Positions 1 through 64,000 of a DNA stretch of 64,000 bases are shown in pieces; within the stretch, counting starts at the first letter, position 1, and the number at the start of each line of letters is the position of its first letter. The DNA comes from a virus (lineage: Duplodnaviria; Caudoviricetes), in IMG/VR virus record IMGVR_UViG_3300033066_001295, positions 1 through 64,000 of that record; one strand, given 5' to 3'. The notes beneath the pieces were generated by a model. It worked only from the letters and a program-made list of their open reading frames with translations. It was not told the DNA's origin and ran no database searches. A program made the position numbers and the translations under genes.

Positions 1-399
1 GATGACCTCCTGAACAGGAATACAGGCACCATGGAGAAGAGGGTGCCACTAGACAAAAAAGCAGGAAGTCGTGATTTGGATGAGCTTCTGAGAACTGGGC
101 ACAGTGGCCATGGATCAAGCATTGACGAGATGTATAAACTCAAAGCTCACAGTGTTGATGAACTGCTCAAGCTAAGAGGTGCTAGTGGCAAACTTGAGAT
201 CATGCCAACTGCCAGAGCCATGACCTCGCCTAAAATTGACACTGATTCAAGGCAAAATCAGAGTGTAACAAGAACATCCGTGGCACAACACACCGAAAAC
301 AAGCCGGTAACTGACAAGCTTCAAGAGATGATTGATGCGCTTATGGAGGTGGCGTCGAATCTCAGAAACCCAAGGGTGGCACAAGAGCCAAACTGCTAG
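1..399 (+). CDS. hypothetical protein (probably 5'-truncated by window edge)
   Basis: Frame is open from position 1 to the stop at 399; repeated DDLL/DELL segments. Confidence 0.5.
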   Translation, partial: DDLLNRNTGTMEKRVPLDKKAGSRDLDELLRTGHSGHGSSIDEMYKLKAHSVDELLKLRGASGKLEIMPTARAMTSPKIDTDSRQNQSVTRTSVAQHTENKPVTDKLQEMIDALMEVASNLRNPRVAQEPNC

Positions 400-445
400 T
401 GGCCGAAGAAAAAAGAGGAAAATAAAGAAAATATTCGTTTTTCAT

Positions 446-473
446 TTGACGGAAGACGGACTTTCGATATATT
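446..473 (+). promoter_or_regulatory. sigma70-like early promoter with conserved GACnGACTTTCGA spacer
   Basis: TTGACG-16 nt-TATATT; near-identical copies at 3346, 35347, 50879 and 63772. Confidence 0.8.
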
Positions 474-482
474 CCCCTTGCC

Positions 483-1568
483 ATGAAACCATCACAAATC
501 ATCAAAACAATCGCCCTCAACGTCCGTGCTGGAATCCCCACCTACATTGAAGGCCCTCCCGGACTTGGTAAATCAAGCTTTCCAAAAGCAGCAGCAGACA
601 ACGAAGGTTGGGACTGCCTCTTGCTTCCATCGGCTTCGACCATCGAACCGGTTGATATTCGTGGCGCACTGAAAGCTATCACCAAGGATGACATCAAAGC
701 TTTCGGTCTTCCTGAGTCGGCTGTTGGCACCACTGTCGCCTTCCCACCTGATTTCCTTCCACGTTCCGTTGACAAGATCACCCTCGTTGTCATTGATGAC
801 GTTCCAACGGCCCTCCCATCAGTTCAAGCGGCACTCTTCCAGCTTCTGCTAGACCGCAAAATTGGAAACTACGTCGTCCCTGACAAGGTGCATTTTGTGC
901 TCACGGGCAACCGTGTTGAAGACAAAGCAGGTGCCTCACGCACCCTCACCGCCCTAGACTCCCGTGTCAACCGCATCAACGCCGATGTGAGCTATGAGGA
1001 CTGGATTGCATGGGCTGTTAAGAATGACATCGCTGCTGAAGTGGTCGCCTTCCACCGCTTCTACCATGGTGAACACCTCTGGAAGTTTGACCCAAAGAGC
1101 AAGGTTAATCCTCTGCCACGCACATGGGAGTTCCTGAGCCGCAAGGTGAAGATCGTCGCTGAAGAGCAGGCCAAGGGCAACACTCTTCCACCTGAACTGG
1201 TAACCGAATGGTATCAAGGTGATGTCGGCCCGGTTGCCGCTAACCTGTTCGTTGGTTTCACCCGTGTGTTCTCAGAACTGCCAGACCCTCGTGCCTGTAT
1301 CTCCCACCCGGAAACCACGATGGTGCCTACTGACATCGGTGCCATCCTGTGCCTCTGCACTGCTCTGAGCAACGTCGTCAAAAATTCAACCAACAAGGAC
1401 AAGGCCATGGATGGCTTGATGAAGTACCTCAGCCGGATGACAAAGGAGTATGAGGTGACGTGCCTTCAGGACTGCATCAACAAAACAGCCACGGTGATGG
1501 AAACAAAGGCCTACACCGACTGGGCGAAGAAAAACCCAACTGTCTTGCTCGGTCAAGCAGCCAAATAA
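483..1568 (+). CDS. MoxR/AAA_5-type AAA+ ATPase
   Basis: Walker A GPPGLGKS, Walker B VVIDD, TGN sensor, ALDSR arginine finger, PRTWE. Confidence 0.85.
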   Translation: MKPSQIIKTIALNVRAGIPTYIEGPPGLGKSSFPKAAADNEGWDCLLLPSASTIEPVDIRGALKAITKDDIKAFGLPESAVGTTVAFPPDFLPRSVDKITLVVIDDVPTALPSVQAALFQLLLDRKIGNYVVPDKVHFVLTGNRVEDKAGASRTLTALDSRVNRINADVSYEDWIAWAVKNDIAAEVVAFHRFYHGEHLWKFDPKSKVNPLPRTWEFLSRKVKIVAEEQAKGNTLPPELVTEWYQGDVGPVAANLFVGFTRVFSELPDPRACISHPETTMVPTDIGAILCLCTALSNVVKNSTNKDKAMDGLMKYLSRMTKEYEVTCLQDCINKTATVMETKAYTDWAKKNPTVLLGQAAK

Positions 1569-1569
1569 C

Positions 1570-2169
1570 ATGAAAACTTACAGTGTAAACCTCCCTTGGT
1601 TCCCCGGCTTCTATGACAGCCAACTCGACAACCTCATTGACCGTGAGATTGAAGAGGAGATTGAGAATACCGGGGACGAATGGGACGAGGTGGACAAGCG
1701 GGCCAACTACCAAGCAGCCCGTGTGGCAATCTGCAAGGCATGGGTGAAGGCCTTTGCCAAAGAATCCGGTGTGGCCATGGAATTTGATGAAATCAGTTCC
1801 CCAAAGGAATACAATTTCACCACTGACCGTGTGTTTGTCACCATCACACAAGCTGAACTGGACAAGATCAAAGAGGCTCGTACAGAAACACTGCCAATGT
1901 CGAACACCCCGGCTTTCAAGGACATCCTGAAAAAGTGGTTCACCAGCCGTGATGGCTTCATGTCCTTCTACTCAAACGACTCTGAAGATGATGAATGGTG
2001 CAAGCCTGTCGAGGAGTGGGATCACAACCAGCTATCTGCTTTGCTGGCTGCTTATATCCTCACCAAAAATGAGCAGGAAAACTTCATTGAGACCTTGTAT
2101 GGGGACTCAGGCGTCAACGAAGCTGCCCAGCACGTCTGGGATACCAAAATCGAAAAAAAGAGCATTTAA
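1570..2169 (+). CDS. conserved phage hypothetical protein (acidic)
   Basis: 199 aa ORF coupled to the ATPase; FPGFY and SPKEYNFTTDR motifs. Confidence 0.7.
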   Translation: MKTYSVNLPWFPGFYDSQLDNLIDREIEEEIENTGDEWDEVDKRANYQAARVAICKAWVKAFAKESGVAMEFDEISSPKEYNFTTDRVFVTITQAELDKIKEARTETLPMSNTPAFKDILKKWFTSRDGFMSFYSNDSEDDEWCKPVEEWDHNQLSALLAAYILTKNEQENFIETLYGDSGVNEAAQHVWDTKIEKKSI

Positions 2170-2182
2170 CTGAAAAAACGAC

Positions 2183-2210
2183 TTTACATTTGACCAACGA
2201 TTGATATATT
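2183..2210 (+). promoter_or_regulatory. early promoter variant
   Basis: TTTACA-16 nt-TATATT, 7 nt before ATG 2218. Confidence 0.6.
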
Positions 2211-2217
2211 GATCACC

Positions 2218-3279
2218 ATGAGCACAACAAAACTGAAAGAAGAAAATAACTGGGGCGAAGTCAAACATGCGGAAGTTTCCGCCGTTGCTTCCACTCCGGC
2301 AATCCCAAGTCCCCTCACCAGCAATCACATCACCACCAAGGTGCTGTCTGAACGCGCTGTCCTTCTTCACCTCAGCATTGGCGGATGGGCTGCCAAGATC
2401 GCTGATGAAGACGCTAAAAACGTCGTAGTGCAAGCTTTCGGTAGTGATGCCACCCGCATTGATGCCAAGAAGTGCTTGGTCGATCCAAAGATTCTTGAAG
2501 ACGTTCGCAACGCCGGTCAGAAAGCCCGTGTGTGGCACTACAAGCACAGCCTGCCATGGATGGATGGTGGTCTCCGCCTGATCAAGAGCATCACGGTGGA
2601 TGAACACTGTGCAAAACTGCGCGAATTCCGTTCCGAGTGGGAAAAAGCACTCATCTCCCTGAAGGGCATCATCGCTGACAAGCTCGAAGAAGGCAAGAAG
2701 GCACTTGGTGGTCTCGGCAAGGATGAGGACTACCCAACCGCTGACGAAGTGATGGCAAAGTTCAAGTTCAGCTTCGGCCTCCTGCCGGTGCCTGACAAGC
2801 GTGACATTCGTGTTGAACTCTCAGCCGAAGGCATGAAGGCGGCTCAGGAGTCGGTCAATGGTCTGGTTGAGGAATCGACCAAGAACATCGTCATCGAATG
2901 CCAGACCCGTGTGGCCAAGGTGATTGAAAAGATCATCGAAAAGCTCAAGGACAAGAAGGACAAGCAGAAAAAGGATGGCACCATCGACAAGGGGTACGCC
3001 GTGTTCCGTGACAGCCTGATCCAGAACGCTCTGGACATGGTGCCACTGCTGCATGAACTCAACATCCTTGATGACCCTGCGGTCAAAAAGCTGGCTGACG
3101 ATCTGCAAACCGCCCTCGGCAAAGTTGACGTGGACAAAATCCGCGAAGATGAAACCTACCGCAATGACGTGATTGAAAAAGCCACCTCCGTCCTGAACGC
3201 CACCAAAGGAGGTCTGGACGCCATGGCACTCGGCGGTTTCGGGGCAGATGATGAAGAAGACACCAAGGCTGCTGCCTAG
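2218..3279 (+). CDS. DUF3150-like helical protein of the MoxR/vWA module
   Basis: Long helical ORF (SLPWMDGGLRL, YPT..E...KF, FRDSLIQN, LNILDDP) between the AAA and vWA genes; start chosen by promoter spacing. Confidence 0.6.
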   Translation: MSTTKLKEENNWGEVKHAEVSAVASTPAIPSPLTSNHITTKVLSERAVLLHLSIGGWAAKIADEDAKNVVVQAFGSDATRIDAKKCLVDPKILEDVRNAGQKARVWHYKHSLPWMDGGLRLIKSITVDEHCAKLREFRSEWEKALISLKGIIADKLEEGKKALGGLGKDEDYPTADEVMAKFKFSFGLLPVPDKRDIRVELSAEGMKAAQESVNGLVEESTKNIVIECQTRVAKVIEKIIEKLKDKKDKQKKDGTIDKGYAVFRDSLIQNALDMVPLLHELNILDDPAVKKLADDLQTALGKVDVDKIREDETYRNDVIEKATSVLNATKGGLDAMALGGFGADDEEDTKAAA

Positions 3280-3295
3280 TGGCAAGTGATTCGAG

Positions 3296-3325
3296 GCCGC
3301 AGTGGGAAACCACTGCGGCTTTTTT
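3296..3325 (+). terminator. intrinsic terminator
   Basis: GCCGCAGTGG-GAAA-CCACTGCGGC followed by T6. Confidence 0.9.
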
Positions 3326-3345
3326 GTGAAAAACCGTTTTTTAAT

Positions 3346-3373
3346 TTGACGTGTGACCGACTTTCGATATATT
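3346..3373 (+). promoter_or_regulatory. early promoter
   Basis: TTGACG-16 nt (GACCGACTTTCGA)-TATATT, 7 nt before ATG 3381. Confidence 0.8.
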
Positions 3374-3380
3374 CATTGCC

Positions 3381-4859
3381 ATGGCCACTCTTAACGCTCT
3401 CGAACAAGCTCGGATCACTCTGCTTCAGAAGAATATCCTTTTTGGTGGACTCTCCATGAAGCTCAAGATCATCATCGACCCGAAGTGCAATACTGCATGG
3501 ACAGATGGCAAAGTCATCGGCTACAACCCGCTATTCGTTGCCAACCTCTCTAGTGAACAAGTGGTAGGCCTTCTAGTGCATGAGGTTCTTCACTGCATGT
3601 TCGCTCATTTTGCCCGCCGTAACGGTCGCCAAAATCGCCTGTGGAATTACGCCACCGATTATATCATCAACGCCATCGTCGTGAAGCAAGGATTCCAGCT
3701 TCCACCAAAGGCCCTCATGAAAATGGAGTGGGCCAGTCTGTCCAGCGAAGAAGCCTATGAACTCCTCTCGAAAAAGAAGGAGGAAGAGAAGCAAAAGCAG
3801 CAGCAGACGCAGCAGCAGAAGGGCGACGACAAGGGCAACAAGAGCGAAGATTCTTCTGGCAAGCAAGATGGCAAGCAAGATGGCAAGCAGGATGAAAAAC
3901 AGGATGAGAAGCCTGAAAGTAGCAAGGGTGATGAATCCAGCGAAGGTGAGGGTGAGGGTGAAGGTGAGGGTGGTGAAGGTGGTGAAGAAGAGGGTGAAGA
4001 AGAAGGAGGTGAAGGTGAGGGTGAAGGTGAAGAAGAGGGTGAGGGTGAAGGATCACCTAGCGAAGGCAAGGGCAAGGGCAAGGGCAAAGCAAGTGAGGGT
4101 GAAGCAGAAGGTGGAGATGAGGCAGCAGGAGCGGGTAAACCTGAACCTGATTATAGTGATGAAGACACCTTTGGTGAAGTCCGTGATGGTGCTGGTGATG
4201 CTGCTGAAGCAGCCGCCTTGGAAGACGAGTGGAAGGTCTCCACGGCACAAGCTCTGGCTCAATTCCCTAAAATCGGAAAGAGCCTCGGCAAGAATGTGAC
4301 TGACCTGCTTAACAGCGAACGCCGCACTGAGCTACGTTGGGAAGACGTGCTGGCCGACTTCGTTAACTCGACAGCAAAGAGTGACTATAACTGGATGCGC
4401 CCAAGCCGCCGCTCGCAGGATGGCTTTATCACTCCAAGCCTCCACAATCTGTCCATCCGTAACTTCGTTGTTGCCATTGATACATCAGGCTCGGTGAATG
4501 AGAAGCAGCTTGCAGCATTCTCCGCTGAAATCAGTGAAATCCTCCGCCTCAATGAAATGACTCTGACAGTGCTCCATGTTGATGTCGCTGTCCGTCATGT
4601 TGATGAATTCAGTAGCTCTGACTCACCAATTGAGTTTCAAGCCTATGGTCGTGGAGGTACGTCACTTGGCTGTGTCTTCCGTTATATTGAGGAAAATGAC
4701 ATTGAATGTGAAGGCCTGATCTTCTTCACAGACCTTGCCAACACCGACTGGGGCAATGAGCCTGACTATCCAGTCCTGTGGTTGCATTCAAACCCTTACA
4801 AGTACAATCTCAACCTGCCACCTCCACCGTTCGGTGAAGTGGTGAAGATGTACGACTAA
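3381..4859 (+). CDS. DUF2201-type metallopeptidase plus vWA domain protein
   Basis: TAWTDG, HEVLH (HExxH), WNYATD, Gly/Glu low-complexity linker, MIDAS DTSGS, GRGGT, FTD. Confidence 0.85.
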   Translation: MATLNALEQARITLLQKNILFGGLSMKLKIIIDPKCNTAWTDGKVIGYNPLFVANLSSEQVVGLLVHEVLHCMFAHFARRNGRQNRLWNYATDYIINAIVVKQGFQLPPKALMKMEWASLSSEEAYELLSKKKEEEKQKQQQTQQQKGDDKGNKSEDSSGKQDGKQDGKQDEKQDEKPESSKGDESSEGEGEGEGEGGEGGEEEGEEEGGEGEGEGEEEGEGEGSPSEGKGKGKGKASEGEAEGGDEAAGAGKPEPDYSDEDTFGEVRDGAGDAAEAAALEDEWKVSTAQALAQFPKIGKSLGKNVTDLLNSERRTELRWEDVLADFVNSTAKSDYNWMRPSRRSQDGFITPSLHNLSIRNFVVAIDTSGSVNEKQLAAFSAEISEILRLNEMTLTVLHVDVAVRHVDEFSSSDSPIEFQAYGRGGTSLGCVFRYIEENDIECEGLIFFTDLANTDWGNEPDYPVLWLHSNPYKYNLNLPPPPFGEVVKMYD

Positions 4860-4860
4860 C

Positions 4861-4893
4861 AAAAAAAGAGGAGGGTGTTTCCACCCTCCTCTT
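4861..4893 (-). terminator. intrinsic terminator between convergent genes
   Basis: AAGAGGAGGGTG-TTTC-CACCCTCCTCTT preceded by an A-run (U-tract on the minus strand). Confidence 0.8.
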
Positions 4894-4918
4894 CGTGTCC
4901 TAGTCTGTTTCGACAGGA

Positions 4919-5647
4919 TTAAGGCGTTTCAGGCCAGCTTGTATCGCGGCCCATGCCACCGACACCAGCAGCACCGTTGCCGAAGAAGCCATAGCCGGTC
5001 TTCTGAGCGTTGACTTCGATGTCCACCTGTCCAAAGCCCATGAGGCCATTGAACTGAAGGTCAAGACGGCAGTAACCGCCCCCTGTGGTGCCCCAGCCGA
5101 CGATCTTGAGAAGCTTCTTCTGTGTGATCACGCTGGCGTTTTCCTGACCACCGGGGGTGATGGTGGTAGGACCCACTTCCACGATGGTAGCATTGAGGCT
5201 ACTGGTAGCAGCCAAGCTTGAGTCATAGACGTTGTCGATGGTGATGTTTGTTCCACCCTGATTTGAAGCAGAGATGGTAAACACACCGTTGAGTTTATCA
5301 CGGATGGCACCTTTGATAGCGACAACGTCACCGGCATTCAACCCAACGGTTGAGGCTACAGTGATCTTGGTTCCTGAGACAGCACCAGCAGCGGCGACAG
5401 TTCCAGTAGTGCTAGCACCACCGGACTTGACCGAAATCAGGTTCCAGTCGTCAGCGTCACCAGTGTTGGACTCAAGGAAAGCGAAGTTGAGATCACTCCC
5501 GGTCTTGGTGGTTCCGTCATTCTTGCGTTCCCCTTCGGAAACAAACAGAAGATTGATTTTTCCAGTCTTCGGGTAAACCTTCAAGACTTGAACGTCAGCA
5601 GGCTTCGTTCCAGAAACTGCCAGTTGATTGATTGCGATGGTTGACAT
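4919..5647 (-). CDS. putative virion structural protein
   Basis: Gly/Thr/Ser-rich beta protein with a GL.AGD.V.I.G...LNG.F.I module also present in the sheath and fibre. Confidence 0.55.
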   Translation of the reverse strand: MSTIAINQLAVSGTKPADVQVLKVYPKTGKINLLFVSEGERKNDGTTKTGSDLNFAFLESNTGDADDWNLISVKSGGASTTGTVAAAGAVSGTKITVASTVGLNAGDVVAIKGAIRDKLNGVFTISASNQGGTNITIDNVYDSSLAATSSLNATIVEVGPTTITPGGQENASVITQKKLLKIVGWGTTGGGYCRLDLQFNGLMGFGQVDIEVNAQKTGYGFFGNGAAGVGGMGRDTSWPETP

Positions 5648-5749
5648 AGGGTGTAGGTGTTAGATGTTAACTTGAAGATTCGTCTTCAAGAATAATTATC
5701 AAGCATCCGCACAAAAACCAAATAGCTTTGAAATTCAAAAGAATCCTGC

Positions 5750-6892
5750 ATGAAAGTCCTTTCCTGCCCTGAACTCGTAAGAGTTGACAAGATCATGATG
5801 ACCCCGTTTGCACGTTATGTGGTGCCGGATGACGTTGCGAGGAACATTGCAATAAAGCTCACTGAATCAAAGATAGACTTCACCTGTTCAGCTTTTAACC
5901 CTTATGAGAAGAGGTACGGGGGGCAGGAAGCCAGAGGTAAAAAGCTAGCCTTCTTCCGCCATAGTGCTTGGGGTGATCAATTGATGGCAACCGCAGTTGT
6001 TAACTGCCTGCAAACACTGAGGCCTGATCTTCGAGTTGATGTGTACTGCTCACCAAATGTTCTAACCATGTGGGACGGTGTAACAAGAGCCTTTCCGTCA
6101 CCTATGCTATTTGATGCTGTAAAGGCATATGACTACCATGTCTTCTATGAGGGGATGCTGGAAAATAACTGGGAGTCTGATCAAAACAACGCAATTGATG
6201 ACATGATCCAGTTTCTTGGAATCAATCCAATTGAGGTTCCAGATGACCTGAAAGTGCCTGTTGTAAGTGTCAAAGAGCAGGACTATGAGGAGCTAAAGAA
6301 GCTAAGAATCGACCTGACAGGGCCTTATGCACCGTATGTGTTGATACAGCTACAAGCAAGCAACCCAAACAGGACATACCCGCCAAAACAAACAGGGGAG
6401 TTGATACGTAAAATCTTGGACAAATGGCCTGACATTCATGTTATACTTATCGGGCTTGATGCAGATAACAAACTTCAGGATGGTATCAACTTACTCACAG
6501 GCACACGAAAAAGGTTTATCAACTTGGTAAGCAAGTTAGAAGACTTCAGGTCTGTCATACCACTGGTGAGGCACGCCAAGGCTATTGTCTGCCCTGATTC
6601 AAGTGTTGGTCACTTAGCAGCAGCATTCAAGGACGTTCCAGTAGTGTCACTGTGGGGCCTGTTCGACCCGAATGACAGGGTAAAGTATTACAAAAACCAC
6701 ACCCCCTTGTTTAACAAAGACATCTGCCCACACGCACCTTGTCACAACCATCAGTTTGTTTTGCCCCAGCACCTATGCAAGGATGCTACCAATTCATCAG
6801 AGGGTGCTCAAAAGTGGTGCAATGCACTGAAGTCGATCACACCTGAACAGATCATGGAGAAGCTTGAAGAAGCTTTTTTGAAGACAGTCTAG
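5750..6892 (+). CDS. glycosyltransferase family 9 (heptosyltransferase-like)
   Basis: AWGDQLMAT, ASNPNRTYP, CPDSSVGHLAAA, VSLWG, CPHAPC. Confidence 0.85.
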   Translation: MKVLSCPELVRVDKIMMTPFARYVVPDDVARNIAIKLTESKIDFTCSAFNPYEKRYGGQEARGKKLAFFRHSAWGDQLMATAVVNCLQTLRPDLRVDVYCSPNVLTMWDGVTRAFPSPMLFDAVKAYDYHVFYEGMLENNWESDQNNAIDDMIQFLGINPIEVPDDLKVPVVSVKEQDYEELKKLRIDLTGPYAPYVLIQLQASNPNRTYPPKQTGELIRKILDKWPDIHVILIGLDADNKLQDGINLLTGTRKRFINLVSKLEDFRSVIPLVRHAKAIVCPDSSVGHLAAAFKDVPVVSLWGLFDPNDRVKYYKNHTPLFNKDICPHAPCHNHQFVLPQHLCKDATNSSEGAQKWCNALKSITPEQIMEKLEEAFLKTV

Positions 6893-7173
6893 TCTTCCTG
6901 CTTGATCTTGATTACCATCGAAGGGCTTCCACGATATTGTAGGAACTGCCCACGAGCTTTGAACTTGATTGAATTGATCTCCTTCAGTGAGTTTGAGATA
7001 AGCTCCTTGACCTCATCAAAAATCTCTGGGTCTGGTGGTCTGAAGTGAATCAGAGCTTCTTTCTTTTTGTCATCCCATGAGACGCTGACAATAGCATCCA
7101 TGATGCCGACCTTGGTAGCAAATTTGCCAAGGATCGTATCAAGAAAGTAGTTCTGATTTGATTCTACTGCCAT
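6889..7173 (-). CDS. hypothetical protein
   Basis: 94 aa ORF in a tightly packed minus-strand run. Confidence 0.6.
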   Translation of the reverse strand: MAVESNQNYFLDTILGKFATKVGIMDAIVSVSWDDKKKEALIHFRPPDPEIFDEVKELISNSLKEINSIKFKARGQFLQYRGSPSMVIKIKQED

Positions 7174-7177
7174 GGTG

Positions 7178-7381
7178 TTATTTCAAACTGTCTTGGAGGT
7201 ACACTATCACAGATAGGTGCCTCATTGCTTCATCTGGAGTGAACTTGGAAAACAAACCTTGCTGATGTGCGAGGACCATGATCTTGACTGCCTGAGCAAG
7301 TGCATCACGGTCAACTGTTATCGTCTTAGGAGCACTTGTGCTACGATCCTGCCCCTGTGTCTCTTCGTCTTTTGGGTTCAT
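7178..7381 (-). CDS. hypothetical protein
   Basis: 67 aa; ATGA overlap with the upstream gene. Confidence 0.55.
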   Translation of the reverse strand: MNPKDEETQGQDRSTSAPKTITVDRDALAQAVKIMVLAHQQGLFSKFTPDEAMRHLSVIVYLQDSLK

Positions 7382-7650
7382 ACCTTACCCTCCGCTTTCA
7401 GGGCTTGAAATGCAAGGTTAAAGCCAAGTTCAATCAAGCTGGAACTGGCTTCCGTATTTGAAGAAACGGCATCTGAAATAACCGATATAGCAGCACTTTT
7501 CTTCTCTGGGTTTGTTATAGCCTTGTTGACTTGATCCAAGATGGCCTGCCTAGCTACCGAAACGATCAAAGACAAAATCGAAATTTTGTTTGTCTCAATC
7601 AAAGGCCTGATCCATGACCAAGCTACGCGAATGTGGCTGAGGAGGGTCAT
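7378..7650 (-). CDS. hypothetical protein (possibly membrane-associated)
   Basis: 90 aa; ATGA overlaps on both sides. Confidence 0.55.
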   Translation of the reverse strand: MTLLSHIRVAWSWIRPLIETNKISILSLIVSVARQAILDQVNKAITNPEKKSAAISVISDAVSSNTEASSSLIELGFNLAFQALKAEGKV

Positions 7651-8174
7651 ACAAGCTCAGCCGCATTAATCTCGTTTGCAGGCCCCTGAGAGGCCATTTC
7701 AGGCTGTGGTTGGGCTTGAGCCTGTGGAAGTGGTGCAGGCTCTGTAGAACCGCTTGAATTAGCCGCTGCTGAGAAGATGTCACCGAGCGTATCAGAACCA
7801 GAAGGCCCAAGACCACCACCTTGAAAGCTTGGTAGGTCCGACTGACTGTTGATGCCAAAAAATTGACCAAGTGGAGCATCACCAACAATATCAAAAAACC
7901 TCATCCAAACGGACAGGTTTGGTTTCCACTCCATCTGACCCATGAAGTAAGCTGTACGGTCGTCCTTGTAGAATAGCTTCGACAAAACTGAAGCCATGGC
8001 AATCTGTGACTCCTTTGAAGTAAGTCTTGGATCGTCACCGTGGTACTGCTTGTTCAGGAAAGTTACCTGCTTGAGAACGCCGAGGTCCTCTTTCCCAAGT
8101 TCCTTGAGAGCTTGAAAGGCTGTGTCTTCAGCCCCGGTAGGAGATTCAAAAAGTCTGGTAAAGTTCTTCAACAC
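7647..8174 (-). CDS. putative head-packaged protein
   Basis: N-terminal FTRLFES motif; TATTTAT 4 nt before the GTG start. Confidence 0.6.
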   Translation of the reverse strand: MLKNFTRLFESPTGAEDTAFQALKELGKEDLGVLKQVTFLNKQYHGDDPRLTSKESQIAMASVLSKLFYKDDRTAYFMGQMEWKPNLSVWMRFFDIVGDAPLGQFFGINSQSDLPSFQGGGLGPSGSDTLGDIFSAAANSSGSTEPAPLPQAQAQPQPEMASQGPANEINAAELV

Positions 8175-8189
8175 ATGGATAAATACGGG

Positions 8190-8456
8190 CTACCCGTTAT
8201 TGTCTTTGAATTCCACATCACAGACAGAGTTACATGATGAACACTTGTAGTAAGCTTCAGGCTCCTTGAGCAGGATAACATTACTGCCACAACATTGTGA
8301 CGTAAAATATGACACTTTTTGGTAGTGGTTTATGCGGATACAGTTGAAACACTTCCTGCCTCTCAAAACACCTCCATTGTAAGCTACCATGGCAACGGCT
8401 GGTGAACCGCAGAGGTACGTCTCACAATGTTCTACACGTGGAACATTTTCACTCAT
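8190..8456 (-). CDS. Cys-rich zinc-finger-like protein
   Basis: Multiple Cys pairs (CETYLC, CFNC, CCG, CSSC). Confidence 0.55.
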   Translation of the reverse strand: MSENVPRVEHCETYLCGSPAVAMVAYNGGVLRGRKCFNCIRINHYQKVSYFTSQCCGSNVILLKEPEAYYKCSSCNSVCDVEFKDNNG

Positions 8457-9496
8457 GACTCTACTAGGGATTTCAAAAACGGATCGAGTTTCTTCTTCGA
8501 CAAAAGTTTGAAATCATCTGAATAGGCAGGCTCTTCCACCTCGTCTTCAAGAGCCTCGCTCATTTTGACCGTTCTGGGGCTGTTTGAACGCTCGAAGGTG
8601 ATCCCCCTCACATCAGTCAGCCAGCCCTTTGCAAACGACAGGAGACCCCTGTCCTTGTCGAATAGGTTGTCTCCGTCAGAAATCTCCAGCAACTCCATGT
8701 CCAGCCCGGAAAGGTTCTTGTAGTGCTGAACATCAAACTCATCCTTGTAGGGTGTAATCAAGCCGGTCTTGATAGCCCAGTCAGTGCGGATGTCGTTGAT
8801 AGCCTCACAGGCACGTTCAACAAGCAAATCTTCACGCTTTTTGCTTGATCCACAGGCTTTCATTTCCAACGCCCACGCAGCCTCAAATTCAATCTTCCTA
8901 CCATCATAAACAACTGCCCTATTGGCAAATATCACTGGGCAACCATTACGCTTTTCCAGACCTTTGAACCTCCTGAGCAAAGCAGAAGCCAGCACCCATG
9001 CGACGGTAGGCTTCAAAAATTCAAGCTGCACAGTTTCACCGTGCATAAAGTTGGCGGCAGCCAGATACCAGTAGTCACTCTCCACAGAAGCAACGTCAGC
9101 GTACACTTCGGTGGAAAAAGACTTCACATTTTCGATCTTTGAGCCATAACGCTCACGAAGGAGATGAGCATACTTGTCGAGCAAGCTCACCCTTTTTTCT
9201 GCTAGCAACAGCTTGTTAACAAAAAAAGGCACCTGCTCAGCGTTAGGCTGCTCACGCATCCAGATGTGAAGAGCAATCGACAGCTTGAGAAAATCAATCA
9301 ACTCCTGTTTGTCAGTAAAAATAAGATCAAGCTGATCAACCACATTCTGGTTAGGGTAGAAGTTACCCTCGTCTGGGTCACGTCCGACGAGCTTGAAGTA
9401 AGTGCTCTTCAGGACATCCTCGACAAGGGTAGCTGTATCAACTTTTTGTTCAGGAAATTCTGTCACTGGCCGAGTGTAAAACACCAGCCGAGCCAT
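8453..9496 (-). CDS. hypothetical protein
   Basis: Long ORF; ATG 9496 preferred over GTG 9571. Confidence 0.7.
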   Translation of the reverse strand: MARLVFYTRPVTEFPEQKVDTATLVEDVLKSTYFKLVGRDPDEGNFYPNQNVVDQLDLIFTDKQELIDFLKLSIALHIWMREQPNAEQVPFFVNKLLLAEKRVSLLDKYAHLLRERYGSKIENVKSFSTEVYADVASVESDYWYLAAANFMHGETVQLEFLKPTVAWVLASALLRRFKGLEKRNGCPVIFANRAVVYDGRKIEFEAAWALEMKACGSSKKREDLLVERACEAINDIRTDWAIKTGLITPYKDEFDVQHYKNLSGLDMELLEISDGDNLFDKDRGLLSFAKGWLTDVRGITFERSNSPRTVKMSEALEDEVEEPAYSDDFKLLSKKKLDPFLKSLVES

Positions 9497-9635
9497 AGCA
9501 AGAAGAATGTTTAGGTGATATGACGAAATTCGACCTTTTGTAAAATGGCGGGGGCGCAAAGGGGGCCACACTTGGTAAATCTGGGAGTTGTGAAGGAGTG
9601 GGGAAAGTTATGACTTCTACCGTCAGTTGTGAAAA

Positions 9636-9908
9636 GTGACGTACATCATTAGTACATCAGTAGTACTTATCATTCCAGTACGCTACTGGGGGCCTCGGCC
9701 CCCCAGACCCCCTGAGACGACGCAATGCGTCGTCGGGGTTTTTTCGCTTACGCTCATTCTGGAGGGGGAGACCCCCTCCACCCCCCAGTGCTCCTGTACT
9801 AGTACATTAAGTACTACTGATGTTACTATATAAATAACATCATCAATGATGTTACTACACATCAATAATGCTGTACCGCGTACCATCACTAATGCTGTAC
9901 AGTACATT
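9636..9908. repeat. GTAC-rich tracts flanking three GC-rich inverted repeats (origin-like region)
   Basis: 11 GTAC in about 265 bp; hairpins at about 9686-9706, 9716-9734 and 9760-9780. Confidence 0.55.
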
Positions 9909-9989
9909 AAACAAAAGTTCCATTTCTGTCATATTCCCAGAAGAGTAAAGAGTATTTGACAAATGCCTCAAGTTGGTTGAGCCTCCCCT

Positions 9990-12900
9990 GTGTCCCAGAA
10001 GGTATGTCAAAATGTAAAGATCACCGGAAGCGTCACTTCAGCCTCGTGCTTGAAGTGCAAGCTCCACGACCACGCTGACCACCCATTTGCCTCCACATAC
10101 TGGTTTTTGGGGCAGAAGCTCATGACTGGGGTTCCACCCCTCGAAGTGGAGAAACGCTCTGACTGGCTTGTGGTGCTCGGTGAGCCACCTTCCAGCGGAT
10201 ACAACGACACCGGAGATGCCGGAGAATGGAAAAGTTTGCAAAAATCCATGCTTCTCTGGTACGATCTTGATATTCTTGATCGTGTTATATTCGTCCCTGT
10301 AGTTCGCTGCTACCCACCCCATGAGGATGGCAGGCCCAAGATCACCCATGCTCAGCTTGGGCACTGCATGAAGATCAACTATGAAGTGATCAAGGAGATC
10401 AAGCCAAAAGCGATTTTTGCAGTTGGTTTTGATGCCTGTCGAGCATTGACGAAGCGGGGTGATGACTTCAATCTTGCTGGGAGGGTGTATCACTGGGAGA
10501 TGAAAAAAGACGATGAGTCTGCCACCTACACCGTGATTCCTGTGTGGGGATGGAACTATGTTAACCGTGACGCCGGTAGGTTTCAAAAGCCCTACGTTAA
10601 GCAGTGGCGCAAAGCTATTGATCTGATCGACAGCACAGAAGACCTAGCTGAAATTAAAGCTGAGATTAACTATATCACTGCCCTTGATGCTGCCGCAGTG
10701 GATGAATGGTTTGAGGGTCTTGATCTGAACCTGCCATTTGGTTTTGACGTTGAAACAACTTCCCTCACCCATCTCAACACGTGGGACAAGAATTTTGACA
10801 TAACATGTGCGTCATTTGCACACCCAGATCGTGAAAAACCGCTCATCATCCCGCTCAACTACCCTTTGATCAATGCCGTGCTGGATGAGGCCGGTGTGCC
10901 TTACAACTCATGGCCAGCAAGACTAAAGGGACTCATAGCTAAGCTCAAAGAGAAGCTTGAGAATCCAAGGATCAAAAAGATAGGTCACAATATCAAGTTT
11001 GATATTGAGGCTGTTTACCGGGTTTTCAATATCATCCTGAAAGGCGTGTTTCAGGACACTCTTTTGCTCAACTATGCCTTGCACCCTGATGTTAAGAGAC
11101 TGAACAAACTTGATGACCTTATCAGGAAGTACCTCCCCCATCTGGCTGACTACTCTCTCACCTTGCAGATGTTTTTTGATGAGCATCCTGAGCTAAATAG
11201 TGAGTACTCACTTATCCCTCACCACATCCTGTTTCCCTATGCCGCTCTGGACACGAAGGTGCTGTTCCCCATCCTTCAGTTCCTCAGCGAGGAGATTGAG
11301 AAGCGTGAGTCGAAGGGTGACCCATACTTCGTTCGCCTTGATGGGAAGATAACAGCGTTTCCAACCTACTCCATAAGTGACTATGTTTCCTACTGCCGGA
11401 GATGCCACCTGCTTTTCACCACTGAACTGGAGAAGAACGGTGTAGCCCTCGACAGGGAGATGCTGACAAGGATTGAGAAGCACTACAAGGATGAACTTAA
11501 AGGCATAAGTGATGAGTTAAACTCGCACAAGACAGTTGTAAGCTTTCAAAGTGAGTTTCTCCCTGAATTCCTTTCCAAGACAAAGGCTGGCAAGCCAAAG
11601 AAGGTAAAGAGGACCACCATTAACTGGGGTTCACCCACTCAGGTGGCAGCTTTGTTTTACAACTTCTGCGGCTACCCTGTTTATTACGAGACGGATGCCG
11701 GTAATCCGTCCACTGATGAAGCTTCACTGAGGAAGCTTTCAACTCATGAAAAGTCAGAAGTGGCGAAGCTTCTTTTGAAATACCGTGAGTCGAGCAAATT
11801 TGTTGATGGCTTCATTTCAAAGCTCACCACGGATGAGCCTACAGAAAACCTCATTTCTACTTGGGATGGAAGGGTTCATGCATCATTTAATATCAGCGAT
11901 GCTGGAACGGGCAGGCTTACCTGTAGTAAGCCAAACATGCAGCAGATACCTGTTGGTGGGCACGTGAAGCGTGTCTATTGCTCGCGGTATGAGGAGGGCT
12001 GGCTTCTTCAACGAGACTACTCCCAGCTTGAAGTGAGGGTGCTTGCATTGATGAGCAGGGATGTCACTCTGATCAATGCCTTCTTGAACAATGAGGACGT
12101 TCACCTGAAGACACAGAAGTTCTTCTTCGGTAGTGCGGCTGACAAGAATAACAAACCTCAGCGTGTCATATGCAAGGGTGCCCTGTTTGGTCGCATCTAT
12201 GGGCAGGGTGACAAGGGTTTGTTTGAAAACCTGAGCAGTAATGATGTCAAATCACCCACTACAGGTGAGCCAATCACCATGGAGGAGTGTCACAACTTCA
12301 ACCAGCTTCTTGATGAGTCCTACCCCGGAATGAAGAGGTGGGTTGAAGAGGCTCAGCTACAGGGTATTGAAGGTGGTGTGAGCACGGCTTTTGGCTTTGT
12401 CAGGCCACTAGCTAACTTGGCCAGCTATGCCAGATGGATTGAGCTAAAACGCAGCAACCCAGACAGTGCCAGAACCAAGCTTCTAGGGAATGACATTCAG
12501 GGTGACATGCGAAAGGCTCAAAACACACCCATCCAAGGAACTGCGGCTGATCTGTGCATCTTTGCTGCTACAAAAGCCATGTTTGGGCTGCGTGAAGTGG
12601 CCAGTGATGTGAAGCTGTGCAATCTGGTCCATGATTCAATCTGGGCTGACGCCAAGAACGTGGAAGATGCCTATCTGGCTGACAGAGTCCTGAAGGATAC
12701 AATGGACTACACACAGGACTGGTTGCACGAACTTCTGCCAGACTATGATGCATCATGGATTGATATTCCGATCATTGGCGAATGTGAGATAGGGCTTAAC
12801 GCCAAGGACACTTTTGTTGTCCATACAGAGCCTTCCTTGAAGACAGGTGAGACACGGATGCTCCTGAAGGTCCCTGTTGATGTGGCTGAAGCTATACATG

Positions 12901-13010
12901 TGAGTGGTGATACAGTGCTGGAAGACGGCAAGCCTTTTGTTCTTGTGGACTTTATGAAATACAATGATAACATACGTGGCTATCTGATAACAAAAAGGAA
13001 CACACTGTAA
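9990..13010 (+). CDS. polA: family A DNA polymerase with N-terminal UDG-like domain and 3'-5' exonuclease
   Basis: UDG-like CxxCxL..GEPP..VRCYPP; exonuclease FDVET, HNIKFD, YAALD; TGRLTC..PNMQQIP, motif A DYSQLEVR, motif B R..CKGALFGRIYG, NTPIQGTAAD, motif C VHDS. Confidence 0.95.
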   Translation: MSQKVCQNVKITGSVTSASCLKCKLHDHADHPFASTYWFLGQKLMTGVPPLEVEKRSDWLVVLGEPPSSGYNDTGDAGEWKSLQKSMLLWYDLDILDRVIFVPVVRCYPPHEDGRPKITHAQLGHCMKINYEVIKEIKPKAIFAVGFDACRALTKRGDDFNLAGRVYHWEMKKDDESATYTVIPVWGWNYVNRDAGRFQKPYVKQWRKAIDLIDSTEDLAEIKAEINYITALDAAAVDEWFEGLDLNLPFGFDVETTSLTHLNTWDKNFDITCASFAHPDREKPLIIPLNYPLINAVLDEAGVPYNSWPARLKGLIAKLKEKLENPRIKKIGHNIKFDIEAVYRVFNIILKGVFQDTLLLNYALHPDVKRLNKLDDLIRKYLPHLADYSLTLQMFFDEHPELNSEYSLIPHHILFPYAALDTKVLFPILQFLSEEIEKRESKGDPYFVRLDGKITAFPTYSISDYVSYCRRCHLLFTTELEKNGVALDREMLTRIEKHYKDELKGISDELNSHKTVVSFQSEFLPEFLSKTKAGKPKKVKRTTINWGSPTQVAALFYNFCGYPVYYETDAGNPSTDEASLRKLSTHEKSEVAKLLLKYRESSKFVDGFISKLTTDEPTENLISTWDGRVHASFNISDAGTGRLTCSKPNMQQIPVGGHVKRVYCSRYEEGWLLQRDYSQLEVRVLALMSRDVTLINAFLNNEDVHLKTQKFFFGSAADKNNKPQRVICKGALFGRIYGQGDKGLFENLSSNDVKSPTTGEPITMEECHNFNQLLDESYPGMKRWVEEAQLQGIEGGVSTAFGFVRPLANLASYARWIELKRSNPDSARTKLLGNDIQGDMRKAQNTPIQGTAADLCIFAATKAMFGLREVASDVKLCNLVHDSIWADAKNVEDAYLADRVLKDTMDYTQDWLHELLPDYDASWIDIPIIGECEIGLNAKDTFVVHTEPSLKTGETRMLLKVPVDVAEAIHVSGDTVLEDGKPFVLVDFMKYNDNIRGYLITKRNTL

Positions 13011-13011
13011 A

Positions 13012-13452
13012 ATGAACACATTCAAAAGAGCCATCCTCTTCAATGAAGAGCGGAAGAAAAAACTCTGTGAATTGCGTGACAGGCTGGACTTTTTGCCGAA
13101 TGGCACACAATCAAGAATAGCAAAAAACATTGGGTGTACCCGTCAAACTGTTCACAATGTCCTGTTTAGTTATGACGATGAATTGTCAGCTAGAAGTGAC
13201 TTTGCCTATCAGGTCTGGAAGGAGCTAGAGCGCATTGTGTCAGAACCAGATGTTGTAAAGGAGTACAACATGATGAAGTCAATTGTTGACGGTCTCAGAA
13301 AGGGAAGTAACATCAGGCTTGAAATGGCTTTGCCTCAGTTTAGACTCATCAAACGAAAACTGGACAAGATGGGTATCTCCTATACACTCAACAAGTCACG
13401 TGGCTGGCCTAATGTCTATACTCTAACCCCCAAACAACTCAAAGCAGCTTAA
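13012..13452 (+). CDS. helix-turn-helix DNA-binding protein
   Basis: TQSRIAKNIGCTRQTVHNVL HTH pattern. Confidence 0.7.
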   Translation: MNTFKRAILFNEERKKKLCELRDRLDFLPNGTQSRIAKNIGCTRQTVHNVLFSYDDELSARSDFAYQVWKELERIVSEPDVVKEYNMMKSIVDGLRKGSNIRLEMALPQFRLIKRKLDKMGISYTLNKSRGWPNVYTLTPKQLKAA

Positions 13453-13727
13453 TGGCACGAGGGGCAGCAAGACTTAACATAGACAAAGCTGGAGGTACCA
13501 TCTTTTTTACCTCCAACAAATCGGTAACTGCTGACAATGGTTTTATGGTTGGTTCTGATGGGCAGGTAAGACCACATGGGTTGGTATCACTCAGTCACAC
13601 CAAGGTTCAGAAGTTTGAGACATTCTCTGATTCTGTTTTTGTCTGCGGCCTCAAGGCAGTGAGGAAGGATGATAAAGCCAACTGTGGGCATAAAAGCACA
13701 GGATCAAGGAGTGTTTTCGTTAACTGA
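13452..13727 (+). CDS. PAAR-like spike tip protein
   Basis: GAARL, PH, SVFV.G..AVR.DD..CGH..GS.SVFVN. Confidence 0.85.
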   Translation: MARGAARLNIDKAGGTIFFTSNKSVTADNGFMVGSDGQVRPHGLVSLSHTKVQKFETFSDSVFVCGLKAVRKDDKANCGHKSTGSRSVFVN

Positions 13728-13729
13728 CT

Positions 13730-14533
13730 ATGAAGCTTAAAACCAATCTCGAAAAAACAGCACCACCAGTTGGTGAGTATAAGTTGCCATCAAGTGGCTT
13801 GTTTTACAAACTTGGAGACGGCAAGATTTTCCCCCCTACCATCAAGGTGAAGCCTTATGGCTTTATCACAGAGGCAATCCTCGTGACAACACTCACTTCC
13901 AGTGAGAAGATGGTTGGCATCATCAAGGACGTGGCTGAATTGCCTGAAGGTTTTGATCCTTTTGATATGTTCGTGGCGGATCAACACATGATTCTCGCCA
14001 TTGCCCGCTCACTCACCTACGGCGAGCGTTATTCCTTCTCATCTACCTGCCCTTCCTGCGGTTTTGAGGAAAAACATAGCCTGAAGGTGCCTGACGAGAT
14101 ACCTGTCAAAATTTGGACCGACAATGCTGAACAAGCGAAGACACCCGGTTACGTTCACACAAAAAATTTCACTTTCAGGCTTACTGAGTGCAAGGATACC
14201 GTGGAACTGAAGTTCCCAACCATCAAAGACAACGAGCGGGCCAATAAATATGGCGAAGAGAAGAAAAAGATTATAACAAGCTATGAGCCTTCCTACATCA
14301 GGCGACTGGCCATACACATCAAGAGTGTCAACGGTGAAGAGGTTGGACCTAATGACCTCGATCAACTTGAAAATGAGTTCATACTCAAGCTGCGTGGACC
14401 TGACATGGTTGAACTGAAAAAGAAGATTGATGACAACTCGTGTGGCATCATTCAAAACTGGGATATTCAGTGCAATAAGTGCTCTGAAGCTTACAAAACC
14501 TTTATCCCAATACTTAGCAGCTTTTTTCGTTGA
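13730..14533 (+). CDS. baseplate hub / tail assembly chaperone (T4 gp26-like)
   Basis: LPS.GLFY, D...IL..R..TYG..Y....CPSC, C-terminal CNKC...FFR. Confidence 0.8.
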   Translation: MKLKTNLEKTAPPVGEYKLPSSGLFYKLGDGKIFPPTIKVKPYGFITEAILVTTLTSSEKMVGIIKDVAELPEGFDPFDMFVADQHMILAIARSLTYGERYSFSSTCPSCGFEEKHSLKVPDEIPVKIWTDNAEQAKTPGYVHTKNFTFRLTECKDTVELKFPTIKDNERANKYGEEKKKIITSYEPSYIRRLAIHIKSVNGEEVGPNDLDQLENEFILKLRGPDMVELKKKIDDNSCGIIQNWDIQCNKCSEAYKTFIPILSSFFR

Positions 14534-14729
14534 GACGGACCCAGCGGATGATCGTTCACCGCTCCCCCATGTACTAACGAGACACAGAAATCATCTTAAA
14601 ATACTTAACCAACTTCAGATTATTGGTGGGTATTCTTTTGATGCTACAAAAAAGGAACCTTTTAACTTGGTTTACCTAATGTGGGATGACTTGAAGGAGG
14701 TCAAGGAGGCCCAGAATGGCTCAGGATAA
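14523..14729 (+). CDS. gp51-like segment, probably translated by frameshift from 13730-14533
   Basis: +1 frame open across TTT TTT CGT TGA; LQIIGGYSF....P pattern; no ATG/GTG/TTG between the slip site and that motif. Confidence 0.55.
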   Translation, partial: FFVETDPADDRSPLPHVLTRHRNHLKILNQLQIIGGYSFDATKKEPFNLVYLMWDDLKEVKEAQNGSG

Positions 14730-15248
14730 CTCAAACACAGCATCTGTTATCTGAAGTGTAACAGAGTAGCTTAGAGGCTCGTCTGAGTTCATGTCTAACT
14801 CATCAGCACCAACTGCCGAGGGCCAACAGTCTGTTATTTTGATCTTACCCCACTCAGTCATATCATCCTCAGCACTCCCTGCTGCTTTGTAGATGATTAC
14901 TTCACCGGTACCAGCGTACTCTGAGATGATGCCAACCTTGTCTGATTCGAGGTCATAAACCTTCTTGAACCAGTCAGTCCAGAATGTTATACCTTTTGTG
15001 TTATCGAAGAATCTGAACTTGGCTGTCTCGACCATCTTTTGCTTTATCCCAGCAAAGGGTATCTGGGAGTTGAAGGCAACAAAGTCCCTCGCTTCAATAA
15101 GCTGCCTCAGTGATGGGAATGTCAATATTTCGAGATTCTCACTGTCACCAAAGCTGCCAGAAGGAGACTGAAAGCTAAGTTGAAAGTGGGCACGCTGAAT
15201 AGGTGTTGAGGACATACAGACAGTCCCCGATGGATTCTTGATGCTCAT
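14721..15248 (-). CDS. tail tube-like protein (gp19/gp54 fold)
   Basis: FWTDW, EYAG, DCWPSAVG..ELDMNSDE..SVTL. Confidence 0.75.
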   Translation of the reverse strand: MSIKNPSGTVCMSSTPIQRAHFQLSFQSPSGSFGDSENLEILTFPSLRQLIEARDFVAFNSQIPFAGIKQKMVETAKFRFFDNTKGITFWTDWFKKVYDLESDKVGIISEYAGTGEVIIYKAAGSAEDDMTEWGKIKITDCWPSAVGADELDMNSDEPLSYSVTLQITDAVFELS

Positions 15249-18200
15249 TTAGAGAAGGGCTATCTTGGCTGAAGAGACTGACCTCACCCTATTGCACGTC
15301 ACATTTGAGTTTGCCAATGTGCCGAGGATGGTAAAACCAATTTTTGGTATCCTGTCTTCGATCACACAGCCGAAAGACGTTCCTTCGCCTTTAACAAGTT
15401 CAGTGGAGCTTTCAATGATCACACCAACACCATTGCTGGTTGCGTCTTCAATGTAGAGGTCTGCTTTTGATGTCACAAGGATGACATCCTTGTAGTGTCC
15501 GATAACTGAACCTGAAGCAACTTGAGACGAGAGTGTGTATGGTGTGTCCAGTGTCACTGTCATACCACTTGCACTAAGAACTGTGTAGTACCCGGCTATA
15601 ATTGTGCCGCCACTAAATGTGATTGTATCAACAAGTAGCGAGTCACCAGCTTTGATAGTAGTGTACGACTTATACAGTGTAATCTTAGCTTTTGAGCTAC
15701 CGTTGTCCTCAATATGTGACACCAAGTCAGTTATTCCCGGAACAGCCCTTTGAAGTGAAGTAGCCGATCCAGATGTTACATTTTGTGTGGACCCACCGTA
15801 CGTTATATCAAGAGTTACCTTGTTACTTGACTCGTTGACACTAAGAACCTTATAGATTCCGCCAGTGATGGAACCTCCACCATGAACAACTGTACCTATA
15901 GTGATATAGTCATTTGCTATGACACCTTGTGACATATTCAGCACAGTAAAGCCAAGCTGTGCCTTACCACCGTTTGATGTAAGAAATCCAGTTCCAACAA
16001 AAGAAGCTGAAAATGGTGTAGCGGTTCCGGTTGTATCAATAACTGGAGTTACGTCTTTGTGTCTCCAACCAGCCGAAAAAGCTCCAAGGAAGTAGTCATT
16101 CCAGCCTGATACCCTGACCGTTCCAACACCGTTCTTGCCTGTCCTCAAGGTAATGATGTCCTTGGTGTCAGCCTTTCGCATAATGTTGCCAACTGATGCT
16201 GAAAGGTTAGGCTCACCACCGTGCTGTGATGTGCTTATAAACTTGCCAGTGGAGTCTGAGACATAAGGGGCGTCAATTTCAATCTCACTGCTGCTTGGAA
16301 CACTGATGACAGACTTGAATCCATCATAAGCTGATGTGCCTACAATTCGGATGTTACTTCCTGCCCAAACACCACTTGATGAATCAACAACAAGAATAGC
16401 ATTGGTATCAGATGAGACTCCTGTTATATTTACAAATTTGTTGCTCAGAATGTTCTCAACAGAGTCACCCACTACTAGGTTAACAGCCGTAGAATCACCA
16501 TACTTCGGTTGAGTGAGCTTTGTAACACTAAGGATTGTGTCGGTTACAGTTGGGCTTGATGTGTAAGTGATGTCAGTTGTTATCGTTCCTGCTGAAGATG
16601 ACAAGGTCAGAATATGGCCATAGGCACTGTAGCCATCGTTACCTATAACTTGAATTTTGTCACCGGCAGAAAGACCGTCAACTACACTATCATCACCATA
16701 GAATGAAGCTGCTCCGTCTATGTTACGTGAAATCAAGCCAGATGTAATTGGGTCAACAGTAAATACTGCTGACGTGCTTGAGTTGGCTATGCTGCTAACA
16801 GCCAGATATACCTCTTCTTTTTTGAAGGTTTGAACTGATATATCTTGGTATTTTAACTGGGCACTGCAAGACATGCTGATGTAGTCAGCGTCCAAAACTA
16901 TCCTGTTATTTACTGAATCAGTAGAAAGTACTTCAAAGAAGCTACCCTCATACGTCGAAGGGGTACAATGAGCAAGTTTTACAACATCGCCTGTTTTGTA
17001 AAATGAATAAGCTCCACCTGTAAGCATGTTCAAGCCAAGCTTGCCGCTAACACTTGTAGCACCACCACCATAGTCATTTGTTACTACTGATCCGCTCAAG
17101 GACAGCCTGACAGCCAAAGTTTTTGATTCTTTGATGACCCTTGAAGTAACATGCCACTCACGAGTTGCACTATTTTTTATGGGGGAGATGGTGACTGACT
17201 CATTGATAGCATCAAGCACAGTGAGAACATCAGGCTTCACAGTGCTTTCACCAACAACAATAACACTGCCAGAGCCTGAAATCTTCTCGACAACAATGTC
17301 TGAGTAGTTGGCGTTTTCAGGAATGGTCACCACCACTATTGAGTCTTGTGTGTCCACCAAGATAACTGACACATCATCTGGAACAATGTAGTCTAGGCTG
17401 ATCTGAACTGTTGAACGTCTGGTTACAACCAGACCACCGCTGTAGGCCAGATTACCAGTGCTGTCATCTTCATACAGCCCGGTGTTGCTACTGGTGCTCT
17501 GAAGGACCAAGGGGCCTTCAAGCTGATTTGCAGGTCCAGCTTCAACTGAGAAGGTACTGGCATCAACATACCCTTTAGTGGCAGCATCAGTAGATGCCAC
17601 GGGGGTAGCTACATTTTCGATGATGTTGTTGCTTACATCAATAACACTGCCAAAGGTCACCGGCTGGTCAAAACTTGCCGTTCCCTCAAATGTGGATGTA
17701 CCCTCAAACACCTGAACACCAGTAAACCTAGCAGTTGATGACACAGTGAGGTCACCGTCAAGACGCACTGAAGTTGTGGACCTTATTTCCACGTCGATTA
17801 GGTCCGTAAGGGCTGAGTGGCTGTTCACCCAGAGTGTGCCCGATATACTGACATCACCGACAATATTCGAGTCCCCAGATGTTGAAACAGTGCCAGCTAT
17901 AGCGTCGTCAACATAGGCTTTTGTAGCAGCTTGAAGGTCATCGTCTCCACCACTTGGAGTTTCTGACAGAATCAAGGCACCTGTCATGGTGCCACCCTGC
18001 TTCCAAACCAATGCTTTTGAATCAACGTAGCTCTTGTTGGCAGCGTGGGAGTTTGCTGTTGGGTTTGATGCCAACGACAGTGCTCCTGTCATGGTTCCGC
18101 CTGATTCTGAGATAAGGCCATGGCTACCTGTAATAGGTCCTGTCATTGCACCACCAGCTTTTGACAGGAAATTGTTGGCAATCCAGAGCCTTGGAGCAGC

Positions 18201-18911
18201 ATGATAATCTGCTGTCGGATTACCGTACAGGGTAAGTGCCCCTGTCATGGTACCACCAGCTTTTGCCACATATGTTGTATCAACGAAGGCCTTGTTAACA
18301 GCATCAGTTCCAACAGAGGGGGGATTGCTGATTGTAAGTGAGCTTACGCCACTGCCTGTATCAAGTTTGGCATCAAGAGCAGCCTGAAGGTTTGCTATCT
18401 TGCTTATTGATATTGAATCAACATTGGCACTTGTTATGAGACCTGCCTCCCAACCACTGGCTGTTTTTATGAGAGTCTCATACTGATTCCAGTCTGTAAT
18501 ATTGATGCCAAAGAACGATTCCGCAGAAGACGCACTGAACACTGCATAATTTGTAGTGTCATTGGGAGGGATGGTGCTGGAAAGATGCTTTTTAAGGACG
18601 AGATAGTTTACGCCCTCATAGGTAAGCACCCACCCTTGTGGGTAGTACAGGTTTTGTGACCAAGAATAACCGTAGATGAGAGGGAGACCGTCCTTTGGCA
18701 GCTTGCTCGGCTGGGTAGGAACGGCGTTATCAAGAAGGGACAGGTGACCTTTGTTGACAAGCTTTTGAGTCTCATAGGTCAGAGCCTCGGCTGAGAGAGT
18801 TCTGATTTCTTTCCCAGAAAGGATGATCTGCTCTATATCACCACTCGTGGTGGTGATTAGAGATACCGGGAGGAATGAGTCTAGGTTATTCCGAAACGTG
18901 AACGAGGTCAT
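15249..18911 (-). CDS. tail fibre / long surface appendage protein
   Basis: 1220 aa, Ser/Thr/Gly-rich; CBM5/12-like WSQNLYY..G..LTYEG; repeated GGTMTGAL and A.(T/N)K.YVD fibre motifs. Confidence 0.75.
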   Translation of the reverse strand: MTSFTFRNNLDSFLPVSLITTTSGDIEQIILSGKEIRTLSAEALTYETQKLVNKGHLSLLDNAVPTQPSKLPKDGLPLIYGYSWSQNLYYPQGWVLTYEGVNYLVLKKHLSSTIPPNDTTNYAVFSASSAESFFGINITDWNQYETLIKTASGWEAGLITSANVDSISISKIANLQAALDAKLDTGSGVSSLTISNPPSVGTDAVNKAFVDTTYVAKAGGTMTGALTLYGNPTADYHAAPRLWIANNFLSKAGGAMTGPITGSHGLISESGGTMTGALSLASNPTANSHAANKSYVDSKALVWKQGGTMTGALILSETPSGGDDDLQAATKAYVDDAIAGTVSTSGDSNIVGDVSISGTLWVNSHSALTDLIDVEIRSTTSVRLDGDLTVSSTARFTGVQVFEGTSTFEGTASFDQPVTFGSVIDVSNNIIENVATPVASTDAATKGYVDASTFSVEAGPANQLEGPLVLQSTSSNTGLYEDDSTGNLAYSGGLVVTRRSTVQISLDYIVPDDVSVILVDTQDSIVVVTIPENANYSDIVVEKISGSGSVIVVGESTVKPDVLTVLDAINESVTISPIKNSATREWHVTSRVIKESKTLAVRLSLSGSVVTNDYGGGATSVSGKLGLNMLTGGAYSFYKTGDVVKLAHCTPSTYEGSFFEVLSTDSVNNRIVLDADYISMSCSAQLKYQDISVQTFKKEEVYLAVSSIANSSTSAVFTVDPITSGLISRNIDGAASFYGDDSVVDGLSAGDKIQVIGNDGYSAYGHILTLSSSAGTITTDITYTSSPTVTDTILSVTKLTQPKYGDSTAVNLVVGDSVENILSNKFVNITGVSSDTNAILVVDSSSGVWAGSNIRIVGTSAYDGFKSVISVPSSSEIEIDAPYVSDSTGKFISTSQHGGEPNLSASVGNIMRKADTKDIITLRTGKNGVGTVRVSGWNDYFLGAFSAGWRHKDVTPVIDTTGTATPFSASFVGTGFLTSNGGKAQLGFTVLNMSQGVIANDYITIGTVVHGGGSITGGIYKVLSVNESSNKVTLDITYGGSTQNVTSGSATSLQRAVPGITDLVSHIEDNGSSKAKITLYKSYTTIKAGDSLLVDTITFSGGTIIAGYYTVLSASGMTVTLDTPYTLSSQVASGSVIGHYKDVILVTSKADLYIEDATSNGVGVIIESSTELVKGEGTSFGCVIEDRIPKIGFTILGTLANSNVTCNRVRSVSSAKIALL

Positions 18912-18932
18912 CTCAGATAGTTACCATCTGAT

Positions 18933-20987
18933 TTACTCCCTCATGTGTTTCACCATAGCCACTCCCGGATGAACTTGCTTGGTCTCGTTCAAATTGCCAC
19001 TTTCAACAACCTTTCTGGCAAACGCCATGAACTCAGCCCTCTTTGACTCATTGAGTGGGTAACTTGTGTCAGTGAACGGAGTTTTATCACGGGAGAAGGA
19101 CTCAACCAGAGAGCACTTCCGAGCCTGCTTTAGCTCAAGGAGAGTGCGAATCTGCATTTTTGTCTTGTACACACTCTCGATAAACCGATGAGCATCTTTT
19201 ACCTGTGGGCTGGCTGTTTCAAGAAGGTTGTTCTTGTTAGACTTGAATTCTTCGAGTGTCTTCTTGCTGGAGAGGTACTTTTCACTGATCTTTGAAAATA
19301 TTGACTCCAGCAAATTTGCTGGGAGACCAAACAAAGACTCAGCACCACCTCCGGTTGGAGCGGCTGGCATGGCTGCACCACCACCCATAGGCTGGCTTCC
19401 ACCGATCTCACCACCGATAGGGGGCATCCCTCCTCCGGGAGCACCAGCACCCATGGGAGCACCACCCATCAAGTCAGCACCAAGGTCAACTCCACCTCCG
19501 GGACCGGGCATGGCACCACCACCCATTCCAGCAGCAGCCATGTCTTGCTCCTCCTGTTCACGGTTGTCACGTACGGCTTTCTCAATAGCTGCGGCAAGCT
19601 TGGCTATCTCAACAAATTCCTTTGGAACATGGAGATAGTTTTTGAAGACAAGATCAATGATCTCTTTGTTTGGTATGTCCAAACTCTGGCAGAGACCAGT
19701 AAGATTGCTGGCAAGTGCAACCTGACTCTCCATTGTAGCAGCATTCATTTCCTCCTCGATGGAAGAGATACGGCTCATCTCCACCTCGATGGTGTGCTCA
19801 GACGGGTTGAGGCCTTTGAAGGCAAGGTGGAGTTCAGCAAGCCTCTTGAATCCTTGAACAATGGGACGCCTTAGAACACGGATCATACGGGCGAACCGGA
19901 TGTCCTGAGACACGAGAGAAGATTTCGCCAGCCCTGCTGTGTCATCCTCAAAACCAATGTATGCTTTAGGTATTCTGGCACCACCGAAGAGCATCTTGAA
20001 GAGAAGATCAAGGTCATGAACATCAGGAACATCACGTGTTCCTTCCATTTTTTCCAGCTTATGTCCCTCCTCCTTGCGGAATGGGAAGAACATGATGCTA
20101 TCAGTAGCAGGAGGGTTATAACGCTCCTGCATGTCATTGTTCTGGGTATCAATTGATACCTGATTCCTCAGCAGATTACGCATCTGGTTAGCCTGATTCA
20201 TCATCTCCCAGATTGTCATGTTTCCACAGTCAATCCAGAGCATGAACCTCGTTGGCATGGTGTGAAGACGGTAAACAACCATGTTATCAATGGCCATTTT
20301 GATCTTCCTGTAGGTGCCAAAAAGATGTTCGATCAAACCTACACCATACTCGGAGGTGTTGTCCTCAATGCGACGAAAGTGGATGAATTCCCATGGTGAA
20401 AACAGGGTCCTGTCTTCCATGTAGCTGATAGAGTCATCTGGGCTGTAAGGTGTCTGACCTTGCCACTTGAACCCAATAAGACGCTTGGTTGAAGGTTCCC
20501 ATACCCGCTCAACTTCCCTGTTTGATACAGCTACAATCTGCTGAATACCCTCTTCATTACGCAGAATTCTGCGATAGCAGTTACCCGTTCCTGCCACACT
20601 TGAGGCAATGCTGAAAATGTGGTCTTCAGCGTTGATACGCTCAAGCATCTCATTAAGCTCACGTTCAAGTTCAACATTAGAGCACTTGTACCAGATTGTC
20701 TTGCCCTTGTTAATATCGGGCTGTGTGCATTCTTCGGCATAGAGTGAGATGATCGGTTTGATGATCTCATACCGGCACATATCATCAAGCTCCTGTTGAT
20801 GAGATGCATAGTCATTGGAAGCTCCAACTGATGAGTAGTAGTACTGGGCGAGTGCGTTCGAGTTCCAATTGGTATCACCCAAATTGCGCTTGCGCTCCTC
20901 ATTCGTGAGGTTGTTAGGCGCAGCCTCAAACCACCCGAACAAGTTCCAAAGTGTGTAAAGCCTGCCTCTTTGCTGTGGTTGTGCCAT
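18933..20987 (-). CDS. portal protein (T4 gp20-like)
   Basis: PWEFIHFR, YG.GL.E, MVVYRL..P.R...IDCGNM, IPKAYIG, SQDIRFAR. Confidence 0.93.
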   Translation of the reverse strand: MAQPQQRGRLYTLWNLFGWFEAAPNNLTNEERKRNLGDTNWNSNALAQYYYSSVGASNDYASHQQELDDMCRYEIIKPIISLYAEECTQPDINKGKTIWYKCSNVELERELNEMLERINAEDHIFSIASSVAGTGNCYRRILRNEEGIQQIVAVSNREVERVWEPSTKRLIGFKWQGQTPYSPDDSISYMEDRTLFSPWEFIHFRRIEDNTSEYGVGLIEHLFGTYRKIKMAIDNMVVYRLHTMPTRFMLWIDCGNMTIWEMMNQANQMRNLLRNQVSIDTQNNDMQERYNPPATDSIMFFPFRKEEGHKLEKMEGTRDVPDVHDLDLLFKMLFGGARIPKAYIGFEDDTAGLAKSSLVSQDIRFARMIRVLRRPIVQGFKRLAELHLAFKGLNPSEHTIEVEMSRISSIEEEMNAATMESQVALASNLTGLCQSLDIPNKEIIDLVFKNYLHVPKEFVEIAKLAAAIEKAVRDNREQEEQDMAAAGMGGGAMPGPGGGVDLGADLMGGAPMGAGAPGGGMPPIGGEIGGSQPMGGGAAMPAAPTGGGAESLFGLPANLLESIFSKISEKYLSSKKTLEEFKSNKNNLLETASPQVKDAHRFIESVYKTKMQIRTLLELKQARKCSLVESFSRDKTPFTDTSYPLNESKRAEFMAFARKVVESGNLNETKQVHPGVAMVKHMRE

Positions 20988-20988
20988 G

Positions 20989-23424
20989 TTAGTAGGACTT
21001 GCCGTTGATGATGATGTTTCTGAGGACTACTCTTTCCTGTGAGGACGGGTTAATAACCTCCACCACTGAGTCAGTAGAGCCTATGTTAACCCTATAGCTT
21101 CCAACACCATTTACAGATGCAACCAAAGCTTCCAAATCAGACCTTAGCATGATTTGAGCAGGAAGCACCTTATAGGTGAAATATTCCTTGAACTTCTTGA
21201 CGATGTTTGGAGTGATTGATACTGTTGAGGTGCTGCTTGTAGCAGCGTAGTTGATATAGATGTCAACAGGCCGGTCAATCTGCCAGCCAACGGCCAGATA
21301 GTCACTATTGATAACTTCAGCGTTAGCTATGGAGTAATTAGCCTTCAGAGGTGTCTCTGGCCTAAGTGTTATAACAGAGTCAGATATGGCCTCAATAAGT
21401 GCTGATGTAGGCTCCTTACCAAGTTGGAACAGTGTTATAATACCACCAACATCGAAGATTGAGCCATCATCAACAACAACTGAAGTTTGGCCCTTAGTGG
21501 CGTTGGCTATGAGTTTTGTCTTCTTTGGTGTCTGAAGTGTATTGATCAACAACTCCATTTCTGTCTTGGGCATGTAGTCAATGTTAGGGCTGTCAAACAG
21601 TGCATACTCAACTTCAGGCACACTCTCTACAGCTTCATAGAGTCGGGAGATTCGCATTATATCGCCCGGAAGAATATTTTTGAATGCCTCATTCAGTGCA
21701 GAAGCAACTTTCTCCCTGACAATATCATCAGCTACACTATTGTCATACTTGTAGAAGAAACGTAAAGGCAGGCTGGCTGTCACACCATCAAGAACAACCA
21801 CCTCATCTGTGATCATTTTCCTCAAATTGAGGTAATCAAGAAGTGAGCTTTTTAGTGTGATCGTAGGTGCTGAAAGCTGACTGTTAGCACCTTCGACCCA
21901 GACATAAACCCAGATGATGTTTTGCTCACGAGGTACAGTGTTTTTATGTAGAACACCCTTGGCATACTTGATCCTGCCTGCTTGTGGAGAAACGAAGTTT
22001 GAGGCTAGGTAGGCATAGTCTGTGGCACTCACAGCACGGTCGTTGGTTCTGACAAACTGAACGAGGTTACGTTTTGCCTCTTCGATTGTTTCCCTGTCTT
22101 GACCACCACGACCAGTGGTATAAGGGTTTGTCAGGAACAAGGTTCCCGTGCGTGTAGTAGAGTCATCACCGGTTATGGACTCAGATACCTGAAGTGAGTA
22201 GGAGAAGGTGTTCTGAGGTATGTTACCCTCCTTGCCACCACCTACTCTGTAGGTTATCTCAACTGAAGCACTTTCAGGCACAAGTTTGCCGAAGATTCCG
22301 TCGCCAAATTTGACAGTGATTTTGTCATCGTGGTCAAATTCAACCTCGAACACTTCCTCATCATATGAGTTGAACAGGAGTGATGCTGTCTCCTCCCAAG
22401 GTATGCTGTTCACCTTCACCATGACACCTGTAGAGATAGCCCCTTTTACCAAAGAAGTTACACCTGACACGATGAAGGATTCACTTCTTGATGTAATAAC
22501 TGGGAAGAACCCGGACTTTAGACTCCAGTTTTTGCGCTCGGCGTCAGTTGATGGTGAGGTGAAGTTTTCTGTCTTTGTCTCACCTTGAACAAGTGAAACA
22601 TTGCGGTTCTCAATCCTCCATTTCCCAATGAAGTCAGTAGCCCCATCCCATGGCCTGTCAAGAAACAGGACTGACCTGTCATACACATCATAGTAGAGCT
22701 TGCCGATGGAGGTGATGGCAAATTCATTACGTGTGGCGTCAGGTGCTGAGGTAAAGGAAGCTGATGAGAGAGTACTTGCTGAGGTGTTCAGCATGTTCTC
22801 AAGACAGAGTATGTTTCCGTCACCGACAGTAGATGAGAAGCTAAACTCAGAGGAAAGCCTGTTGCCAAGGTAGTCCACCAGAATTGCTTGTGATGATCCT
22901 CGCTCAATTTTCACCAAAGCACCGACAACAAAAGAAGTTCCTTCGCTGTTATACACAGTCGCTTTGATGTCACCATAGCCATTTACAACTTTTACCGGTG
23001 TGTACTTTCCACGCTCAATGCGCGTATCAGCAGCCACTTCCCAGACAATGCCATTGATATTGGATACCTTTGAACCCTTCCTGATGATATAGTTACCTAC
23101 AGTCGGTGGGTTTGATACTTGGCCATAGACATCCAGAGAGGCCGCACTATTTCTGCGAATGGTGTAGCCTGTGAGCTTGGAGAAGTGGGTGAGACTTTCC
23201 CTCAACCGAAGAGTATCAATGAAACACTCCTGAGTTTGGGCGTCAATGATATAACTGAGCATTGCGTGGTCATACGCAATAACTTCGAGAAGAACTTCAC
23301 CAAGGTCACCCTCAAAAAAGGAGTTCCAGCTTTCAGGAGCACGCGAGGAAATATACTCCTTGAGAAGCTGGAGGTTGGTGTCATAGTCACGACCGGTGAA
23401 ATCTATCGTCTGGATGGAAGTCAT
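20989..23424 (-). CDS. baseplate wedge subunit (gp6 / baseplate J-like)
   Basis: IDFTGRDYD, FGDG.FGK, YRVGGG..GN, GG.DRETIEE, RAVS..DY. Confidence 0.9.
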   Translation of the reverse strand: MTSIQTIDFTGRDYDTNLQLLKEYISSRAPESWNSFFEGDLGEVLLEVIAYDHAMLSYIIDAQTQECFIDTLRLRESLTHFSKLTGYTIRRNSAASLDVYGQVSNPPTVGNYIIRKGSKVSNINGIVWEVAADTRIERGKYTPVKVVNGYGDIKATVYNSEGTSFVVGALVKIERGSSQAILVDYLGNRLSSEFSFSSTVGDGNILCLENMLNTSASTLSSASFTSAPDATRNEFAITSIGKLYYDVYDRSVLFLDRPWDGATDFIGKWRIENRNVSLVQGETKTENFTSPSTDAERKNWSLKSGFFPVITSRSESFIVSGVTSLVKGAISTGVMVKVNSIPWEETASLLFNSYDEEVFEVEFDHDDKITVKFGDGIFGKLVPESASVEITYRVGGGKEGNIPQNTFSYSLQVSESITGDDSTTRTGTLFLTNPYTTGRGGQDRETIEEAKRNLVQFVRTNDRAVSATDYAYLASNFVSPQAGRIKYAKGVLHKNTVPREQNIIWVYVWVEGANSQLSAPTITLKSSLLDYLNLRKMITDEVVVLDGVTASLPLRFFYKYDNSVADDIVREKVASALNEAFKNILPGDIMRISRLYEAVESVPEVEYALFDSPNIDYMPKTEMELLINTLQTPKKTKLIANATKGQTSVVVDDGSIFDVGGIITLFQLGKEPTSALIEAISDSVITLRPETPLKANYSIANAEVINSDYLAVGWQIDRPVDIYINYAATSSTSTVSITPNIVKKFKEYFTYKVLPAQIMLRSDLEALVASVNGVGSYRVNIGSTDSVVEVINPSSQERVVLRNIIINGKSY

Positions 23425-23458
23425 TCTCTATATCTACCCTTAGTGCTGAACTTGAACA

Positions 23459-25339
23459 ATGGTTACACTTGATCGGATTCTTTACAAGAATTACATGAAC
23501 ATTAAGGAACAGGAAGTTCCTCTCAAAGATCAAGGTCTTGTTCTTGTTACAGGTAAAAATGGTGCCGGGAAGAGTTCTCTGTTCATTGAAGGACCCTATT
23601 ACGCCTTATATGGCAAGAGTTTCAAGTACAAGGGTGACAAGCCCGGTGATAATGTAGTCAATGACTATATAGCTGAAGGCGAAGACTCCTATGTCAAGCT
23701 GTGGCTTGAAGTTGATGGCACCGAATATGTCATTGTCAGGTCACGTCGCTCCAAAGAGTATGAGCCGGGTGTGTCTGTGTTCTCCGATGGCAAGGACCTG
23801 TCACGTGGGACTGGTGATGAAACTCAGGAGTTCATCAACAGCCTGATTGGCATGGGTCCAGCCGCCTTCACTCATTCTGTGGTATTCAGCACCAAGATTT
23901 TGAAGTTCCCGACGCTGAAGGACTCGGAAAAGAAGGAGATTTTTGATGAGATTCTACAGCTTGAGGTGTTGAACGTCGCTCTTGAGGAGACAAAGGCTGC
24001 CCTAAAAAAGCTCAAGGAAAAGAAGAAGACCCTGACAGATAGGTTGAAGTTTTGCAAGGAGACAATTGACAGGCTAGAGAAAGGTATAACAGAATCAGAG
24101 GCTGAATCTGCATTGTGGGAATCTGGGCGCAAAGGCAGGATAGAAGCCTTGGGTGATTCAATCGAGGAGATGGGTGTCAGCATAGCCAAGCTGAAAGGCA
24201 AAAAGGACGACATTCAGAACAAGCTATCAAGTGCCAAGGCATCTCTTGAGAAGAAGAAGTCCAAGTATGAAAAAATGCGTGACTTGATTGATGCTGAAGC
24301 CAATGAGATCACCAAGGACTCGACAAGGCTTGAAAGCGAGCACAATAGTTTGGTAAATGCCATCTTTGCAAATAAGACAGAGAGAACAAAGATAGAGAAC
24401 CTCATCAAGAACAAGAAGTGCCCTACGTGCAAGGGTGCCGTGTCGAGAGAGTTGCTTTCCTCCGAAATTAATGAATGCGAGCGCAAACTGAGTGGTCTAA
24501 CAAGAGAGCTTGAAGCTAATGTAAGTTCAGGGTCAGATATTTCTGACAGAAGAGAGGCTGTTAATGAAGCTAAAAAACAGCTTTCCGAGTTCAACAATGA
24601 GGTAAAAGGTCTGGGCACTCTGGTTAACACCCTTGGTGATGAGTTTGATATAGCTACAGAAACCCACAATGATGCCGTCCTTGAGAGAAGCCGGAATGTG
24701 GCAAAGCTGGAAGCTGAGAAAGATGCTCTTAACCCATATAGTCTGAAGCTCGATGGCTTGAAGAAGTCCTTGAGGGATGAAAGAATCAGGTTGAAAGAGA
24801 GCGAGGAGGAGCACTCGGCTGTTATTACTGAAATAGAGGAGGAGGAAATCTGTGAAGATGTTCTCGGCCCGAAGGGTGCCAGACTTTACATGATTCAGGC
24901 AGCCATCCCGATGTTGAATGCTGAGGCGGCTAAAGTTCAGTCGATCATGGGGACAAGACTGTCTGTCAATTTCAAGCTCAAGAGCAGCGAGGAGGCATAC
25001 GGTGGAAATCTGGTGACTGAGGTGTTCAACCCCAAGGGTGCCAAGAAATATGAGGGTGATTCAGAGGGCGAACAGGCATGTGTTGACTGGATTTTGCTTT
25101 TGAGCTTGCTGGCTTTGGTTAGCAGCCGTGGCAAGAAGTCCTTCAATCAGGCTTTTTATGACGAGGTCTTTGATTCACTTGATGAGGAGAACGAGGTAGG
25201 TGTGCTCAATGTGCTGAAGAGCATCGCATTAACCAAAAGTTCAGTTTTTATGTTGTCACACTCTGCAATTGAGATCGGTGGGCAGTGTGACCGGGTTTGG
25301 AAAGTTGACGAAGGGAAGCTGATTCAGGAAGACGCTTGA
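23459..25339 (+). CDS. SbcC/Rad50/gp46 recombination ATPase
   Basis: Walker A GKNGAGKSS, coiled coils, CPTC zinc hook, SEGE signature, DEVFDSLD, SH. Confidence 0.92.
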   Translation: MVTLDRILYKNYMNIKEQEVPLKDQGLVLVTGKNGAGKSSLFIEGPYYALYGKSFKYKGDKPGDNVVNDYIAEGEDSYVKLWLEVDGTEYVIVRSRRSKEYEPGVSVFSDGKDLSRGTGDETQEFINSLIGMGPAAFTHSVVFSTKILKFPTLKDSEKKEIFDEILQLEVLNVALEETKAALKKLKEKKKTLTDRLKFCKETIDRLEKGITESEAESALWESGRKGRIEALGDSIEEMGVSIAKLKGKKDDIQNKLSSAKASLEKKKSKYEKMRDLIDAEANEITKDSTRLESEHNSLVNAIFANKTERTKIENLIKNKKCPTCKGAVSRELLSSEINECERKLSGLTRELEANVSSGSDISDRREAVNEAKKQLSEFNNEVKGLGTLVNTLGDEFDIATETHNDAVLERSRNVAKLEAEKDALNPYSLKLDGLKKSLRDERIRLKESEEEHSAVITEIEEEEICEDVLGPKGARLYMIQAAIPMLNAEAAKVQSIMGTRLSVNFKLKSSEEAYGGNLVTEVFNPKGAKKYEGDSEGEQACVDWILLLSLLALVSSRGKKSFNQAFYDEVFDSLDEENEVGVLNVLKSIALTKSSVFMLSHSAIEIGGQCDRVWKVDEGKLIQEDA

Positions 25340-25369
25340 CACTTCTGTTATAAAGCGTATTTTTGTAAA

Positions 25370-26107
25370 ATGATCATTGAATCAAAATTCAGAGACTTCT
25401 ACGATTGCATAGCCAAAAGGCCTGACTTCGTGGACAAGTCCTTTGTCTATGATCGCAAAACTACGTGCCTGAACATGCAGGGTGACAAGACCATAAGCCC
25501 ATTCAGCCCGTACAGTGTAACATTCAATAAAAAGCATGGAGTGTTGCCATCGGAGATACCCTTCAGTACAGGGTTCCCCTTTCAAAACTCACGTTTTCAC
25601 TTCAGAGATGATGACAAAATGTATGGCCACTTGGCTGCATTGATTGTAGCGGGTAAACTTTATCCATTTGTGTGGCTGGATAACCGTCACCACGACTCGT
25701 TTTGTTATGATGATGAGACTATTGCTAAATTCGTCAAGGAGACCCAATGGGGAAAAAAGGAGCAGGAGGTTGTTATCAACCAGATCAAGTTTTTGAGGAA
25801 GCAAGATTTCAGTGACCTGTGCTTAAAGTACCAAGCTCCTGTTCTCGGTATAAATGTTGATCGCCACATGAACAGGAATGGTAACCTAACTTTGAATCCA
25901 CGTCTTCAGGACTTTGGCTTTGAAAAAGTTCTCGACCCCTTTCAGACATATCAGTTAATCTTTGGCTTTATATCCAATTTTCTGGTTCCGAAACCAAAAG
26001 AGCCTAGACCTATAACATCAAAGCAGAAAGCTGCTGCACATGGGTTTGACACCAAGACTTCCTTCCGTAAAGATACACCACCAACTCGGAAACAGAAAAG
26101 AGCATGA
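25370..26107 (+). CDS. conserved phage hypothetical protein
   Basis: SKFRDFYD, NP.L....F..V.DP...YQ, HGFD..TSFR; TTGACA-16-TATTTT upstream. Confidence 0.7.
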   Translation: MIIESKFRDFYDCIAKRPDFVDKSFVYDRKTTCLNMQGDKTISPFSPYSVTFNKKHGVLPSEIPFSTGFPFQNSRFHFRDDDKMYGHLAALIVAGKLYPFVWLDNRHHDSFCYDDETIAKFVKETQWGKKEQEVVINQIKFLRKQDFSDLCLKYQAPVLGINVDRHMNRNGNLTLNPRLQDFGFEKVLDPFQTYQLIFGFISNFLVPKPKEPRPITSKQKAAAHGFDTKTSFRKDTPPTRKQKRA

Positions 26108-26475
26108 AGAAACTGGCACCATCAAAACAAGCTGAAGCTCTGAAGTATCTCTTCAAGTTTCCCGGCACAGTCATTGCTGAAAGGCAGAAGCCAAAAAAGT
26201 CACCCAAGTCAAAGGTGATGAAATTTGGTTGGTTTGCAGGTGATACTGACATTGAACTTTCTGACAAGACAGTGGACAAGATGGAAGAGAAGGGCTGGAT
26301 CAAGCCCAAGGGTGATGGCAAGTACGTCTTGGACGAAGAGGGTCAAGCCTTGGCAGAGATGATGTGTGGTCAGAAGGAGTATGATTTTACCACCAACCTA
26401 TTTGTGAAGGTGGACAACTATGACGAGGACCCTCTTCACAAACCAGACATAACAATCAGTGACGAAACACCATGA
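26104..26475 (+). CDS. hypothetical protein (possible winged helix)
   Basis: ATGA-coupled 123 aa ORF; MEEKGWI...Y.L..EG. Confidence 0.55.
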   Translation: MKKLAPSKQAEALKYLFKFPGTVIAERQKPKKSPKSKVMKFGWFAGDTDIELSDKTVDKMEEKGWIKPKGDGKYVLDEEGQALAEMMCGQKEYDFTTNLFVKVDNYDEDPLHKPDITISDETP

Positions 26476-26906
26476 CGCCTGCTGACACCATTGTGTCCTT
26501 CACCGGGCCTAACTTCTTTTTGAGCAACTTTTTCCCCTACGGTGTTTGGTATGGTGGAATGCTGTACCCATCAACTGAAAATGCATATCAGGCAGCCAAG
26601 TCGGAAGACTTGAGCATGAGGGAGAAGTTCATCTCTATATCTGCTGGTCAGGCAAAGCGTCTCGGAAAGAGCATCAAGTACCGGTCAGACTGGGAGAATG
26701 TCAAAGAAGGCATAATGTTGGAACTTAACCGGAAAAAGTTCTCTGATGGCTACCTGAGAAACCAGCTTGTAGCCACGGGAGACAGGGAAATCATCGAAGG
26801 CAACAATCATTATGATAAAATTTGGGGGGCTGTTTGGAATGGTAAGGAATGGGTTGGGGAAAACAAACTTGGAAAGATACTTATGCAGATCAGGTCTGAA
26901 CAATAG
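26472..26906 (+). CDS. NADAR family protein
   Basis: FLSNF, YPSTENAYQAAK, AKRLG, DW...K, KF, L.ATG..IIE, D..WG, GENKLG..LM. Confidence 0.92.
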   Translation: MTPADTIVSFTGPNFFLSNFFPYGVWYGGMLYPSTENAYQAAKSEDLSMREKFISISAGQAKRLGKSIKYRSDWENVKEGIMLELNRKKFSDGYLRNQLVATGDREIIEGNNHYDKIWGAVWNGKEWVGENKLGKILMQIRSEQ

Positions 26907-27540
26907 GTCGTCTCCATCCTTTGTGATGATTCCGTTCCCCCCTTAACACCAAGCATATCTTTGGCGGTGATAAATCATTTTCACGGCAAAATTTTCTGAA
27001 GTTTGTCACTCGGATTACCTGTCCATTGGGGGATACTAGAGTGCCTGATTTAACCTTATAACGTGTAGGTACAGCAACCTGTCTCCCAGCATAACGCTCT
27101 TTTAGTTTAACCCTACCTGACTCTGACATTTTTTTGCCCAAGTGGGATTTTTTCAGTCTTTCAATGGTCTCTGGTGTTGCTTTCCTCCCCAGCATCCTAG
27201 CCCTGATTTTTGTTTTTGATTCCTCTGAGAGAACCATTCTGCCCTGACCGGCTCTAAGGTTATAACCATTTGGAGACATCGTGTTTAATCGGCCTACCCA
27301 TAAAATTTCAGCATTATCAAGCTCCTCTTGTGTGCAGCAATCTGGCAGAGTTTGAAGGACCCTTATCTTGAATTTTAGCTCCCCATATTTTGATATAGCA
27401 TGAACGATTGGCATCTTTTTTCGGTTCTTCCACCTAGCTTCCCCACAATGTCTCGCAAACCTTTCATGCTCTGTCAGTCTGGTTTGACCTATGTACTCCT
27501 TGCTGTTTAATTCGTTTGATATTGCATATATAAGTGGCAT
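26890..27540 (-). CDS. GIY-YIG homing endonuclease with NUMOD3-like repeats
   Basis: IYAI...YIGQT, RF..H, GYN, SEESK.KI repeats, HHKGW. Confidence 0.88.
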   Translation of the reverse strand: MPLIYAISNELNSKEYIGQTRLTEHERFARHCGEARWKNRKKMPIVHAISKYGELKFKIRVLQTLPDCCTQEELDNAEILWVGRLNTMSPNGYNLRAGQGRMVLSEESKTKIRARMLGRKATPETIERLKKSHLGKKMSESGRVKLKERYAGRQVAVPTRYKVKSGTLVSPNGQVIRVTNFRKFCRENDLSPPKICLVLRGERNHHKGWRRPIVQT

Positions 27541-27702
27541 GTTAGATATATACTTTCCATCTAATCTGCCCAATAGTTACCTCCACAAAATGATAGCTTC
27601 TTGGGTGAGAAAGGGTACGTAATTCAATGGCAGAATGGCACGATTTCAACCGTCGCCGTAGTGAGTTCGATTCTCACCGTACCTTCCAATGTAGATATAG
27701 GC

Positions 27703-27984
27703 ATGAACTTCCTATCTCTTTTTGAATCGTCAGTAGCTGACAAGCTTATAGCTATTGTCAGTGAGTTTCAACGAGCAAACCCGTACCCAGACTATGGGGA
27801 CCTTTACTGGAATGAAGCAGAGGGCAAAGTGCTCTATAATGTCGGAGACGGTCAAGAAGGGGATTTATCTGGCCTCGAAGACAGGCTTGCTGCTGTTCCG
27901 GGAGTAAAACACGCTGAAGTTGATTGTGAGTGTGGCAGACCGAATGGTTCCAAGCAAATTTGGCGACAAGAGGAACTGAAGTAG
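27703..27984 (+). CDS. putative head-packaged protein
   Basis: Starts MNFLSLFES; TAGATAT 4 nt upstream. Confidence 0.6.
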   Translation: MNFLSLFESSVADKLIAIVSEFQRANPYPDYGDLYWNEAEGKVLYNVGDGQEGDLSGLEDRLAAVPGVKHAEVDCECGRPNGSKQIWRQEELK

Positions 27985-28431
27985 TTACTTCCAAATTTCA
28001 CTCACAACATCAGGTGGTGCATCTGGAAGCTGGCGTGGTATCTCAACACTCATCCTCGACCAGTCTGGCCTGCCTTTTTCGTCGGTAAGTACTGTGACAG
28101 TTGAACCCTGATCCCAAGGCTTGTTCCATGCCCCTCTTGAGCGACCAACCTCCCAGCCTTCTCCATCTTTAGCCACGAGGACATGCCCATAAAGGCCGAA
28201 GCTGTTGGCATTTTTTGATACTGCGACAACCTTGAAATCTTTTGATCCACTAGTGCTGACCAGAGTGGAGTCAGGACCAAACTCAAACAGCTTCACAAAA
28301 GACTCAGTGTGGGTAGCCTTCTCACCGGCAGTGTGCTCATCTGCTAGGCAGCTTTTGCACCTTGAAAACTCGCCGTATGAGGGTGTGAACATCTTCCCAC
28401 ACTTTTTGCATTTCACCTGTTTGTGCTCCAT
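27985..28431 (-). CDS. hypothetical protein with N-terminal zinc ribbon
   Basis: CKKC..CKSC, internal FVKLFE; TATTTAT 4 nt upstream. Confidence 0.65.
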   Translation of the reverse strand: MEHKQVKCKKCGKMFTPSYGEFSRCKSCLADEHTAGEKATHTESFVKLFEFGPDSTLVSTSGSKDFKVVAVSKNANSFGLYGHVLVAKDGEGWEVGRSRGAWNKPWDQGSTVTVLTDEKGRPDWSRMSVEIPRQLPDAPPDVVSEIWK

Positions 28432-28609
28432 GAGTATAAATAGTGTTGACTCATTTCAATTACATGTCAGATTGATTCGCATGAAGACACCTTCGACATA
28501 CGGCTGAATGCAGCCTTGTTCATAGCCACCTGATCCGTGGTCCTCCGTTATTGGCACACACCTCAAATGACAATGTGCCAAGAAAACAAACAAAAAAACG
28601 GAGTATTAT

Positions 28610-29008
28610 ATGAACACAATCGAAAGAGTAAAGAGCAGAGCTAGGGACCGTCGTCTCTTCCTCAAAGTCAAAATCAAGAGCCTTGCTGAGGAGGCAAGGA
28701 TCATCAAGCACGCAGAGAAGAAGCACACATGGGTGTGTGAAGAACTCAGAATCCACAGGATTTGCGTTGTCAGGCTTGAAGCCAGAGCAACACACCTCGC
28801 CTATGGATTCATCCGTGGCAAGACACGCCAGCAGATCGAAGCCAAGCATCATCCACTTGGAGCCTATGGCAACAAGACGCTGCAAAGCAAGGTGAAGGCC
28901 ATGGTGGACAAGTATGGCAAGGTGTTTGACCCAGATATTGAGTGGAAGCAGAATGACCTGAACCACAAGGCACTCATGGAGCGTCTGGAAACTTGGTGGG
29001 CAGAATAA
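28610..29008 (+). CDS. conserved basic phage protein
   Basis: LKVKIKSLAEEARII, HR..VVR.EARATHLAYGFIRG. Confidence 0.7.
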   Translation: MNTIERVKSRARDRRLFLKVKIKSLAEEARIIKHAEKKHTWVCEELRIHRICVVRLEARATHLAYGFIRGKTRQQIEAKHHPLGAYGNKTLQSKVKAMVDKYGKVFDPDIEWKQNDLNHKALMERLETWWAE

Positions 29009-29015
29009 AAGTCAA

Positions 29016-29059
29016 CAGCCGGGGGAGGTACTCCCGGCTGTACGCCTCAATGGGGCGTA
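29016..29059 (+). terminator. tandem hairpins upstream of the RAMP locus
   Basis: CAGCCGGGGG/CTCCCGGCTG and TACGCCTCA/TGGGGCGTA stems; no strong U-tract. Confidence 0.45.
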
Positions 29060-29084
29060 AAATGCGTTCTGATATAAAAAGTTG

Positions 29085-29113
29085 TTGATATTGTTTTGTG
29101 CTGATGATATAGT
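29085..29113 (+). promoter_or_regulatory. sigma70-like promoter of the RAMP-array locus
   Basis: TTGATA-17 nt-TATAGT, 7 nt before ATG 29121. Confidence 0.75.
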
Positions 29114-29120
29114 TCAAAAT

Positions 29121-29726
29121 ATGAAAAAACAAAAATCATCAGATACCGCTTCCACCATAACTATCCCAAAGCTTGACAAGCACATACTAAAGCTGACGAT
29201 AGTGGGAGAAAGTCCACTGATTCTCAACAAGTGGAGTGAAAAAAGTATAAAAGCCATTGAGGAAAAACAAGGTCGTACTGCTAAATCAATGGTCAAAGCC
29301 ATTCGAGTACCTGAAGAGGAAGTGCGTGAAGCCACTCACTTTATCCAAAGTGGACCACACAAAGGCAAACCGGGAATTCCTGCACTAGCATTCAAAAATG
29401 CAGCAGTTACAGCTTGCACAAGTTTAGGAAGAGACTTCCCAAAAACCAAAGCTCGTCAGGCTTTCCATGTCATAGGGGACATTCTCCCCATTAATGGTGA
29501 AATGTCTCCCAGAAAAGACACCATAACATACCCCAACGGTTCGGGTGGTCTAGCTTACAGACCATCTTGGAACAAGTGGAGTGTTGACCTCGACATCAGG
29601 TACAACTCAAATGTCATCAGCCCGGAACAGCTTGCCAGTCTTTTTAGTCTTGCTGGCTTTGCTGTTGGGGTGGGTTGTTGGCGTCCAGAAAAAAATGGAG
29701 ACAAGGGTCTTTTCAAGGTTGCATAA
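29121..29726 (+). CDS. stand-alone RAMP/Cas7-like protein (Vipr-like candidate RNA-guided effector)
   Basis: LKLTIVGESPLIL (RAMP first strand), PGIPALAFKNA (cf. Csm3/Cmr P.IPGSS.KG), C-terminal Gly loop GFAVGVGCWRPEKNGDKGLFKV; array starts at the base after the stop. Confidence 0.75.
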   Translation: MKKQKSSDTASTITIPKLDKHILKLTIVGESPLILNKWSEKSIKAIEEKQGRTAKSMVKAIRVPEEEVREATHFIQSGPHKGKPGIPALAFKNAAVTACTSLGRDFPKTKARQAFHVIGDILPINGEMSPRKDTITYPNGSGGLAYRPSWNKWSVDLDIRYNSNVISPEQLASLFSLAGFAVGVGCWRPEKNGDKGLFKVA

Positions 29727-30050
29727 CCTTGGTCATAGCTTGGTAAAGCAGCGTAATGTCTAGTGCAGAACAGCGTAGCGCAGCCAACCAACGTGAGGGG
29801 GAGAACGATACGCGCCCAACAATTTTCAAGGGTAAAACCTTGGTCAAAACAGAGCAATGCAAAGGTAGCAGAGTGAAGCTTAGCTGCGTGCAGTTGATCT
29901 CAGAAACGGGACGCCGATTGTTCGGCGTCCCAAATTTTTCAGTAACTTACAAGGGTAACACCTTGGTCAAAGAGCAGTGAAGCAAAACGCAGATTAGCTA
30001 TGTGCAGTTGATCAAAGGGAGACGCCGATTGTTCGGCGTCTCCCACAATT
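29727..30050 (+). ncRNA. three-unit guide-like RNA array: CCTTGGTCA-(AGY NN)n-hairpin
   Basis: CCTTGGTCA at 29727, 29838 and 29961; 5-nt periodic triplet/dinucleotide runs; perfect hairpins at 29908-29931 and 30017-30044. Confidence 0.8.
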
Positions 30051-30055
30051 TCCAA

Positions 30056-30574
30056 ATGAAAAAACCTAAAAAACCTAAAGTGTCTTTTGCCTCCATGCAT
30101 GGTAGGGGGTGTGTACTTACAGACGATCAAGCTCGTGAGATAGGTCCTGTGCTTGTGAGGATAGAGCAGAAAAATGGAGCTATCAAGCCTGCTACAGTAG
30201 TTCAAGAAGCATCATCACCATCTTCCCCGTTGCACAGCTATTTTACATGGGATGACACAGAAGCAGCTAAAAAGTGTAGGTTAGAGGAGGCTAGAAGTAT
30301 AATCAGGAGTGTCAGGATCATCCATGAAGACGCTCCTGATATTGTTGTCCATGCCTTTACAAGTGTAAAAGCTACCTCGAAAGAATCCAAGTTTTCGGGG
30401 TACGGGTACCTGAGTACACCTGCTGCTCTCAATAAAAAGGAGTACAAAGAGCAAGTTCTTAACACAGCCCTTTCAGAAATTGAAGTGTGGAAACGTCGTT
30501 ATAGCGGTTTAGTGGAGCTTGCATCAATTTGTGGTGCTATTGAGGCAACCATTAAAAAGCTCAAGAGAGTTTGA
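30056..30574 (+). CDS. phage protein directly downstream of the array (candidate accessory)
   Basis: G.I.P..VV..A..P.SPLH.YFTWDD..AA...R...AR.II; ATG 30056 follows the last hairpin. Confidence 0.75.
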   Translation: MKKPKKPKVSFASMHGRGCVLTDDQAREIGPVLVRIEQKNGAIKPATVVQEASSPSSPLHSYFTWDDTEAAKKCRLEEARSIIRSVRIIHEDAPDIVVHAFTSVKATSKESKFSGYGYLSTPAALNKKEYKEQVLNTALSEIEVWKRRYSGLVELASICGAIEATIKKLKRV

Positions 30575-30613
30575 TACAAAAGAAAGAGGCCACCCTCCAA
30601 CTGTAACTCGATT

Positions 30614-31645
30614 CTAGGAAGTAATAGCAACCTCCATTTTGGCTAAAATAACTTCACCTATGCTTAACTCAAGAAAATCAGCGGCTGTAGCTTCTTTCCC
30701 AGAGCGAATATTATCGTGAACAATTGCTTCAGCAAGCCCATCACCAAGGGTGTAATAGATAGCTTCAATTACGTCCTTATTATTCTCGAACATACCAACC
30801 CCATTTTGGTACATTACAGGTTGTTGTTTAATCTCCGGGAATTGCCCACTCTCCCACATCTCTGTCAACTCCCTGACAGCCATCTCCCAATGCAGTCTTT
30901 CTTTATCTGAAATTTTCAGTGTCTTCATGTTAAATAATAGCATATTTCTCTGGTGAGTGCAAACCCCATTACCCATCCGGGCTGAATGATTGCAGTTATG
31001 GCAGAGGACCCGGTAGTCTGGAGGGAAACCAGCTTTGATGATGTGGGAGTAAAGGATATTGGTGACCTGATTCACTTTTCTCATTTTGCTGCCACCACCT
31101 GCCACATGATCTATTGCTAACTTAAAAGGATCATCTTCTCCACAGCAAGAGCACTTGTTGCCATAGTGTTGAAGAACGATGGATCGCTGTTTTCTGAAGG
31201 TGCGGGCTGCCCCGCTGAGGCCATCCTTTAACCTAGCCTCCAAGCTCTTCTTGACGTTGCAGCTAAAGCATAAACACTGTAACACAGGAGGAAAGTTATT
31301 TTTGATTGCCCACCTGTACATGTTATTTTTTACTTCAGCACGATGAGTCACACCATCGTCATTTACATGGTCCAGAGTAAGCATCTCCAGCATGGTTTCA
31401 GGACAATGCTGGCACTTTCCACCATATCCAGCCATCACCTTTGTCTTTAGCCTTTGCTGCTTGGCTCTTGCTAACTCAGCAACCCTACCAGAGTGTTCCT
31501 TGCAGTATTTCCTGTGGTAAGCTCTACGCTCCTCAATGGTCTGTTTTGGTCTTGATCCTTTTATGAGACCCTTTTCTCTTCTCCAATTTCGGAGATACTG
31601 AATGCGTTCTTCTCTTGATGCAAAAGGCATATAGTTCGATAGCAT
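30614..31645 (-). CDS. tandem-domain HNH-like endonuclease
   Basis: Two copies of YG.KC..C...L..DHV......LC..CN. Confidence 0.8.
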   Translation of the reverse strand: MLSNYMPFASREERIQYLRNWRREKGLIKGSRPKQTIEERRAYHRKYCKEHSGRVAELARAKQQRLKTKVMAGYGGKCQHCPETMLEMLTLDHVNDDGVTHRAEVKNNMYRWAIKNNFPPVLQCLCFSCNVKKSLEARLKDGLSGAARTFRKQRSIVLQHYGNKCSCCGEDDPFKLAIDHVAGGGSKMRKVNQVTNILYSHIIKAGFPPDYRVLCHNCNHSARMGNGVCTHQRNMLLFNMKTLKISDKERLHWEMAVRELTEMWESGQFPEIKQQPVMYQNGVGMFENNKDVIEAIYYTLGDGLAEAIVHDNIRSGKEATAADFLELSIGEVILAKMEVAITS

Positions 31646-31676
31646 ACACCATAACTCTTAGCAAATCCTTTTTGGC

Positions 31677-31707
31677 AAAAGAATAGCCGGGGTTAATCCG
31701 GCTATTC
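31677..31707 (-). terminator. terminator after the major capsid gene
   Basis: GAATAGCCGG-7 nt-CCGGCTATTC with a U-tract on the minus strand. Confidence 0.75.
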
Positions 31708-31728
31708 CTCGTGATCTGTCAGTCTCGT

Positions 31729-33144
31729 TTAACCTCCAAAGGATGCATTGAACCCACTGCATTCGATGGTTGCATACATACGAGAATTGATTACTTTCTT
31801 TCCGTATATCGAGGCAAACCCTTTCCTTGCGATGAAGTCATCCAAGGTAACCAGCGGTGTGGTTAGGAGCAACAACCACGGAGCAAGCACATATCCTGTG
31901 CGGACGAAGTCCTTGCCCTTGTAACCGACCAACGCCTCGTTCATGCGATAGTGAGGATCGGTGTAGCACTTCACGCGGCCAAGCTTACCAAGCTCGGACA
32001 CACCTTCGATTTCAGCCTTCTCTCCGCCCGCAGCTTCAAACATTGGGAGGGTTTCAACGACACCGGAGGGCTGGATACCAAGAAGCATCCAGTTGGCCTT
32101 GACCCGGTTGGTTGCGCGCTGAATGAAGTTGCTGGCGTTAACGACAGCATCCACAAAACTGAGCTTGTGCTCGGTGTAGGAGATGTACGATCCGGTAGGA
32201 ATCGTTGCATCCCATGATACGACACCACCGGAGGCAATGCGGCGAACGTCTTCGATGACCTCACGGTCAACTTCCCACTGGAGGTGGTTGGCGATGGCGT
32301 TGCTGACAGTGCTTTCAGCGTTGACCTTGTGGAGGGCTTCAAGAGCCTTCGCAGCTTCCATCGACCAGCGACCGCGAAGCTTACGCTCCTTGGTGTAGAT
32401 CGGGGCTGACACGATTTCAAAGTCAACCTGCTGTGCATCGGGATTGAGTTCCGCGTTGTAGTAGTAGGTTGCTTCGAGGGTACCGTTGGCCACAGTGCTG
32501 CTGATGACGATGGCACCAGTGTTGTAGTTGATGGTACCGACATCGGTTCCAGCGGAGTTTTCAATGACACCGTTGCCGTTGTCAGTGAAGGTTGTCGTCG
32601 CGCTGTCCGTCAGGGTGATCGAACCGGGCATCACCGGGCTGTAGCTGAGCGTGCCGGTAAGGGCATTGGCAGCGACAGTACCGACGAACTCGTTTTCCAC
32701 GATAGCGTCGGAGTCGGTGTTGCGGTCAACGTGACCTGTGCGGCTGTCCCAGATTTTGGCTCCACGAGCGGTGTTGCCCTTCTGCTGGCCAGTGGTGAAG
32801 TTCATGTAGAAAATCAGACCACTTGGACCGTCGAGCGGTTGAACGCTGACGAGGTCCTGAGCGACGAGGTTTTCTGACACGATGGTCAAGATGGGGAAGG
32901 CGAACTTATCGAAGTTGCCGATCTGCATCGTTGACGTTGCTTCATCAAGACCATTGCGATAGTTCCGATAGTTTTCAAGGATGATGGCAGTGGTAGCCTG
33001 CTTGATCGGGCACTTGATGTCACTAACGATTTCTTTCCAGCCTTTTGCTTCGGTAAGGGGTTGCTTAGCGGTGATGCCAAGAGGCGTACGCGCCAACTCC
33101 ATACCTCGTGCAATGACCTTTGCGAGTTGATCCATGTTATGCAT
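31729..33144 (-). CDS. major capsid protein (T4 gp23-like)
   Basis: TAIILEN, DLVSVQPL.GPSGLIFY, RKLR..WS.EA, E.DRE.I, VGYKG, GYVLAP. Confidence 0.95.
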   Translation of the reverse strand: MHNMDQLAKVIARGMELARTPLGITAKQPLTEAKGWKEIVSDIKCPIKQATTAIILENYRNYRNGLDEATSTMQIGNFDKFAFPILTIVSENLVAQDLVSVQPLDGPSGLIFYMNFTTGQQKGNTARGAKIWDSRTGHVDRNTDSDAIVENEFVGTVAANALTGTLSYSPVMPGSITLTDSATTTFTDNGNGVIENSAGTDVGTINYNTGAIVISSTVANGTLEATYYYNAELNPDAQQVDFEIVSAPIYTKERKLRGRWSMEAAKALEALHKVNAESTVSNAIANHLQWEVDREVIEDVRRIASGGVVSWDATIPTGSYISYTEHKLSFVDAVVNASNFIQRATNRVKANWMLLGIQPSGVVETLPMFEAAGGEKAEIEGVSELGKLGRVKCYTDPHYRMNEALVGYKGKDFVRTGYVLAPWLLLLTTPLVTLDDFIARKGFASIYGKKVINSRMYATIECSGFNASFGG

Positions 33145-33193
33145 GATGTTTTTTTGAGGGTAGGTTTGTTGTTATTGAATCCCTTTTCAGGTA

Positions 33194-35242
33194 TTAGCTG
33201 TAGAGGGGGATGTGCTGACGTGCCCGTGAGATAGATGCCACCATAGGGTGAACACTTTCTTCCACTGGGGGGGCAGGAGGAGGAGGAGCCTCTTCCTTGA
33301 CTGGAGCCGCGCCTTTCGGAGCACTTTCAGTCATTGCACCTTTATCCTCGGCACCTTGCGGGGCAGGAGGACTCTGCTGTTCATCAGCTTCTGAGATGAT
33401 CTTGCGGGAAAGTTCATCATAGGCCTTCCAAGTAGGGCACTTTGAAAGAGCCTCCTTGTTGGCTTCAAAAAGCTTGGGCTTCTTGAGTTTCCAGATGTAC
33501 TCACCGAGTTCAATCATCTCAGTGTTGTAGCGGGCAGCGATCTCACGAGCGGCAGCCTCACTTTTTGTGGCGCGTTCCTCGGCTTCTTTAAGCGAGGTTG
33601 AACCTTCACCGTTATGGCTACTTTCATTCAAATTTTTGTATGCCTTCATCAGCTTGGCACTGCTCTCGCGCAGACGAACATAGCGGGAGCGGAGCTTGCG
33701 ATAGGACTCAACAAACTTGTTGCGAGCCTTAGCATTGCTTTCGAGCTTTGGCACATCGGAGTCCTCCATAGGAGGCACGTCGTCAAGATCGACATTGTTT
33801 TCAATGCCTTCTTCACCACCGGGAGGGCCTTCAGCGGCACCAATCTGGTCACCGACTGACTGAAGCTGTGATGCGACTTCTTCGTTACCGGCGTCATGAA
33901 GGGCCTGAACAGCCTGATCAATGATGCTGGCAGCTTCGTCGGCTGTCATGTCACCTTCTTCACCACCGGGAGCGGGAGGAGGGGCTTCGTCACCACCGGG
34001 AGCCGGAGGGGCGTCACCTTCAGGGGCCGGAGGCGGAGGTGGTGGGGCGTCCATCTCTTCTTCATACTCGACCAGCTTCTTAGCAACTGGGGCGATGATT
34101 GAGGAGAGGAATGAGTTCTGTTCTTGAAGTTGGGCAAGCTCAATGCGGAGGGACTTTGCGCGTTCCAAGAGGGCAGAAGCTTCGGAGAGCTTCAGACCCG
34201 TGCGCTTGGAGTTAGCCAACAAAACGGCCTCTGACTGAATCTGCCGGATGCGATCCTGCACGTTCATGGTATTAGGTGGTGTGGTTTGGGTTGTTTCTGC
34301 GGTTGAAGCCGTGGCTGATTCAAAAATAAAGCCTGTGTTATTGCACAAAGCTGTCATTGCGTTCGTTGCCTCGGTGAATTGCTGAAATGTTCCAAGAGGT
34401 GGAGCCTTGTCGGATTCATTGACAGCCCTCCAGCGGAAAGAAACATTCTTGCCTTTGGATTCGGCAATAAGTTCAATTGGAATCATTTTCTTGCCTTCTT
34501 CGGCCTTTCCGGGACCGTAAAGACCTGTTATCAAAACAAAGGACGACTCAGTCATGTCTTCTTCTTCTTCTTTGGCAGGGGTTGGTTCAGATGCTGCTGA
34601 TGTTGCAGCTTCCTCCTTCAAGGAAGGTGCGGTGGTTTTCACCGGAGCAGATTCAAAAGCTTTGGCCACTGGGCGGGCACGCTTGACTGACGGAGTGAAC
34701 ACGACATCCCATGTTTCAAGGATATAGTCATCATTCACTTCAAAGGCGTCACTGGTTTCAGTGACGGTGCCGTTACCACGGGAAGAAACACCACCGAAGT
34801 CGATGTTAGCCCGTATGCAGCCTTCAAGAATCTTAGCCTTGGGGAAGTATTCACCGGGCAATACTTCATAGGTTCCAACTACGTCACCTTCTTCGAGTTC
34901 ACCACCGCTCTGAGAGATTTCAGCAGGGGTGGCAATATGCACTTCGGTGATGACATGTGAGGCAAGTTCAGCAAGAGTGACCCCATCCTTTGGGTGTTCC
35001 ATCATGCCTAGCACATTCCGCCTCTTCAGCCTGTTGGAAAAATCAGACCCTTCAGCAAAATGGCGTTCCCAAATCTTCTTGCCATATTTACGGCCATTTT
35101 CGTTCTTGAGCTTCCAGTTCTGAAAGACACCGGTCACTTCAAGCACTTGTTTTCCCGGAGTGTGGCTGCTTTCAACCAGTCTGGGCTTTCTCAAAAGCCT
35201 GAAGGGAAACGCATCAGTGAGTAATGGCAAATCTTGTGGCAT
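33194..35242 (-). CDS. prohead protease (gp21-like) fused to scaffold-like region
   Basis: GVFQ....N.NGRKY, GMMEHP, SHVIT, GVSSRGNG, WDVV.TPS, followed by about 480 aa of acidic and coiled-coil sequence. Confidence 0.88.
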   Translation of the reverse strand: MPQDLPLLTDAFPFRLLRKPRLVESSHTPGKQVLEVTGVFQNWKLKNENGRKYGKKIWERHFAEGSDFSNRLKRRNVLGMMEHPKDGVTLAELASHVITEVHIATPAEISQSGGELEEGDVVGTYEVLPGEYFPKAKILEGCIRANIDFGGVSSRGNGTVTETSDAFEVNDDYILETWDVVFTPSVKRARPVAKAFESAPVKTTAPSLKEEAATSAASEPTPAKEEEEDMTESSFVLITGLYGPGKAEEGKKMIPIELIAESKGKNVSFRWRAVNESDKAPPLGTFQQFTEATNAMTALCNNTGFIFESATASTAETTQTTPPNTMNVQDRIRQIQSEAVLLANSKRTGLKLSEASALLERAKSLRIELAQLQEQNSFLSSIIAPVAKKLVEYEEEMDAPPPPPPAPEGDAPPAPGGDEAPPPAPGGEEGDMTADEAASIIDQAVQALHDAGNEEVASQLQSVGDQIGAAEGPPGGEEGIENNVDLDDVPPMEDSDVPKLESNAKARNKFVESYRKLRSRYVRLRESSAKLMKAYKNLNESSHNGEGSTSLKEAEERATKSEAAAREIAARYNTEMIELGEYIWKLKKPKLFEANKEALSKCPTWKAYDELSRKIISEADEQQSPPAPQGAEDKGAMTESAPKGAAPVKEEAPPPPAPPVEESVHPMVASISRARQHIPLYS

Positions 35243-35346
35243 TAATCATAACTAATGGCTGCTCTTCAAAAAGCAGAATTGTGTTGAATTCAAGGGCGTT
35301 TCTGCATATCAGGTCTTTGTAAAGTATGTGAAGAACAACTTTTCTG

Positions 35347-35374
35347 TTGACAGATGGCTGACTTTTGATATAGT
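35347..35374 (+). promoter_or_regulatory. early promoter
   Basis: TTGACA-16 nt (GCTGACTTTTGA)-TATAGT, 7 nt before ATG 35382. Confidence 0.8.
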
Positions 35375-35381
35375 TTGCACC

Positions 35382-35570
35382 ATGGAAAAGATCGAACTCA
35401 AGGATGTCAGGGACGAACGTGAGTATCTTGTCGAGTCAAGCTACGGCTGGCTCGTGATGATCTACCGGAATGGCAGGTTTGAACAAACCAACTGCCCATT
35501 CCTCAGTGCCGGGGTTGTGCCGGGTGCAAAGGCACTTCAGATTTTTCAACTTCCACCCAACTTCGTGTAA
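35382..35570 (+). CDS. hypothetical protein
   Basis: ATG at the leaderless position after the promoter. Confidence 0.55.
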   Translation: MEKIELKDVRDEREYLVESSYGWLVMIYRNGRFEQTNCPFLSAGVVPGAKALQIFQLPPNFV

Positions 35571-35674
35571 CAACTTGGTGAAACCGTTATGGCTATGAGA
35601 CTCGAAAGAGGCCCGCAAGGTTGCGATTAAACCCACGGTGTAAAAAACAACCCAGTGTCCAAAGCTGGGTCCCC

Positions 35675-36067
35675 ATGAAAAAGCCTCAAAACTACACCAT
35701 CGAAAACGGGCGGATTTTCCGCATTCGCAGAGCTACTGCTGAAGCACTGGCTAGTGAAGGATTTTTAACCCTGTCAGAGGGGTCAAAGCTTGATACCAGT
35801 CATGCCCTCACCCCAAAGGGTGTGGCGTTCTTCAACCACACTTCAAGAGGTCGATTTTCATGGAAGGAGCCTGAACCTGTCGGTGTGTCAATTGTCAGGA
35901 ATGATGACAATGAGGCTGAAAAGCCCAGCAGCATTCACAACTCACCAACACTCTTTGGTCTCCCTCATGGCTTGAAAAGGACGGCAGACCTATTCAGAGA
36001 GAGCCTCAACCCATCATCGCCACACTATGATCCAGCCACCTACACAGATGAAGCCGCAAAGGGCTGA
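35675..36067 (+). CDS. hypothetical protein
   Basis: 130 aa ORF from ATG 35675. Confidence 0.5.
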   Translation: MKKPQNYTIENGRIFRIRRATAEALASEGFLTLSEGSKLDTSHALTPKGVAFFNHTSRGRFSWKEPEPVGVSIVRNDDNEAEKPSSIHNSPTLFGLPHGLKRTADLFRESLNPSSPHYDPATYTDEAAKG

Positions 36068-36239
36068 AACAGTTGGTGAACTGATTGAGGCTATGAAGGG
36101 CCTGCCTCACGACATGAAACTTAGGAGTGAGCAGGATGGGGAGTTTCACGGTGTTTTTGCCACTGTGGAAGATGGCTTTCTCGTTTTTACCATCTCCGGT
36201 CTTGAGAGTGATGACGACGAGGAGGACTTGGAGGACTAG
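36048..36239 (+). CDS. small acidic hypothetical protein
   Basis: TVGELIEAM..LP.DM motif, common in small phage ORFs. Confidence 0.55.
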   Translation: MKPQRAETVGELIEAMKGLPHDMKLRSEQDGEFHGVFATVEDGFLVFTISGLESDDDEEDLED

Positions 36240-36241
36240 GC

Positions 36242-36499
36242 ATGACTTCAGGCTGGAACAGAGTAGGCGACACGGTCATTTTCAAAAATGGTGGTAACAC
36301 CAGTGTCTTCGATGAGAAGGCTCTTAGAGGCTCTTTAGCCTCCTACCTTTCAGATAACAGCAGGGCAAGGTTTGGAGGTGACAACTTCATGCCAGACAGT
36401 GAATTTCTCAAGGGCATAGACTGGCACGTCGAAGGTCTCAAGCTCCTTATTCAACCATCTTCAGCACCGGAGCATACAACTCAGGGTTGTCAGACTTGA
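36242..36499 (+). CDS. hypothetical protein
   Basis: 85 aa ORF adjacent to the previous gene. Confidence 0.45.
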   Translation: MTSGWNRVGDTVIFKNGGNTSVFDEKALRGSLASYLSDNSRARFGGDNFMPDSEFLKGIDWHVEGLKLLIQPSSAPEHTTQGCQT

Positions 36500-36797
36500 C
36501 ATACACCTTGCCAAAGTTCCAAACGTAATCCAGTGCCCGTTCGATCTTACCCTTTGGCAGACCTGTCCTGATAAGTTCAGTAATGATATGACGGGTGTAG
36601 TTGAATATCTGCCAGTCGCCTGACGGGTAGCAAACCTTCAACTGGCTGCTATAAGGCTCACGCATGAGCAGGAACACCCCTTTTGGAGGGGCGTGAGGTT
36701 TATCAGAGTAAACCTTGTAGTACTCCTCCTCCGGCTTGAATAGCTCAGCCAGCCAACGGTACTCTTCGGCTGTAAGAGGAGGCAGAAGTCCTGTCAT
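36447..36797 (-). CDS. hypothetical protein
   Basis: TAATG-coupled 116 aa ORF. Confidence 0.6.
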   Translation of the reverse strand: MTGLLPPLTAEEYRWLAELFKPEEEYYKVYSDKPHAPPKGVFLLMREPYSSQLKVCYPSGDWQIFNYTRHIITELIRTGLPKGKIERALDYVWNFGKVYVKSDNPELYAPVLKMVE

Positions 36798-37141
36798 TAT
36801 TCAGGGATGATCTCAGGCTTTTTGGCAAATTCAACATGTTTGTTGATTGCAGCCACGGTTTCATCACCGATCCACCTGTCATCAGTCACACCAACGGCTT
36901 TCTGGATGGCTTCCGCCTTGTCTCCAGCGTATTTGTGAATGATCACATTGATACCCGCATAGCAGAGAGCAACTGTGCCCTCAGCAAGCTTGATTTGGTC
37001 TTCTGCTGGCATGGCATAGTGAAGGTATGTTGCCATGTTTGACACGACAAAATGCACTACGGCACCGGCAATGACTGAAATGGCACCAGCGATAGGCTGA
37101 CCCATCTTACTGAAGAGAATCTTGAGGAAGAATGCTTTCAT
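36797..37141 (-). CDS. membrane protein with C-terminal peptidoglycan-binding-like motif (lysis-related?)
   Basis: Two hydrophobic segments, then IQKAVGV.DD.WIG.ET..AI. Confidence 0.55.
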   Translation of the reverse strand: MKAFFLKILFSKMGQPIAGAISVIAGAVVHFVVSNMATYLHYAMPAEDQIKLAEGTVALCYAGINVIIHKYAGDKAEAIQKAVGVTDDRWIGDETVAAINKHVEFAKKPEIIPE

Positions 37142-37149
37142 ATCAATAT

Positions 37150-37890
37150 CTAGTTCAATCCAGAACAGTACCTGAACAATTCAGATAGCTCGAACTCGAC
37201 ACTGGTCTCAGCCGCCCTCACTTTGCCATTCTCACAGCAAAACTCAGCAAAAGCGTTCTCATATTTTTCAATGTCAGTGCCGATTCCACCACGGTAAGCT
37301 GACAGAAGTGGCACAAGAGAGTAAGGGGTCAAACCCTTGCAAAAATCCTCAACTGGGGGGTATCCAAAAAGATCAAGCGTCTTGGCTTCCTGTGGTTTCA
37401 CACTGTTATCAATGAGGGCATTGACAACATGTATAACTTGAAGTTTGTCGATAGGAGTTTGAAATTTGTCAATAAGCTCCTTGTAGCTGCTGATGCCGCC
37501 TCTCAGATACTTCGTGAGACGGTCCATTGTAGCCATGTTAGGCTGAATGAGCTTGTGCTTCCATACCATCATCAAGTTGGTTGGTATGTTCAATTCCCAA
37601 TGACGCAGACCAAGACCTGTATAGAAGGTTACATCAATCCTGCTTCCACCGCGAAAGGCCATTGGGTAGATTGAAATAATGTCAGTTGACCTGTCATAGC
37701 GTGACATGGTGCTTGACCCACGCTCAAAGTTTTCGACAAAACGGATGCCCTTCAAACCCACATAGCTTTTTTTCAAACCAAGTGAGTCAATCCTTGCAAA
37801 CATAGCTGGGAGAGCCTCAGCCATGGAGGTCATCCGGCGCATGAAGTTTGGACTCTGACCGATGTACGTAGGTGTTATTGGAAGGGACAT
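37150..37890 (-). CDS. hypothetical protein
   Basis: 246 aa ORF in the late minus-strand run. Confidence 0.65.
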   Translation of the reverse strand: MSLPITPTYIGQSPNFMRRMTSMAEALPAMFARIDSLGLKKSYVGLKGIRFVENFERGSSTMSRYDRSTDIISIYPMAFRGGSRIDVTFYTGLGLRHWELNIPTNLMMVWKHKLIQPNMATMDRLTKYLRGGISSYKELIDKFQTPIDKLQVIHVVNALIDNSVKPQEAKTLDLFGYPPVEDFCKGLTPYSLVPLLSAYRGGIGTDIEKYENAFAEFCCENGKVRAAETSVEFELSELFRYCSGLN

Positions 37891-38342
37891 TATGAGTTGC
37901 TAAGTTTAGAGTATGTTGAAGGTTCAGCCTTCCAAGGGCCAACATAACCGGGGTAACTAGGCCCCCAAAAAGTGTTCTCGTGCTCGCGTTCAACCGCTCC
38001 CGGCTGCTCATGATGGTGGACATCCTGATGTGGCATCTCCTCCAGAGAGTCCCGGATTCTGGACATAAGGGCTGTCATTGGTGTAATAGGGCCATTCCCA
38101 GAAGGGTACTGCTTATGAAGGTCTGGACACCTTTCAGGCGTTAGAGGGGCAAGAAGATCGTACACATCACCAGTTGTAGCTCCAATGGTAGCGAGACGTT
38201 GAAGACCTTTTTGGAATTCAGGCCCATTTAACACCATTTCCTCATACTTTGACACAGTGTTTTGATACTCATCTTCCCAGTCAGTTTTGACCAGTGAAGG
38301 GCTATACCAAGGGCTACCCTCAAAAAGACTCAAGAATTTCAT
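37890..38342 (-). CDS. putative head-packaged protein
   Basis: Starts MKFLSLFEG. Confidence 0.6.
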   Translation of the reverse strand: MKFLSLFEGSPWYSPSLVKTDWEDEYQNTVSKYEEMVLNGPEFQKGLQRLATIGATTGDVYDLLAPLTPERCPDLHKQYPSGNGPITPMTALMSRIRDSLEEMPHQDVHHHEQPGAVEREHENTFWGPSYPGYVGPWKAEPSTYSKLSNS

Positions 38343-38833
38343 ACAGTAGGAGAGGTGTGAAGGCTGCTGGTTGGCTTCGGTGCGGATGAAGTCTGGCCTG
38401 ATGGGCTTTCTGGCCTCTCCTGCGCCTGTTGCCGGGGGTCGATTGGTTTGTTGTCATCAGCCCTCTCGTCACCAATGGAGATGGCTTCAAGGGGAACCTT
38501 CTCTGGTTCAGCTTGAGGGTTGACTGGGTCAACAACATAGACATCATTGCCATCAATCTTCATCACCTGACGCTGCATCATCTGCTTTGTATCGGGATTC
38601 AGGACGCCTATCTGCCTTCCGGGTGCAAGGTCACCAGCAAGTGCTTCAATGAGTTTTGCTGTGCGGGTATTCACCTGAACTGTGCTCAGAATACCCGTGT
38701 TATTGGACCGCAAAAGACCACTGCTAAGTGAACGAGCAATGGCAGTTTTTGATATACCACGGTGAATCAGCACTGACTCAGTGAACTGGCCGTTTAGCTT
38801 GGAGATGGCTCTGAGTTGAGAAAAGAAGTTCAT
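38339..38833 (-). CDS. hypothetical virion-associated protein
   Basis: ATGA-coupled; FTES and LIEA sites. Confidence 0.6.
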   Translation of the reverse strand: MNFFSQLRAISKLNGQFTESVLIHRGISKTAIARSLSSGLLRSNNTGILSTVQVNTRTAKLIEALAGDLAPGRQIGVLNPDTKQMMQRQVMKIDGNDVYVVDPVNPQAEPEKVPLEAISIGDERADDNKPIDPRQQAQERPESPSGQTSSAPKPTSSLHTSPTV

Positions 38834-39429
38834 GCTAGTTTGAGGTCTTTGAGTAGGGCCGATGATGATTGCTGGTCTGGAGGTGGCTGGGCTGCCTGTT
38901 TGGGTGCTCCACCCTCTGGAGGTGCCCCTTCAGGTGCCCCACCTTCTGGGGTAGGTGCCGCTCCACCCTCTGGAGGTGCCCCTTCTGCCCCTTCAGGTGC
39001 TGGAGGCGGCTCAGTGGCTACGTCAATACGGTTCTTGAATGACTTCATGCCAGCCGAAAAGGTTTCCATGTAGGTGGAAACTTCACCGCTAGGAGCGTCC
39101 TTCAGCATCGAATCAATCTTTGAAGTCAAACCGTCAATCTTCTGACGCATTGTCTTGTTATCAGTTGATTCAGCGTCTTCAGCACGGATTTGATTACCTA
39201 GCAGGGCACCTTGCAGGGCTTCCAAGAAGAACTTATCACTGTTGTCACCATCTTCGCTGGACAGGTTTGAGAGCTTGTCTTGAACAAAGTCAACCGCTGG
39301 CTGCCAGATGTCATTGTAGTTTCGGATGATTGTCTCATCAGCTTCGACAAGATGCTTCCGCACCATACGAGATGCATTCCAATCATGTTGAATGGCTTTT
39401 CTGTAATAGGCGTCGAAAGCTTTGCTCAT
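38830..39429 (-). CDS. hypothetical virion-associated protein
   Basis: LVEA site; PEGGAP repeats; TAGTTAT upstream. Confidence 0.65.
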   Translation of the reverse strand: MSKAFDAYYRKAIQHDWNASRMVRKHLVEADETIIRNYNDIWQPAVDFVQDKLSNLSSEDGDNSDKFFLEALQGALLGNQIRAEDAESTDNKTMRQKIDGLTSKIDSMLKDAPSGEVSTYMETFSAGMKSFKNRIDVATEPPPAPEGAEGAPPEGGAAPTPEGGAPEGAPPEGGAPKQAAQPPPDQQSSSALLKDLKLA

Positions 39430-39439
39430 TTCATTATAA

Positions 39440-41353
39440 CTAGGTTGATGAATCCACGGAAGCTCCTGACACCACTTTAGGTGCCACGTTAGGAGCTACT
39501 GGAACAGTATTTTTCTGCTTGTTTGAGACATAGTCTGTAACATCCCTCTGTGTTGTAGCGAGATAGCCAGCCATTGCTGCCAAGTGCTTACAAAGTGACA
39601 GGCTTCTTGTAGGGTTTGTTATGTTCGGAGGCTGATTTGTAGCTTCACCACCCTGACCTGTTGGTGTGTGGCTGGCCCCTTTGTCAGCTAGAACTTTATG
39701 CCACCTGTACTTGAAGTCAGGACATGTGCAAAAGCAATGGACATCAGAGTCTGGCCCTTCTTTTGGCTGTTTCTTTATCAGCCCCTTGATCTTCTGGATC
39801 ATCCTCTTGAGGAAACCGGGAGGAATAAACTTGATATAACCCTTCTGCCTCATCCCTGTCGTGCTCCTGTCAGGCCTCGACTTGAAGTTGTAGTCTATGC
39901 GTGTCAGGCCATCTGTGTCCTGCTTCCAAGTTGGTGGCTTTGTAACAACAAACATGGAGTTCTGAACACGACCTTTTACTCTAGGGTCTGTAACCCATGA
40001 GTTACCAATCTTCACCAGACCACCAATTTTGTAGTTACCGTTCCTCTGGGTGAGGTCCATTAACTTGCGGAAAGTTACCTCCATCAGAAGCTTATCGAGT
40101 TGTGCTTCGGTAAGAACAGCTTCAGTGACAGGTATAGCATACTTAGGGCTTGACCAACCTTTTGTTTTTTCTGAGTGGAAGAGGTCATTCCATTCAGAAA
40201 TAACAGACCTCACCTTGGAAACAAGTGCGGTTTGCTGCTGGATGTACTTGAAGGCTTCAGGCCTGCTTTTCTTGGCTATACCTTCAGCAGTATTTTTTAT
40301 CTGAAGTGTCTTATCAGCCAAGTACTCCTCCACCTGATTGCGCAGGTGAATTTCACCCTCTTTCGTGTAGCTCCCACTTTCCCATGAGGCATTTATGTGG
40401 CTGCGAATTTCATTCACCAGATTAATGGTCATCCAGTGCAAGTCAGCTTGAGCAAACTTGGCTGGATCGTCAAAAATGGTGTGATGGTTGGCAGTTGCAT
40501 GAGTGGCGTTCCCGTCGTCATGATGAGCTTCCCTCCTGCCAGTTGTTATATACCGGCGTAGAATGTCAAAGTGTGTTATAGAGTGGTTTCTGACTAATGC
40601 AGCTACGTCACTAAACTTGAGTGGCACGTTCTTACCACCAACACTTATAACCAAAGTTTGAGGCTTCCTCAACCTGACTGATCCTGAAGGTATCAGGCCT
40701 TTACCGTCAAGCTCACTGATGAATGAGTCCCAGTAAGGAGGTATCTTGTTGCTATAGAGGTGCATTCTACCCTCACTACCAACCTGCATGTAGTAGGCAG
40801 ACCCCATTTTAAGGAAGTTGTCTTCAAGCTCGCTCAGTGCTGAATCAAGCTCTATTGGGTCGCCCTTCTTGAGGATGTAAGCCATATTTTTTGGCATCTT
40901 CTTCCTGAAGGACGAGTTCTTTTTCAGAACTCCCCAAGATGCCATAATAGCAAGTGAAGGCCTCTCGTTTCTTTCCTCACCAGACCTTATACTCTCTTTC
41001 TTCTTACCGACAACAAGTGTATAGACACTCTTGATGGGTATTTTGACATAACTGTTACCCATGGTTATGATCCATGTGCCAATAACATCGTTTTCACCCT
41101 CGGCCTGCTGTGCCGTCTGTTGAGGTATGGGTGGAGGTGTCTGTGGTGCCTGTGCTGGCTCGGGCTGCGCCTCTGGCTGTGACCCCTTCAGAGGAAAGGT
41201 CATATTAGGGGTGATTGGCGTAATCACCTCAACAAGAGTTTGTGCTTCACCAAGGTTCTTGTCCTTGGAAGCAGCTTCGGCTGCCTGACGAAGAAGTTCC
41301 TGCTTCTTGCGCCTTTTAGCAGCCAGACTGTAATACTGTATTAGTGCCCCCAT
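39440..41353 (-). CDS. large protein with C-terminal SWIM-type zinc finger
   Basis: C.C.CPDF.YR....CKHL. Confidence 0.7.
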   Translation of the reverse strand: MGALIQYYSLAAKRRKKQELLRQAAEAASKDKNLGEAQTLVEVITPITPNMTFPLKGSQPEAQPEPAQAPQTPPPIPQQTAQQAEGENDVIGTWIITMGNSYVKIPIKSVYTLVVGKKKESIRSGEERNERPSLAIMASWGVLKKNSSFRKKMPKNMAYILKKGDPIELDSALSELEDNFLKMGSAYYMQVGSEGRMHLYSNKIPPYWDSFISELDGKGLIPSGSVRLRKPQTLVISVGGKNVPLKFSDVAALVRNHSITHFDILRRYITTGRREAHHDDGNATHATANHHTIFDDPAKFAQADLHWMTINLVNEIRSHINASWESGSYTKEGEIHLRNQVEEYLADKTLQIKNTAEGIAKKSRPEAFKYIQQQTALVSKVRSVISEWNDLFHSEKTKGWSSPKYAIPVTEAVLTEAQLDKLLMEVTFRKLMDLTQRNGNYKIGGLVKIGNSWVTDPRVKGRVQNSMFVVTKPPTWKQDTDGLTRIDYNFKSRPDRSTTGMRQKGYIKFIPPGFLKRMIQKIKGLIKKQPKEGPDSDVHCFCTCPDFKYRWHKVLADKGASHTPTGQGGEATNQPPNITNPTRSLSLCKHLAAMAGYLATTQRDVTDYVSNKQKNTVPVAPNVAPKVVSGASVDSST

Positions 41354-42162
41354 CGTTCAGAAAGTTTTAGCGTTTTGAAGCCCTTGCTTAGAACTTCACA
41401 ATCGCCACCCACTTCCTTTTCTTTGGTCAGAGGAGCATAGACAAACATCCAGCAGGACAGGTTTTCCCCAAAATTCCCGTACTCAATGTTAGGCACAGCA
41501 CCCTTCCTGAGAAGAAGGTAGCCAAATTCATCGGCAATACGTTCGATGTACGAGTTGGAGTTTGCAACCACGTCATTGAGTTTATTAGTGCTGTCAAGGT
41601 CGAGGTAGATGAACACACCATCCCTGATGGGTTCGTACTTAACAACGTCTATACCAAACTCTTTTTCGAGACCCTTGATAAACTTGGAGTGATCGACAAT
41701 GTTCTCAATCAAGCTCATACGTACTGACCCTGACATGACTCGAAGAAGCTCTTCAGCCAAACCACCAACTGCCTTCCCCTGCTTTACATTCTCAAGAAGA
41801 GTTGTTGAGTGGAATGCCTGCCTCTCAAGAAGGTCAGAAAGTTTCTTGGTCGGGTTTGCCTTGAAAGCTGAAACACTTTTCTCACAAAACGAAATCCACT
41901 TTCTCAGATGAGGGCTTGTCGTCCTTGAGCAGTGCTTGGCAAGACAAGTTATTGACTCAATGATCCGGTTGGTTTTGTCAGCCCATTCAGCGGCGGCAGC
42001 AGGGTCAGAAACACCTCTGCGTGAATTGCCAGTACGGATGATTGTGGACAGAACATTGGTCTTCTCCTCTTCTGTAAGATTTGGAGAAACAAAGTGTGCC
42101 CACCTTGAGTCCATTATCTCCTCAAGAAGCTTAGATTGAAATTTTTGGAATGGCTTAAACAT
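41341..42162 (-). CDS. hypothetical virion-associated protein
   Basis: TAATG-coupled; several L-x-E sites. Confidence 0.65.
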   Translation of the reverse strand: MFKPFQKFQSKLLEEIMDSRWAHFVSPNLTEEEKTNVLSTIIRTGNSRRGVSDPAAAAEWADKTNRIIESITCLAKHCSRTTSPHLRKWISFCEKSVSAFKANPTKKLSDLLERQAFHSTTLLENVKQGKAVGGLAEELLRVMSGSVRMSLIENIVDHSKFIKGLEKEFGIDVVKYEPIRDGVFIYLDLDSTNKLNDVVANSNSYIERIADEFGYLLLRKGAVPNIEYGNFGENLSCWMFVYAPLTKEKEVGGDCEVLSKGFKTLKLSERWGH

Positions 42163-42446
42163 TAGTACCAATCTGTTTCACAGGTTCCACTTTTTCTCAA
42201 CTCACTTTTGGTCAAACCTGAAAAAGGACCTGTCTTAGGCTGGGTAGCAGCCCTGTTACGTGCCCTAAACAAAGACTTCTTAGCTCTCTCGATCTTAGCT
42301 TGTATTACCTGCTCCCCACTCGACCCTTCTGGGTAGTTCCATACGTCCTGCCTAAGCTTCCTGATCTTTGACTCAGCATCACCGACAGAAACATGAGCCT
42401 CCTTCAGGAGAAGCTCGATTTTTTCATGGAGAGAAAGCCTTCGCAT
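42162..42446 (-). CDS. hypothetical protein
   Basis: 94 aa; LLKEA N-terminal motif. Confidence 0.55.
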   Translation of the reverse strand: MRRLSLHEKIELLLKEAHVSVGDAESKIRKLRQDVWNYPEGSSGEQVIQAKIERAKKSLFRARNRAATQPKTGPFSGLTKSELRKSGTCETDWY

Positions 42447-42448
42447 GG

Positions 42449-42823
42449 TTAGGCAGCTTCAAAGAGTTGAACTTCAGCGGTGTCCACATCAGATGTCTTG
42501 TGGTATGCCACGCTGATAGCTATTGGAGCATCACCATAAGCCGTCATTCTGATATAAGGCTGGGAGGATGAAACTTTGAGCATGTGGACGTTTGTCGGGG
42601 TGATAGCAAAGTCAGTCTCAGTGCTGTCACCAACAGTAAACTCAATATCAGTCCATGTTGAACCATTTGAGCTTTCCTGAAAGGTGTAAAGGACGGTGTT
42701 ACCGCCACTCTCATCCTGATTCTCGATGAAAATTGCATATCCTGCCGGATTTACTCCGAAAATACGGAGAACGGAGGCTTCAGCAACAGGAGCTTGCTTG
42801 TTGAAAGACTTGGCTACGATCAT
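42449..42823 (-). CDS. beta-sandwich structural/decoration protein
   Basis: QESSNGSTWTDI...PYIR pattern; TACATAT 4 nt before ATG. Confidence 0.6.
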   Translation of the reverse strand: MIVAKSFNKQAPVAEASVLRIFGVNPAGYAIFIENQDESGGNTVLYTFQESSNGSTWTDIEFTVGDSTETDFAITPTNVHMLKVSSSQPYIRMTAYGDAPIAISVAYHKTSDVDTAEVQLFEAA

Positions 42824-42839
42824 ATAGATATGTAGTGCT

Positions 42840-43310
42840 CTATGTCGTTGGAGGGAACAACTTTGGAGGCTCAGACACAGAGGTCTGAGTGCTATAGCCA
42901 AACTGGAACCATCTTGCCCTTATCCTGTTTGAACTCAAGATCGCAGGTATGGCATCATGTATGGCCTGAACCCACCTCTGAGTAAGCTCATCAACTGTCT
43001 CACCCTCTTCTTTCTCAGGCAGCACAAAGGTCTGTCTGGAGGTTGATGTGCCATTGTCTGTTCTCACCAAAACAGATGGCCTTGTCCCATATTCAAAACC
43101 TTTTTCCGAGAATGTTATAGAGGCAAAGGAGTTACCAGTGTCATAGATGGCCTCAACCCTGTCGCTCTTCAATTCAGAAAAGTTGTCCTCATTGGCAAAA
43201 GCAAGTTTCACCTTGTCAAACCACTCCGAAAATACTGGGTAGGAGAAGACCCCACTATGGATATACCCAGTGTTCGACTCAAGGGGTATCGTGGAAGTGG
43301 CAAATCCCAT
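42840..43310 (-). CDS. hypothetical protein
   Basis: 156 aa ORF. Confidence 0.6.
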   Translation of the reverse strand: MGFATSTIPLESNTGYIHSGVFSYPVFSEWFDKVKLAFANEDNFSELKSDRVEAIYDTGNSFASITFSEKGFEYGTRPSVLVRTDNGTSTSRQTFVLPEKEEGETVDELTQRWVQAIHDAIPAILSSNRIRARWFQFGYSTQTSVSEPPKLFPPTT

Positions 43311-43316
43311 TAGAGA

Positions 43317-44564
43317 CTACTGGGCTGGTGCTGGCTGGGCTTGAGGGAGAGCTTGAGGTGCTTGAGCTTGGGGGAGAGCTTGTGGGGCCTGAGCTTGAGG
43401 TGCTTGAGCTTTCGCATTTATCTTTGACACAACAGCGTCAGCATTATCGGCCATTGCCTTGCCCATGGAGGCTAGTTTACCGCAAACTGCGTCTGAGAGG
43501 GAATCTGTAAGGTTCTGAATGAACTTTATGCTCTTCAGTGAGTTGCTGAAGATGATTGATACTACCGATCCTGCCAGTGTCTGGCCTATCTCAGTAGCCT
43601 GCATGAGATAGTTGGGCAGTGCTTTTGCCAAAACACCAACTAAGAATCGGCAATCTGTAAACAATTTTGGTAGCTCAAAAACACCAACTTCAGAAAGAGC
43701 TATGGCGATGTACTTGGCAAGGCCATGTGATGGGTCAAGGCCAAGCATTCCAAGAATCTTGGTAGCAACCATCTGCTTCAGTAGCTGAAACCCTCCATGG
43801 GTTACTTTTGAGAACAGGTTACCTAGAACCCCAAACAAACCTTTTCCGGCAGAAATAGCCGTTGGGTTTATACCGGCAGTTTGCATTGCTACATCGCCAA
43901 AACCCTCACAGATTGCCCTAGCTACACCCTCTTCAATAAACTCTGCTGGGACTCCGGCATCTTGCCAGACCTTAACCTGCTCGTAGATGCGGTTAACACT
44001 AGCATAGCTTATGGTTATCTTGCTCTCAGCTAGAGTACGGGCACGCTTGAACATGGGAGCCAAGCTCTCCTGTATCTTAACCACTATCTCAGGTGACTGG
44101 CCTTTGGCAAATGCTTCCAAGCTCTCAACTGAGTACCTAGTCGAGTTTTCAAGAAAGTACTCAGCACTTATGCACTCAGTCTTCTCACTCCTGCTCTTCT
44201 TATCCTTCTCAAAAGCGTCTTTGTTGAGCTTTTTGAGACGGCTTCTCAGAGCACTTGGCGAGAAGCCAATGATCTTGTCACTTTTCAGCATACTCACTAT
44301 CTGAGATGCTGACAGGCTGTTGATGTCTTTGGATGACATTGTTAAGCAGGGATTGCCCTGTCTAGTCGAGTTTTCAAGAAAGTACTCAGCACTTATGCAC
44401 TCAGTCTTCTCACTCCTGCTCTTCTTATCCTTCTCAAAAGCGTCTTTGTTGAGCTTTTTGAGACGGCTTCTCAGAGCACTTGGCGAGAAGCCAATGATCT
44501 TGTCACTTTTCAGCATACTCACTATCTGAGATGCTGACAGGCTGTTGATGTCTTTGGATGACAT
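43317..44564 (-). CDS. hypothetical protein with duplicated N-terminus
   Basis: 415 aa; N-terminus duplicated by a 225 bp repeat; QAPQA C-terminal repeats. Confidence 0.65.
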   Translation of the reverse strand: MSSKDINSLSASQIVSMLKSDKIIGFSPSALRSRLKKLNKDAFEKDKKSRSEKTECISAEYFLENSTRQGNPCLTMSSKDINSLSASQIVSMLKSDKIIGFSPSALRSRLKKLNKDAFEKDKKSRSEKTECISAEYFLENSTRYSVESLEAFAKGQSPEIVVKIQESLAPMFKRARTLAESKITISYASVNRIYEQVKVWQDAGVPAEFIEEGVARAICEGFGDVAMQTAGINPTAISAGKGLFGVLGNLFSKVTHGGFQLLKQMVATKILGMLGLDPSHGLAKYIAIALSEVGVFELPKLFTDCRFLVGVLAKALPNYLMQATEIGQTLAGSVVSIIFSNSLKSIKFIQNLTDSLSDAVCGKLASMGKAMADNADAVVSKINAKAQAPQAQAPQALPQAQAPQALPQAQPAPAQ

Positions 44565-44587
44565 TGTTAAGCAGGGATTGCCCTGTC
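44137..44587. repeat. perfect 225 bp tandem duplication
   Basis: 44137-44361 appears identical to 44362-44586. Confidence 0.95.
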
Positions 44588-45121
44588 AATGGAGATGGTG
44601 AGATTGATTTCAACAGGACTTCCGTCGTCATCCTGACTGAACTCACTGTAGGACAGAGCTTCAGGGAAGCAACCTTCAAGATGCCAGACACGGGCACCGT
44701 CAGAATGACTCACTGCTCCGGGGCAGCTTCCACCACCTGCTCCGGGAGGAAGCAGATAGATGTCACCACTCCTCTTGTATGATGAAGCACGACCGATGGA
44801 ACCGGTATCTTCACACCACACATACTTGCGCCACTCATTCAGGACTTTGAGGACGTTCCTGTCAACAAAGTCGGTGAAGGTGAGGTTGTGCTGCTCAAAC
44901 GGAGCAATAGCACCGGCATAGTGCATCGTCTCATTGAAGTACTTGAGACCTTTCTTCACAATCTTCCAAGCTGGAACATTGGACTTTCTCAAGGACAGAA
45001 CAAGGAGGTCTGAGTCAGAGACACCGTAGAATACAACAGCGAAGTTGCTCTTACGTAGTGGCTCAAAGCCACCACTCTGGTGAAGGAGGCTGTCTCCGGC
45101 AAATGATGAAACAACTGGCAT
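44567..45121 (-). CDS. tail tube protein (gp19-like)
   Basis: FEPLRKSNF, YAG, TF.D, W, YKR, W.LEGCFP; directly after the sheath gene. Confidence 0.88.
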   Translation of the reverse strand: MPVVSSFAGDSLLHQSGGFEPLRKSNFAVVFYGVSDSDLLVLSLRKSNVPAWKIVKKGLKYFNETMHYAGAIAPFEQHNLTFTDFVDRNVLKVLNEWRKYVWCEDTGSIGRASSYKRSGDIYLLPPGAGGGSCPGAVSHSDGARVWHLEGCFPEALSYSEFSQDDDGSPVEINLTISIDRAIPA

Positions 45122-45139
45122 AGTGTGATGTGGTTAGAA

Positions 45140-47815
45140 TTAGGCTTCTCCAAGGTCTGCGGCGATGAACTCTTCGACATTTGCGCCCGATGGGAGGAGA
45201 GTGAAGTCGAGGATGATCTTCTCCGCTGTCTTCACCGGGATGATGTAGATTTTCGCAGCCATTTCATTATTATTCCTGCGTGAAGCCGGGTTGGTCGATT
45301 CGTCACAGATGACGCGGTACCATTCGAGTGCCCTGCGTCCACGAAGGTCCTTGAAGAATGGTTCAACAAGGTTGCGGAACTGCGCCCAGAGGATTGGGTC
45401 ATTCTGCTCAAACACCAGCTTGCGGGCGGCAGATGCCACTGTCTTCTCGATGTAGAAAAGAAGGCGGCGGACGTTAACCCTGTCAAGAGACGAAGGCGTG
45501 CGCTGAAGGGTCCTCTGACCGAACACCACAATGCCATCTTTCGGGAACTGGGCGATGGGGTTGAGGGCGTTGCCATTTCCGGGACCGTACATCTGCTCGA
45601 TGTGGCCTTTGGAAACAACTGTTTCAACAGCACGTGCATTTGGCACCGTACCACGGTTGATACCGGCAGGAGCATACCACACCTCACTTGTGAAGTCACT
45701 GTGGGCAATGACAGCAGGGATGATGGCAGTAGGCGGCAGCCAGATGTCAGACCTTGTGTAGGGGTCATACTGCTTCACCCAAGGGTAGTAGGCGGCAGCA
45801 CGATTGGTGGCAAAGGCAGCATGGTCACCTGTGTAAGTGCCCTGACCGTTGTGCCAGTCAATGGCTTCCTGAACTGACAGACCGAGAGGGGTGTCAATCA
45901 AGCCAAGACAATCATTGCGGTCATCACAGACATCAATGATCTCTGTTATAACACTGCTCAGAGTTACACCCGGAACACACAGGAGGTTGATGTCCCAAAG
46001 TTCAACCCTGCGGAAGTTCTGAATACCTGTGTAAACACCACCATCAGTGATGGTGCCAATGTAGGCGTCAGCAGTCGGGTTTGAACCATCAACACCACGA
46101 GCATTGTACAATGACTGGGCGGCAGCATTGGCAGTGTTCGCAATCTTAGCGTAGGTTGTGTTGCCAAGAAGCAGCCTTGGGTTGTTGGGGAACTTCACCT
46201 TTTGGTAGGTGCTCATTGGCTGTGCGCCAAGGTTGTCACCAGAACCCAGATACTCAGCATAAACGTAGCCTGAGACAGGGTTTGAAGGGTTGCCAATCAC
46301 CGTATCCCAGAAGTAGTTTGAGGTGTTGTCATGGCCTGACACAGCTTCGTACATTTCCACCTGCCTGCCTTGATAGAAGACACGGACCTGTTTGGTGTGA
46401 AGACCAATTTTCTTCCACTTGCTGTCAGTGGAAGACACAGAAGTGCAGAGGTAAACACCGGCAGGTGCTGGGCGGCTCTTGTTGAGAGCATAACCGAGCG
46501 TGTCACTTGTTCCGGGGGTGGTGAGATAGGTGACTTCAGGGCCAAACTTCAGTGTGCCTGTGGCTGATGCATAGTCAACATCCCAAGCAAGATCAATGTT
46601 GATCACACCTGTGGCAACACTGTTGACCGTGTGAATGCCGTCAAGACCAGTGATGTCAGTTCCAGAGATGAGGACAATGTCAGTAGCAATAACGCCAGAC
46701 GTGACATTGACATTCAGCTTGGTGTACCCGGCATTGCTTGAAGTGCTGGTGATATTGATCGCTCCAGCTAGGTTAGCCAGCCTGATCTTGTCAGTCGTGG
46801 TATTGGTGGAGGAGACATACAAGTCAGTGTCGTCATATGTGCTCGATGAATTGATCACCGTGCCGTTGATGGCAACATTGTCACCCTTTGAGAAGAAGGA
46901 AGCATCATCCACTTCAAAGAGAGCAACACCTGAAGAGTTGCTGATTGAGACAACAGGGGTGTTGAACCAGTCCTTGTTAACACCACGCATTTGCTGACTC
47001 ACCGTCTCAGCCGATGTCATGGCAAAGAGGTCGAGAGGGGAGTCAACTGAAGGGGAGCTTGGGAGAACACCCTCAAGAACTGTGCCGTCATCATCCTCAT
47101 AGGGGCTGCCGGTAGCCGGGTCGATGTTCTTGAAAGCACCACCGTCTGAGATAGTGATCTCAACACCTGAACTTGAGCCGTAGTTGGCCCACGCGCCTGA
47201 ATGACGGGCGGTGAACTTGACCAAGTCGGTGATGGTTGAGTCGTACCGGCCAACAGCGAACACTTCGGCGTTGTTGGCAGCAGCACCTACTGTGCTGTCG
47301 TCAAGGTCGATAACAGCTACAGTTGAGGTGTAGTCCTCAATGTTCAGAAGACGGGTATTGCTGGTAGGGTCAAGCTCAAGAACGGCACCAGTAACACTCG
47401 ACACTTTCAAAGTGTATGAGGTGCGCTTACCAGCTTCACGGATACGAATCCAGTCACCGACAGAAATACCATGGGTAGTGCTCGTCAGCGTGATTGTGTA
47501 GGTGTCAGTGTTGCTGTCATATGAGTATGACAGGAATACGCCCACTTCAAGAGCGTACTCCTTGGCAACCCTCACATAGTAAAGCTGATTTCCCCTGCGG
47601 AGGTAGTTGATGGCAGCATAAGGGCCATACTGGTTCACATCAGGCTCACCGAAGATGTTGAGAAACTCCTCTGGGGTGGTGCAGAGGGTAGGTTCATTAA
47701 GCGGACCCTTCTTGGCAGTGCCAACCATGCCTACTGCCGTCTGACCAAGAGCAGCCACATAGTCGCTGAAATCGCGCTCAAGGATATACACACCGGGTGA
47801 AACAAACTGTGACAT
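45140..47815 (-). CDS. tail sheath protein (gp18-like)
   Basis: SPGVY..E.D.S, GTAKKGP, YYPW, VWYAPAG.NRG, NPI, GQRTL...S.LDRVNVRRL, CDESTN. Confidence 0.95.
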   Translation of the reverse strand: MSQFVSPGVYILERDFSDYVAALGQTAVGMVGTAKKGPLNEPTLCTTPEEFLNIFGEPDVNQYGPYAAINYLRRGNQLYYVRVAKEYALEVGVFLSYSYDSNTDTYTITLTSTTHGISVGDWIRIREAGKRTSYTLKVSSVTGAVLELDPTSNTRLLNIEDYTSTVAVIDLDDSTVGAAANNAEVFAVGRYDSTITDLVKFTARHSGAWANYGSSSGVEITISDGGAFKNIDPATGSPYEDDDGTVLEGVLPSSPSVDSPLDLFAMTSAETVSQQMRGVNKDWFNTPVVSISNSSGVALFEVDDASFFSKGDNVAINGTVINSSSTYDDTDLYVSSTNTTTDKIRLANLAGAINITSTSSNAGYTKLNVNVTSGVIATDIVLISGTDITGLDGIHTVNSVATGVINIDLAWDVDYASATGTLKFGPEVTYLTTPGTSDTLGYALNKSRPAPAGVYLCTSVSSTDSKWKKIGLHTKQVRVFYQGRQVEMYEAVSGHDNTSNYFWDTVIGNPSNPVSGYVYAEYLGSGDNLGAQPMSTYQKVKFPNNPRLLLGNTTYAKIANTANAAAQSLYNARGVDGSNPTADAYIGTITDGGVYTGIQNFRRVELWDINLLCVPGVTLSSVITEIIDVCDDRNDCLGLIDTPLGLSVQEAIDWHNGQGTYTGDHAAFATNRAAAYYPWVKQYDPYTRSDIWLPPTAIIPAVIAHSDFTSEVWYAPAGINRGTVPNARAVETVVSKGHIEQMYGPGNGNALNPIAQFPKDGIVVFGQRTLQRTPSSLDRVNVRRLLFYIEKTVASAARKLVFEQNDPILWAQFRNLVEPFFKDLRGRRALEWYRVICDESTNPASRRNNNEMAAKIYIIPVKTAEKIILDFTLLPSGANVEEFIAADLGEA

Positions 47816-47973
47816 AGCTTTTGTATTTTGATTTGCAGGTCTGGCACTTGAAACACCTGCTCAAAAAATAGATAGTGACGAGCATTTGGTAACAGGCACT
47901 TTTCGCTTCAAACTCCAGTCTTCAGTTAAAAATAGCTTGATAATGCACTGTTATGTCTAACAATATCTGTTAG

Positions 47974-48189
47974 ATGCCAAAGAACATAACAAGAATAGAC
48001 TCTGAAACGGCACATGGGTGGCTTGTCAGAATGCAGCGAAAAAAGAAGAAGCTGGCGAAGTTTTTTTCTGACTATGCTCACGGCGGTGAGGAACCAGCTA
48101 TGAAACAAGCTAAGGAGTTTCTTACCGAGATTGATAACAGCTACTCAACCAGCTTTATCTCAGTCTTTCCAAGTGGACTTGAAAATTGA
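47974..48189 (+). CDS. stand-alone AP2-like DNA-binding protein
   Basis: ITRID....GW.VR......K.FSD..HGG...A...A..F. Confidence 0.65.
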   Translation: MPKNITRIDSETAHGWLVRMQRKKKKLAKFFSDYAHGGEEPAMKQAKEFLTEIDNSYSTSFISVFPSGLEN

Positions 48190-48680
48190 AGTGTGTTCAC
48201 ACGTAGTTCTACACCTTCCAAGAACCTGCCTGTGTACTTTTTACCGGCACCATTTTTAAGGTAGGCTATGGTGAGGTGAGGCTGATACTCGGGGTGGCTG
48301 CTATGGTGCTCAAGACTTGACTTCAAAAGGTTGTTCAGTTTGATTAAGGAGTCAGACTCAACGTCCACTTTCAAAACATCATACTCTTCGTTCTCGAAGA
48401 GTGTTATTTTACCAAGCTTCAGGCTAAAGCATCGTTGGTCTCTGAGCAGGTCCTTAGTCTTGTCTGGTGACTTGTCAAGAATGCCATAGAGTACGGTGAC
48501 ATGGAACTCGTCTTCAAGGCCTTTCTCATTTGGTGACAGGTCTTCAGGGTAGATAAGCTGCTGAAAGCGAGAAATAGCTGAATCAATCTCCTCCGGCAAC
48601 ATGGCCATAACACAGGAGTACTTGTACGCCTCGTTCAAACTGTCTTTTTTATATCCAAAGCACTCCAAAAATCTGAGCAT
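48141..48680 (-). CDS. 2H phosphoesterase, T4 gp57B/Acb1-like
   Basis: Two HxT motifs: HVTVLYG and YQPHLTIAY. Confidence 0.85.
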   Translation of the reverse strand: MLRFLECFGYKKDSLNEAYKYSCVMAMLPEEIDSAISRFQQLIYPEDLSPNEKGLEDEFHVTVLYGILDKSPDKTKDLLRDQRCFSLKLGKITLFENEEYDVLKVDVESDSLIKLNNLLKSSLEHHSSHPEYQPHLTIAYLKNGAGKKYTGRFLEGVELRVNTLQFSSPLGKTEIKLVE

Positions 48681-48694
48681 GTAGATATGTAGTT

Positions 48695-49138
48695 ATGAAA
48701 CGAGTTCTTGTAATTTTGTCGCTCATTCCTTGTTTTGCACTAGCTGGGCCTGTTGAAAAAATAGAGCCACCCGTCATTCAAAACCCATATATCAGCAACA
48801 CAGCATGGGTTGACGTGTTTGGCTTTTGGGATGGTTCTTCAACTGACCTTGGTATTCAAACCACCTACTTCATCAGCAAGTACATCGGAGTAGGGGTTGA
48901 AGCAAGATCACATGATGGGGTTGATGTCGGTGGCTTGATTGTCTTGCGATACCCAGACGAAAAGTTGATCCTAGCACCTTACCTTGTTTTTGCTGCTAGA
49001 AGCAACAATTATGCAGCAGGTGCCGGTTTGAGGGTGGCTCTCGACCATGATTTTGACTTTTTTGTTGAAGGTCGGTATAACTGGGGTGAAGATCAATCAG
49101 CCGAAGTAAGGGCTGGCATAGGTTTTCGATTCTGGTAA
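48695..49138 (+). CDS. outer-membrane beta-barrel protein with signal peptide
   Basis: MKRVLVILSLIPCFALA signal; amphipathic strands; C-terminal AGIGFRFW. Confidence 0.75.
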   Translation: MKRVLVILSLIPCFALAGPVEKIEPPVIQNPYISNTAWVDVFGFWDGSSTDLGIQTTYFISKYIGVGVEARSHDGVDVGGLIVLRYPDEKLILAPYLVFAARSNNYAAGAGLRVALDHDFDFFVEGRYNWGEDQSAEVRAGIGFRFW

Positions 49139-49139
49139 T

Positions 49140-49394
49140 ATGAAACGCAAAGAGCTAAAAGAAGAAATTGTCGATTTTGTAGAGTACGAGCTTAGCATCG
49201 CCTTCGGGGATGATGTTCAGTTCTCGGATTTCCTAGACGAATACCCTCAAAGAGACGAACTTGTCGAGGCATTCAAAAATGCTTGTGAATCAGGCTACTC
49301 TGTTACAGTTCCAGATAGCGCACTTCAATCAGCAGAAACAATTCAGGATGTACTTGACGAATGCATTGATGCTGTTTTAAGTGAGGAAGAATGA
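49140..49394 (+). CDS. acyl-carrier-protein-like acidic protein
   Basis: 84 aa, acidic; E..Y.V.VPD......TI.D pattern of the ACP C-terminus; no DSL motif. Confidence 0.5.
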   Translation: MKRKELKEEIVDFVEYELSIAFGDDVQFSDFLDEYPQRDELVEAFKNACESGYSVTVPDSALQSAETIQDVLDECIDAVLSEEE

Positions 49395-49840
49395 AAGCTT
49401 TCAGCATTACAAGTCAACCAGCAACAAATATTCTGGAGGGCCTTAAAGCCCAGTTTACCTCAAGTATCGAAAAACTTGACTCTATAATGACCGAGTATGG
49501 CCTTGGAAGTGCCATAACTCTCCATGGTCTGATCATAGGATTTCAAAAAGATGGTGTTCTGGAGCCTCATGCCACGGCTGTCACCTTCAATGAGGAGCTT
49601 GGGTATCTAGTTGTTAACAGCGACCACCCAGACGGTGAGGAACTTCAGAAAAAGATACCGAGTATTGAGCCTACGCCTCAAACACTTACTGAGGCTTTTG
49701 GAGGTAAGCCTTTTGAAAAGAACGGCAAGATACATTTTATCTCAGTCAAGTATCTTGGGGACCCGATTTTGTTTGTTCCTGATGGGATGGAGGTTAGCCT
49801 ACCAGAAGGTCTTCAACCAATCAGCCATGTGACTGTTTGA
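49391..49840 (+). CDS. hypothetical protein
   Basis: ATGA-coupled 149 aa ORF. Confidence 0.6.
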   Translation: MKAFSITSQPATNILEGLKAQFTSSIEKLDSIMTEYGLGSAITLHGLIIGFQKDGVLEPHATAVTFNEELGYLVVNSDHPDGEELQKKIPSIEPTPQTLTEAFGGKPFEKNGKIHFISVKYLGDPILFVPDGMEVSLPEGLQPISHVTV

Positions 49841-49870
49841 CATGAAGCTAAATTCTGACATTGTATAACA

Positions 49871-50344
49871 ATGGAGAGCTTAGACGGTGATATTCTTGAC
49901 ATTGCTGAGGGCGTTATCTGCCATCAAGTCAACTGCTTTGGTGTAATGGGTGCTGGTCTCGCAGCTTCTATCCGAAGGGAATATCCTGAAGTGTACGACA
50001 GCTACAGAAAGCTTTGCTACTCCTATGGTGATGAAGACAGATTTAACCTTCTTGGGCAGATTCAAATTGTCCCGGTTGAAAAAAACAAATGGGTGGTGAA
50101 TCTTTTCGGGCAGTATGACATCGGAGGCGAGAGAGCCACTGAATACTGTGCCTTGGCTACAAGTCTGGCAAACCTTCAAGAATGGGCCACAAAAACAGGT
50201 GATGTTATCTGGCTTAAAGAGCCTGTTCCGATATACCTACCATTCAAAATTGGTTGTGGTCTCGGTGGTGGTGACTGGGGTATTGTCAAGAATATCATCT
50301 ATAACAAACTTCCACGAGCCACTATTGTCCGCAAGCGCGACTAA
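49871..50344 (+). CDS. macrodomain protein (Poa1/DarG-like ADP-ribose processing)
   Basis: GDI, HQVNC.GVMGAGLA, NLFGQ, P.KIGCGLGGGDW. Confidence 0.92.
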   Translation: MESLDGDILDIAEGVICHQVNCFGVMGAGLAASIRREYPEVYDSYRKLCYSYGDEDRFNLLGQIQIVPVEKNKWVVNLFGQYDIGGERATEYCALATSLANLQEWATKTGDVIWLKEPVPIYLPFKIGCGLGGGDWGIVKNIIYNKLPRATIVRKRD

Positions 50345-50838
50345 AAGTTAAACGGCTCCAGAAAGTTGTGGATCAATGGTTGAATGCCATTTTTCTGGAC
50401 CAGTCTGGCTACGGTGGTGGTATCCCCGTCTTCAGTGACATTAAAGCTGATGGCCATTCGCACGACTCCTGACTCAGTCACATCATCACTGTCAAGCTCA
50501 AACAGGAAAATGGAGTCGTACGTGAATTTGGCACCCGTAGCTCTACGCACGATGTCAATCACTGGGTGAGAGGACTCTATTGTTGAAGGTGATGTCACGG
50601 AGCCATCAAAAGTGATGGCACCAAACCTAAATTCGTCCTCTGGCGTGACGAAGAGGTAGGCTGTTGGCTTGAAGCAAGGCCTCTCGTCTATTTCCGAGAT
50701 GTCCACTTCAACAATTTTACCTCCGAGTTTGATGAACTGTGAAAATTCATCAAACACTTCCTGTGGTGATGATCGTGTTGTGTGAGCAAGAAGCTGACCC
50801 TTCAGCTTCATCGCGTATGCTTCTTCATTTCTTGTCAT
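50341..50838 (-). CDS. hypothetical protein
   Basis: 165 aa; TAGGTAT 5 nt upstream. Confidence 0.6.
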   Translation of the reverse strand: MTRNEEAYAMKLKGQLLAHTTRSSPQEVFDEFSQFIKLGGKIVEVDISEIDERPCFKPTAYLFVTPEDEFRFGAITFDGSVTSPSTIESSHPVIDIVRRATGAKFTYDSIFLFELDSDDVTESGVVRMAISFNVTEDGDTTTVARLVQKNGIQPLIHNFLEPFNF

Positions 50839-50878
50839 CCTTGATACCTACGTTTTCCCTAGAGATCAAACAATATGT

Positions 50879-50906
50879 TTGACAAATGACTGACTTTTGG
50901 TATTGT
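50879..50906 (+). promoter_or_regulatory. early promoter
   Basis: TTGACA-16 nt (GACTGACTTTTGG)-TATTGT, 7 nt before ATG 50914. Confidence 0.8.
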
Positions 50907-50913
50907 TGTTGCA

Positions 50914-53058
50914 ATGATTATCGAAACGCTCGGTTCGGCCTCCGTTGAAGCCGGTGAAGGATTTGAATCTTCTGATTACACAGTGGACAATGCACTCGCC
51001 ATGCTTGTTCTTCGGGACAAAATTTATGTTCAGCCTCAGCTTGCAGTTGTTCGTGAAGTTATGAGCAACGCTCGTGACGCTAACCGAGAAAATGGCAAAG
51101 CAAAAGTCCCAATTGAGGTTTTCATTGACGAATCAAACCCTGTCTTGATCATCAAGGACAGTGGTATCGGGATCAGCCCTGAACGTCTGAAGTTTTTCAC
51201 GAGATATGGGGGTTCAACCAAGCGCAATGACAACACACAGACAGGCGGATGGGGTCTTGGGTGCAAAAGCCCATTCGCTGTCTCTGACCAGTTCACTGTA
51301 AACACAGTTTGGGCGGATGAAAAAGGTAAGCACCAAGCAACCTACCTGATGTTCATCAATGACAGCAGCTTGAGTTCCCTATCAACTCTGAGCAAAAAGG
51401 ATGTTTCTGACAAAACACCGACCGGCACAGAAATTCATGTCCCTATTCAGCAGGATGATGTGAGACTATTCCGCAGGTATGCTGAAAGTGTTTCCAAATT
51501 TTGGGGTCACCCTTTGGTGAAGGATTCTGTCATGCCCATTCTTCACTGGGCAGCTTTGAAGCCCGTGTACCCTGAAGTTGTTGAAGGGCACAATTACTGT
51601 GAAGGCGAAGGTGTTGTCATTGACGGAATCCATTATGACTTCGACACGGACAAGTTTCTTGAGTTTCCAACCAACTTGAAAAAGGTTGCCAGCAAACTCA
51701 TTTATTTCTTCAATACAGGTGAGATTGATGTCAACCCTACCCGCGAAGACATCAACTACCAGTCTGCCAAGACTTTTGATGCCATCTACTCTAGCGTCAC
51801 CCAAGCTAAGGATGAGATCAAAGCTGAGGTGATGAAAAAGCTCGAAGAATTTAAGGACACCCCTTTGCTCGCAGCCATGTGTCTGTCACAGATGGACGGA
51901 AGACTCAAGATTGTGGCGAGTGAAGTGATGCAGGAGCTTAATCTGCCGTCACTGGATGCCAATATAACAATGGATGATCTGGAACTTTCTGATGAGTTCA
52001 AGATTGTGTCACACAGCACCCTTGTTCCCCTCATGAGCTACCGCAACAAAGCTTTGTCGGTTGATATGAGGGTATGCACAAGAAGCAATTTCAAGCTTGA
52101 GAATGTAGTCTCTGATGATGTAGCCTTGGTGCTTCGAGACCTGAGTGGATCGAAGATCAACACCTATATCCGTGGGGCACTCACCCAGTTTAAGACTGTG
52201 GTCTTGATTCCTACTACCCCAGAGAAAAGTAGCATTGTGGACGGTAAGCCAGTTGTGGTGCCGTCTGACATGGCCAAGATAAAGGACATTATCAGTAAGA
52301 CTACAGGCCTAAAGGACCTGAAACTCTATCTCCTGTCCTCCTTTCAGAAGACTTCACCACCTGTTCACCTGAAAAAGAGAAGCAAGGCTGCCCCAAAGGA
52401 ATTTTTACGGGATGCCAAGAGGGGTATGTCTCTCACTGAACGTGTAGTCACTACCAAGCGTGGTGGAGTGATGGTTGTTTGCCGTTATGGAAATGGATAT
52501 ATCTATGACAAAACTTTTGCAGAAAGCAGGGACAAGCTAAAAGATGCCCCAGACTCAGGGTATAAGTATAACGCTGAAAATCTGCCTGATGATGTGCCTG
52601 TTTATGGTGTCTTGCCGAAGTGTGTGAAATTCCTCAGTGAAGATTGGATCACTCCTTCTGATTTCAGAAAGAAAGCCTACGACAGGAAAAAGTCTCAAAG
52701 CATTGAAAAGGTCATGGCCTTTGAGAAGCTGGATTTCATGCAGTCACTTGACTTGAAAGTCAATTCTTTGAGAGTGTTTGCCAACAAACTGGGTCCGAGC
52801 AAGCTTAGAACTTTCATTCTTGAAGTGTTGGATACCCCTTATGTCAAAATACATGGTAAGGTGGAAGTAGATTATAACGACGAAAACCGTGTTAAAGATC
52901 ACCGGTCATACACTCAAACAGAAGTTGAAGAAGCAGCATATAAGCTGAAGGAGGACATTCTCAAAACTTACCCGTTGCTGAGAGCCTCTCACCCATCGCT
53001 GAACAGGTCCACACTCGAAAAGGAAATCATTCTCTACGTCAGGTCAAAAAAAGCTTGA
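50914..53058 (+). CDS. rIIA: RIIA-like protein (GHKL ATPase)
   Basis: LRDKIY....AVVRE..SNARDA, D.G.GI, STKR, GGWGLG.KSPFA, TGT, GEID..P.RE. Confidence 0.9.
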   Translation: MIIETLGSASVEAGEGFESSDYTVDNALAMLVLRDKIYVQPQLAVVREVMSNARDANRENGKAKVPIEVFIDESNPVLIIKDSGIGISPERLKFFTRYGGSTKRNDNTQTGGWGLGCKSPFAVSDQFTVNTVWADEKGKHQATYLMFINDSSLSSLSTLSKKDVSDKTPTGTEIHVPIQQDDVRLFRRYAESVSKFWGHPLVKDSVMPILHWAALKPVYPEVVEGHNYCEGEGVVIDGIHYDFDTDKFLEFPTNLKKVASKLIYFFNTGEIDVNPTREDINYQSAKTFDAIYSSVTQAKDEIKAEVMKKLEEFKDTPLLAAMCLSQMDGRLKIVASEVMQELNLPSLDANITMDDLELSDEFKIVSHSTLVPLMSYRNKALSVDMRVCTRSNFKLENVVSDDVALVLRDLSGSKINTYIRGALTQFKTVVLIPTTPEKSSIVDGKPVVVPSDMAKIKDIISKTTGLKDLKLYLLSSFQKTSPPVHLKKRSKAAPKEFLRDAKRGMSLTERVVTTKRGGVMVVCRYGNGYIYDKTFAESRDKLKDAPDSGYKYNAENLPDDVPVYGVLPKCVKFLSEDWITPSDFRKKAYDRKKSQSIEKVMAFEKLDFMQSLDLKVNSLRVFANKLGPSKLRTFILEVLDTPYVKIHGKVEVDYNDENRVKDHRSYTQTEVEEAAYKLKEDILKTYPLLRASHPSLNRSTLEKEIILYVRSKKA

Positions 53059-53096
53059 CCATATAACAAAATTCAGTTAATTACAACCCAACATCT

Positions 53097-54179
53097 ATGA
53101 AATACGTCCAGCATATCAAAACTCCTCGCGGCCTCACTATTGTTGCCGTTGATGGCAAAAAAGACGTGGTGAAAACTTTTGAGGCATCCTCAAATGAGTA
53201 TGCCAAGGGCATTGAATTCATCCGTCAAAAGAAGCTGAACAAGCTAGTCGAACTGCTCGTACCGAAGAAGGCACCTGCTGGAGTGAGGGTGGACAAGGAC
53301 GTGGTCTGGTTCAACGGTGAAGAACTGCCGCCTGCTCTCGCAACCAAAGCAAGACAGTTTATCGAAACAGGCACGCCTATTGCCTCATTGAAAGCCTTCT
53401 GGGAACGCTGCAAGAAGAACCCAACTGAGTACAGCCGTCAGTCATTCTATGACTTTGTCGGCAAACACGGGGTAACCATCTTGCCAGATGGGCGTGTCCT
53501 TCTCTACAAGGGTGTCAGAAATGACATGAAAAGCCACTATGATGGGACCACACTCCACACGTTTGGTGTTCCGGTCAAAGTTGACCGTAAGAGGTGTGCT
53601 TCTACCCCACATGATGCTTGTGGTTTCGGTCTTCATTGTGCTCCGTTTGAGTATGTCAAAAACTACTACAGCAGTGGTATCATTATTGAGGTGGTTGTCG
53701 ATCCAGAGCATGTCACCTCTGTGCCAGCCAATGAGCAGAAACTTCGGTGCTGTGAGTATCTGCCGAACTGTATGGCTGACAAAAAGGGTGTTGGTATCAA
53801 AACCGGCTTGGTAACCACAACCAAAAAGGTGACCAAGAAGGCTCCTGAAAAGCCAACTTCCAAGAAGTACACCGTGATTCCATTCCTTGAATCAATCACC
53901 ATTGTCGGGTCACTGATGACTCGTGCAGGGTTCTCCCCGAAACAGAACGTCAAGGTGTGGTCTGGACGTGACAGGGTTATCATCGCACCTGCCTCTATTG
54001 AGGATGATGAGGTAGCTAAGCGTTACAAGGTGAAAGACCCTGTCTTAGCGACCACCAAGGAGTCATGCAGTCTTCGCATCCGGGCACTCATCATGGGCAA
54101 GCACCTTGGTGTGGACCGTAAAGGCCAGTTCAAAGCAACAGTTCTCGAACAGAATGCCATCGCCATCTACAAAAACTAA
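53097..54179 (+). CDS. rIIB: RIIB-like protein
   Basis: FW.R...NP, DG..L.YK.V, CG.GLH, V.P..V.SVP....K.RC. Confidence 0.88.
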   Translation: MKYVQHIKTPRGLTIVAVDGKKDVVKTFEASSNEYAKGIEFIRQKKLNKLVELLVPKKAPAGVRVDKDVVWFNGEELPPALATKARQFIETGTPIASLKAFWERCKKNPTEYSRQSFYDFVGKHGVTILPDGRVLLYKGVRNDMKSHYDGTTLHTFGVPVKVDRKRCASTPHDACGFGLHCAPFEYVKNYYSSGIIIEVVVDPEHVTSVPANEQKLRCCEYLPNCMADKKGVGIKTGLVTTTKKVTKKAPEKPTSKKYTVIPFLESITIVGSLMTRAGFSPKQNVKVWSGRDRVIIAPASIEDDEVAKRYKVKDPVLATTKESCSLRIRALIMGKHLGVDRKGQFKATVLEQNAIAIYKN

Positions 54180-55339
54180 TGACGGCTACCCAGCATTCTG
54201 TTATATCCAACATCAAAAAGGCTAAGAAGCCAGAGGACTTGTTTGGTCCAATCTCAACCGACGTATCCAAGCAACAGGAGACGCTGGAGAAGATCAAGCA
54301 AGTCTTCTGGAAGATGTCGAAGGTGATTCACCCTGACATCTACAAGGCCAAGGATGCTTCTGAGCTTTTTGACAAGCTTAACAAGCTCAGAGGCGAGGCT
54401 GAAAAGAAATGCACAGGTGAGAAGGACCCGTTGTACAACAACAACGGTGTTCTAGTTAAGCCAGTTGAGTTCAAAAGCCGACACCTCACCTACAGCCTGC
54501 TCAGAAGGTTGGCAAATGGAGGCACGTGTGGCATCTTTGAGGGCATAGCCAAGGACAGGCTCAATAACACACTGAATGTCATTGCTAGGGCAGCTAAAAG
54601 CTCGAAAGACAATGACTTGATGGAGAGAGAGGCAAAGGCTTTTGACATCATCAACAAAAAGCTGAAGGAGATCAGCCAGTGGGAAGAAGGAAAAAAAGCT
54701 GCTGAGCGTTTCTCGTGGAAAATCCCCTATTTTGTTGAGTCGGTCAAAATAAAGGAGCCTCACTCAGACAAGCTCAAGGTGGTGAACATCTTCTCCAGAC
54801 TTGATGAGTATAAGTCTGGGTGGTATTCACTTGAAGAGATTCACGCTCAGTATCCGAAGGGTGTTGATATGAGGATCGCTGCCTTCATTTTCAACAGAGT
54901 GCTTGAAGCTCTTACCCTTTCCCATAGCTGTGGTGTTATACACGGTGCTGTTACACCAAACCATATCCTAGTTCATGCTGAAACCCATGTTGGTAACTTA
55001 ATTGACTGGACATCTTCCTGCCATAGTGGTATAATAACAGTGCCATTCATGGACAAAAGATACACAGACTTTTTCGCCCCGGAAACACTCAATACCAAGG
55101 TGGCTTTTGCCTCCAGTGACATCTACATGGCAGCCAAGTGCATGGTGTACTTGATCGGTGAGGATCATGTCTGGACTCCTAAAGAGGAGCCAGTTCGCAA
55201 GGTTCTTAACCTTTGCCTTCAACCAAACAGAGCTTTGCGGCCAACAGCCGAGCAAGCTTATGAAAAATTTCGACAGGCTCTCAGAGACACATTCGGTGCC
55301 CCTAAGTTTGTCGAGTTAACAATGACCCAAAAGGTCTAA
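54179..55339 (+). CDS. J-domain plus Ser/Thr kinase-like protein
   Basis: HPD motif near the N-terminus; LANGG, HGAVTPNHIL, LIDW, APE, SDIY, RP. Confidence 0.8.
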   Translation: MTATQHSVISNIKKAKKPEDLFGPISTDVSKQQETLEKIKQVFWKMSKVIHPDIYKAKDASELFDKLNKLRGEAEKKCTGEKDPLYNNNGVLVKPVEFKSRHLTYSLLRRLANGGTCGIFEGIAKDRLNNTLNVIARAAKSSKDNDLMEREAKAFDIINKKLKEISQWEEGKKAAERFSWKIPYFVESVKIKEPHSDKLKVVNIFSRLDEYKSGWYSLEEIHAQYPKGVDMRIAAFIFNRVLEALTLSHSCGVIHGAVTPNHILVHAETHVGNLIDWTSSCHSGIITVPFMDKRYTDFFAPETLNTKVAFASSDIYMAAKCMVYLIGEDHVWTPKEEPVRKVLNLCLQPNRALRPTAEQAYEKFRQALRDTFGAPKFVELTMTQKV

Positions 55340-55356
55340 CCAAACACACACAACAT

Positions 55357-56394
55357 ATGGGATATTCACCTCCTAGCACAGTTGACTACAGCAAAGCTGC
55401 TGCTCAACTCAAACAGTCAGGTCAGTCGTTTGCCCGCTCTACAACAGCGGCAGCAACTGGCAACTACAGCAACATTGCTGACATCCTGAATCCGCGCAAA
55501 CTCAAGAACGGTCTCCGTGAATCGTGCTTTGCCAAGGGATTCAATGATGCAACACCAATCATCATCGCCCTTGATGGCACAGGCTCAATGGGTGCTGTTC
55601 CCGGAATCGTTCAGGACCAGCTTCCAAAGTTGATCGAACTGCTCGTTGAGCAAGGTGTCAGTGACCATCCAAACGTGATGTTCATGTGCTTTGATGACGA
55701 GCACGCCTGCCCTCCAGACGCCGTGTTCCAGATGTCTCAATTCGAGATCGGGGCAAAAGAGCTTGTCACCTCTCTCAATGAGATGATCATCCCCGGCAAT
55801 GGTGGTGGTAACAGTGGGGAAGCTTATCACCTCCCCATCTACGCCGCAGCCAATCACACAAAACTTGAGTGTTTTGAGCAGAATGGTCAGAAGGGCTTTT
55901 TCTTCCTCATCTGTGACGAAGAGCCTTACTACTACGCTGGCGACCCATCGGTTCATGGAACCAGCCCAGCTATCGCCAAGGAAGTGTTCGGTGACACACT
56001 GGAGAAGGAAGTGTCCATGCTCGACAGCCTCAAGAAGCTGGCTGAACGGTACCACGTCTTCTGCCTCCGTCCTGAACACACTTCGCACGGCAGGGACAAT
56101 GAGATCAAGAAGCTCTGGCAGAAGCTTTTCCGGGATGCCGGTGAAGACCCAGAACGTGTGATCAACGTCGGTGAGACTGAAGCTCTCATTTCAACCATGG
56201 CCATGACCATCGGTCGTCTGGCTGGCATTGATCGTTCACAGCTTGTGGACGTGCTCAAAGCCAAGGGTGCGGCAGGCGTTGACTCGGCTGACATTGCCAC
56301 TCTCGCTATCAGACCGGGTGAAGCCTTGGTCTCAGTTGGAGCCACCTCCAGTTCTCTGGTGGAAGGCGAAGACACCGGTCGTGACCGGTCGTAA
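55357..56394 (+). CDS. vWA domain protein
   Basis: LDGTGSM MIDAS, QMSQFE, GNGGGN.GEAY, KG.FF.I.DE. Confidence 0.85.
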   Translation: MGYSPPSTVDYSKAAAQLKQSGQSFARSTTAAATGNYSNIADILNPRKLKNGLRESCFAKGFNDATPIIIALDGTGSMGAVPGIVQDQLPKLIELLVEQGVSDHPNVMFMCFDDEHACPPDAVFQMSQFEIGAKELVTSLNEMIIPGNGGGNSGEAYHLPIYAAANHTKLECFEQNGQKGFFFLICDEEPYYYAGDPSVHGTSPAIAKEVFGDTLEKEVSMLDSLKKLAERYHVFCLRPEHTSHGRDNEIKKLWQKLFRDAGEDPERVINVGETEALISTMAMTIGRLAGIDRSQLVDVLKAKGAAGVDSADIATLAIRPGEALVSVGATSSSLVEGEDTGRDRS

Positions 56395-56446
56395 TTGACC
56401 AAACCCTTACGGCGGAGAGGAGTGTAAGCTCCCTCCGCTTCCCAAA

Positions 56447-56650
56447 ATGAAACCTCCTCAAAGCAGATATGACCTGATTCCTGAACTTCCTGAGAATGGA
56501 AGTTTCTTCCAACACTTTCCCGGTGTTTACTGCCAGAAGTGCGGGAGGGACTTTGCTTTGTACTCCTACAGTGTGTTCAAGCCTGATGGGGTTGATGAGA
56601 ACAAGAAACCATTTTATACCCGATGCTCCTTGTGTAGTCAGGGACGCTAA
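56447..56650 (+). CDS. small zinc-finger protein
   Basis: CQKC...CSLC. Confidence 0.5.
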   Translation: MKPPQSRYDLIPELPENGSFFQHFPGVYCQKCGRDFALYSYSVFKPDGVDENKKPFYTRCSLCSQGR

Positions 56651-56653
56651 TCT

Positions 56654-57970
56654 ATGTCACAGGCAAAAATCATTGTTGGATTAGGTTATGGAGACGAAGG
56701 CAAGGGCACTGTCGCTGATTATCTTTGTAAGGCAGAGGGTAGATCACTGGTGGTGAGATATAACGGCGGGTCACAAGCTGCCCACAATGTGGTTACTGAT
56801 GATGGTAGGCATCACACTTTCTCTCAGATTGGCAGTGGCACCTTTCAAGGGGCAGGAACTCTCCTGTCTCGTTATATGATGGTGGACCCGATAAGTCTTG
56901 CCATTGAAGCTATCAGGCTTTCACCCAAGCTCAGCTTACACGCTCTTAGCCATCATTATGTTGATGCTCGCGCCCCTGTTATAACACCATTCCATGGGGC
57001 TGCCAACAGGGTTAAAGAGTGGCTTAGAAAGTCAAAGCATGGCTCATGTGGTATGGGTATCGGTGAACTTGCTGAAGACCTTCTCTATAACCCAATGGAG
57101 GTGATACGTGTAGGTGACCTAGCACGAGGTTGTTCTGACACTTTGAAGAAGATTCAGGCAAGAAAACGTGCCCTCTTTGGCTCTATTGAACTAGGTTCTG
57201 TAGATGAAACCATCAAGGACTCAATAACCACTCTGCTCGATCCAAGAGTTATAACAGAAATAGACTCGTCCTTCAGAAGTATAAGTGAAGAACTCAATAT
57301 TCTGAATGAGGACCAAGTAAATGACTTGCTGAAGAAGAATAGCCTTCTGTTCGAGGGTGCTCAGGGGGTTGGCTTGGATGAGTGGCATGGCTTCCACCCC
57401 TACACAACATGGTCAACTACGACTCAGTTTAATGCCCTGAAGGTTCTTGAGGAAGCTGGCATCAAAGACTTTGAGACAGTTGGCATTCTAAGGTCCTACT
57501 CAACAAGGCACGGTGCTGGTCCTTTTGTTACAGAGGATGCATCAATGTCATCCATATCACCTAAAGAGCACAATCGCAAAGGACTCTATCAAGGGTCATT
57601 TCGTTCAGGACCTTTTGATGCTGTTCTTACCCGATATACCTCTGGGTGTGTGAACAAAATATCACCTCTCACAGGTGTGGCTGTCACTCACATGGACCTG
57701 TTTGAAGCTGCTGGTAGAAAATACTGCGACAGCTATGTGAGTAAGGACGATTGGCCATATCACCTGAAGCCAAGGTTCGATAAAAACTTGGATGCCCAAG
57801 AAAAGATGGGTGCTGATGTGTCTAGTTGCTCACCACTTCTTGCTGAAGCTGGAAGTTCTGACGAATTTCTTGGCTATGTCGGCAAGTGGTGTCACGCTCC
57901 AGTAAGTATCATTTCATGTGGCCCAGCCACAGCAGACAAAGTAATAACAGAATGCAGGGTGAAAAAGTGA
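56654..57970 (+). CDS. divergent adenylosuccinate synthetase-like enzyme
   Basis: GLGYGDEGKG, RYNGG.QAAH.V, HGSCG.GIG, FEGAQG..LD, PYTT.S, TRHGAGPF, S.GP. Confidence 0.9.
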   Translation: MSQAKIIVGLGYGDEGKGTVADYLCKAEGRSLVVRYNGGSQAAHNVVTDDGRHHTFSQIGSGTFQGAGTLLSRYMMVDPISLAIEAIRLSPKLSLHALSHHYVDARAPVITPFHGAANRVKEWLRKSKHGSCGMGIGELAEDLLYNPMEVIRVGDLARGCSDTLKKIQARKRALFGSIELGSVDETIKDSITTLLDPRVITEIDSSFRSISEELNILNEDQVNDLLKKNSLLFEGAQGVGLDEWHGFHPYTTWSTTTQFNALKVLEEAGIKDFETVGILRSYSTRHGAGPFVTEDASMSSISPKEHNRKGLYQGSFRSGPFDAVLTRYTSGCVNKISPLTGVAVTHMDLFEAAGRKYCDSYVSKDDWPYHLKPRFDKNLDAQEKMGADVSSCSPLLAEAGSSDEFLGYVGKWCHAPVSIISCGPATADKVITECRVKK

Positions 57971-58099
57971 TCCAAAAGGCTGATACCGGTGAATACTGGT
58001 TGTCATCTAAACTGAAGTGGGTTAGTGATATAAAGGACGCAACAAAGTTTCCGTCCAAGTATGCCGCAAAGCAAGAAGCTTGGGCTATCATGAACCATC

Positions 58100-59101
58100 A
58101 TGTCAATGAACAACTCACCGTCGTCTCCGCAGATTAACCTTGCTGTCATAGACGCTCATAACCACCTTCACAAGTATCATCACAAGGTGCCTGAAGAGGC
58201 AACTCTCTGCTACTCATGGGGGTCAATGCTTTCGTCTCTGATAAGGGACCTTAACTTGAATGGGGCTGTTGCTGTCTTCGACCCATTGGTGAAGGAACCC
58301 AAACCGGGTAGAAAACCAACGCCGGAAAGAATAGCCCGAGACCAGCCCGATATTCAGCGCATCTGTGAGGCTGTAGGTATCCCGGCAATAAACCCTTCTG
58401 AGCTTCTTGAAGAAGGTGACCAGTTGGTTGCGGACATTTGTTATAACCTTCCTTTTGAGAAGTTTGAGCGGATGTGGGGGGAACATACACTCAACGTCTA
58501 TATTGTATCATCAGACAAGGATTTCGCTCAGCTTGTTACAACCGAAAAGATTGGTAATTGCTCACTCAACGTACGTCTTGTCAGAAGGGAGGATGAAAGC
58601 TGGAAGATTTATGACGAGCCAAGGGTGCTAAGCAAGTGGGGGGTGAGACCAGACCAAATAGTTGATTATCTGACATTGGTTGGTGATTCAACAGACGGCA
58701 TTCCGGGAGTGAAGGGGATAGGTGAGAAAACAGCAGCAGCCATCCTTACAGTGTATGGCTCCATTCAGAACTTGCTGCTCAAGTCATCCGGCCTTTCAGC
58801 AGACGATTTCATAGAAAAGTTCAGGAGTGGTGAGCTTGTGCTTAACCCAGTACCATCTTTTACACAAACAAACGCAAATAACATGTCATACTCATTGCCG
58901 TTTATAGCAGAACGCAGGGCGATGATCGAATTAACACCAAGAAGACTCCAGAGCTTCCCAAATTTGTTCGGCACAACGCCTAATATCACTAAAACCATGA
59001 TGTTGCTTGGCTCTTTTGGCCTGTCTGACATGGCGGCTAAGCTTGCAGAAGGTAGATTGTGGCGAAAAACACGTCAAATAACAGAAAAAAAGCCTGTTTG
59101 A
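58100..59101 (+). CDS. 5'-3' exonuclease / RNase H (FEN-like)
   Basis: IDAHN, VFD, EGD, SSDKDFAQL, LVGDSTDGIPGVKGIGEKTA. Confidence 0.92.
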   Translation: MSMNNSPSSPQINLAVIDAHNHLHKYHHKVPEEATLCYSWGSMLSSLIRDLNLNGAVAVFDPLVKEPKPGRKPTPERIARDQPDIQRICEAVGIPAINPSELLEEGDQLVADICYNLPFEKFERMWGEHTLNVYIVSSDKDFAQLVTTEKIGNCSLNVRLVRREDESWKIYDEPRVLSKWGVRPDQIVDYLTLVGDSTDGIPGVKGIGEKTAAAILTVYGSIQNLLLKSSGLSADDFIEKFRSGELVLNPVPSFTQTNANNMSYSLPFIAERRAMIELTPRRLQSFPNLFGTTPNITKTMMLLGSFGLSDMAAKLAEGRLWRKTRQITEKKPV

Positions 59102-59126
59102 CAACAGACTGACCTAGTGCTATAGT
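59098..59126 (+). promoter_or_regulatory. early promoter variant
   Basis: TTGACA-17 nt (GACTGAC)-TATAGT, 7 nt before ATG 59134. Confidence 0.7.
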
Positions 59127-59133
59127 CCAAAAC

Positions 59134-59742
59134 ATGGAATATTACATTAATCCAGTGCTACTCATCCCAATTTACAAGGAGATTGCGGACAAATATCACA
59201 ACAAAATTCACAAACAGGTACGCAAGTATAACGGTTTGCCGTACACAACTCACACGGATGAGGTTGAATTGCTCGTTGCCTCTGTAGAGCCTAACAATGT
59301 TGTTGCTAGAGCAGCAGCCCACGGGCACGATCTGTATGAGGATGTCTTCCCCCTCCTGTCTAATGAGGACTTCAAGGGTAAAATGGAGCAGGAGGTGAAG
59401 CACTTCCTATCTCTTGAGCTTTTCCCAGAAATAAGGGCCACTGTGCGTAGAATCAATGATGTTATCATTGAGTTAAGCAACGAATTCACTCCTGAACGTC
59501 ACCCAGTCCTTAATCGCAACAAGCGAAAAGAGCTTGAACGTGAGAGACTGGCATCAGTTTCAGATGATGCACAAACTGTGAAGCTTGCTGACATCATCAG
59601 CAACACAAGTAAGATTTTTGAAGAAGACCCTGACTGGGCAAGAATCTACACTGGTGAGAAAAGAGAGGTTGTGCCCCGGTTAACACGTGGTAATAGAGTG
59701 TTACATGAGAGGGCAAAGAAGAATGTCGAAAGACGAAGCTAG
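59134..59742 (+). CDS. HD-domain hydrolase (SpoT/Mesh1-like)
   Basis: H..Q.RK....PY..H, HD..ED, VKLAD..SN. Confidence 0.85.
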   Translation: MEYYINPVLLIPIYKEIADKYHNKIHKQVRKYNGLPYTTHTDEVELLVASVEPNNVVARAAAHGHDLYEDVFPLLSNEDFKGKMEQEVKHFLSLELFPEIRATVRRINDVIIELSNEFTPERHPVLNRNKRKELERERLASVSDDAQTVKLADIISNTSKIFEEDPDWARIYTGEKREVVPRLTRGNRVLHERAKKNVERRS

Positions 59743-59975
59743 TTTTCTTGTTCAAACAGCAATCAAGGCTGTTGAACAGGCAGGATTTGTTGTGCTTGCT
59801 GACTTCCGTGATTCAAGCAAGGGCAACACCCTCGAACGGATCGACAAGAACACAGTCCATGCCGTGGAAAAGCCTGAACCTTTTTTCACTGAGGCTAGTT
59901 GACAAGTAACCGTTATTAGCCTACATGTTACTGGTAGGTGGAGTTGTAAGAAAGACACTCCCCGTAACTATTAAC

Positions 59976-60668
59976 ATGCCAAGTGAGTTCATAAACCTTT
60001 TTGAATCCGGGCTGTCACGTGTGTGGCAAGCCTCAGAGAAGTTTGATATAGCCATGCTGACAGCGTGGCGAAACAGGATGATGAACTGTGTTAAGAAGGA
60101 TCACTGCACTGGTGAGGTCCTGACACGTGAGCAGAAGAACGAGAGGAATACCCATCTGAAGGCTGCTCTGCTCCAAAGAGGCTATGGTGTAACAAAAATC
60201 GACGGTAGCTACATTGAAGAGTACTCAACCTCGAATGAGAAAGAGTGTGCTGAGCAGTCATTCTTTGTTGTTAACCTGAACAACGATTTTTCATTTACCC
60301 ACGTCATAGCAAAGCTTGGTGCCGAATACTGCCAGTCTTCTGTCTTTCTCAAGCCTGTAGGTGATGCACCTTACCTTCTTGGAACAAACAATGAGGAGTG
60401 GCCCGGTTTGTGGAAAAAGATTGCGCTTCCTAACCTAAAAGTCGGATGGGATAGGGAGCCAGCCAAGGTTGATGGGAAAGAAATTCCCGGAAGACCAAGA
60501 GCTAGCTATATGGGCTACTCAAAAGTTGGGGGCAGGCCCTTCGGCTGGACAGAGAGCCTTGAGACCAAAAGCATCTTGCAGAACAACGCAAAGTCAGTTG
60601 TTGCCCTGTGGGGAATGAAAGTCCTTGAGAGTGCCGGTGTCAAAGATGCACCGTTTACAAAGCAATGA
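59976..60668 (+). CDS. putative head-packaged protein
   Basis: FINLFESGLSR; TAACTAT 4 nt upstream. Confidence 0.7.
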   Translation: MPSEFINLFESGLSRVWQASEKFDIAMLTAWRNRMMNCVKKDHCTGEVLTREQKNERNTHLKAALLQRGYGVTKIDGSYIEEYSTSNEKECAEQSFFVVNLNNDFSFTHVIAKLGAEYCQSSVFLKPVGDAPYLLGTNNEEWPGLWKKIALPNLKVGWDREPAKVDGKEIPGRPRASYMGYSKVGGRPFGWTESLETKSILQNNAKSVVALWGMKVLESAGVKDAPFTKQ

Positions 60669-61486
60669 ACCTAACAGAAACACCAGATACAATTAGGTTT
60701 AGCAAGCTCGTGTCACTGAGCTTTGATAACCCGGCAGCAACCACCTTTGTCGTTTTACCCGGAGGATGTGTCCTTGCCTCAAAACGTCCACACCAGTTCA
60801 TTTATAATGCTCTACGTATCTGCACAGGTGAGAGGCCTTACCTTGGCCAGACAGTAAAGAGGTCTGGGAAAGAAGCACTGAAGGTGCTAAAGGACTATGA
60901 GTCATGGGTAGCACCGGGATTGCCTTTATCAGAAGAGGCCATTGATGGTGTAATTGAGGCTCAAAAGAATTACAAAGGTAACCAGCAAGCAGGAGACTTC
61001 TGGAGGTCTGTTCTTGTTGTTGGACGCTTGTGGAAAAATGTGAAGATACCTGAGATCGGTGTAGTATCAGCCATGTCATTTTGGCTTTCGTCTGAAAAGC
61101 TCACCAACTCTGTCATTAGTGCCCTATCCAATGCCTTTAAGGTGACTGGACCACTCTATGTGGAAACACTGGACTCATCGAAGCCTGATCTGTATAACGC
61201 TCCATCAGACACCTTCTTGCCAGCCGAGAAGAGGCCAGTCTCTAGCTCAATAGCACCTCATCTGAGTAAGGAGGAGATATTTGACATTGTTGCTAGAGCA
61301 CATAATGCTCCTTGGACTCTGAACGCTCTGGAAAGAGAAGTTGCCGCCGAATGGTACGGTAAAGGCCTTCCAGTTCCGGGGACAGATGGTGGTTACAGCA
61401 CTAGGGCTGAGTTGAACTTCAGGAAAACCATTGGTGACTCAGTGATCAAGACCAGATTTCTTGATCTTTTTGAGAAGCACCCTTGA
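60665..61486 (+). CDS. hypothetical (virion-associated?) protein
   Basis: MNLTE start; C-terminal FLDLFE. Confidence 0.65.
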   Translation: MNLTETPDTIRFSKLVSLSFDNPAATTFVVLPGGCVLASKRPHQFIYNALRICTGERPYLGQTVKRSGKEALKVLKDYESWVAPGLPLSEEAIDGVIEAQKNYKGNQQAGDFWRSVLVVGRLWKNVKIPEIGVVSAMSFWLSSEKLTNSVISALSNAFKVTGPLYVETLDSSKPDLYNAPSDTFLPAEKRPVSSSIAPHLSKEEIFDIVARAHNAPWTLNALEREVAAEWYGKGLPVPGTDGGYSTRAELNFRKTIGDSVIKTRFLDLFEKHP

Positions 61487-61531
61487 TACAGTTTGCGTCT
61501 TCTCGGTTCTCGGTATGTACTTCATGGAGAC

Positions 61532-61969
61532 ATGGAGTTCAAACTGGTCGAGTCTAAAAAGCCCCATCTTTGCAAGGTAAAGTTCTGCCGCAATCGTCAT
61601 GCTAAAGGTAGAATTCTATGCTGGAAGCACGCAATGCAGCGGTGGAGGGCTAATAACCCGAAGAAGTGTGTGTATTACAACATCAAGGACAGGGCCAGAA
61701 AGAGGGATGTTGAGTTTACACTAACCTTGGCTGAGTTTCTTCAGTTCTGTGATGACACAGGCTATCTTAGTGTAAAAGGTATGCATGTGGACCGGATAGA
61801 CGCCACCGAAGGCTACCATCTCTGGAACATTCAGGCCTTGATAGGCTCGGAAAACATCGCCAAGGGTAACAGGGAAAGACATTCACCAAGGTATCAGGAG
61901 TACCTTCGCAAGAAGAGGGAGAAAGAGCTTCAGGAGAGTGGTCTAACTGAAGAAGACTGCCCTTTTTGA
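61532..61969 (+). CDS. HNH-like endonuclease
   Basis: RA.KR..EF.LT, VDRID...GY...NI......N..KG. Confidence 0.75.
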   Translation: MEFKLVESKKPHLCKVKFCRNRHAKGRILCWKHAMQRWRANNPKKCVYYNIKDRARKRDVEFTLTLAEFLQFCDDTGYLSVKGMHVDRIDATEGYHLWNIQALIGSENIAKGNRERHSPRYQEYLRKKREKELQESGLTEEDCPF

Positions 61970-62068
61970 ATTATTTCTTGACACACTTTTCAGTTTGTGT
62001 CAAACTTTCGTCGGACGCCTGCTGTGCGTCGGGTAGTTAGAAACGGCTACTGAAACAGCGAAGACAAA

Positions 62069-63040
62069 GTGAATAAAAAATACAAAGAAAAGCTGGAGGC
62101 AGCTAAAAGCCTCATTGTGGACTATGTCCGGGTTGTTGATCCAAATGCCGATGCGGCACCTATTATCCCAACCTTTCTCAGTGGTGAAGACGCACCTAAC
62201 ATCACTACAAACACTGAACTAAAAGCGGAAGCTTTTGAGTACAGGGTCAAGGAAAGTGGTGCTATAACAGAAGAAGGTCTAGCACTTCTGTCACATGAAG
62301 ACATCGGTGACATTCTTGTCAAAGCTCAGGTATCAGTTGATGCCGTTCCAAAGGTCCTAGCCAAGCAGGTTGCCGGGGTATTCAGGAGTAGTGAAAGCAA
62401 GTCAGGGTGTAAGTCAGGGTATGTCTCGTCACGAAAAGCCGAGGCCATGACACTTCGTGAGCTACTTGAAGCTTATGATCCTCTGGACCCGGATAACTCA
62501 GTTGGATCGCGGCTTAAAAGCCTGTCAGGTGGCAAGCCATTCCTTGTTTTCAACTATGACGCCAAGAGCCTGAATGTTGATGACAGCTTGTTCCTTCTGG
62601 AGGAGGTTAGGGCTGGCTACAATCCGCGCCAACACTACAATGGTGAGCCGGTTTGTAAGGTTGGCGATGTTGGAGTCCACCTCTGTGTGAATGAGAACCC
62701 ACTTTTTCCGGGCAGGCCACTTCGTAGTGACGGCACTTGTGACATGACAAATCGTTCATGGAAGGGTGTCTCTCTTGAAACTGAGCAACTAGCTAGCCTG
62801 ATTGACTTGAGTAGTGAAAGCTCCAGAAAAGCAGGAGTTACAGCCAACACCATTCTCGACATTGTAGAAGTAGCTGGAGCTAAAGATGGGTTCAAACGCC
62901 TTGGGGATCGTTTCCCAGAAGCTCTTGTCAAGTTTAACACTCTCAAGAGGGAGGGCAAGCTACCAAGCCTTCAGGTATATCTCAACCCACTAACCAAAAA
63001 ACCAACTAGTCTGTTCTCAGGAGGAAAAAAAGTATCATGA
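62069..63040 (+). CDS. hypothetical protein
   Basis: 323 aa ORF with GTG start. Confidence 0.7.
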   Translation: MNKKYKEKLEAAKSLIVDYVRVVDPNADAAPIIPTFLSGEDAPNITTNTELKAEAFEYRVKESGAITEEGLALLSHEDIGDILVKAQVSVDAVPKVLAKQVAGVFRSSESKSGCKSGYVSSRKAEAMTLRELLEAYDPLDPDNSVGSRLKSLSGGKPFLVFNYDAKSLNVDDSLFLLEEVRAGYNPRQHYNGEPVCKVGDVGVHLCVNENPLFPGRPLRSDGTCDMTNRSWKGVSLETEQLASLIDLSSESSRKAGVTANTILDIVEVAGAKDGFKRLGDRFPEALVKFNTLKREGKLPSLQVYLNPLTKKPTSLFSGGKKVS

Positions 63041-63750
63041 TCACAAAATCAATCACCATTCTCGACAAATCAGGCTCGATGGGGTCAGCACGTGCTGGCA
63101 CCATCAAAGGCCTCAATGAACTTATCCAGCAGATCAAGCTGGATTCAAAGGAGGGGAAGGAAATCAAAGCCAGCCTTATAACATTCAATGGCAGTGTCTT
63201 TGAAAACTTCTGGAATATCAGTGCTGACGAGCTTCATGAGATCACTGAAGAAGACTACGTTCCAGAAGGTGGTACGGCCATGAATGATGCAATTGGCTAT
63301 GTCTGTCAGAAGCTTCTTGATGAAAAAGCTGAAGATGCGCCAAACACGAGGTATGAGATAAGTGTAATCACTGATGGTGACACCAACTGTGACAGAAAGT
63401 ACTCCTTTGAGACCATCAAGGAGTTCATTGAGTCTGGCAGGGCGGCTGGGAATTTCACGATTTCTTGGATTGGATGCTCTGAAAGCCATGCTCTGCGTAT
63501 GGCTAAAGCTTACGCTGTCCCTGTCGGTAGCATGGCAAGCTACACCACTGGAAGTAATGTTGGTGCTGAGGCTGCTTTCAGAGGTCTGAAGGAAAGACGT
63601 TCTGCCTTCTACAGCAGTGATCTAGCTGCTACGTGCTGCATGATGAGTGCAGGTGACACGGTAGCCGATTTCACTGTCAAGCCTGAAACTCTAGCGGGCC
63701 TGACAACCACTACTACGGCCTCTTCAGTTGATTTGGTGGAGAAAAAATGA
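63037..63750 (+). CDS. vWA domain protein
   Basis: ILDKSGSM, Y.P.GGTA..DAI, ITDG..N. Confidence 0.88.
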   Translation: MITKSITILDKSGSMGSARAGTIKGLNELIQQIKLDSKEGKEIKASLITFNGSVFENFWNISADELHEITEEDYVPEGGTAMNDAIGYVCQKLLDEKAEDAPNTRYEISVITDGDTNCDRKYSFETIKEFIESGRAAGNFTISWIGCSESHALRMAKAYAVPVGSMASYTTGSNVGAEAAFRGLKERRSAFYSSDLAATCCMMSAGDTVADFTVKPETLAGLTTTTTASSVDLVEKK

Positions 63751-63771
63751 GCAAAAAATGATATTTCCTAT

Positions 63772-63799
63772 TTGACGAGTGACTGACTTTCGATATAGT
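63772..63799 (+). promoter_or_regulatory. early promoter
   Basis: TTGACG-16 nt (GACTGACTTTCGA)-TATAGT. Confidence 0.8.
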
Positions 63800-63828
63800 G
63801 AGAACTGTGAAAGTAATCTCTCGTTGAT

Positions 63829-64000
63829 ATGAAGCACATCATCAAGCACATCCATGACGCCTCCCACGTCGCAATCCGCCCCATCACCATCGTTGTGGAT
63901 CATTTCCACAACGCAAACATCGGAAAGATCGTCCACTCGAAGAAGGCATCTAAAGTCACCATCGGAATCGTCATCATGCTTGTTGGTTCAGGCATGGCTG
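63829..64000 (+). CDS. partial hypothetical membrane protein (3'-truncated)
   Basis: Open from ATG 63829 to the window end; hydrophobic VTIGIVIMLVG. Confidence 0.5.
   Translation, partial: MKHIIKHIHDASHVAIRPITIVVDHFHNANIGKIVHSKKASKVTIGIVIMLVGSGMA

What the first reader, a model, noticed from the sequence alone, without database searches (positions are those of the whole stretch)
29085..30574. Stand-alone RAMP/Cas7-like gene + non-CRISPR guide-like array + accessory gene: candidate phage RNA-guided system (VIPR-like)
Seen: one promoter drives a ~201 aa protein with RAMP hallmarks (TIVGESPLIL, PGIPALAFKN, C-terminal Gly loop GVGCWRPEKNGDKG). A ~325 bp three-unit non-coding array begins at the base after its stop codon, and a further ORF follows. 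No cas1/2/3/5/6/10 or canonical CRISPR is visible in the window. Known: Cas7-type RAMPs polymerise along a guide RNA with a fixed nucleotide footprint per subunit. Inference: one subunit binds each 5-nt unit, holding the constant triplet and exposing the variable dinucleotide to read a target. From memory, and not verifiable here, this matches the recently reported phage VIPR architecture (GGY/NN guides); this locus would be an AGY/NN variant. No nuclease is evident, so silencing or blocking of rival phage or host DNA is more plausible than cleavage.
Basis: partly seen in the sequence, partly recalled or inferred. Interest (0 to 1): 0.96.

Follow-up and report, generated by a model that had tools for sequence, protein, structure and literature searches.

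The report
Phage VIPR system with AGY-type guides
This 208-kb uncultivated phage carries a complete VIPR system, a CRISPR-related RNA-guided silencer first described in 2026 preprints; it is unusual in that its guide repeats use A-G-Y instead of G-G-Y, and one guide matches the replicase gene of an RNA phage.

Summary
Window 29085-30574 is a VIPR locus: promoter-like site, vipr (29121-29726), three vrRNA units (29726-30055) and a conserved accessory gene (30056-30574).

The 201-aa protein has a Cas7/Csm3 RAMP fold (Z 11). It matches SUSP1-type Vipr (PDB 36pp) by sequence and by profile (hhalign 97%). About 70 of 86 relatives' loci carry GGY/NN pentamer arrays and the same accessory gene. VIPR is already in print, and this scan has found it on other DNA, so the kind is known.

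Three things are new.
- **Scaffold.** The repeat is A-G-Y-N-N: A at about 65-80% of position 1, G at about 5%. In 68 relatives G is at a median 91%.
- **Protein pocket.** The two residues that read G1 in the SUSP1 structure (H17, D177) are N36 and C186 here, while the G2 and Y3 contacts are kept. Three other lineages that lost the acidic residue also show raised A1.
- **Candidate target.** vrRNA1 is far better conserved than the neighbouring gene. Under the published 1-nt-skip rule, 12 consecutive units match a levivirus RNA-replicase motif in frame (chance about 0.001-0.01). This is unproven.

No RNA or binding data exist.

The parts
29085..29113 (+). sigma-70-like promoter candidate upstream of vipr
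   Evidence: TTGATA-17-TATAGT with TG, 10/12. The 100 bases upstream of vipr are 97% identical in L081. This is a consensus match only.
29121..29726 (+). vipr: 201-aa Cas7-like RAMP (Vipr), with G-loop GVGCWRPEKNG at residues 183-193
   Evidence: phmmer to PDB 36pp 'SUSP1 Vipr protein' gives E 1.4e-4; the profile gives 1.7e-7. hhalign to SUSP1-type Vipr of phage ekra gives prob 97.2%, E 3.4e-11, over residues 22-201. AF2 pLDDT is 80.5. Foldseek and VIA top hits are all Csm3/Cmr4/Cas7, Z up to 11.0. It matches phrog_4652. The family has 5549 representative clusters.
29713..29736 (+). small hairpin CAAGG-loop-CCTTGG plus TCA, preceding tract 1; the same element recurs at 29826-29847 and 29949-29970
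   Evidence: Predicted in all three folds. The ACCTTGGTCA motif occurs at 29726, 29837 and 29960 and only once elsewhere in 208 kb. Its role (5' handle, processing site or part of the preceding tail) is unknown.
29737..29801 (+). vrRNA1 pentamer tract, 13 units (A/N)GY-NN; units 2-13 are the candidate 12-unit guide
   Evidence: NGYNN 9/10 is the unique maximum of the window. The whole unit is 106/111 identical to L081, against 83.7% for vipr DNA.
29802..29836 (+). vrRNA1 3' part (weak GC stem, AATTTT, start of the next hairpin)
   Evidence: Identical in L081 and L082. The fold is not better than shuffles.
29848..29906 (+). vrRNA2 pentamer tract, about 12 units with one 4-nt unit at 29863-29866
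   Evidence: AGYNN and AGNNN maxima lie at 29847-29867. Registered by eye.
29908..29931 (+). vrRNA2 3' hairpin (10-bp GC-rich stem, loop of 4) followed by AAATTTTT
   Evidence: Terminator-like site. The unit's fold has z -4.5.
29971..30020 (+). vrRNA3 pentamer tract, 10 units
   Evidence: AGNNN 7/10 at 29961-29976. Top information-content window of the region.
30017..30044 (+). vrRNA3 3' hairpin (12-bp stem), the same core as in vrRNA2
   Evidence: The 20-nt core is repeated at 29910 and 30021 only. The fold has z -5.3.
30056..30574 (+). vap: 172-aa VIPR accessory protein of unknown fold class (phrog_15946)
   Evidence: tblastn finds homologues in 73 of the locus entries searched, next to vipr. 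AF2 pLDDT is 91. There is no convincing PDB match, only weak winged-helix/RepA hints. There is no homology to SUSP1-type vap1 (hhalign prob 0.2%).

Best explanation
The locus is a functional VIPR (Viral Interference Programmable Repeat) system of a large T4-like phage. One operon encodes Vipr, three vrRNAs and a Vap accessory protein.

By homology with the SUSP1 system, Vipr protomers polymerise along each vrRNA, one per pentamer. Each protomer pair buries the constant triplet and presents the two variable bases. The concatenated dinucleotides then read a target in which every third base is skipped. Binding silences the target rather than cutting it.

The particular feature here is the scaffold A-G-Y instead of G-G-Y. 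The two residues that hydrogen-bond G1 in SUSP1 Vipr (H17 in the RRM sheet, D177 in the G-loop) are Asn36 and Cys186 here. The G2 contacts (R138/W178, here R147/W187) and the Y3 contact (R179, here R188) are retained. The position-1 pocket has therefore most likely been re-specified from G to A.

Shown here: homology, fold, array periodicity, family-wide synteny, residue/base covariation and purifying selection on vrRNA1. Inferred: transcription and processing of the vrRNAs, filament formation, the skip rule, silencing, and the causal role of N36/C186.
For: - **Protein.** PDB 36pp SUSP1 Vipr is hit at E 1.4e-4, and at 1.7e-7 with the profile. hhalign to the full-length SUSP1-type Vipr gives 97.2%. 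The fold matches Csm3/Cmr4/Cas7 at Z 8-11, and CRISPR RAMPs fill the top 29 rows.
- **Family context.** Of 80 IMG/VR relatives, nearly all have GGYNN arrays on the vipr strand. The downstream ORF is the conserved neighbour in 73 locus entries. The nearest clade (L084, L086, 49% identity) shares the order vipr-array-vap.
- **Array.** It is the unique NGYNN maximum. Its composition is A 79%, G 85%, Y 85%, N, N.
- **Covariation.** In 68 loci with E or D at position 186, G1 has median 91% and A1 has median 2%, maximum 17%. The four lineages without an acidic residue have A1 of 65% (C186, this one), 41% (V186, L087), 26% (A186, L088) and 3/7 (A186, L050). In a FastTree tree each of these lineages has E/D-bearing nearest neighbours. 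Locus G+C does not explain the effect (r -0.03; loci at 46-50% GC with E186 have G1 of 88-100%). Position 186 is E or D in 262 of 269 aligned members.
- **Selection.** Between the window and L081, vipr DNA is 83.7% identical, with 71 of 99 differences at third codon positions and 60 synonymous versus 20 non-synonymous codons. The non-coding vrRNA1 unit is 95.5% identical. Three of its five changes keep NGY (A to G at position 1, and two Y-to-Y changes). Unit 2 is replaced, and the unit number differs (2 versus 3), as expected for guide turnover.
- **No CRISPR-Cas.** No Cas1 or Pfam RAMP match and no CRISPR-like array in the genome.
Against: There is no expression, processing or binding data for this locus.

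The C186 lineage has only three known contigs, so its own covariation is a single evolutionary event. L088 (A186) still has G at 61% of position 1, so loss of the acidic residue relaxes G1 rather than dictating A. N36 also occurs with E186 in GG-type loci such as L086.

The H17-to-N36 equivalence rests on a profile alignment with low local confidence.

Units 2 and 3 are irregular: one 4-nt unit, and shared 3' pentamers. The vrRNA ends cannot be set from sequence.

No target was found for vrRNA2 or vrRNA3.

The 1-nt skip rule has been shown only for type II systems.
Confidence: 0.9

Rival explanations
1. The array is a decaying or inactive relic of a GGY-type VIPR array, and A at position 1 is mutational drift in a moderately AT-rich phage.
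For: Units 2 and 3 are irregular. No targets were found for them. The lineage is rare, with three contigs.
Against: vrRNA1 is 95.5% conserved where synonymous sites of the adjacent gene have diverged by about 35%. vipr is under purifying selection, 60 synonymous versus 20 non-synonymous codons. The A is position-specific, while G2 and Y3 stay at 85%. Relatives of equal G+C keep GGY. The protein's G1 contacts changed in step.
Confidence: 0.05
2. The 330-bp stretch is not a guide array. It is either a small protein gene (the 74-aa ORF at 29756-29980) or only a pair of terminators or attenuators between two unrelated genes.
For: An ATG ORF exists and was called as a gene on L082. A terminator-like hairpin lies at 29908-29931.
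Against: No gene is called in the corresponding stretch of L081, where the array has only two units. A 5-nt period is incompatible with coding. The same position in dozens of relatives holds pentamer arrays. The two flanking genes are a conserved pair.
Confidence: 0.03
3. The system works like VIPR, but its natural targets are RNA, not DNA. Its guides would pair with the minus strand or replicative form of a co-infecting ssRNA phage.
For: Twelve consecutive units of vrRNA1 match a levivirus replicase gene in frame, and no such match exists in 596 Gb of prokaryotic DNA. Cas7-family RAMPs of type III systems bind RNA targets (established knowledge).
Against: This is a single match with chance about 0.001-0.01. 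vrRNA2 and vrRNA3 have no match. The published VIPR mechanism needs both DNA strands, as a triplex with the non-target strand (10.64898/2026.04.26.720927). The guide has the same sense as the phage plus strand, so it could pair only with the rare minus strand.
Confidence: 0.3

Closest known systems
Type II VIPR of Escherichia phage SUSP1 and related Felixounaviruses (Vipr + vap1 + four vrRNAs; bioRxiv 10.64898/2026.04.26.720920 and 10.64898/2026.04.26.720927; PDB 36pp)
   Same: Both have a small single-RRM RAMP with G-loop and thumb, homologous over the full length (hhalign 97%). Both are phage-encoded. Both are minimal two-gene loci with same-strand arrays of about 100-nt units made of roughly 12 pentamers plus a structured 3' end. 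Neither has cas genes or a system nuclease. R138/W178/R179 are conserved as R147/W187/R188.
   Different: The scaffold is AGY, not GGY. The G1 contacts H17 and D177 are N36 and C186. The accessory protein is unrelated to vap1. The gene order is vipr-array-vap instead of vrRNA-vipr-vap1-array. The 3' ends are simple hairpins, and no pseudoknot was detected. tblastn at E 0.001 does not reach SUSP1-type phages.
The phrog_4652/phrog_15946 Vipr-Vap clade of Mycobacterium, Gordonia and cyano-phages and hundreds of IMG/VR contigs
   Same: The same Vipr family (29-49% identity) and the same Vap family, adjacent, with pentamer arrays on the same strand.
   Different: Those loci use GGY (G1 median 91%) and carry E or D at position 186. 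Most place the array after vap. The published type number (I-VII) of this clade could not be determined, because the paper's supplement is not held.
Alternative vrRNA repeats noted in the VIPR preprint (NNNGG, YNNNG, NNNNG)
   Same: AGY/NN written from the pyrimidine is YNNAG, a case of YNNNG.
   Different: The preprint text held here gives no base preference at the relaxed position and no protein correlate. Here the position is specifically A and co-varies with the G-loop residue.
Cas7/Csm3/Cmr4 backbone subunits of class 1 CRISPR effectors
   Same: The fold is shared (Z 8-11), and both polymerise along a guide with a thumb that periodically flips bases.
   Different: Sequence identity is about 10%. 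There is no second RRM, no Cas5/Cas6/Cas10/Cas1 and no CRISPR repeats. The footprint is 5 nt with three bases sequestered, instead of 6 nt with one.

Membership tests
VIPR system | Vipr protein: minimal RAMP (RRM core, glycine-rich loop, thumb) homologous to published Vipr | tested here: met
   PDB 36pp SUSP1 Vipr at E 1.4e-4, 1.7e-7 with the profile. hhalign 97.2% over residues 22-201. Csm3/Cas7 fold at Z 11.0, rmsd 3.6 over 147 residues. The G-loop and the thumb Arg align.
VIPR system | Not part of a CRISPR-Cas locus (no CRISPR array, no other cas genes) | tested here: met
   No Cas1 (PF01867) or Pfam RAMP (PF03787) match in the 207.8-kb record. TRF finds no CRISPR-like array. PADLOC has no hit. 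Other cas families were not searched one by one.
VIPR system | vrRNA genes: tracts of 9-16 tandem pentamers with a constant GGY (or related) triplet and variable NN, followed by a structured 3' tail | tested here: met
   Three tracts of about 10-13 units, with A 79% / G 85% / Y 85% / N / N. 3' hairpins in units 2 and 3 have z -4.5 and -5.3. The triplet is AGY, a related consensus of the YNNNG kind. Unit 1's tail is not significantly structured.
VIPR system | Adjacent conserved accessory gene (vap) | tested here: met
   Homologues lie beside vipr in 73 locus entries, including isolated Mycobacterium and Gordonia phages.
VIPR system | vrRNAs are expressed and co-purify with Vipr | not testable with these tools
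   Needs small-RNA sequencing and a pull-down.
VIPR system | Target recognition by NN dinucleotides with one skipped base; transcriptional silencing of dsDNA | tested here: inconclusive
   No self-target beyond shuffles, as published for other VIPRs. One 12-unit match under the rule was found, but in an RNA-phage gene. There were no exact DNA targets in the viral, metagenome or genome collections.
Type II VIPR (SUSP1 / P. fulva clade) | vap1 accessory gene and Vipr of the SUSP1 clade | tested here: not met
   The Vap family profile against SUSP1-type vap1 gives hhalign prob 0.2%. The Vipr is only distantly related, and tblastn does not reach SUSP1-type phages.
Class 1 CRISPR-Cas effector (Cas7 backbone) | Cas7 together with Cas5/Cas6/large subunit and a CRISPR array | tested here: not met
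   Fold only. No CRISPR-like array, Cas1 or Pfam RAMP match in the genome; Cas5, Cas6 and large-subunit families were not searched individually.

The most novel reading that the evidence does not exclude
vrRNA1 may be aimed at a single-stranded RNA phage. Read by the published 1-nt-skip rule, units 2-13 reproduce codon positions 1-2 of twelve consecutive codons, NRKLA(A/T)VAQKDG. These lie immediately upstream of catalytic motif A in the RNA replicase of an uncultivated levivirus (L097:2469-2504). If real, a DNA phage would use a VIPR guide against an RNA-phage competitor. VIPR would then have to act on RNA (the minus strand or replicative form), a target class not reported for these systems. 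Separately, the N36/C186 pair would be a natural re-coding of the scaffold pocket from G to A.
Probability: 0.3. Interest if true: 0.85.

Novelty: new variant of a known kind. Interest (0 to 1): 0.55.

Why it matters
VIPR itself is published, so this locus does not reveal a new kind of system. It does offer two testable handles.

First, it is a natural scaffold variant. Both protein contacts to repeat base 1 and the base itself have changed together, while the contacts to bases 2 and 3 and those bases stayed the same. That is a ready-made experiment on how Vipr reads its repeat. It also suggests that orthogonal Vipr/vrRNA pairs (AGY versus GGY) could coexist in one cell without cross-loading. 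This matters both for phage-phage conflict, where rivals hijack each other's Vipr with solo guides, and for tool building.

Second, the only strong guide match is to the replicase of an ssRNA phage. If genuine, it would extend VIPR targets from DNA elements to RNA viruses, and would link a Cas7 ancestor to RNA targeting, as in type III CRISPR systems.

Tried and rejected
- **Family libraries.** Pfam, NCBIfam and PADLOC gave nothing for Vipr or Vap.
- **Nucleotide search.** blastn of the locus against isolated phages found no match.
- **Periodicity.** A generic Fourier period-5 scan was not discriminating.
- **Rfam.** No ribozyme or known RNA in the array, only a sub-threshold ar15 hit, so this is not a hammerhead-interspersed array.
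- **More C186-lineage members.** A single-protein scan of IMG/VR found none. The 20-nt tail core found none in IMG/VR and four unrelated chance hits in metagenomes.
- **Target searches under the 1-nt-skip rule.** In the phage's own genome, skips of 0-2 were no better than shuffled guides. Exact 12-unit vrRNA1 gave 0 hits in the viral, genome and metagenome collections. Exact 10-unit vrRNA3 gave 0. A 9-unit vrRNA1 core gave 0. vrRNA2 and vrRNA3 against L097 and 79 related leviviruses were no better than shuffles.
- **Vap fold.** Foldseek against PDB gave nothing at E <= 0.001. VIA-wide gave at best Z 6.6, on the C-terminal helical hairpin only. The ESM Atlas returned only viral hypothetical clusters plus RepA at TM 0.34. 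'DNA-binding winged helix' is therefore a hint, not a finding.
- **HNH gene as part of the system.** The HNH gene at 30614-31645 was considered and rejected, because it is absent from the other Vipr-family loci searched.
- **Sample origin.** Sample identifiers were not found in the paper library.
- **Not run.** No complex prediction was run, because no protein-protein binding is claimed.
Full report
**What is in the sequence.** The finding covers an operon-like stretch:
- a sigma-70-like site at 29085-29113 (10/12 with a TG);
- a 201-codon ORF at 29121-29726;
- 330 non-coding bases at 29726-30055;
- a 172-codon ORF at 30056-30574.

The non-coding stretch splits into three units. Each opens with ACCTTGGTCA, at 29726, 29837 and 29960. 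This motif closes a small CAAGG/CCTTG hairpin. Each unit then runs as 5-nt repeats. Units 2 and 3 end in a strong GC-rich hairpin with the same 20-nt core (fold z -4.5 and -5.3).

**Is the periodicity more than chance?** The motif-specific signal is. NGYNN in 9 of 10 consecutive pentamers is the unique maximum of the window on both strands. In the whole 207.8-kb record, 8 or more of 10 occurs only there and at one other site. AGNNN maxima fall in all three units. An unbiased information-content scan picks the same registers. A generic Fourier measure was not outstanding. Over 33 hand-registered units the composition is A 79%, G 85%, Y 85%, then two variable positions. Unit 2 has one 4-nt unit, and the last 3-4 pentamers of units 2 and 3 are shared. 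The exact guide and tail borders therefore cannot be read from DNA.

**The protein.** No Pfam, NCBIfam or PADLOC family matches it. PHROGs gives phrog_4652, of unknown function.

The evidence that it is a Vipr is as follows:
- phmmer against PDB sequences hits one meaningful entry, 36pp 'SUSP1 Vipr protein' (E 1.4e-4), across the C-terminal strand-helix-G-loop. A 27-member profile improves this to 1.7e-7.
- I fetched a SUSP1-type locus from Escherichia phage ekra. hhalign of the family profile against that full Vipr gives 97.2% probability and E 3.4e-11 over residues 22-201.
- The AlphaFold2 model (pLDDT 80.5) matches Csm3, Cmr4, gRAMP Cas7 domains and other CRISPR RAMPs. Foldseek gives probability 1.00, and VIA Z reaches 11.0.

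The family is very large. It has 620 hits in the word-indexed search and 5549 representative clusters at E <= 0.001. Among isolates it occurs in Mycobacterium, Gordonia, cyano- and Pseudomonas phages.

**The literature.** It is described in three bioRxiv preprints:
- 10.64898/2026.04.26.720920 reports the discovery, the GGY/NN vrRNAs, the 1-nt skip rule, silencing of rival elements and seven types.
- 10.64898/2026.04.26.720927 reports the cryo-EM structures.
- 10.64898/2026.10.15.759431 reports phage-satellite competition.

These were read. The authors also note alternative repeats NNNGG, YNNNG and NNNNG. This scan has already reported several VIPR loci on other DNA, including a CGC-scaffold one.

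**Relatives.** In 80 IMG/VR loci encoding relatives, nearly all carry GGYNN arrays on the vipr strand, usually 0.5-1.5 kb downstream. The ORF after our array is homologous to the gene next to vipr in 73 locus entries, and in isolated actinophages. It is therefore the system's Vap.

Most relatives are ordered vipr-vap-array. The closest clade (L084, L086; 49% identity) and a few others share our order, vipr-array-vap.

The Vap model is confident (pLDDT 91) but has no convincing solved relative. There are only weak winged-helix or RepA-like hints. It is unrelated to SUSP1-type vap1, so the locus is not a type II VIPR. Its published type number could not be assigned, because the supplement is not held.

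The genome is a 94%-complete viral record. Its T4-like capsid protein is at most 35% identical to that of any isolate. No Cas1 or Pfam RAMP match and no CRISPR-like array were found in it. An HNH gene lies convergent to vap. It recurs in no other locus and is probably a homing endonuclease.

**The AGY scaffold and its protein correlate.** In the SUSP1 structure, G1 is read by H17 and D177, G2 by R138 and W178, and Y3 by R179 among others. The alignments give these equivalents here:

| SUSP1 residue | Base read | Residue here |
|---|---|---|
| H17 | G1 | N36 |
| D177 | G1 | C186 |
| R138 | G2 | R147 |
| W178 | G2 | W187 |
| R179 | Y3 | R188 |

Both G1 contacts differ and the G2 and Y3 contacts are kept. 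This mirrors the RNA: position 1 has changed to A, while positions 2 and 3 are conserved.

Position 186 is E or D in 262 of 269 aligned family members. It is C only in this phage and its two near-identical relatives.

I tallied position 1 in dense NGY tracts around each vipr:

| Lineage | Residue at 186 | G1 | A1 |
|---|---|---|---|
| 68 loci | E or D | median 91% | median 2%, maximum 17% |
| this locus | C | 6% | 65% |
| L087 | V | 41% | 41% |
| L088 | A | 61% | 26% |
| L050 | A | 2 of 7 | 3 of 7 |

All four non-acidic lineages exceed the maximum A1 of the 68 acidic loci. In a FastTree tree their nearest neighbours carry E or D, so the losses look independent. This is a short protein with long branches, so the tree is only indicative. 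Three of the four also have N36, which is present in only about 11% of the family. Base composition is not the cause (r -0.03; E186 loci at 46-50% GC keep G1 at 88-100%).

There are caveats. L088 shows that loss of the acidic residue relaxes G1 rather than fixing A. The A-specific state is known from one small lineage. Causality is inferred.

**Is the array functional?** I compared the window with L081, whose Vipr is 91% identical. The vipr DNA is 83.7% identical, with 71 of 99 differences at third codon positions and 60 synonymous versus 20 non-synonymous codons. The non-coding vrRNA1 unit is 106/111 identical. Of its five changes, three keep the NGY pattern, one is in an NN pair and one is in an already degenerate triplet. 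vrRNA1 is therefore under stronger constraint than synonymous sites.

The second unit of L081 has a different variable tract, and that array has two units instead of three. This is the turnover expected of guides. The 74-aa ORF inside the array has no called counterpart in L081.

**Targets.** I applied the published rule: replace each triplet by one wildcard, keep NN, and search both strands. The phage's own genome holds no match better than shuffled guides. Exact full-length patterns found nothing in the viral, genome or metagenome collections.

An 8-unit core of vrRNA1 gave 24 IMG/VR hits, about the number expected by chance. Their flanks match at the random 25% level, with one exception. 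In L097, units 2-13 match at 23 of 24 positions for the window's guide and 24 of 24 for the L081 variant. Unit-shuffled guides reach at most 18-19 of 26 on that contig.

L097 is a 3.45-kb levivirus genome. The site lies in its replicase (PF03431, E 9e-87), in frame, with every skipped base at a wobble position. It spells NRKLAAVAQKDG, just upstream of the DLSSASD motif. The homologous segment is a conserved motif, NR.LA..AQ..G, in related leviviruses, which score 18-19 of 26.

The chance expectation is about 0.001 under a uniform model. That figure comes from 16 distinct core hits, five ways to add four units, and 4^-8 per way. It may be up to about 0.01 allowing for codon bias. The same 12-unit pattern is absent from 596 Gb of prokaryotic genomes.

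Several points argue against taking it as established. It is one guide and one contig. vrRNA2 and vrRNA3 have no match. The published mechanism uses both DNA strands. The guide has the sense of the viral plus strand, so it could pair only with the minus strand or a duplex form. I report it as a candidate, at about 30%.

**Verdict.** The locus is a member of the published VIPR kind, in a non-type-II clade. It has a variant AGY scaffold that co-varies with the G1-reading residues, and it has an unexpected candidate RNA-phage target. Interest is moderate as a whole, and would be high if the RNA-phage target or the specificity switch is borne out.

Noticed in passing
L097:2469-2504 (IMGVR_UViG_3300019247_000202): Twelve consecutive NN pairs of vrRNA1 (units 2-13) match, in frame, a conserved motif of a levivirus RNA replicase just upstream of the DLSSASD motif. 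Chance is about 0.001-0.01. The guide has the same sense as the plus strand.
   Followed up: partly
same genome, outside the window: G000 C1:168215-168300: This is the only other place in the 208-kb genome with NGYNN in 8 of 10 pentamers. Position 1 is mixed, and a short hairpin (ACGGGT-TTTGC-ACCCGT) follows. It lies inside a 107-codon open frame. It could be a solo vrRNA-like element or coincidence.
   Followed up: partly
window 30614-31645 (-): A 343-aa protein matches several PHROG HNH-endonuclease families, with two matched stretches for the best one (phrog_2255) and no Pfam hit. It is convergent to vap and absent from the other Vipr-family loci searched (L001-L088). It is probably a homing endonuclease.
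   Followed up: partly
window 26890-27573 (-): GIY-YIG endonuclease with an I-HmuI NUMOD-like C-terminus (Pfam), a second homing-endonuclease-type gene 1.5 kb upstream of the VIPR locus.
   Followed up: no
window 44137-44587: A perfect 225-bp tandem duplication (2.0 copies, 100% match) reported by TRF.
   Followed up: no
L084:4649-5041 and L086:4622-4982: The nearest E186 relatives have GG-based arrays between vipr and vap in which 4-nt and 5-nt GG spacings alternate (for example GGCA GGCGT GGATC). This may be the 'staggered/overlapping' array type mentioned in the preprint.
   Followed up: no
L050:4604-4784; L087:4526-5816; L088:3746-4956: Three other Vipr lineages lack the acidic G-loop residue (A, V, A at position 186). 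They have relaxed or A-enriched repeat position 1. They are useful comparators for the scaffold code.
   Followed up: partly
window 28610-29008 (+) and 27985-28431 (-): The genes flanking the locus upstream have no Pfam hit, and the two submitted to PHROGs (28610-29008 and 27985-28431) have no hit there either. The 132-aa ORF just upstream of vipr is also present on L082, but its function is unknown.
   Followed up: no

What the first reader, a model, noticed from the sequence alone, without database searches (positions are those of the whole stretch)
29727..30050. Array grammar: CCTTGGTCA + (AGY-NN)n with 5-nt period + 3' hairpin; the dinucleotides may encode a gapped target
Seen, unit 1 from 29737: AGC tt GGT aa AGC ag CGT aa TGT ct AGT gc AGA ac AGC gt AGC gc AGC ca (central G in 10/10 triplets). 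Unit 2 from 29848: AAC ag AGC aa TGC aa AGG t AGC ag AGT ga AGC tt AGC tg CGT gc AGT tg ATC (one 1-nt slip). Unit 3 from 29971: AGA gc AGT ga AGC aa AAC gc AGA tt AGC ta TGT gc AGT tg ATC. In their shared 3' part, unit 3 has an exact 10-nt (two-register) insertion relative to unit 2. Units 2 and 3 end in perfect hairpins (GGGACGCCGA-TTGT-TCGGCGTCCC and GGGAGACGCCGA-TTGT-TCGGCGTCTCCC); unit 1 has a degenerate one. CAAGGGTAA precedes units 2 and 3. Inference: the NN strings (unit 1 TT,AA,AG,AA,CT,GC,AC,GT,GC,CA; unit 3 GC,GA,AA,GC,TT,TA,GC,TG) carry the information. If every third target base is skipped, recognition could ignore codon wobble.
Basis: partly seen in the sequence, partly recalled or inferred. 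Interest (0 to 1): 0.9.

Follow-up and report, generated by a model that had tools for sequence, protein, structure and literature searches.

The report
Phage VIPR guide-RNA array, AGY variant
The three repeat units are guide RNAs of a VIPR system, a phage RNA-guided DNA-silencing system first described in 2026, and this copy uses an A-G-pyrimidine repeat instead of the usual G-G-pyrimidine.

Summary
Positions 29727-30050 hold three tandem ~90-110-nt units. Each has the handle CCTTGGTCA, 9-12 pentanucleotide repeats and, in units 2 and 3, a perfect 3' hairpin. Over 32 repeats, position 1 is A in 25, position 2 is G in 27, position 3 is a pyrimidine in 28, and positions 4-5 are near-random.

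The array lies between a 200-aa RAMP protein and a conserved 172-aa partner, in a 208-kb phage. The RAMP protein matches the solved SUSP1 Vipr protein (E 1e-7) and folds like Cas7/Csm3. The locus is therefore a VIPR system (Doudna laboratory preprints, 2026). In VIPR, Vipr protomers grip each conserved triplet and the NN dinucleotides pair with double-stranded DNA, skipping every third target base.

What is particular here is the AGY triplet instead of GGY. The two residues aligned with those that read the first G in SUSP1 are replaced (Asn and Cys), while the readers of G2 and Y3 are kept. About 200 relatives keep Glu or Asp and have GG repeats.

I found no target. Gapped matches in public collections equal a permuted control. 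Expression could not be tested. Verdict: a new member of a known kind.

The parts
29124..29726 (+). vipr gene: a 200-aa stand-alone RAMP (Cas7-like) protein. An upstream TTG at 29082 is an alternative start.
   Evidence: It matches phrog_4652 and has 565 homologues, none with a Pfam domain. A profile of 40 homologues hits PDB 36pp_D 'SUSP1 Vipr protein' at E 1e-7. The AF2 model has pLDDT 86, and its best Foldseek matches are Csm3/Cas7 backbone subunits (E 2e-6 to 1e-4, TM 0.42-0.57).
29727..29826 (+). vrRNA 1: handle at 29727-29735, one spacer base, then about 12 xGY-NN repeats at 29737-29796. The first ten NN are TT AA AG AA CT GC AC GT GC CA. The 3' part at 29797-29826 is weakly structured.
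   Evidence: The orthologue in L097 differs at 5 bases. Four are in triplet positions 1 or 3 and are transitions that keep the purine or pyrimidine class. One is in an NN.
29827..29835 (+). Conserved inter-unit motif CAAGGGTAA. Its CAAGG can pair with the CCTTG of the next handle. Its role is unknown (possibly a processing or start signal).
   Evidence: families D2, D3. A second copy lies at 29950-29958. No sigma-70-like promoter was found in front of any unit.
29838..29940 (+). vrRNA 2: handle at 29838-29846 and about 12 repeats at 29848-29906 with one 4-nt unit (a 1-nt slip). A perfect 10-bp hairpin lies at 29908-29931 and is followed by a T-run.
   Evidence: pair I4. One search lists it as a terminator-like site. 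The fold has z = -3.7.
29961..30052 (+). vrRNA 3: handle at 29961-29969 and 9-10 repeats at 29971-30015 (NN: GC GA AA GC TT TA GC TG ...). A perfect 12-bp hairpin lies at 30017-30044.
   Evidence: pair I2. The fold has z = -5.5, and the handle can pair with the last repeats.
30056..30574 (+). vap-like accessory gene (172 aa, phrog_15946), starting 11 nt after the last hairpin.
   Evidence: It lies next to vipr in about 40 related loci at 21-49% identity. The same pairing occurs in Mycobacterium and Gordonia phages and in a cyanophage. The AF2 model has pLDDT 94. Only weak winged-helix-like fold matches were found (Z up to 5.8 over residues ~7-126), which is inconclusive.

Best explanation
The locus 29124-30574 is a VIPR (Viral Interference Programmable Repeat) system of a 208-kb phage. 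It consists of vipr, three vrRNA genes and a vap-like gene.

**Mechanism inferred from the published family.** Each ~90-110-nt vrRNA is coated by one Vipr protomer per pentanucleotide repeat, forming a helical filament. The conserved triplet (here A-G-Y) is flipped out and held by the protein. The two variable bases of each repeat are presented for pairing. The filament then binds double-stranded DNA whose sequence reads NN-x-NN-x, with one base skipped per repeat, usually the codon wobble position. This silences transcription of a competing phage, satellite or prophage gene. The vap product assists.

**Shown here.** The array grammar; homology of the protein to the solved SUSP1 Vipr and its Cas7-like fold; conservation of the vipr + vap + periodic-tract module in about 90 related loci; exchange of the repeat tract between close relatives while handle and hairpin stay.

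**Inferred.** Transcription, filament assembly, DNA targeting and the biological target.

**Particular to this copy.** The repeat is AGY, not GGY. The two residues aligned with those that read the first G in SUSP1 are replaced: His17 corresponds to Asn35 and Asp177 to Cys185. Two thumb residues also differ from the family consensus (Asp142 is Gly, Arg144 is Ala). The residues aligned with the readers of G2 and Y3 (Arg146, Trp186, Arg187) are kept. I read this as a matched change of protein and RNA specificity.
For: **Protein.**
- Profile hit to 'SUSP1 Vipr protein' at E 1e-7. The alignment places D177-W178-R179 on the family's E-W-R and R138 on the invariant Arg of Y-R-P.
- The AF2 model has pLDDT 86 and Csm3/Cas7 top matches.

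**RNA.**
- Strict 5-nt period with a conserved triplet and near-random NN.
- 9-12 repeats and about 100 nt per unit, as published (9-16 repeats, about 100 nt).
- A conserved 3' hairpin.

**Context.**
- Homologous loci carry 70- to 500-nt tracts of GG every 5 nt on the vipr strand, beside vipr and vap.
- No Rfam family, tRNA or ribozyme is present.
- The locus is viral.

**Programmability.** L097 (Vipr 90% identical) keeps unit 1 with 5 substitutions, 4 of them class-preserving changes in the triplets. Its second unit has the same handle and hairpin but a different middle.

**Co-variation.**
- Among about 90 fetched loci and 115 database homologues with a recognisable G-loop, the residue before W-R is Glu or Asp in all but two groups. 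These are the window clade (Cys) and L065 (Ala).
- Those two groups are the only ones whose repeats start with A instead of G: 25 of 32 repeats here and 19 of 26 in L065.

**Self-targeting.** There is no self-target in the phage's own genome, as published for other VIPRs.

**Published mechanism.** bioRxiv 10.64898/2026.04.26.720920, 10.64898/2026.04.26.720927 and 10.64898/2026.10.15.759431.
Against: - No target was found. The ten-NN pattern of unit 1 has 0 exact matches in viral contigs, 4 in metagenomes and 1 in genomes. These hits are unrelated to one another and at the expected chance number.
- The eight-NN pattern of unit 3 has 15 matches in viral contigs. Its order-reversed control has 14 and also yields in-frame homologous pairs.
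- In SUSP1, GGY>AGY was among the GGY substitutions tested, and the text says that perturbing GGY motifs abolished silencing. An AGY array would therefore be dead with a SUSP1-type protein.
- Unit 2 has a 1-nt slip. Unit 1 lacks the hairpin.
- The N-terminal alignment that equates SUSP1 His17 with Asn35 is weak on its own. Two GG-type relatives (L012, L016) also have Asn there.
- The VIPR type (I-VII) could not be assigned from the text available.
Confidence: 0.92

Rival explanations
1. The array is a decaying or inactive VIPR remnant. The AGY triplets and register slips would be degeneration of a former GGY array, and the RNAs would no longer guide anything.
For: Perturbing GGY motifs abolished silencing in SUSP1, and GGY>AGY was among the substitutions tested. 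Unit 2 has a 4-nt unit and unit 1 has no stable tail hairpin. No target was found.
Against: - Position 1 is A in 25 of 32 repeats, which is a specific preference and not random decay.
- The vipr and vap reading frames are intact. Vipr is 90% identical in L097 and 94% identical in the protein P0002 encoded by L007, from other samples.
- Differences between orthologous unit-1 copies keep the purine or pyrimidine class of the triplet positions.
- The VIPR paper itself reports frequent internal degeneracy of functional vrRNAs and alternative YNNNG repeats.
Confidence: 0.05
2. The periodic RNA is a protein-binding sponge or attenuator in the manner of TRAP-binding sites. In those, (G/U)AG triplets spaced by 2-3 nt wrap around a ring protein. 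On this reading the RNA would regulate the flanking genes and would not guide DNA recognition.
For: The 5-nt spacing of xAG-like triplets resembles TRAP sites (my own knowledge, not tested). The array lies directly upstream of the vap-like gene with no separate promoter detected.
Against: - The neighbouring protein is a RAMP homologous to the solved Vipr, not a TRAP-like ring.
- The middle of the units is exchanged between close relatives while handle and tail stay. This fits a guide, not a fixed binding site.
- The family's DNA-targeting activity is shown experimentally.
Confidence: 0.02
3. It is a DNA-level element, such as a replication origin, a packaging site or a cluster of primase sites (AGC = GCT on the other strand), and is not an RNA gene.
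For: It is an intergenic location with repeats and inverted repeats.
Against: - The periodic tracts of relatives lie on the same strand as vipr in nearly all loci.
- The hairpin followed by a T-run is terminator-like on the + strand.
- In the characterised systems the homologous tracts are transcribed and co-purify with Vipr.
- A 5-bp period does not match the DNA helical repeat.
Confidence: 0.01

Closest known systems
Type II VIPR system of Escherichia phage SUSP1 (Vipr + Vap1 + vrRNAs; PDB 36pp)
   Same: - A small stand-alone RAMP protein with a G-loop motif G-V-G-x-W-R-P and a thumb Arg.
- An accessory gene next to it.
- An array of about 100-nt RNAs made of pentanucleotide repeats with a conserved triplet and variable NN, plus a conserved 3' structure.
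- A phage-borne locus with no self-target.
   Different: - The triplet is A-G-Y rather than G-G-Y.
- The G1-contact residues His17 and Asp177 correspond to Asn and Cys here.
- The tail is a simple hairpin; no pseudoknot was detected.
- Each unit begins with a conserved 9-nt handle that the papers do not describe.
- The array lies between vipr and vap.
- The protein is too distant for tblastn to link it to SUSP1.
- The host and the target are unknown.
GG-type relatives of the same Vipr clade (loci L008, L012, L013, L016-L096; Mycobacterium and Gordonia phages)
   Same: Vipr is 35-50% identical and vap is homologous. A period-5 tract lies on the same strand beside the genes.
   Different: - Those tracts are mostly continuous GG-NNN runs of 200-500 nt, without the handle and hairpin punctuation seen here.
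- They keep Glu before W-R and the D-x-R thumb motif.
Class 1 CRISPR backbone (Cas7/Csm3 filament on crRNA)
   Same: The RAMP fold is shared, with Foldseek E as low as 2e-6. One protomer binds per RNA segment, and a thumb breaks the guide-target duplex periodically.
   Different: - There is no repeat-spacer array and there are no other cas genes.
- The period is 5 nt with three bases withheld, against 6 nt with one base withheld.
- The target is read 2 of every 3 bases.
TRAP-binding sites in the Bacillus trp leader ((G/U)AG repeats with 2-3 nt spacers)
   Same: An RNA with a short conserved triplet every about 5 nt that is bound by a protein oligomer (from my own knowledge).
   Different: The protein fold is unrelated, there is no guide function, and the spacers carry no information.

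Membership tests
VIPR system | Vipr protein: a stand-alone RAMP with RRM core, glycine-rich loop and thumb, homologous to characterised Vipr | tested here: met
   The profile of 40 homologues hits PDB 36pp_D (SUSP1 Vipr) at E 1e-7 over the thumb and G-loop. The AF2 model (pLDDT 86) has a long beta-hairpin and matches Csm3/Cas7.
VIPR system | Minimal locus: vipr plus one accessory gene (vap), with no CRISPR array and no other cas genes | tested here: met
   The flanking ORFs have no Pfam hits. The 172-aa partner is conserved next to vipr in about 40 loci and in isolated phages. Whether it equals one of the published vap1-6 genes could not be checked.
VIPR system | vrRNA: 9-16 tandem pentanucleotide repeats with a conserved GGY (or related: NNNGG, YNNNG, NNNNG) and hypervariable NN | tested here: met
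   There are 9-12 repeats per unit. The logo is A 25/32, G 27/32, Y 28/32 and NN at 0.19 and 0.10 bits. This fits the published 'YNNNG' class and not the canonical GGY.
VIPR system | A conserved structured 3' tail after the repeat tract | tested here: met
   Units 2 and 3 and the second unit of L097 share a 10-12-bp hairpin. Unit 1 has a different, weakly structured tail that is conserved in L097. No pseudoknot was looked for beyond MFE folding.
VIPR system | Residues that hold the triplet: G2 by thumb Arg and G-loop Trp, Y3 by G-loop Arg, G1 by a beta-sheet His and a G-loop Asp | tested here: inconclusive
   The G2 and Y3 readers are conserved (Arg146, Trp186, Arg187). The G1 readers are replaced (Asn35, Cys185), in step with A at RNA position 1. 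This rests on the alignment only, and the N-terminal part of that alignment is weak.
VIPR system | vrRNAs are transcribed as about 100-nt RNAs and co-purify with Vipr | not testable with these tools
VIPR system | Natural targets that match the NN string under the 1-nt skip rule (at least 80% NN match), typically in competing mobile elements | tested here: inconclusive
   Exact gapped matches are at chance level and equal to a permuted control. No matches were found in the phage's own genome or in 90 VIPR loci. Mismatch-tolerant searches of whole collections were not possible.
CRISPR-Cas class 1 | A repeat-spacer array with identical direct repeats, and a multi-subunit cas operon | tested here: not met
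   There are only three units with a 9-nt handle and no 25-40-nt identical repeats. No other cas genes were found.
TRAP-type RNA-binding attenuation | A TRAP-fold ring protein that binds (G/U)AG repeats in a leader | tested here: not met
   The adjacent protein is a RAMP. Pfam finds no family, TRAP included, in any of the six neighbouring ORFs tested.

The most novel reading that the evidence does not exclude
This phage carries a natural, orthogonal specificity class of Vipr that reads A-G-Y instead of G-G-Y. The proposed cause is that the contacts to the first base have been rebuilt: His to Asn35, Asp/Glu to Cys185, and thumb Asp/Arg to Gly142/Ala144. If so, the 'handle' half of the VIPR code is itself evolvable. 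Phages could then keep their vrRNAs from being loaded or hijacked by a rival's Vipr, and rival solo vrRNAs from loading onto theirs. Two non-cross-reacting Vipr-vrRNA pairs would also exist for use in one cell.
Probability: 0.5. Interest if true: 0.55.

Novelty: new member of a known kind. Interest (0 to 1): 0.42.

Why it matters
VIPR systems were described only in 2026, as a minimal RNA-guided DNA-recognition system that reads a gapped code and may predate CRISPR. This locus adds a member from an uncultured 208-kb phage.

It also gives a natural example in which the conserved triplet of the guide and the protein residues aligned with its readers have changed together. That offers a concrete test of how Vipr recognises its own RNA. 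It may also explain how competing phages avoid sharing guides, and it could supply an orthogonal protein-RNA pair for engineering.

For the scan, it shows that a reader working from raw sequence alone recovered the published decoding rule.

Tried and rejected
1. **Known RNA families.** Rfam found nothing at gathering thresholds over the window, and only two sub-threshold chance hits in 29600-30150. No hammerhead or other ribozyme lies between units. There are no tRNA genes.
2. **Close DNA relatives among isolated phages.** None were found.
   - Unit 1 (20 specified bases, one R): 0 hits in viral contigs, 4 in metagenomes, 1 in genomes. The hits are unrelated genes, and the next two NN do not match.
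   - Unit 3 (16 specified bases): 15 viral hits.
4. **A candidate target for unit 3, now rejected as evidence.** Two homologous 155-aa proteins of unknown family (L099:8723-9196:-, L111:2936-3400:-) are hit in frame at a conserved A-[ED]-K-A-F-Y-A-W motif, 18 of 20 with the extension. The order-reversed control pattern gave 14 hits and also produced in-frame homologous families. The phage itself has no homologue of these proteins.
5. **Self-targeting and targeting of rival VIPR loci.** The best scores equal those of shuffled guides.
6. **Other copies of the tail hairpin in viral contigs.** None were found. The other CCTTGGTCA sites in the genome are not followed by periodic tracts.
8. **Fold of the vap-like protein.** Foldseek found nothing significant. 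VIA-align gave only Z up to 5.8 winged-helix-like matches, which is below the level that can be trusted.
9. **Tree.** WIN+L097 join L065 with weak support (71) and long branches. One origin or two for the A-type repeat cannot be decided.
10. **VIPR type (I-VII).** It cannot be assigned. The logos and tables are in figures and data files that are not held as text.

Full report
**1. What is in the sequence**

The region 29727-30050 is the gap between two + strand genes in the first 64 kb of a 207,816-base virus record. CheckV estimates the record as 94% complete. It holds three tandem units.

- Each unit opens with the exact nonamer CCTTGGTCA. This nonamer occurs nowhere else in the window.
- After one further base, each unit runs into 9-12 pentanucleotide repeats.
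- Lag-5 autocorrelation is 0.40-0.47, against about 0.2 at other lags.
- In a scan of the whole genome for 'AG' every five bases, the only two windows scoring 7 of 10 lie inside this array, and all three units are among the few loci scoring 6.
- Over 32 hand-registered repeats, position 1 is A in 25, position 2 is G in 27 and position 3 is a pyrimidine in 28. Positions 4 and 5 carry 0.19 and 0.10 bits.
- Units 2 and 3 end in perfect 10- and 12-bp hairpins. The first is followed by a T-run and listed as terminator-like. They fold far better than shuffles (z = -3.7 and -5.5). Unit 1 does not (z = 0.45).

Only the 'exact 10-nt insertion' of unit 3 is alignment-dependent.

**2. The surroundings**

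The upstream gene (29124-29726) encodes a 200-aa protein with no Pfam family. It matches phrog_4652 and has 565 database homologues, all unnamed. The downstream gene (30056-30574, phrog_15946) starts 11 nt after the last hairpin.

I fetched loci that encode homologues 35-50% identical. Each has a striking non-coding tract next to the gene, on the same strand, in which GG recurs every five bases. These tracts run from about 70 nt to about 500 nt. The tract may lie upstream of the gene, between the two genes or after both. The second gene is also conserved beside the first in about 40 loci. The pair occurs in isolated Mycobacterium and Gordonia phages and in a cyanophage. The unit of conservation is therefore protein A + protein B + a period-5 RNA-like tract.

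**3. Identification**

A profile of 40 homologues hits one PDB entry, 36pp, 'SUSP1 Vipr protein', at E 1e-7. An AlphaFold2 model (pLDDT 86) has an RRM-like core, a long beta-hairpin and a glycine-rich C-terminal loop. Its best Foldseek matches are Csm3/Cas7 backbone subunits of type III and type VII CRISPR complexes.

[quoted passage not shown] They report the following.

- Vipr is a stand-alone RAMP encoded mostly in phages, beside an accessory gene (vap).
- The flanking intergenic DNA encodes about 100-nt vrRNAs made of 9-16 YNNGG repeats (GGY alternating with hypervariable NN) and a conserved 3' tail.
- One Vipr protomer binds each repeat in a right-handed filament. It flips out and holds G1, G2 and Y3, and presents N4 and N5.
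[quoted passage not shown] - Binding silences transcription of competing satellites, prophages or phages.
- Alternative repeat classes NNNGG, YNNNG and NNNNG exist.
- Internal degeneracy of vrRNAs is common.
- No self-targeting is seen.

The window locus meets every sequence-level criterion. Another first-stage note on the same stretch had already called it VIPR-like.

**4. Evidence for programmability within this clade**

A contig from another sample (L097) encodes a Vipr 90% identical to the window's and carries two units.

- The first is the orthologue of unit 1 and differs at five bases. Four are in triplet positions 1 or 3 and are transitions (A to G, C to T or T to C), so the purine or pyrimidine class is kept. 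One is in an NN.
- The second has the same handle (one base different) and the same hairpin, but an unrelated repeat tract.

Handle and tail are thus constant while the middle is exchangeable. This is what a guide would show.

**5. What is particular here**

In SUSP1, G1 is read by His17 and Asp177. G2 is read by Arg138 and Trp178. Y3 is held by Arg179 and neighbouring residues.

The HMMER alignment places Asp177-Trp178-Arg179 on the family's Glu-Trp-Arg and Arg138 on the invariant Arg of Tyr-Arg-Pro. More weakly, it places His17 on a His that 104 of 115 homologues share.

| SUSP1 residue | Reads | Window residue |
|---|---|---|
| His17 | G1 | Asn35 |
| Asp177 | G1 | Cys185 |
| Arg138 | G2 | Arg146 |
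| Trp178 | G2 | Trp186 |
| Arg179 | Y3 | Arg187 |

In addition, the near-invariant thumb residues Asp142 and Arg144 of this clade are Gly and Ala in the window protein.

Among about 90 fetched loci and 115 database homologues with a recognisable G-loop, every protein has Glu or Asp before Trp-Arg, with two exceptions: the window clade (Cys) and L065 (Ala). These are also the only loci whose repeats begin with A rather than G. In L065 the counts are A 19/26, G 13/26 or C 9/26, and Y 24/26.

A quick tree joins the two lineages only weakly and on long branches, so one origin or two cannot be decided. In SUSP1, GGY>AGY was among the triplet substitutions tested, and the text states that perturbing the GGY motifs abolished silencing. 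I therefore read the window system as a matched change of RNA triplet and protein pocket. This rests on alignment and correlation only.

Other differences from the characterised type II systems are:
- the 9-nt 5' handle;
- the simple hairpin tail;
- the conserved CAAGGGTAA before units 2 and 3, whose CAAGG can pair with the next handle;
- the position of the array between vipr and vap.

No sigma-70-like promoter precedes the units and no ribozyme lies between them. How the units are made is open.

**6. Target search**

- *Unit 1.* The ten-NN pattern, with one position relaxed to cover the L097 variant, has no exact match in IMG/VR contigs, four in metagenome contigs and one in the species genomes. 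The five hits are unrelated, do not extend to the next two NN, and number about what chance predicts for about 20 specified bases.
- *Unit 3.* The eight-NN pattern has 15 matches in viral contigs. Two of them fall in frame in homologous 155-aa proteins of unknown family, at an A-[ED]-K-A-F-Y-A-W motif.
- *Control.* The same NN in reverse order gives 14 matches and likewise produces in-frame homologous families. The candidate is therefore no better than chance.
- *Other searches.* No guide matches the phage's own genome or the about 90 VIPR loci in hand better than shuffled guides do.

The target remains unknown. The host is also unknown. The major capsid protein is at most 35% identical to those of Bacillus and Listeria phages and of more distant T4-like phages. 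Only exact matching was possible on the large collections, whereas the published criterion is at least 80% NN match.

**7. The accessory protein**

The 172-aa product models with pLDDT 94. Foldseek finds nothing significant. VIA-align gives only Z up to 5.8 over residues about 7-126, to winged-helix proteins such as MecI, MexR, forkhead and Z-alpha domains. This agrees loosely with the published statement that several vap genes encode winged-helix-like DNA binders, but it is below a trustworthy level.

**8. Verdict**

The finding is a genuine VIPR locus.
- *Observation:* confirmed.
- *Interpretation:* supported, through family membership and published experiments rather than through a target found here.
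- *Novelty:* a new member of a known, very recently described kind. It carries a natural A-G-Y repeat variant and matching changes at the residues aligned with the first-base readers.
- *Not shown:* expression, assembly and target.

Noticed in passing
window 30263-30320: Inside the vap-like gene, over its most conserved codons, there is a run of xAG every 5 nt (6 of 10 in register). It is one of only a few such windows in the 208-kb genome. It is probably chance, but it lies 200 nt from the array.
   Followed up: no
L008 3651-3990; L013 4141-4550; L016 2420-2950; L012 3640-3980 and 4551-4650: GG-type relatives carry continuous 100- to 500-nt tracts of GG-NNN without the handle and hairpin punctuation seen in the window. 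These may be the 'staggered' or multi-guide arrays mentioned in the VIPR paper. Gene callers place spurious ORFs over them, for example the 167-aa minus-strand ORF in L008.
   Followed up: partly
L065 3113-3270: A distant Vipr (Ala instead of the acidic G-loop residue, Asn at the His position) has repeats of the form A-[G/C]-C-NN, so even the second base is relaxed there. This may be a further repeat class.
   Followed up: partly
window 26890-27573 (-) and 30614-31645 (-): Homing-endonuclease-like genes flank the VIPR locus. One is a GIY-YIG-like ORF (judged by eye from its sequence). The other is an HNH endonuclease (PHROG hits). The locus lies just upstream of the major capsid gene (31729-33144, -).
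   Followed up: no
L016 5781-5954; L013 5547-6392: Related VIPR-bearing phage contigs also carry a CsrA-family gene and an AcrVA2-like gene within 3 kb of vipr (precomputed Pfam labels).
   Followed up: no
L099:8723-9196:- and L111:2936-3400:-: This is a small phage protein family (about 155 aa, 42% identical, no Pfam or PHROG match) with a conserved A-[ED]-K-A-F-Y-A-W-F motif. It surfaced only as a chance-level match to guide 3.
   Followed up: partly
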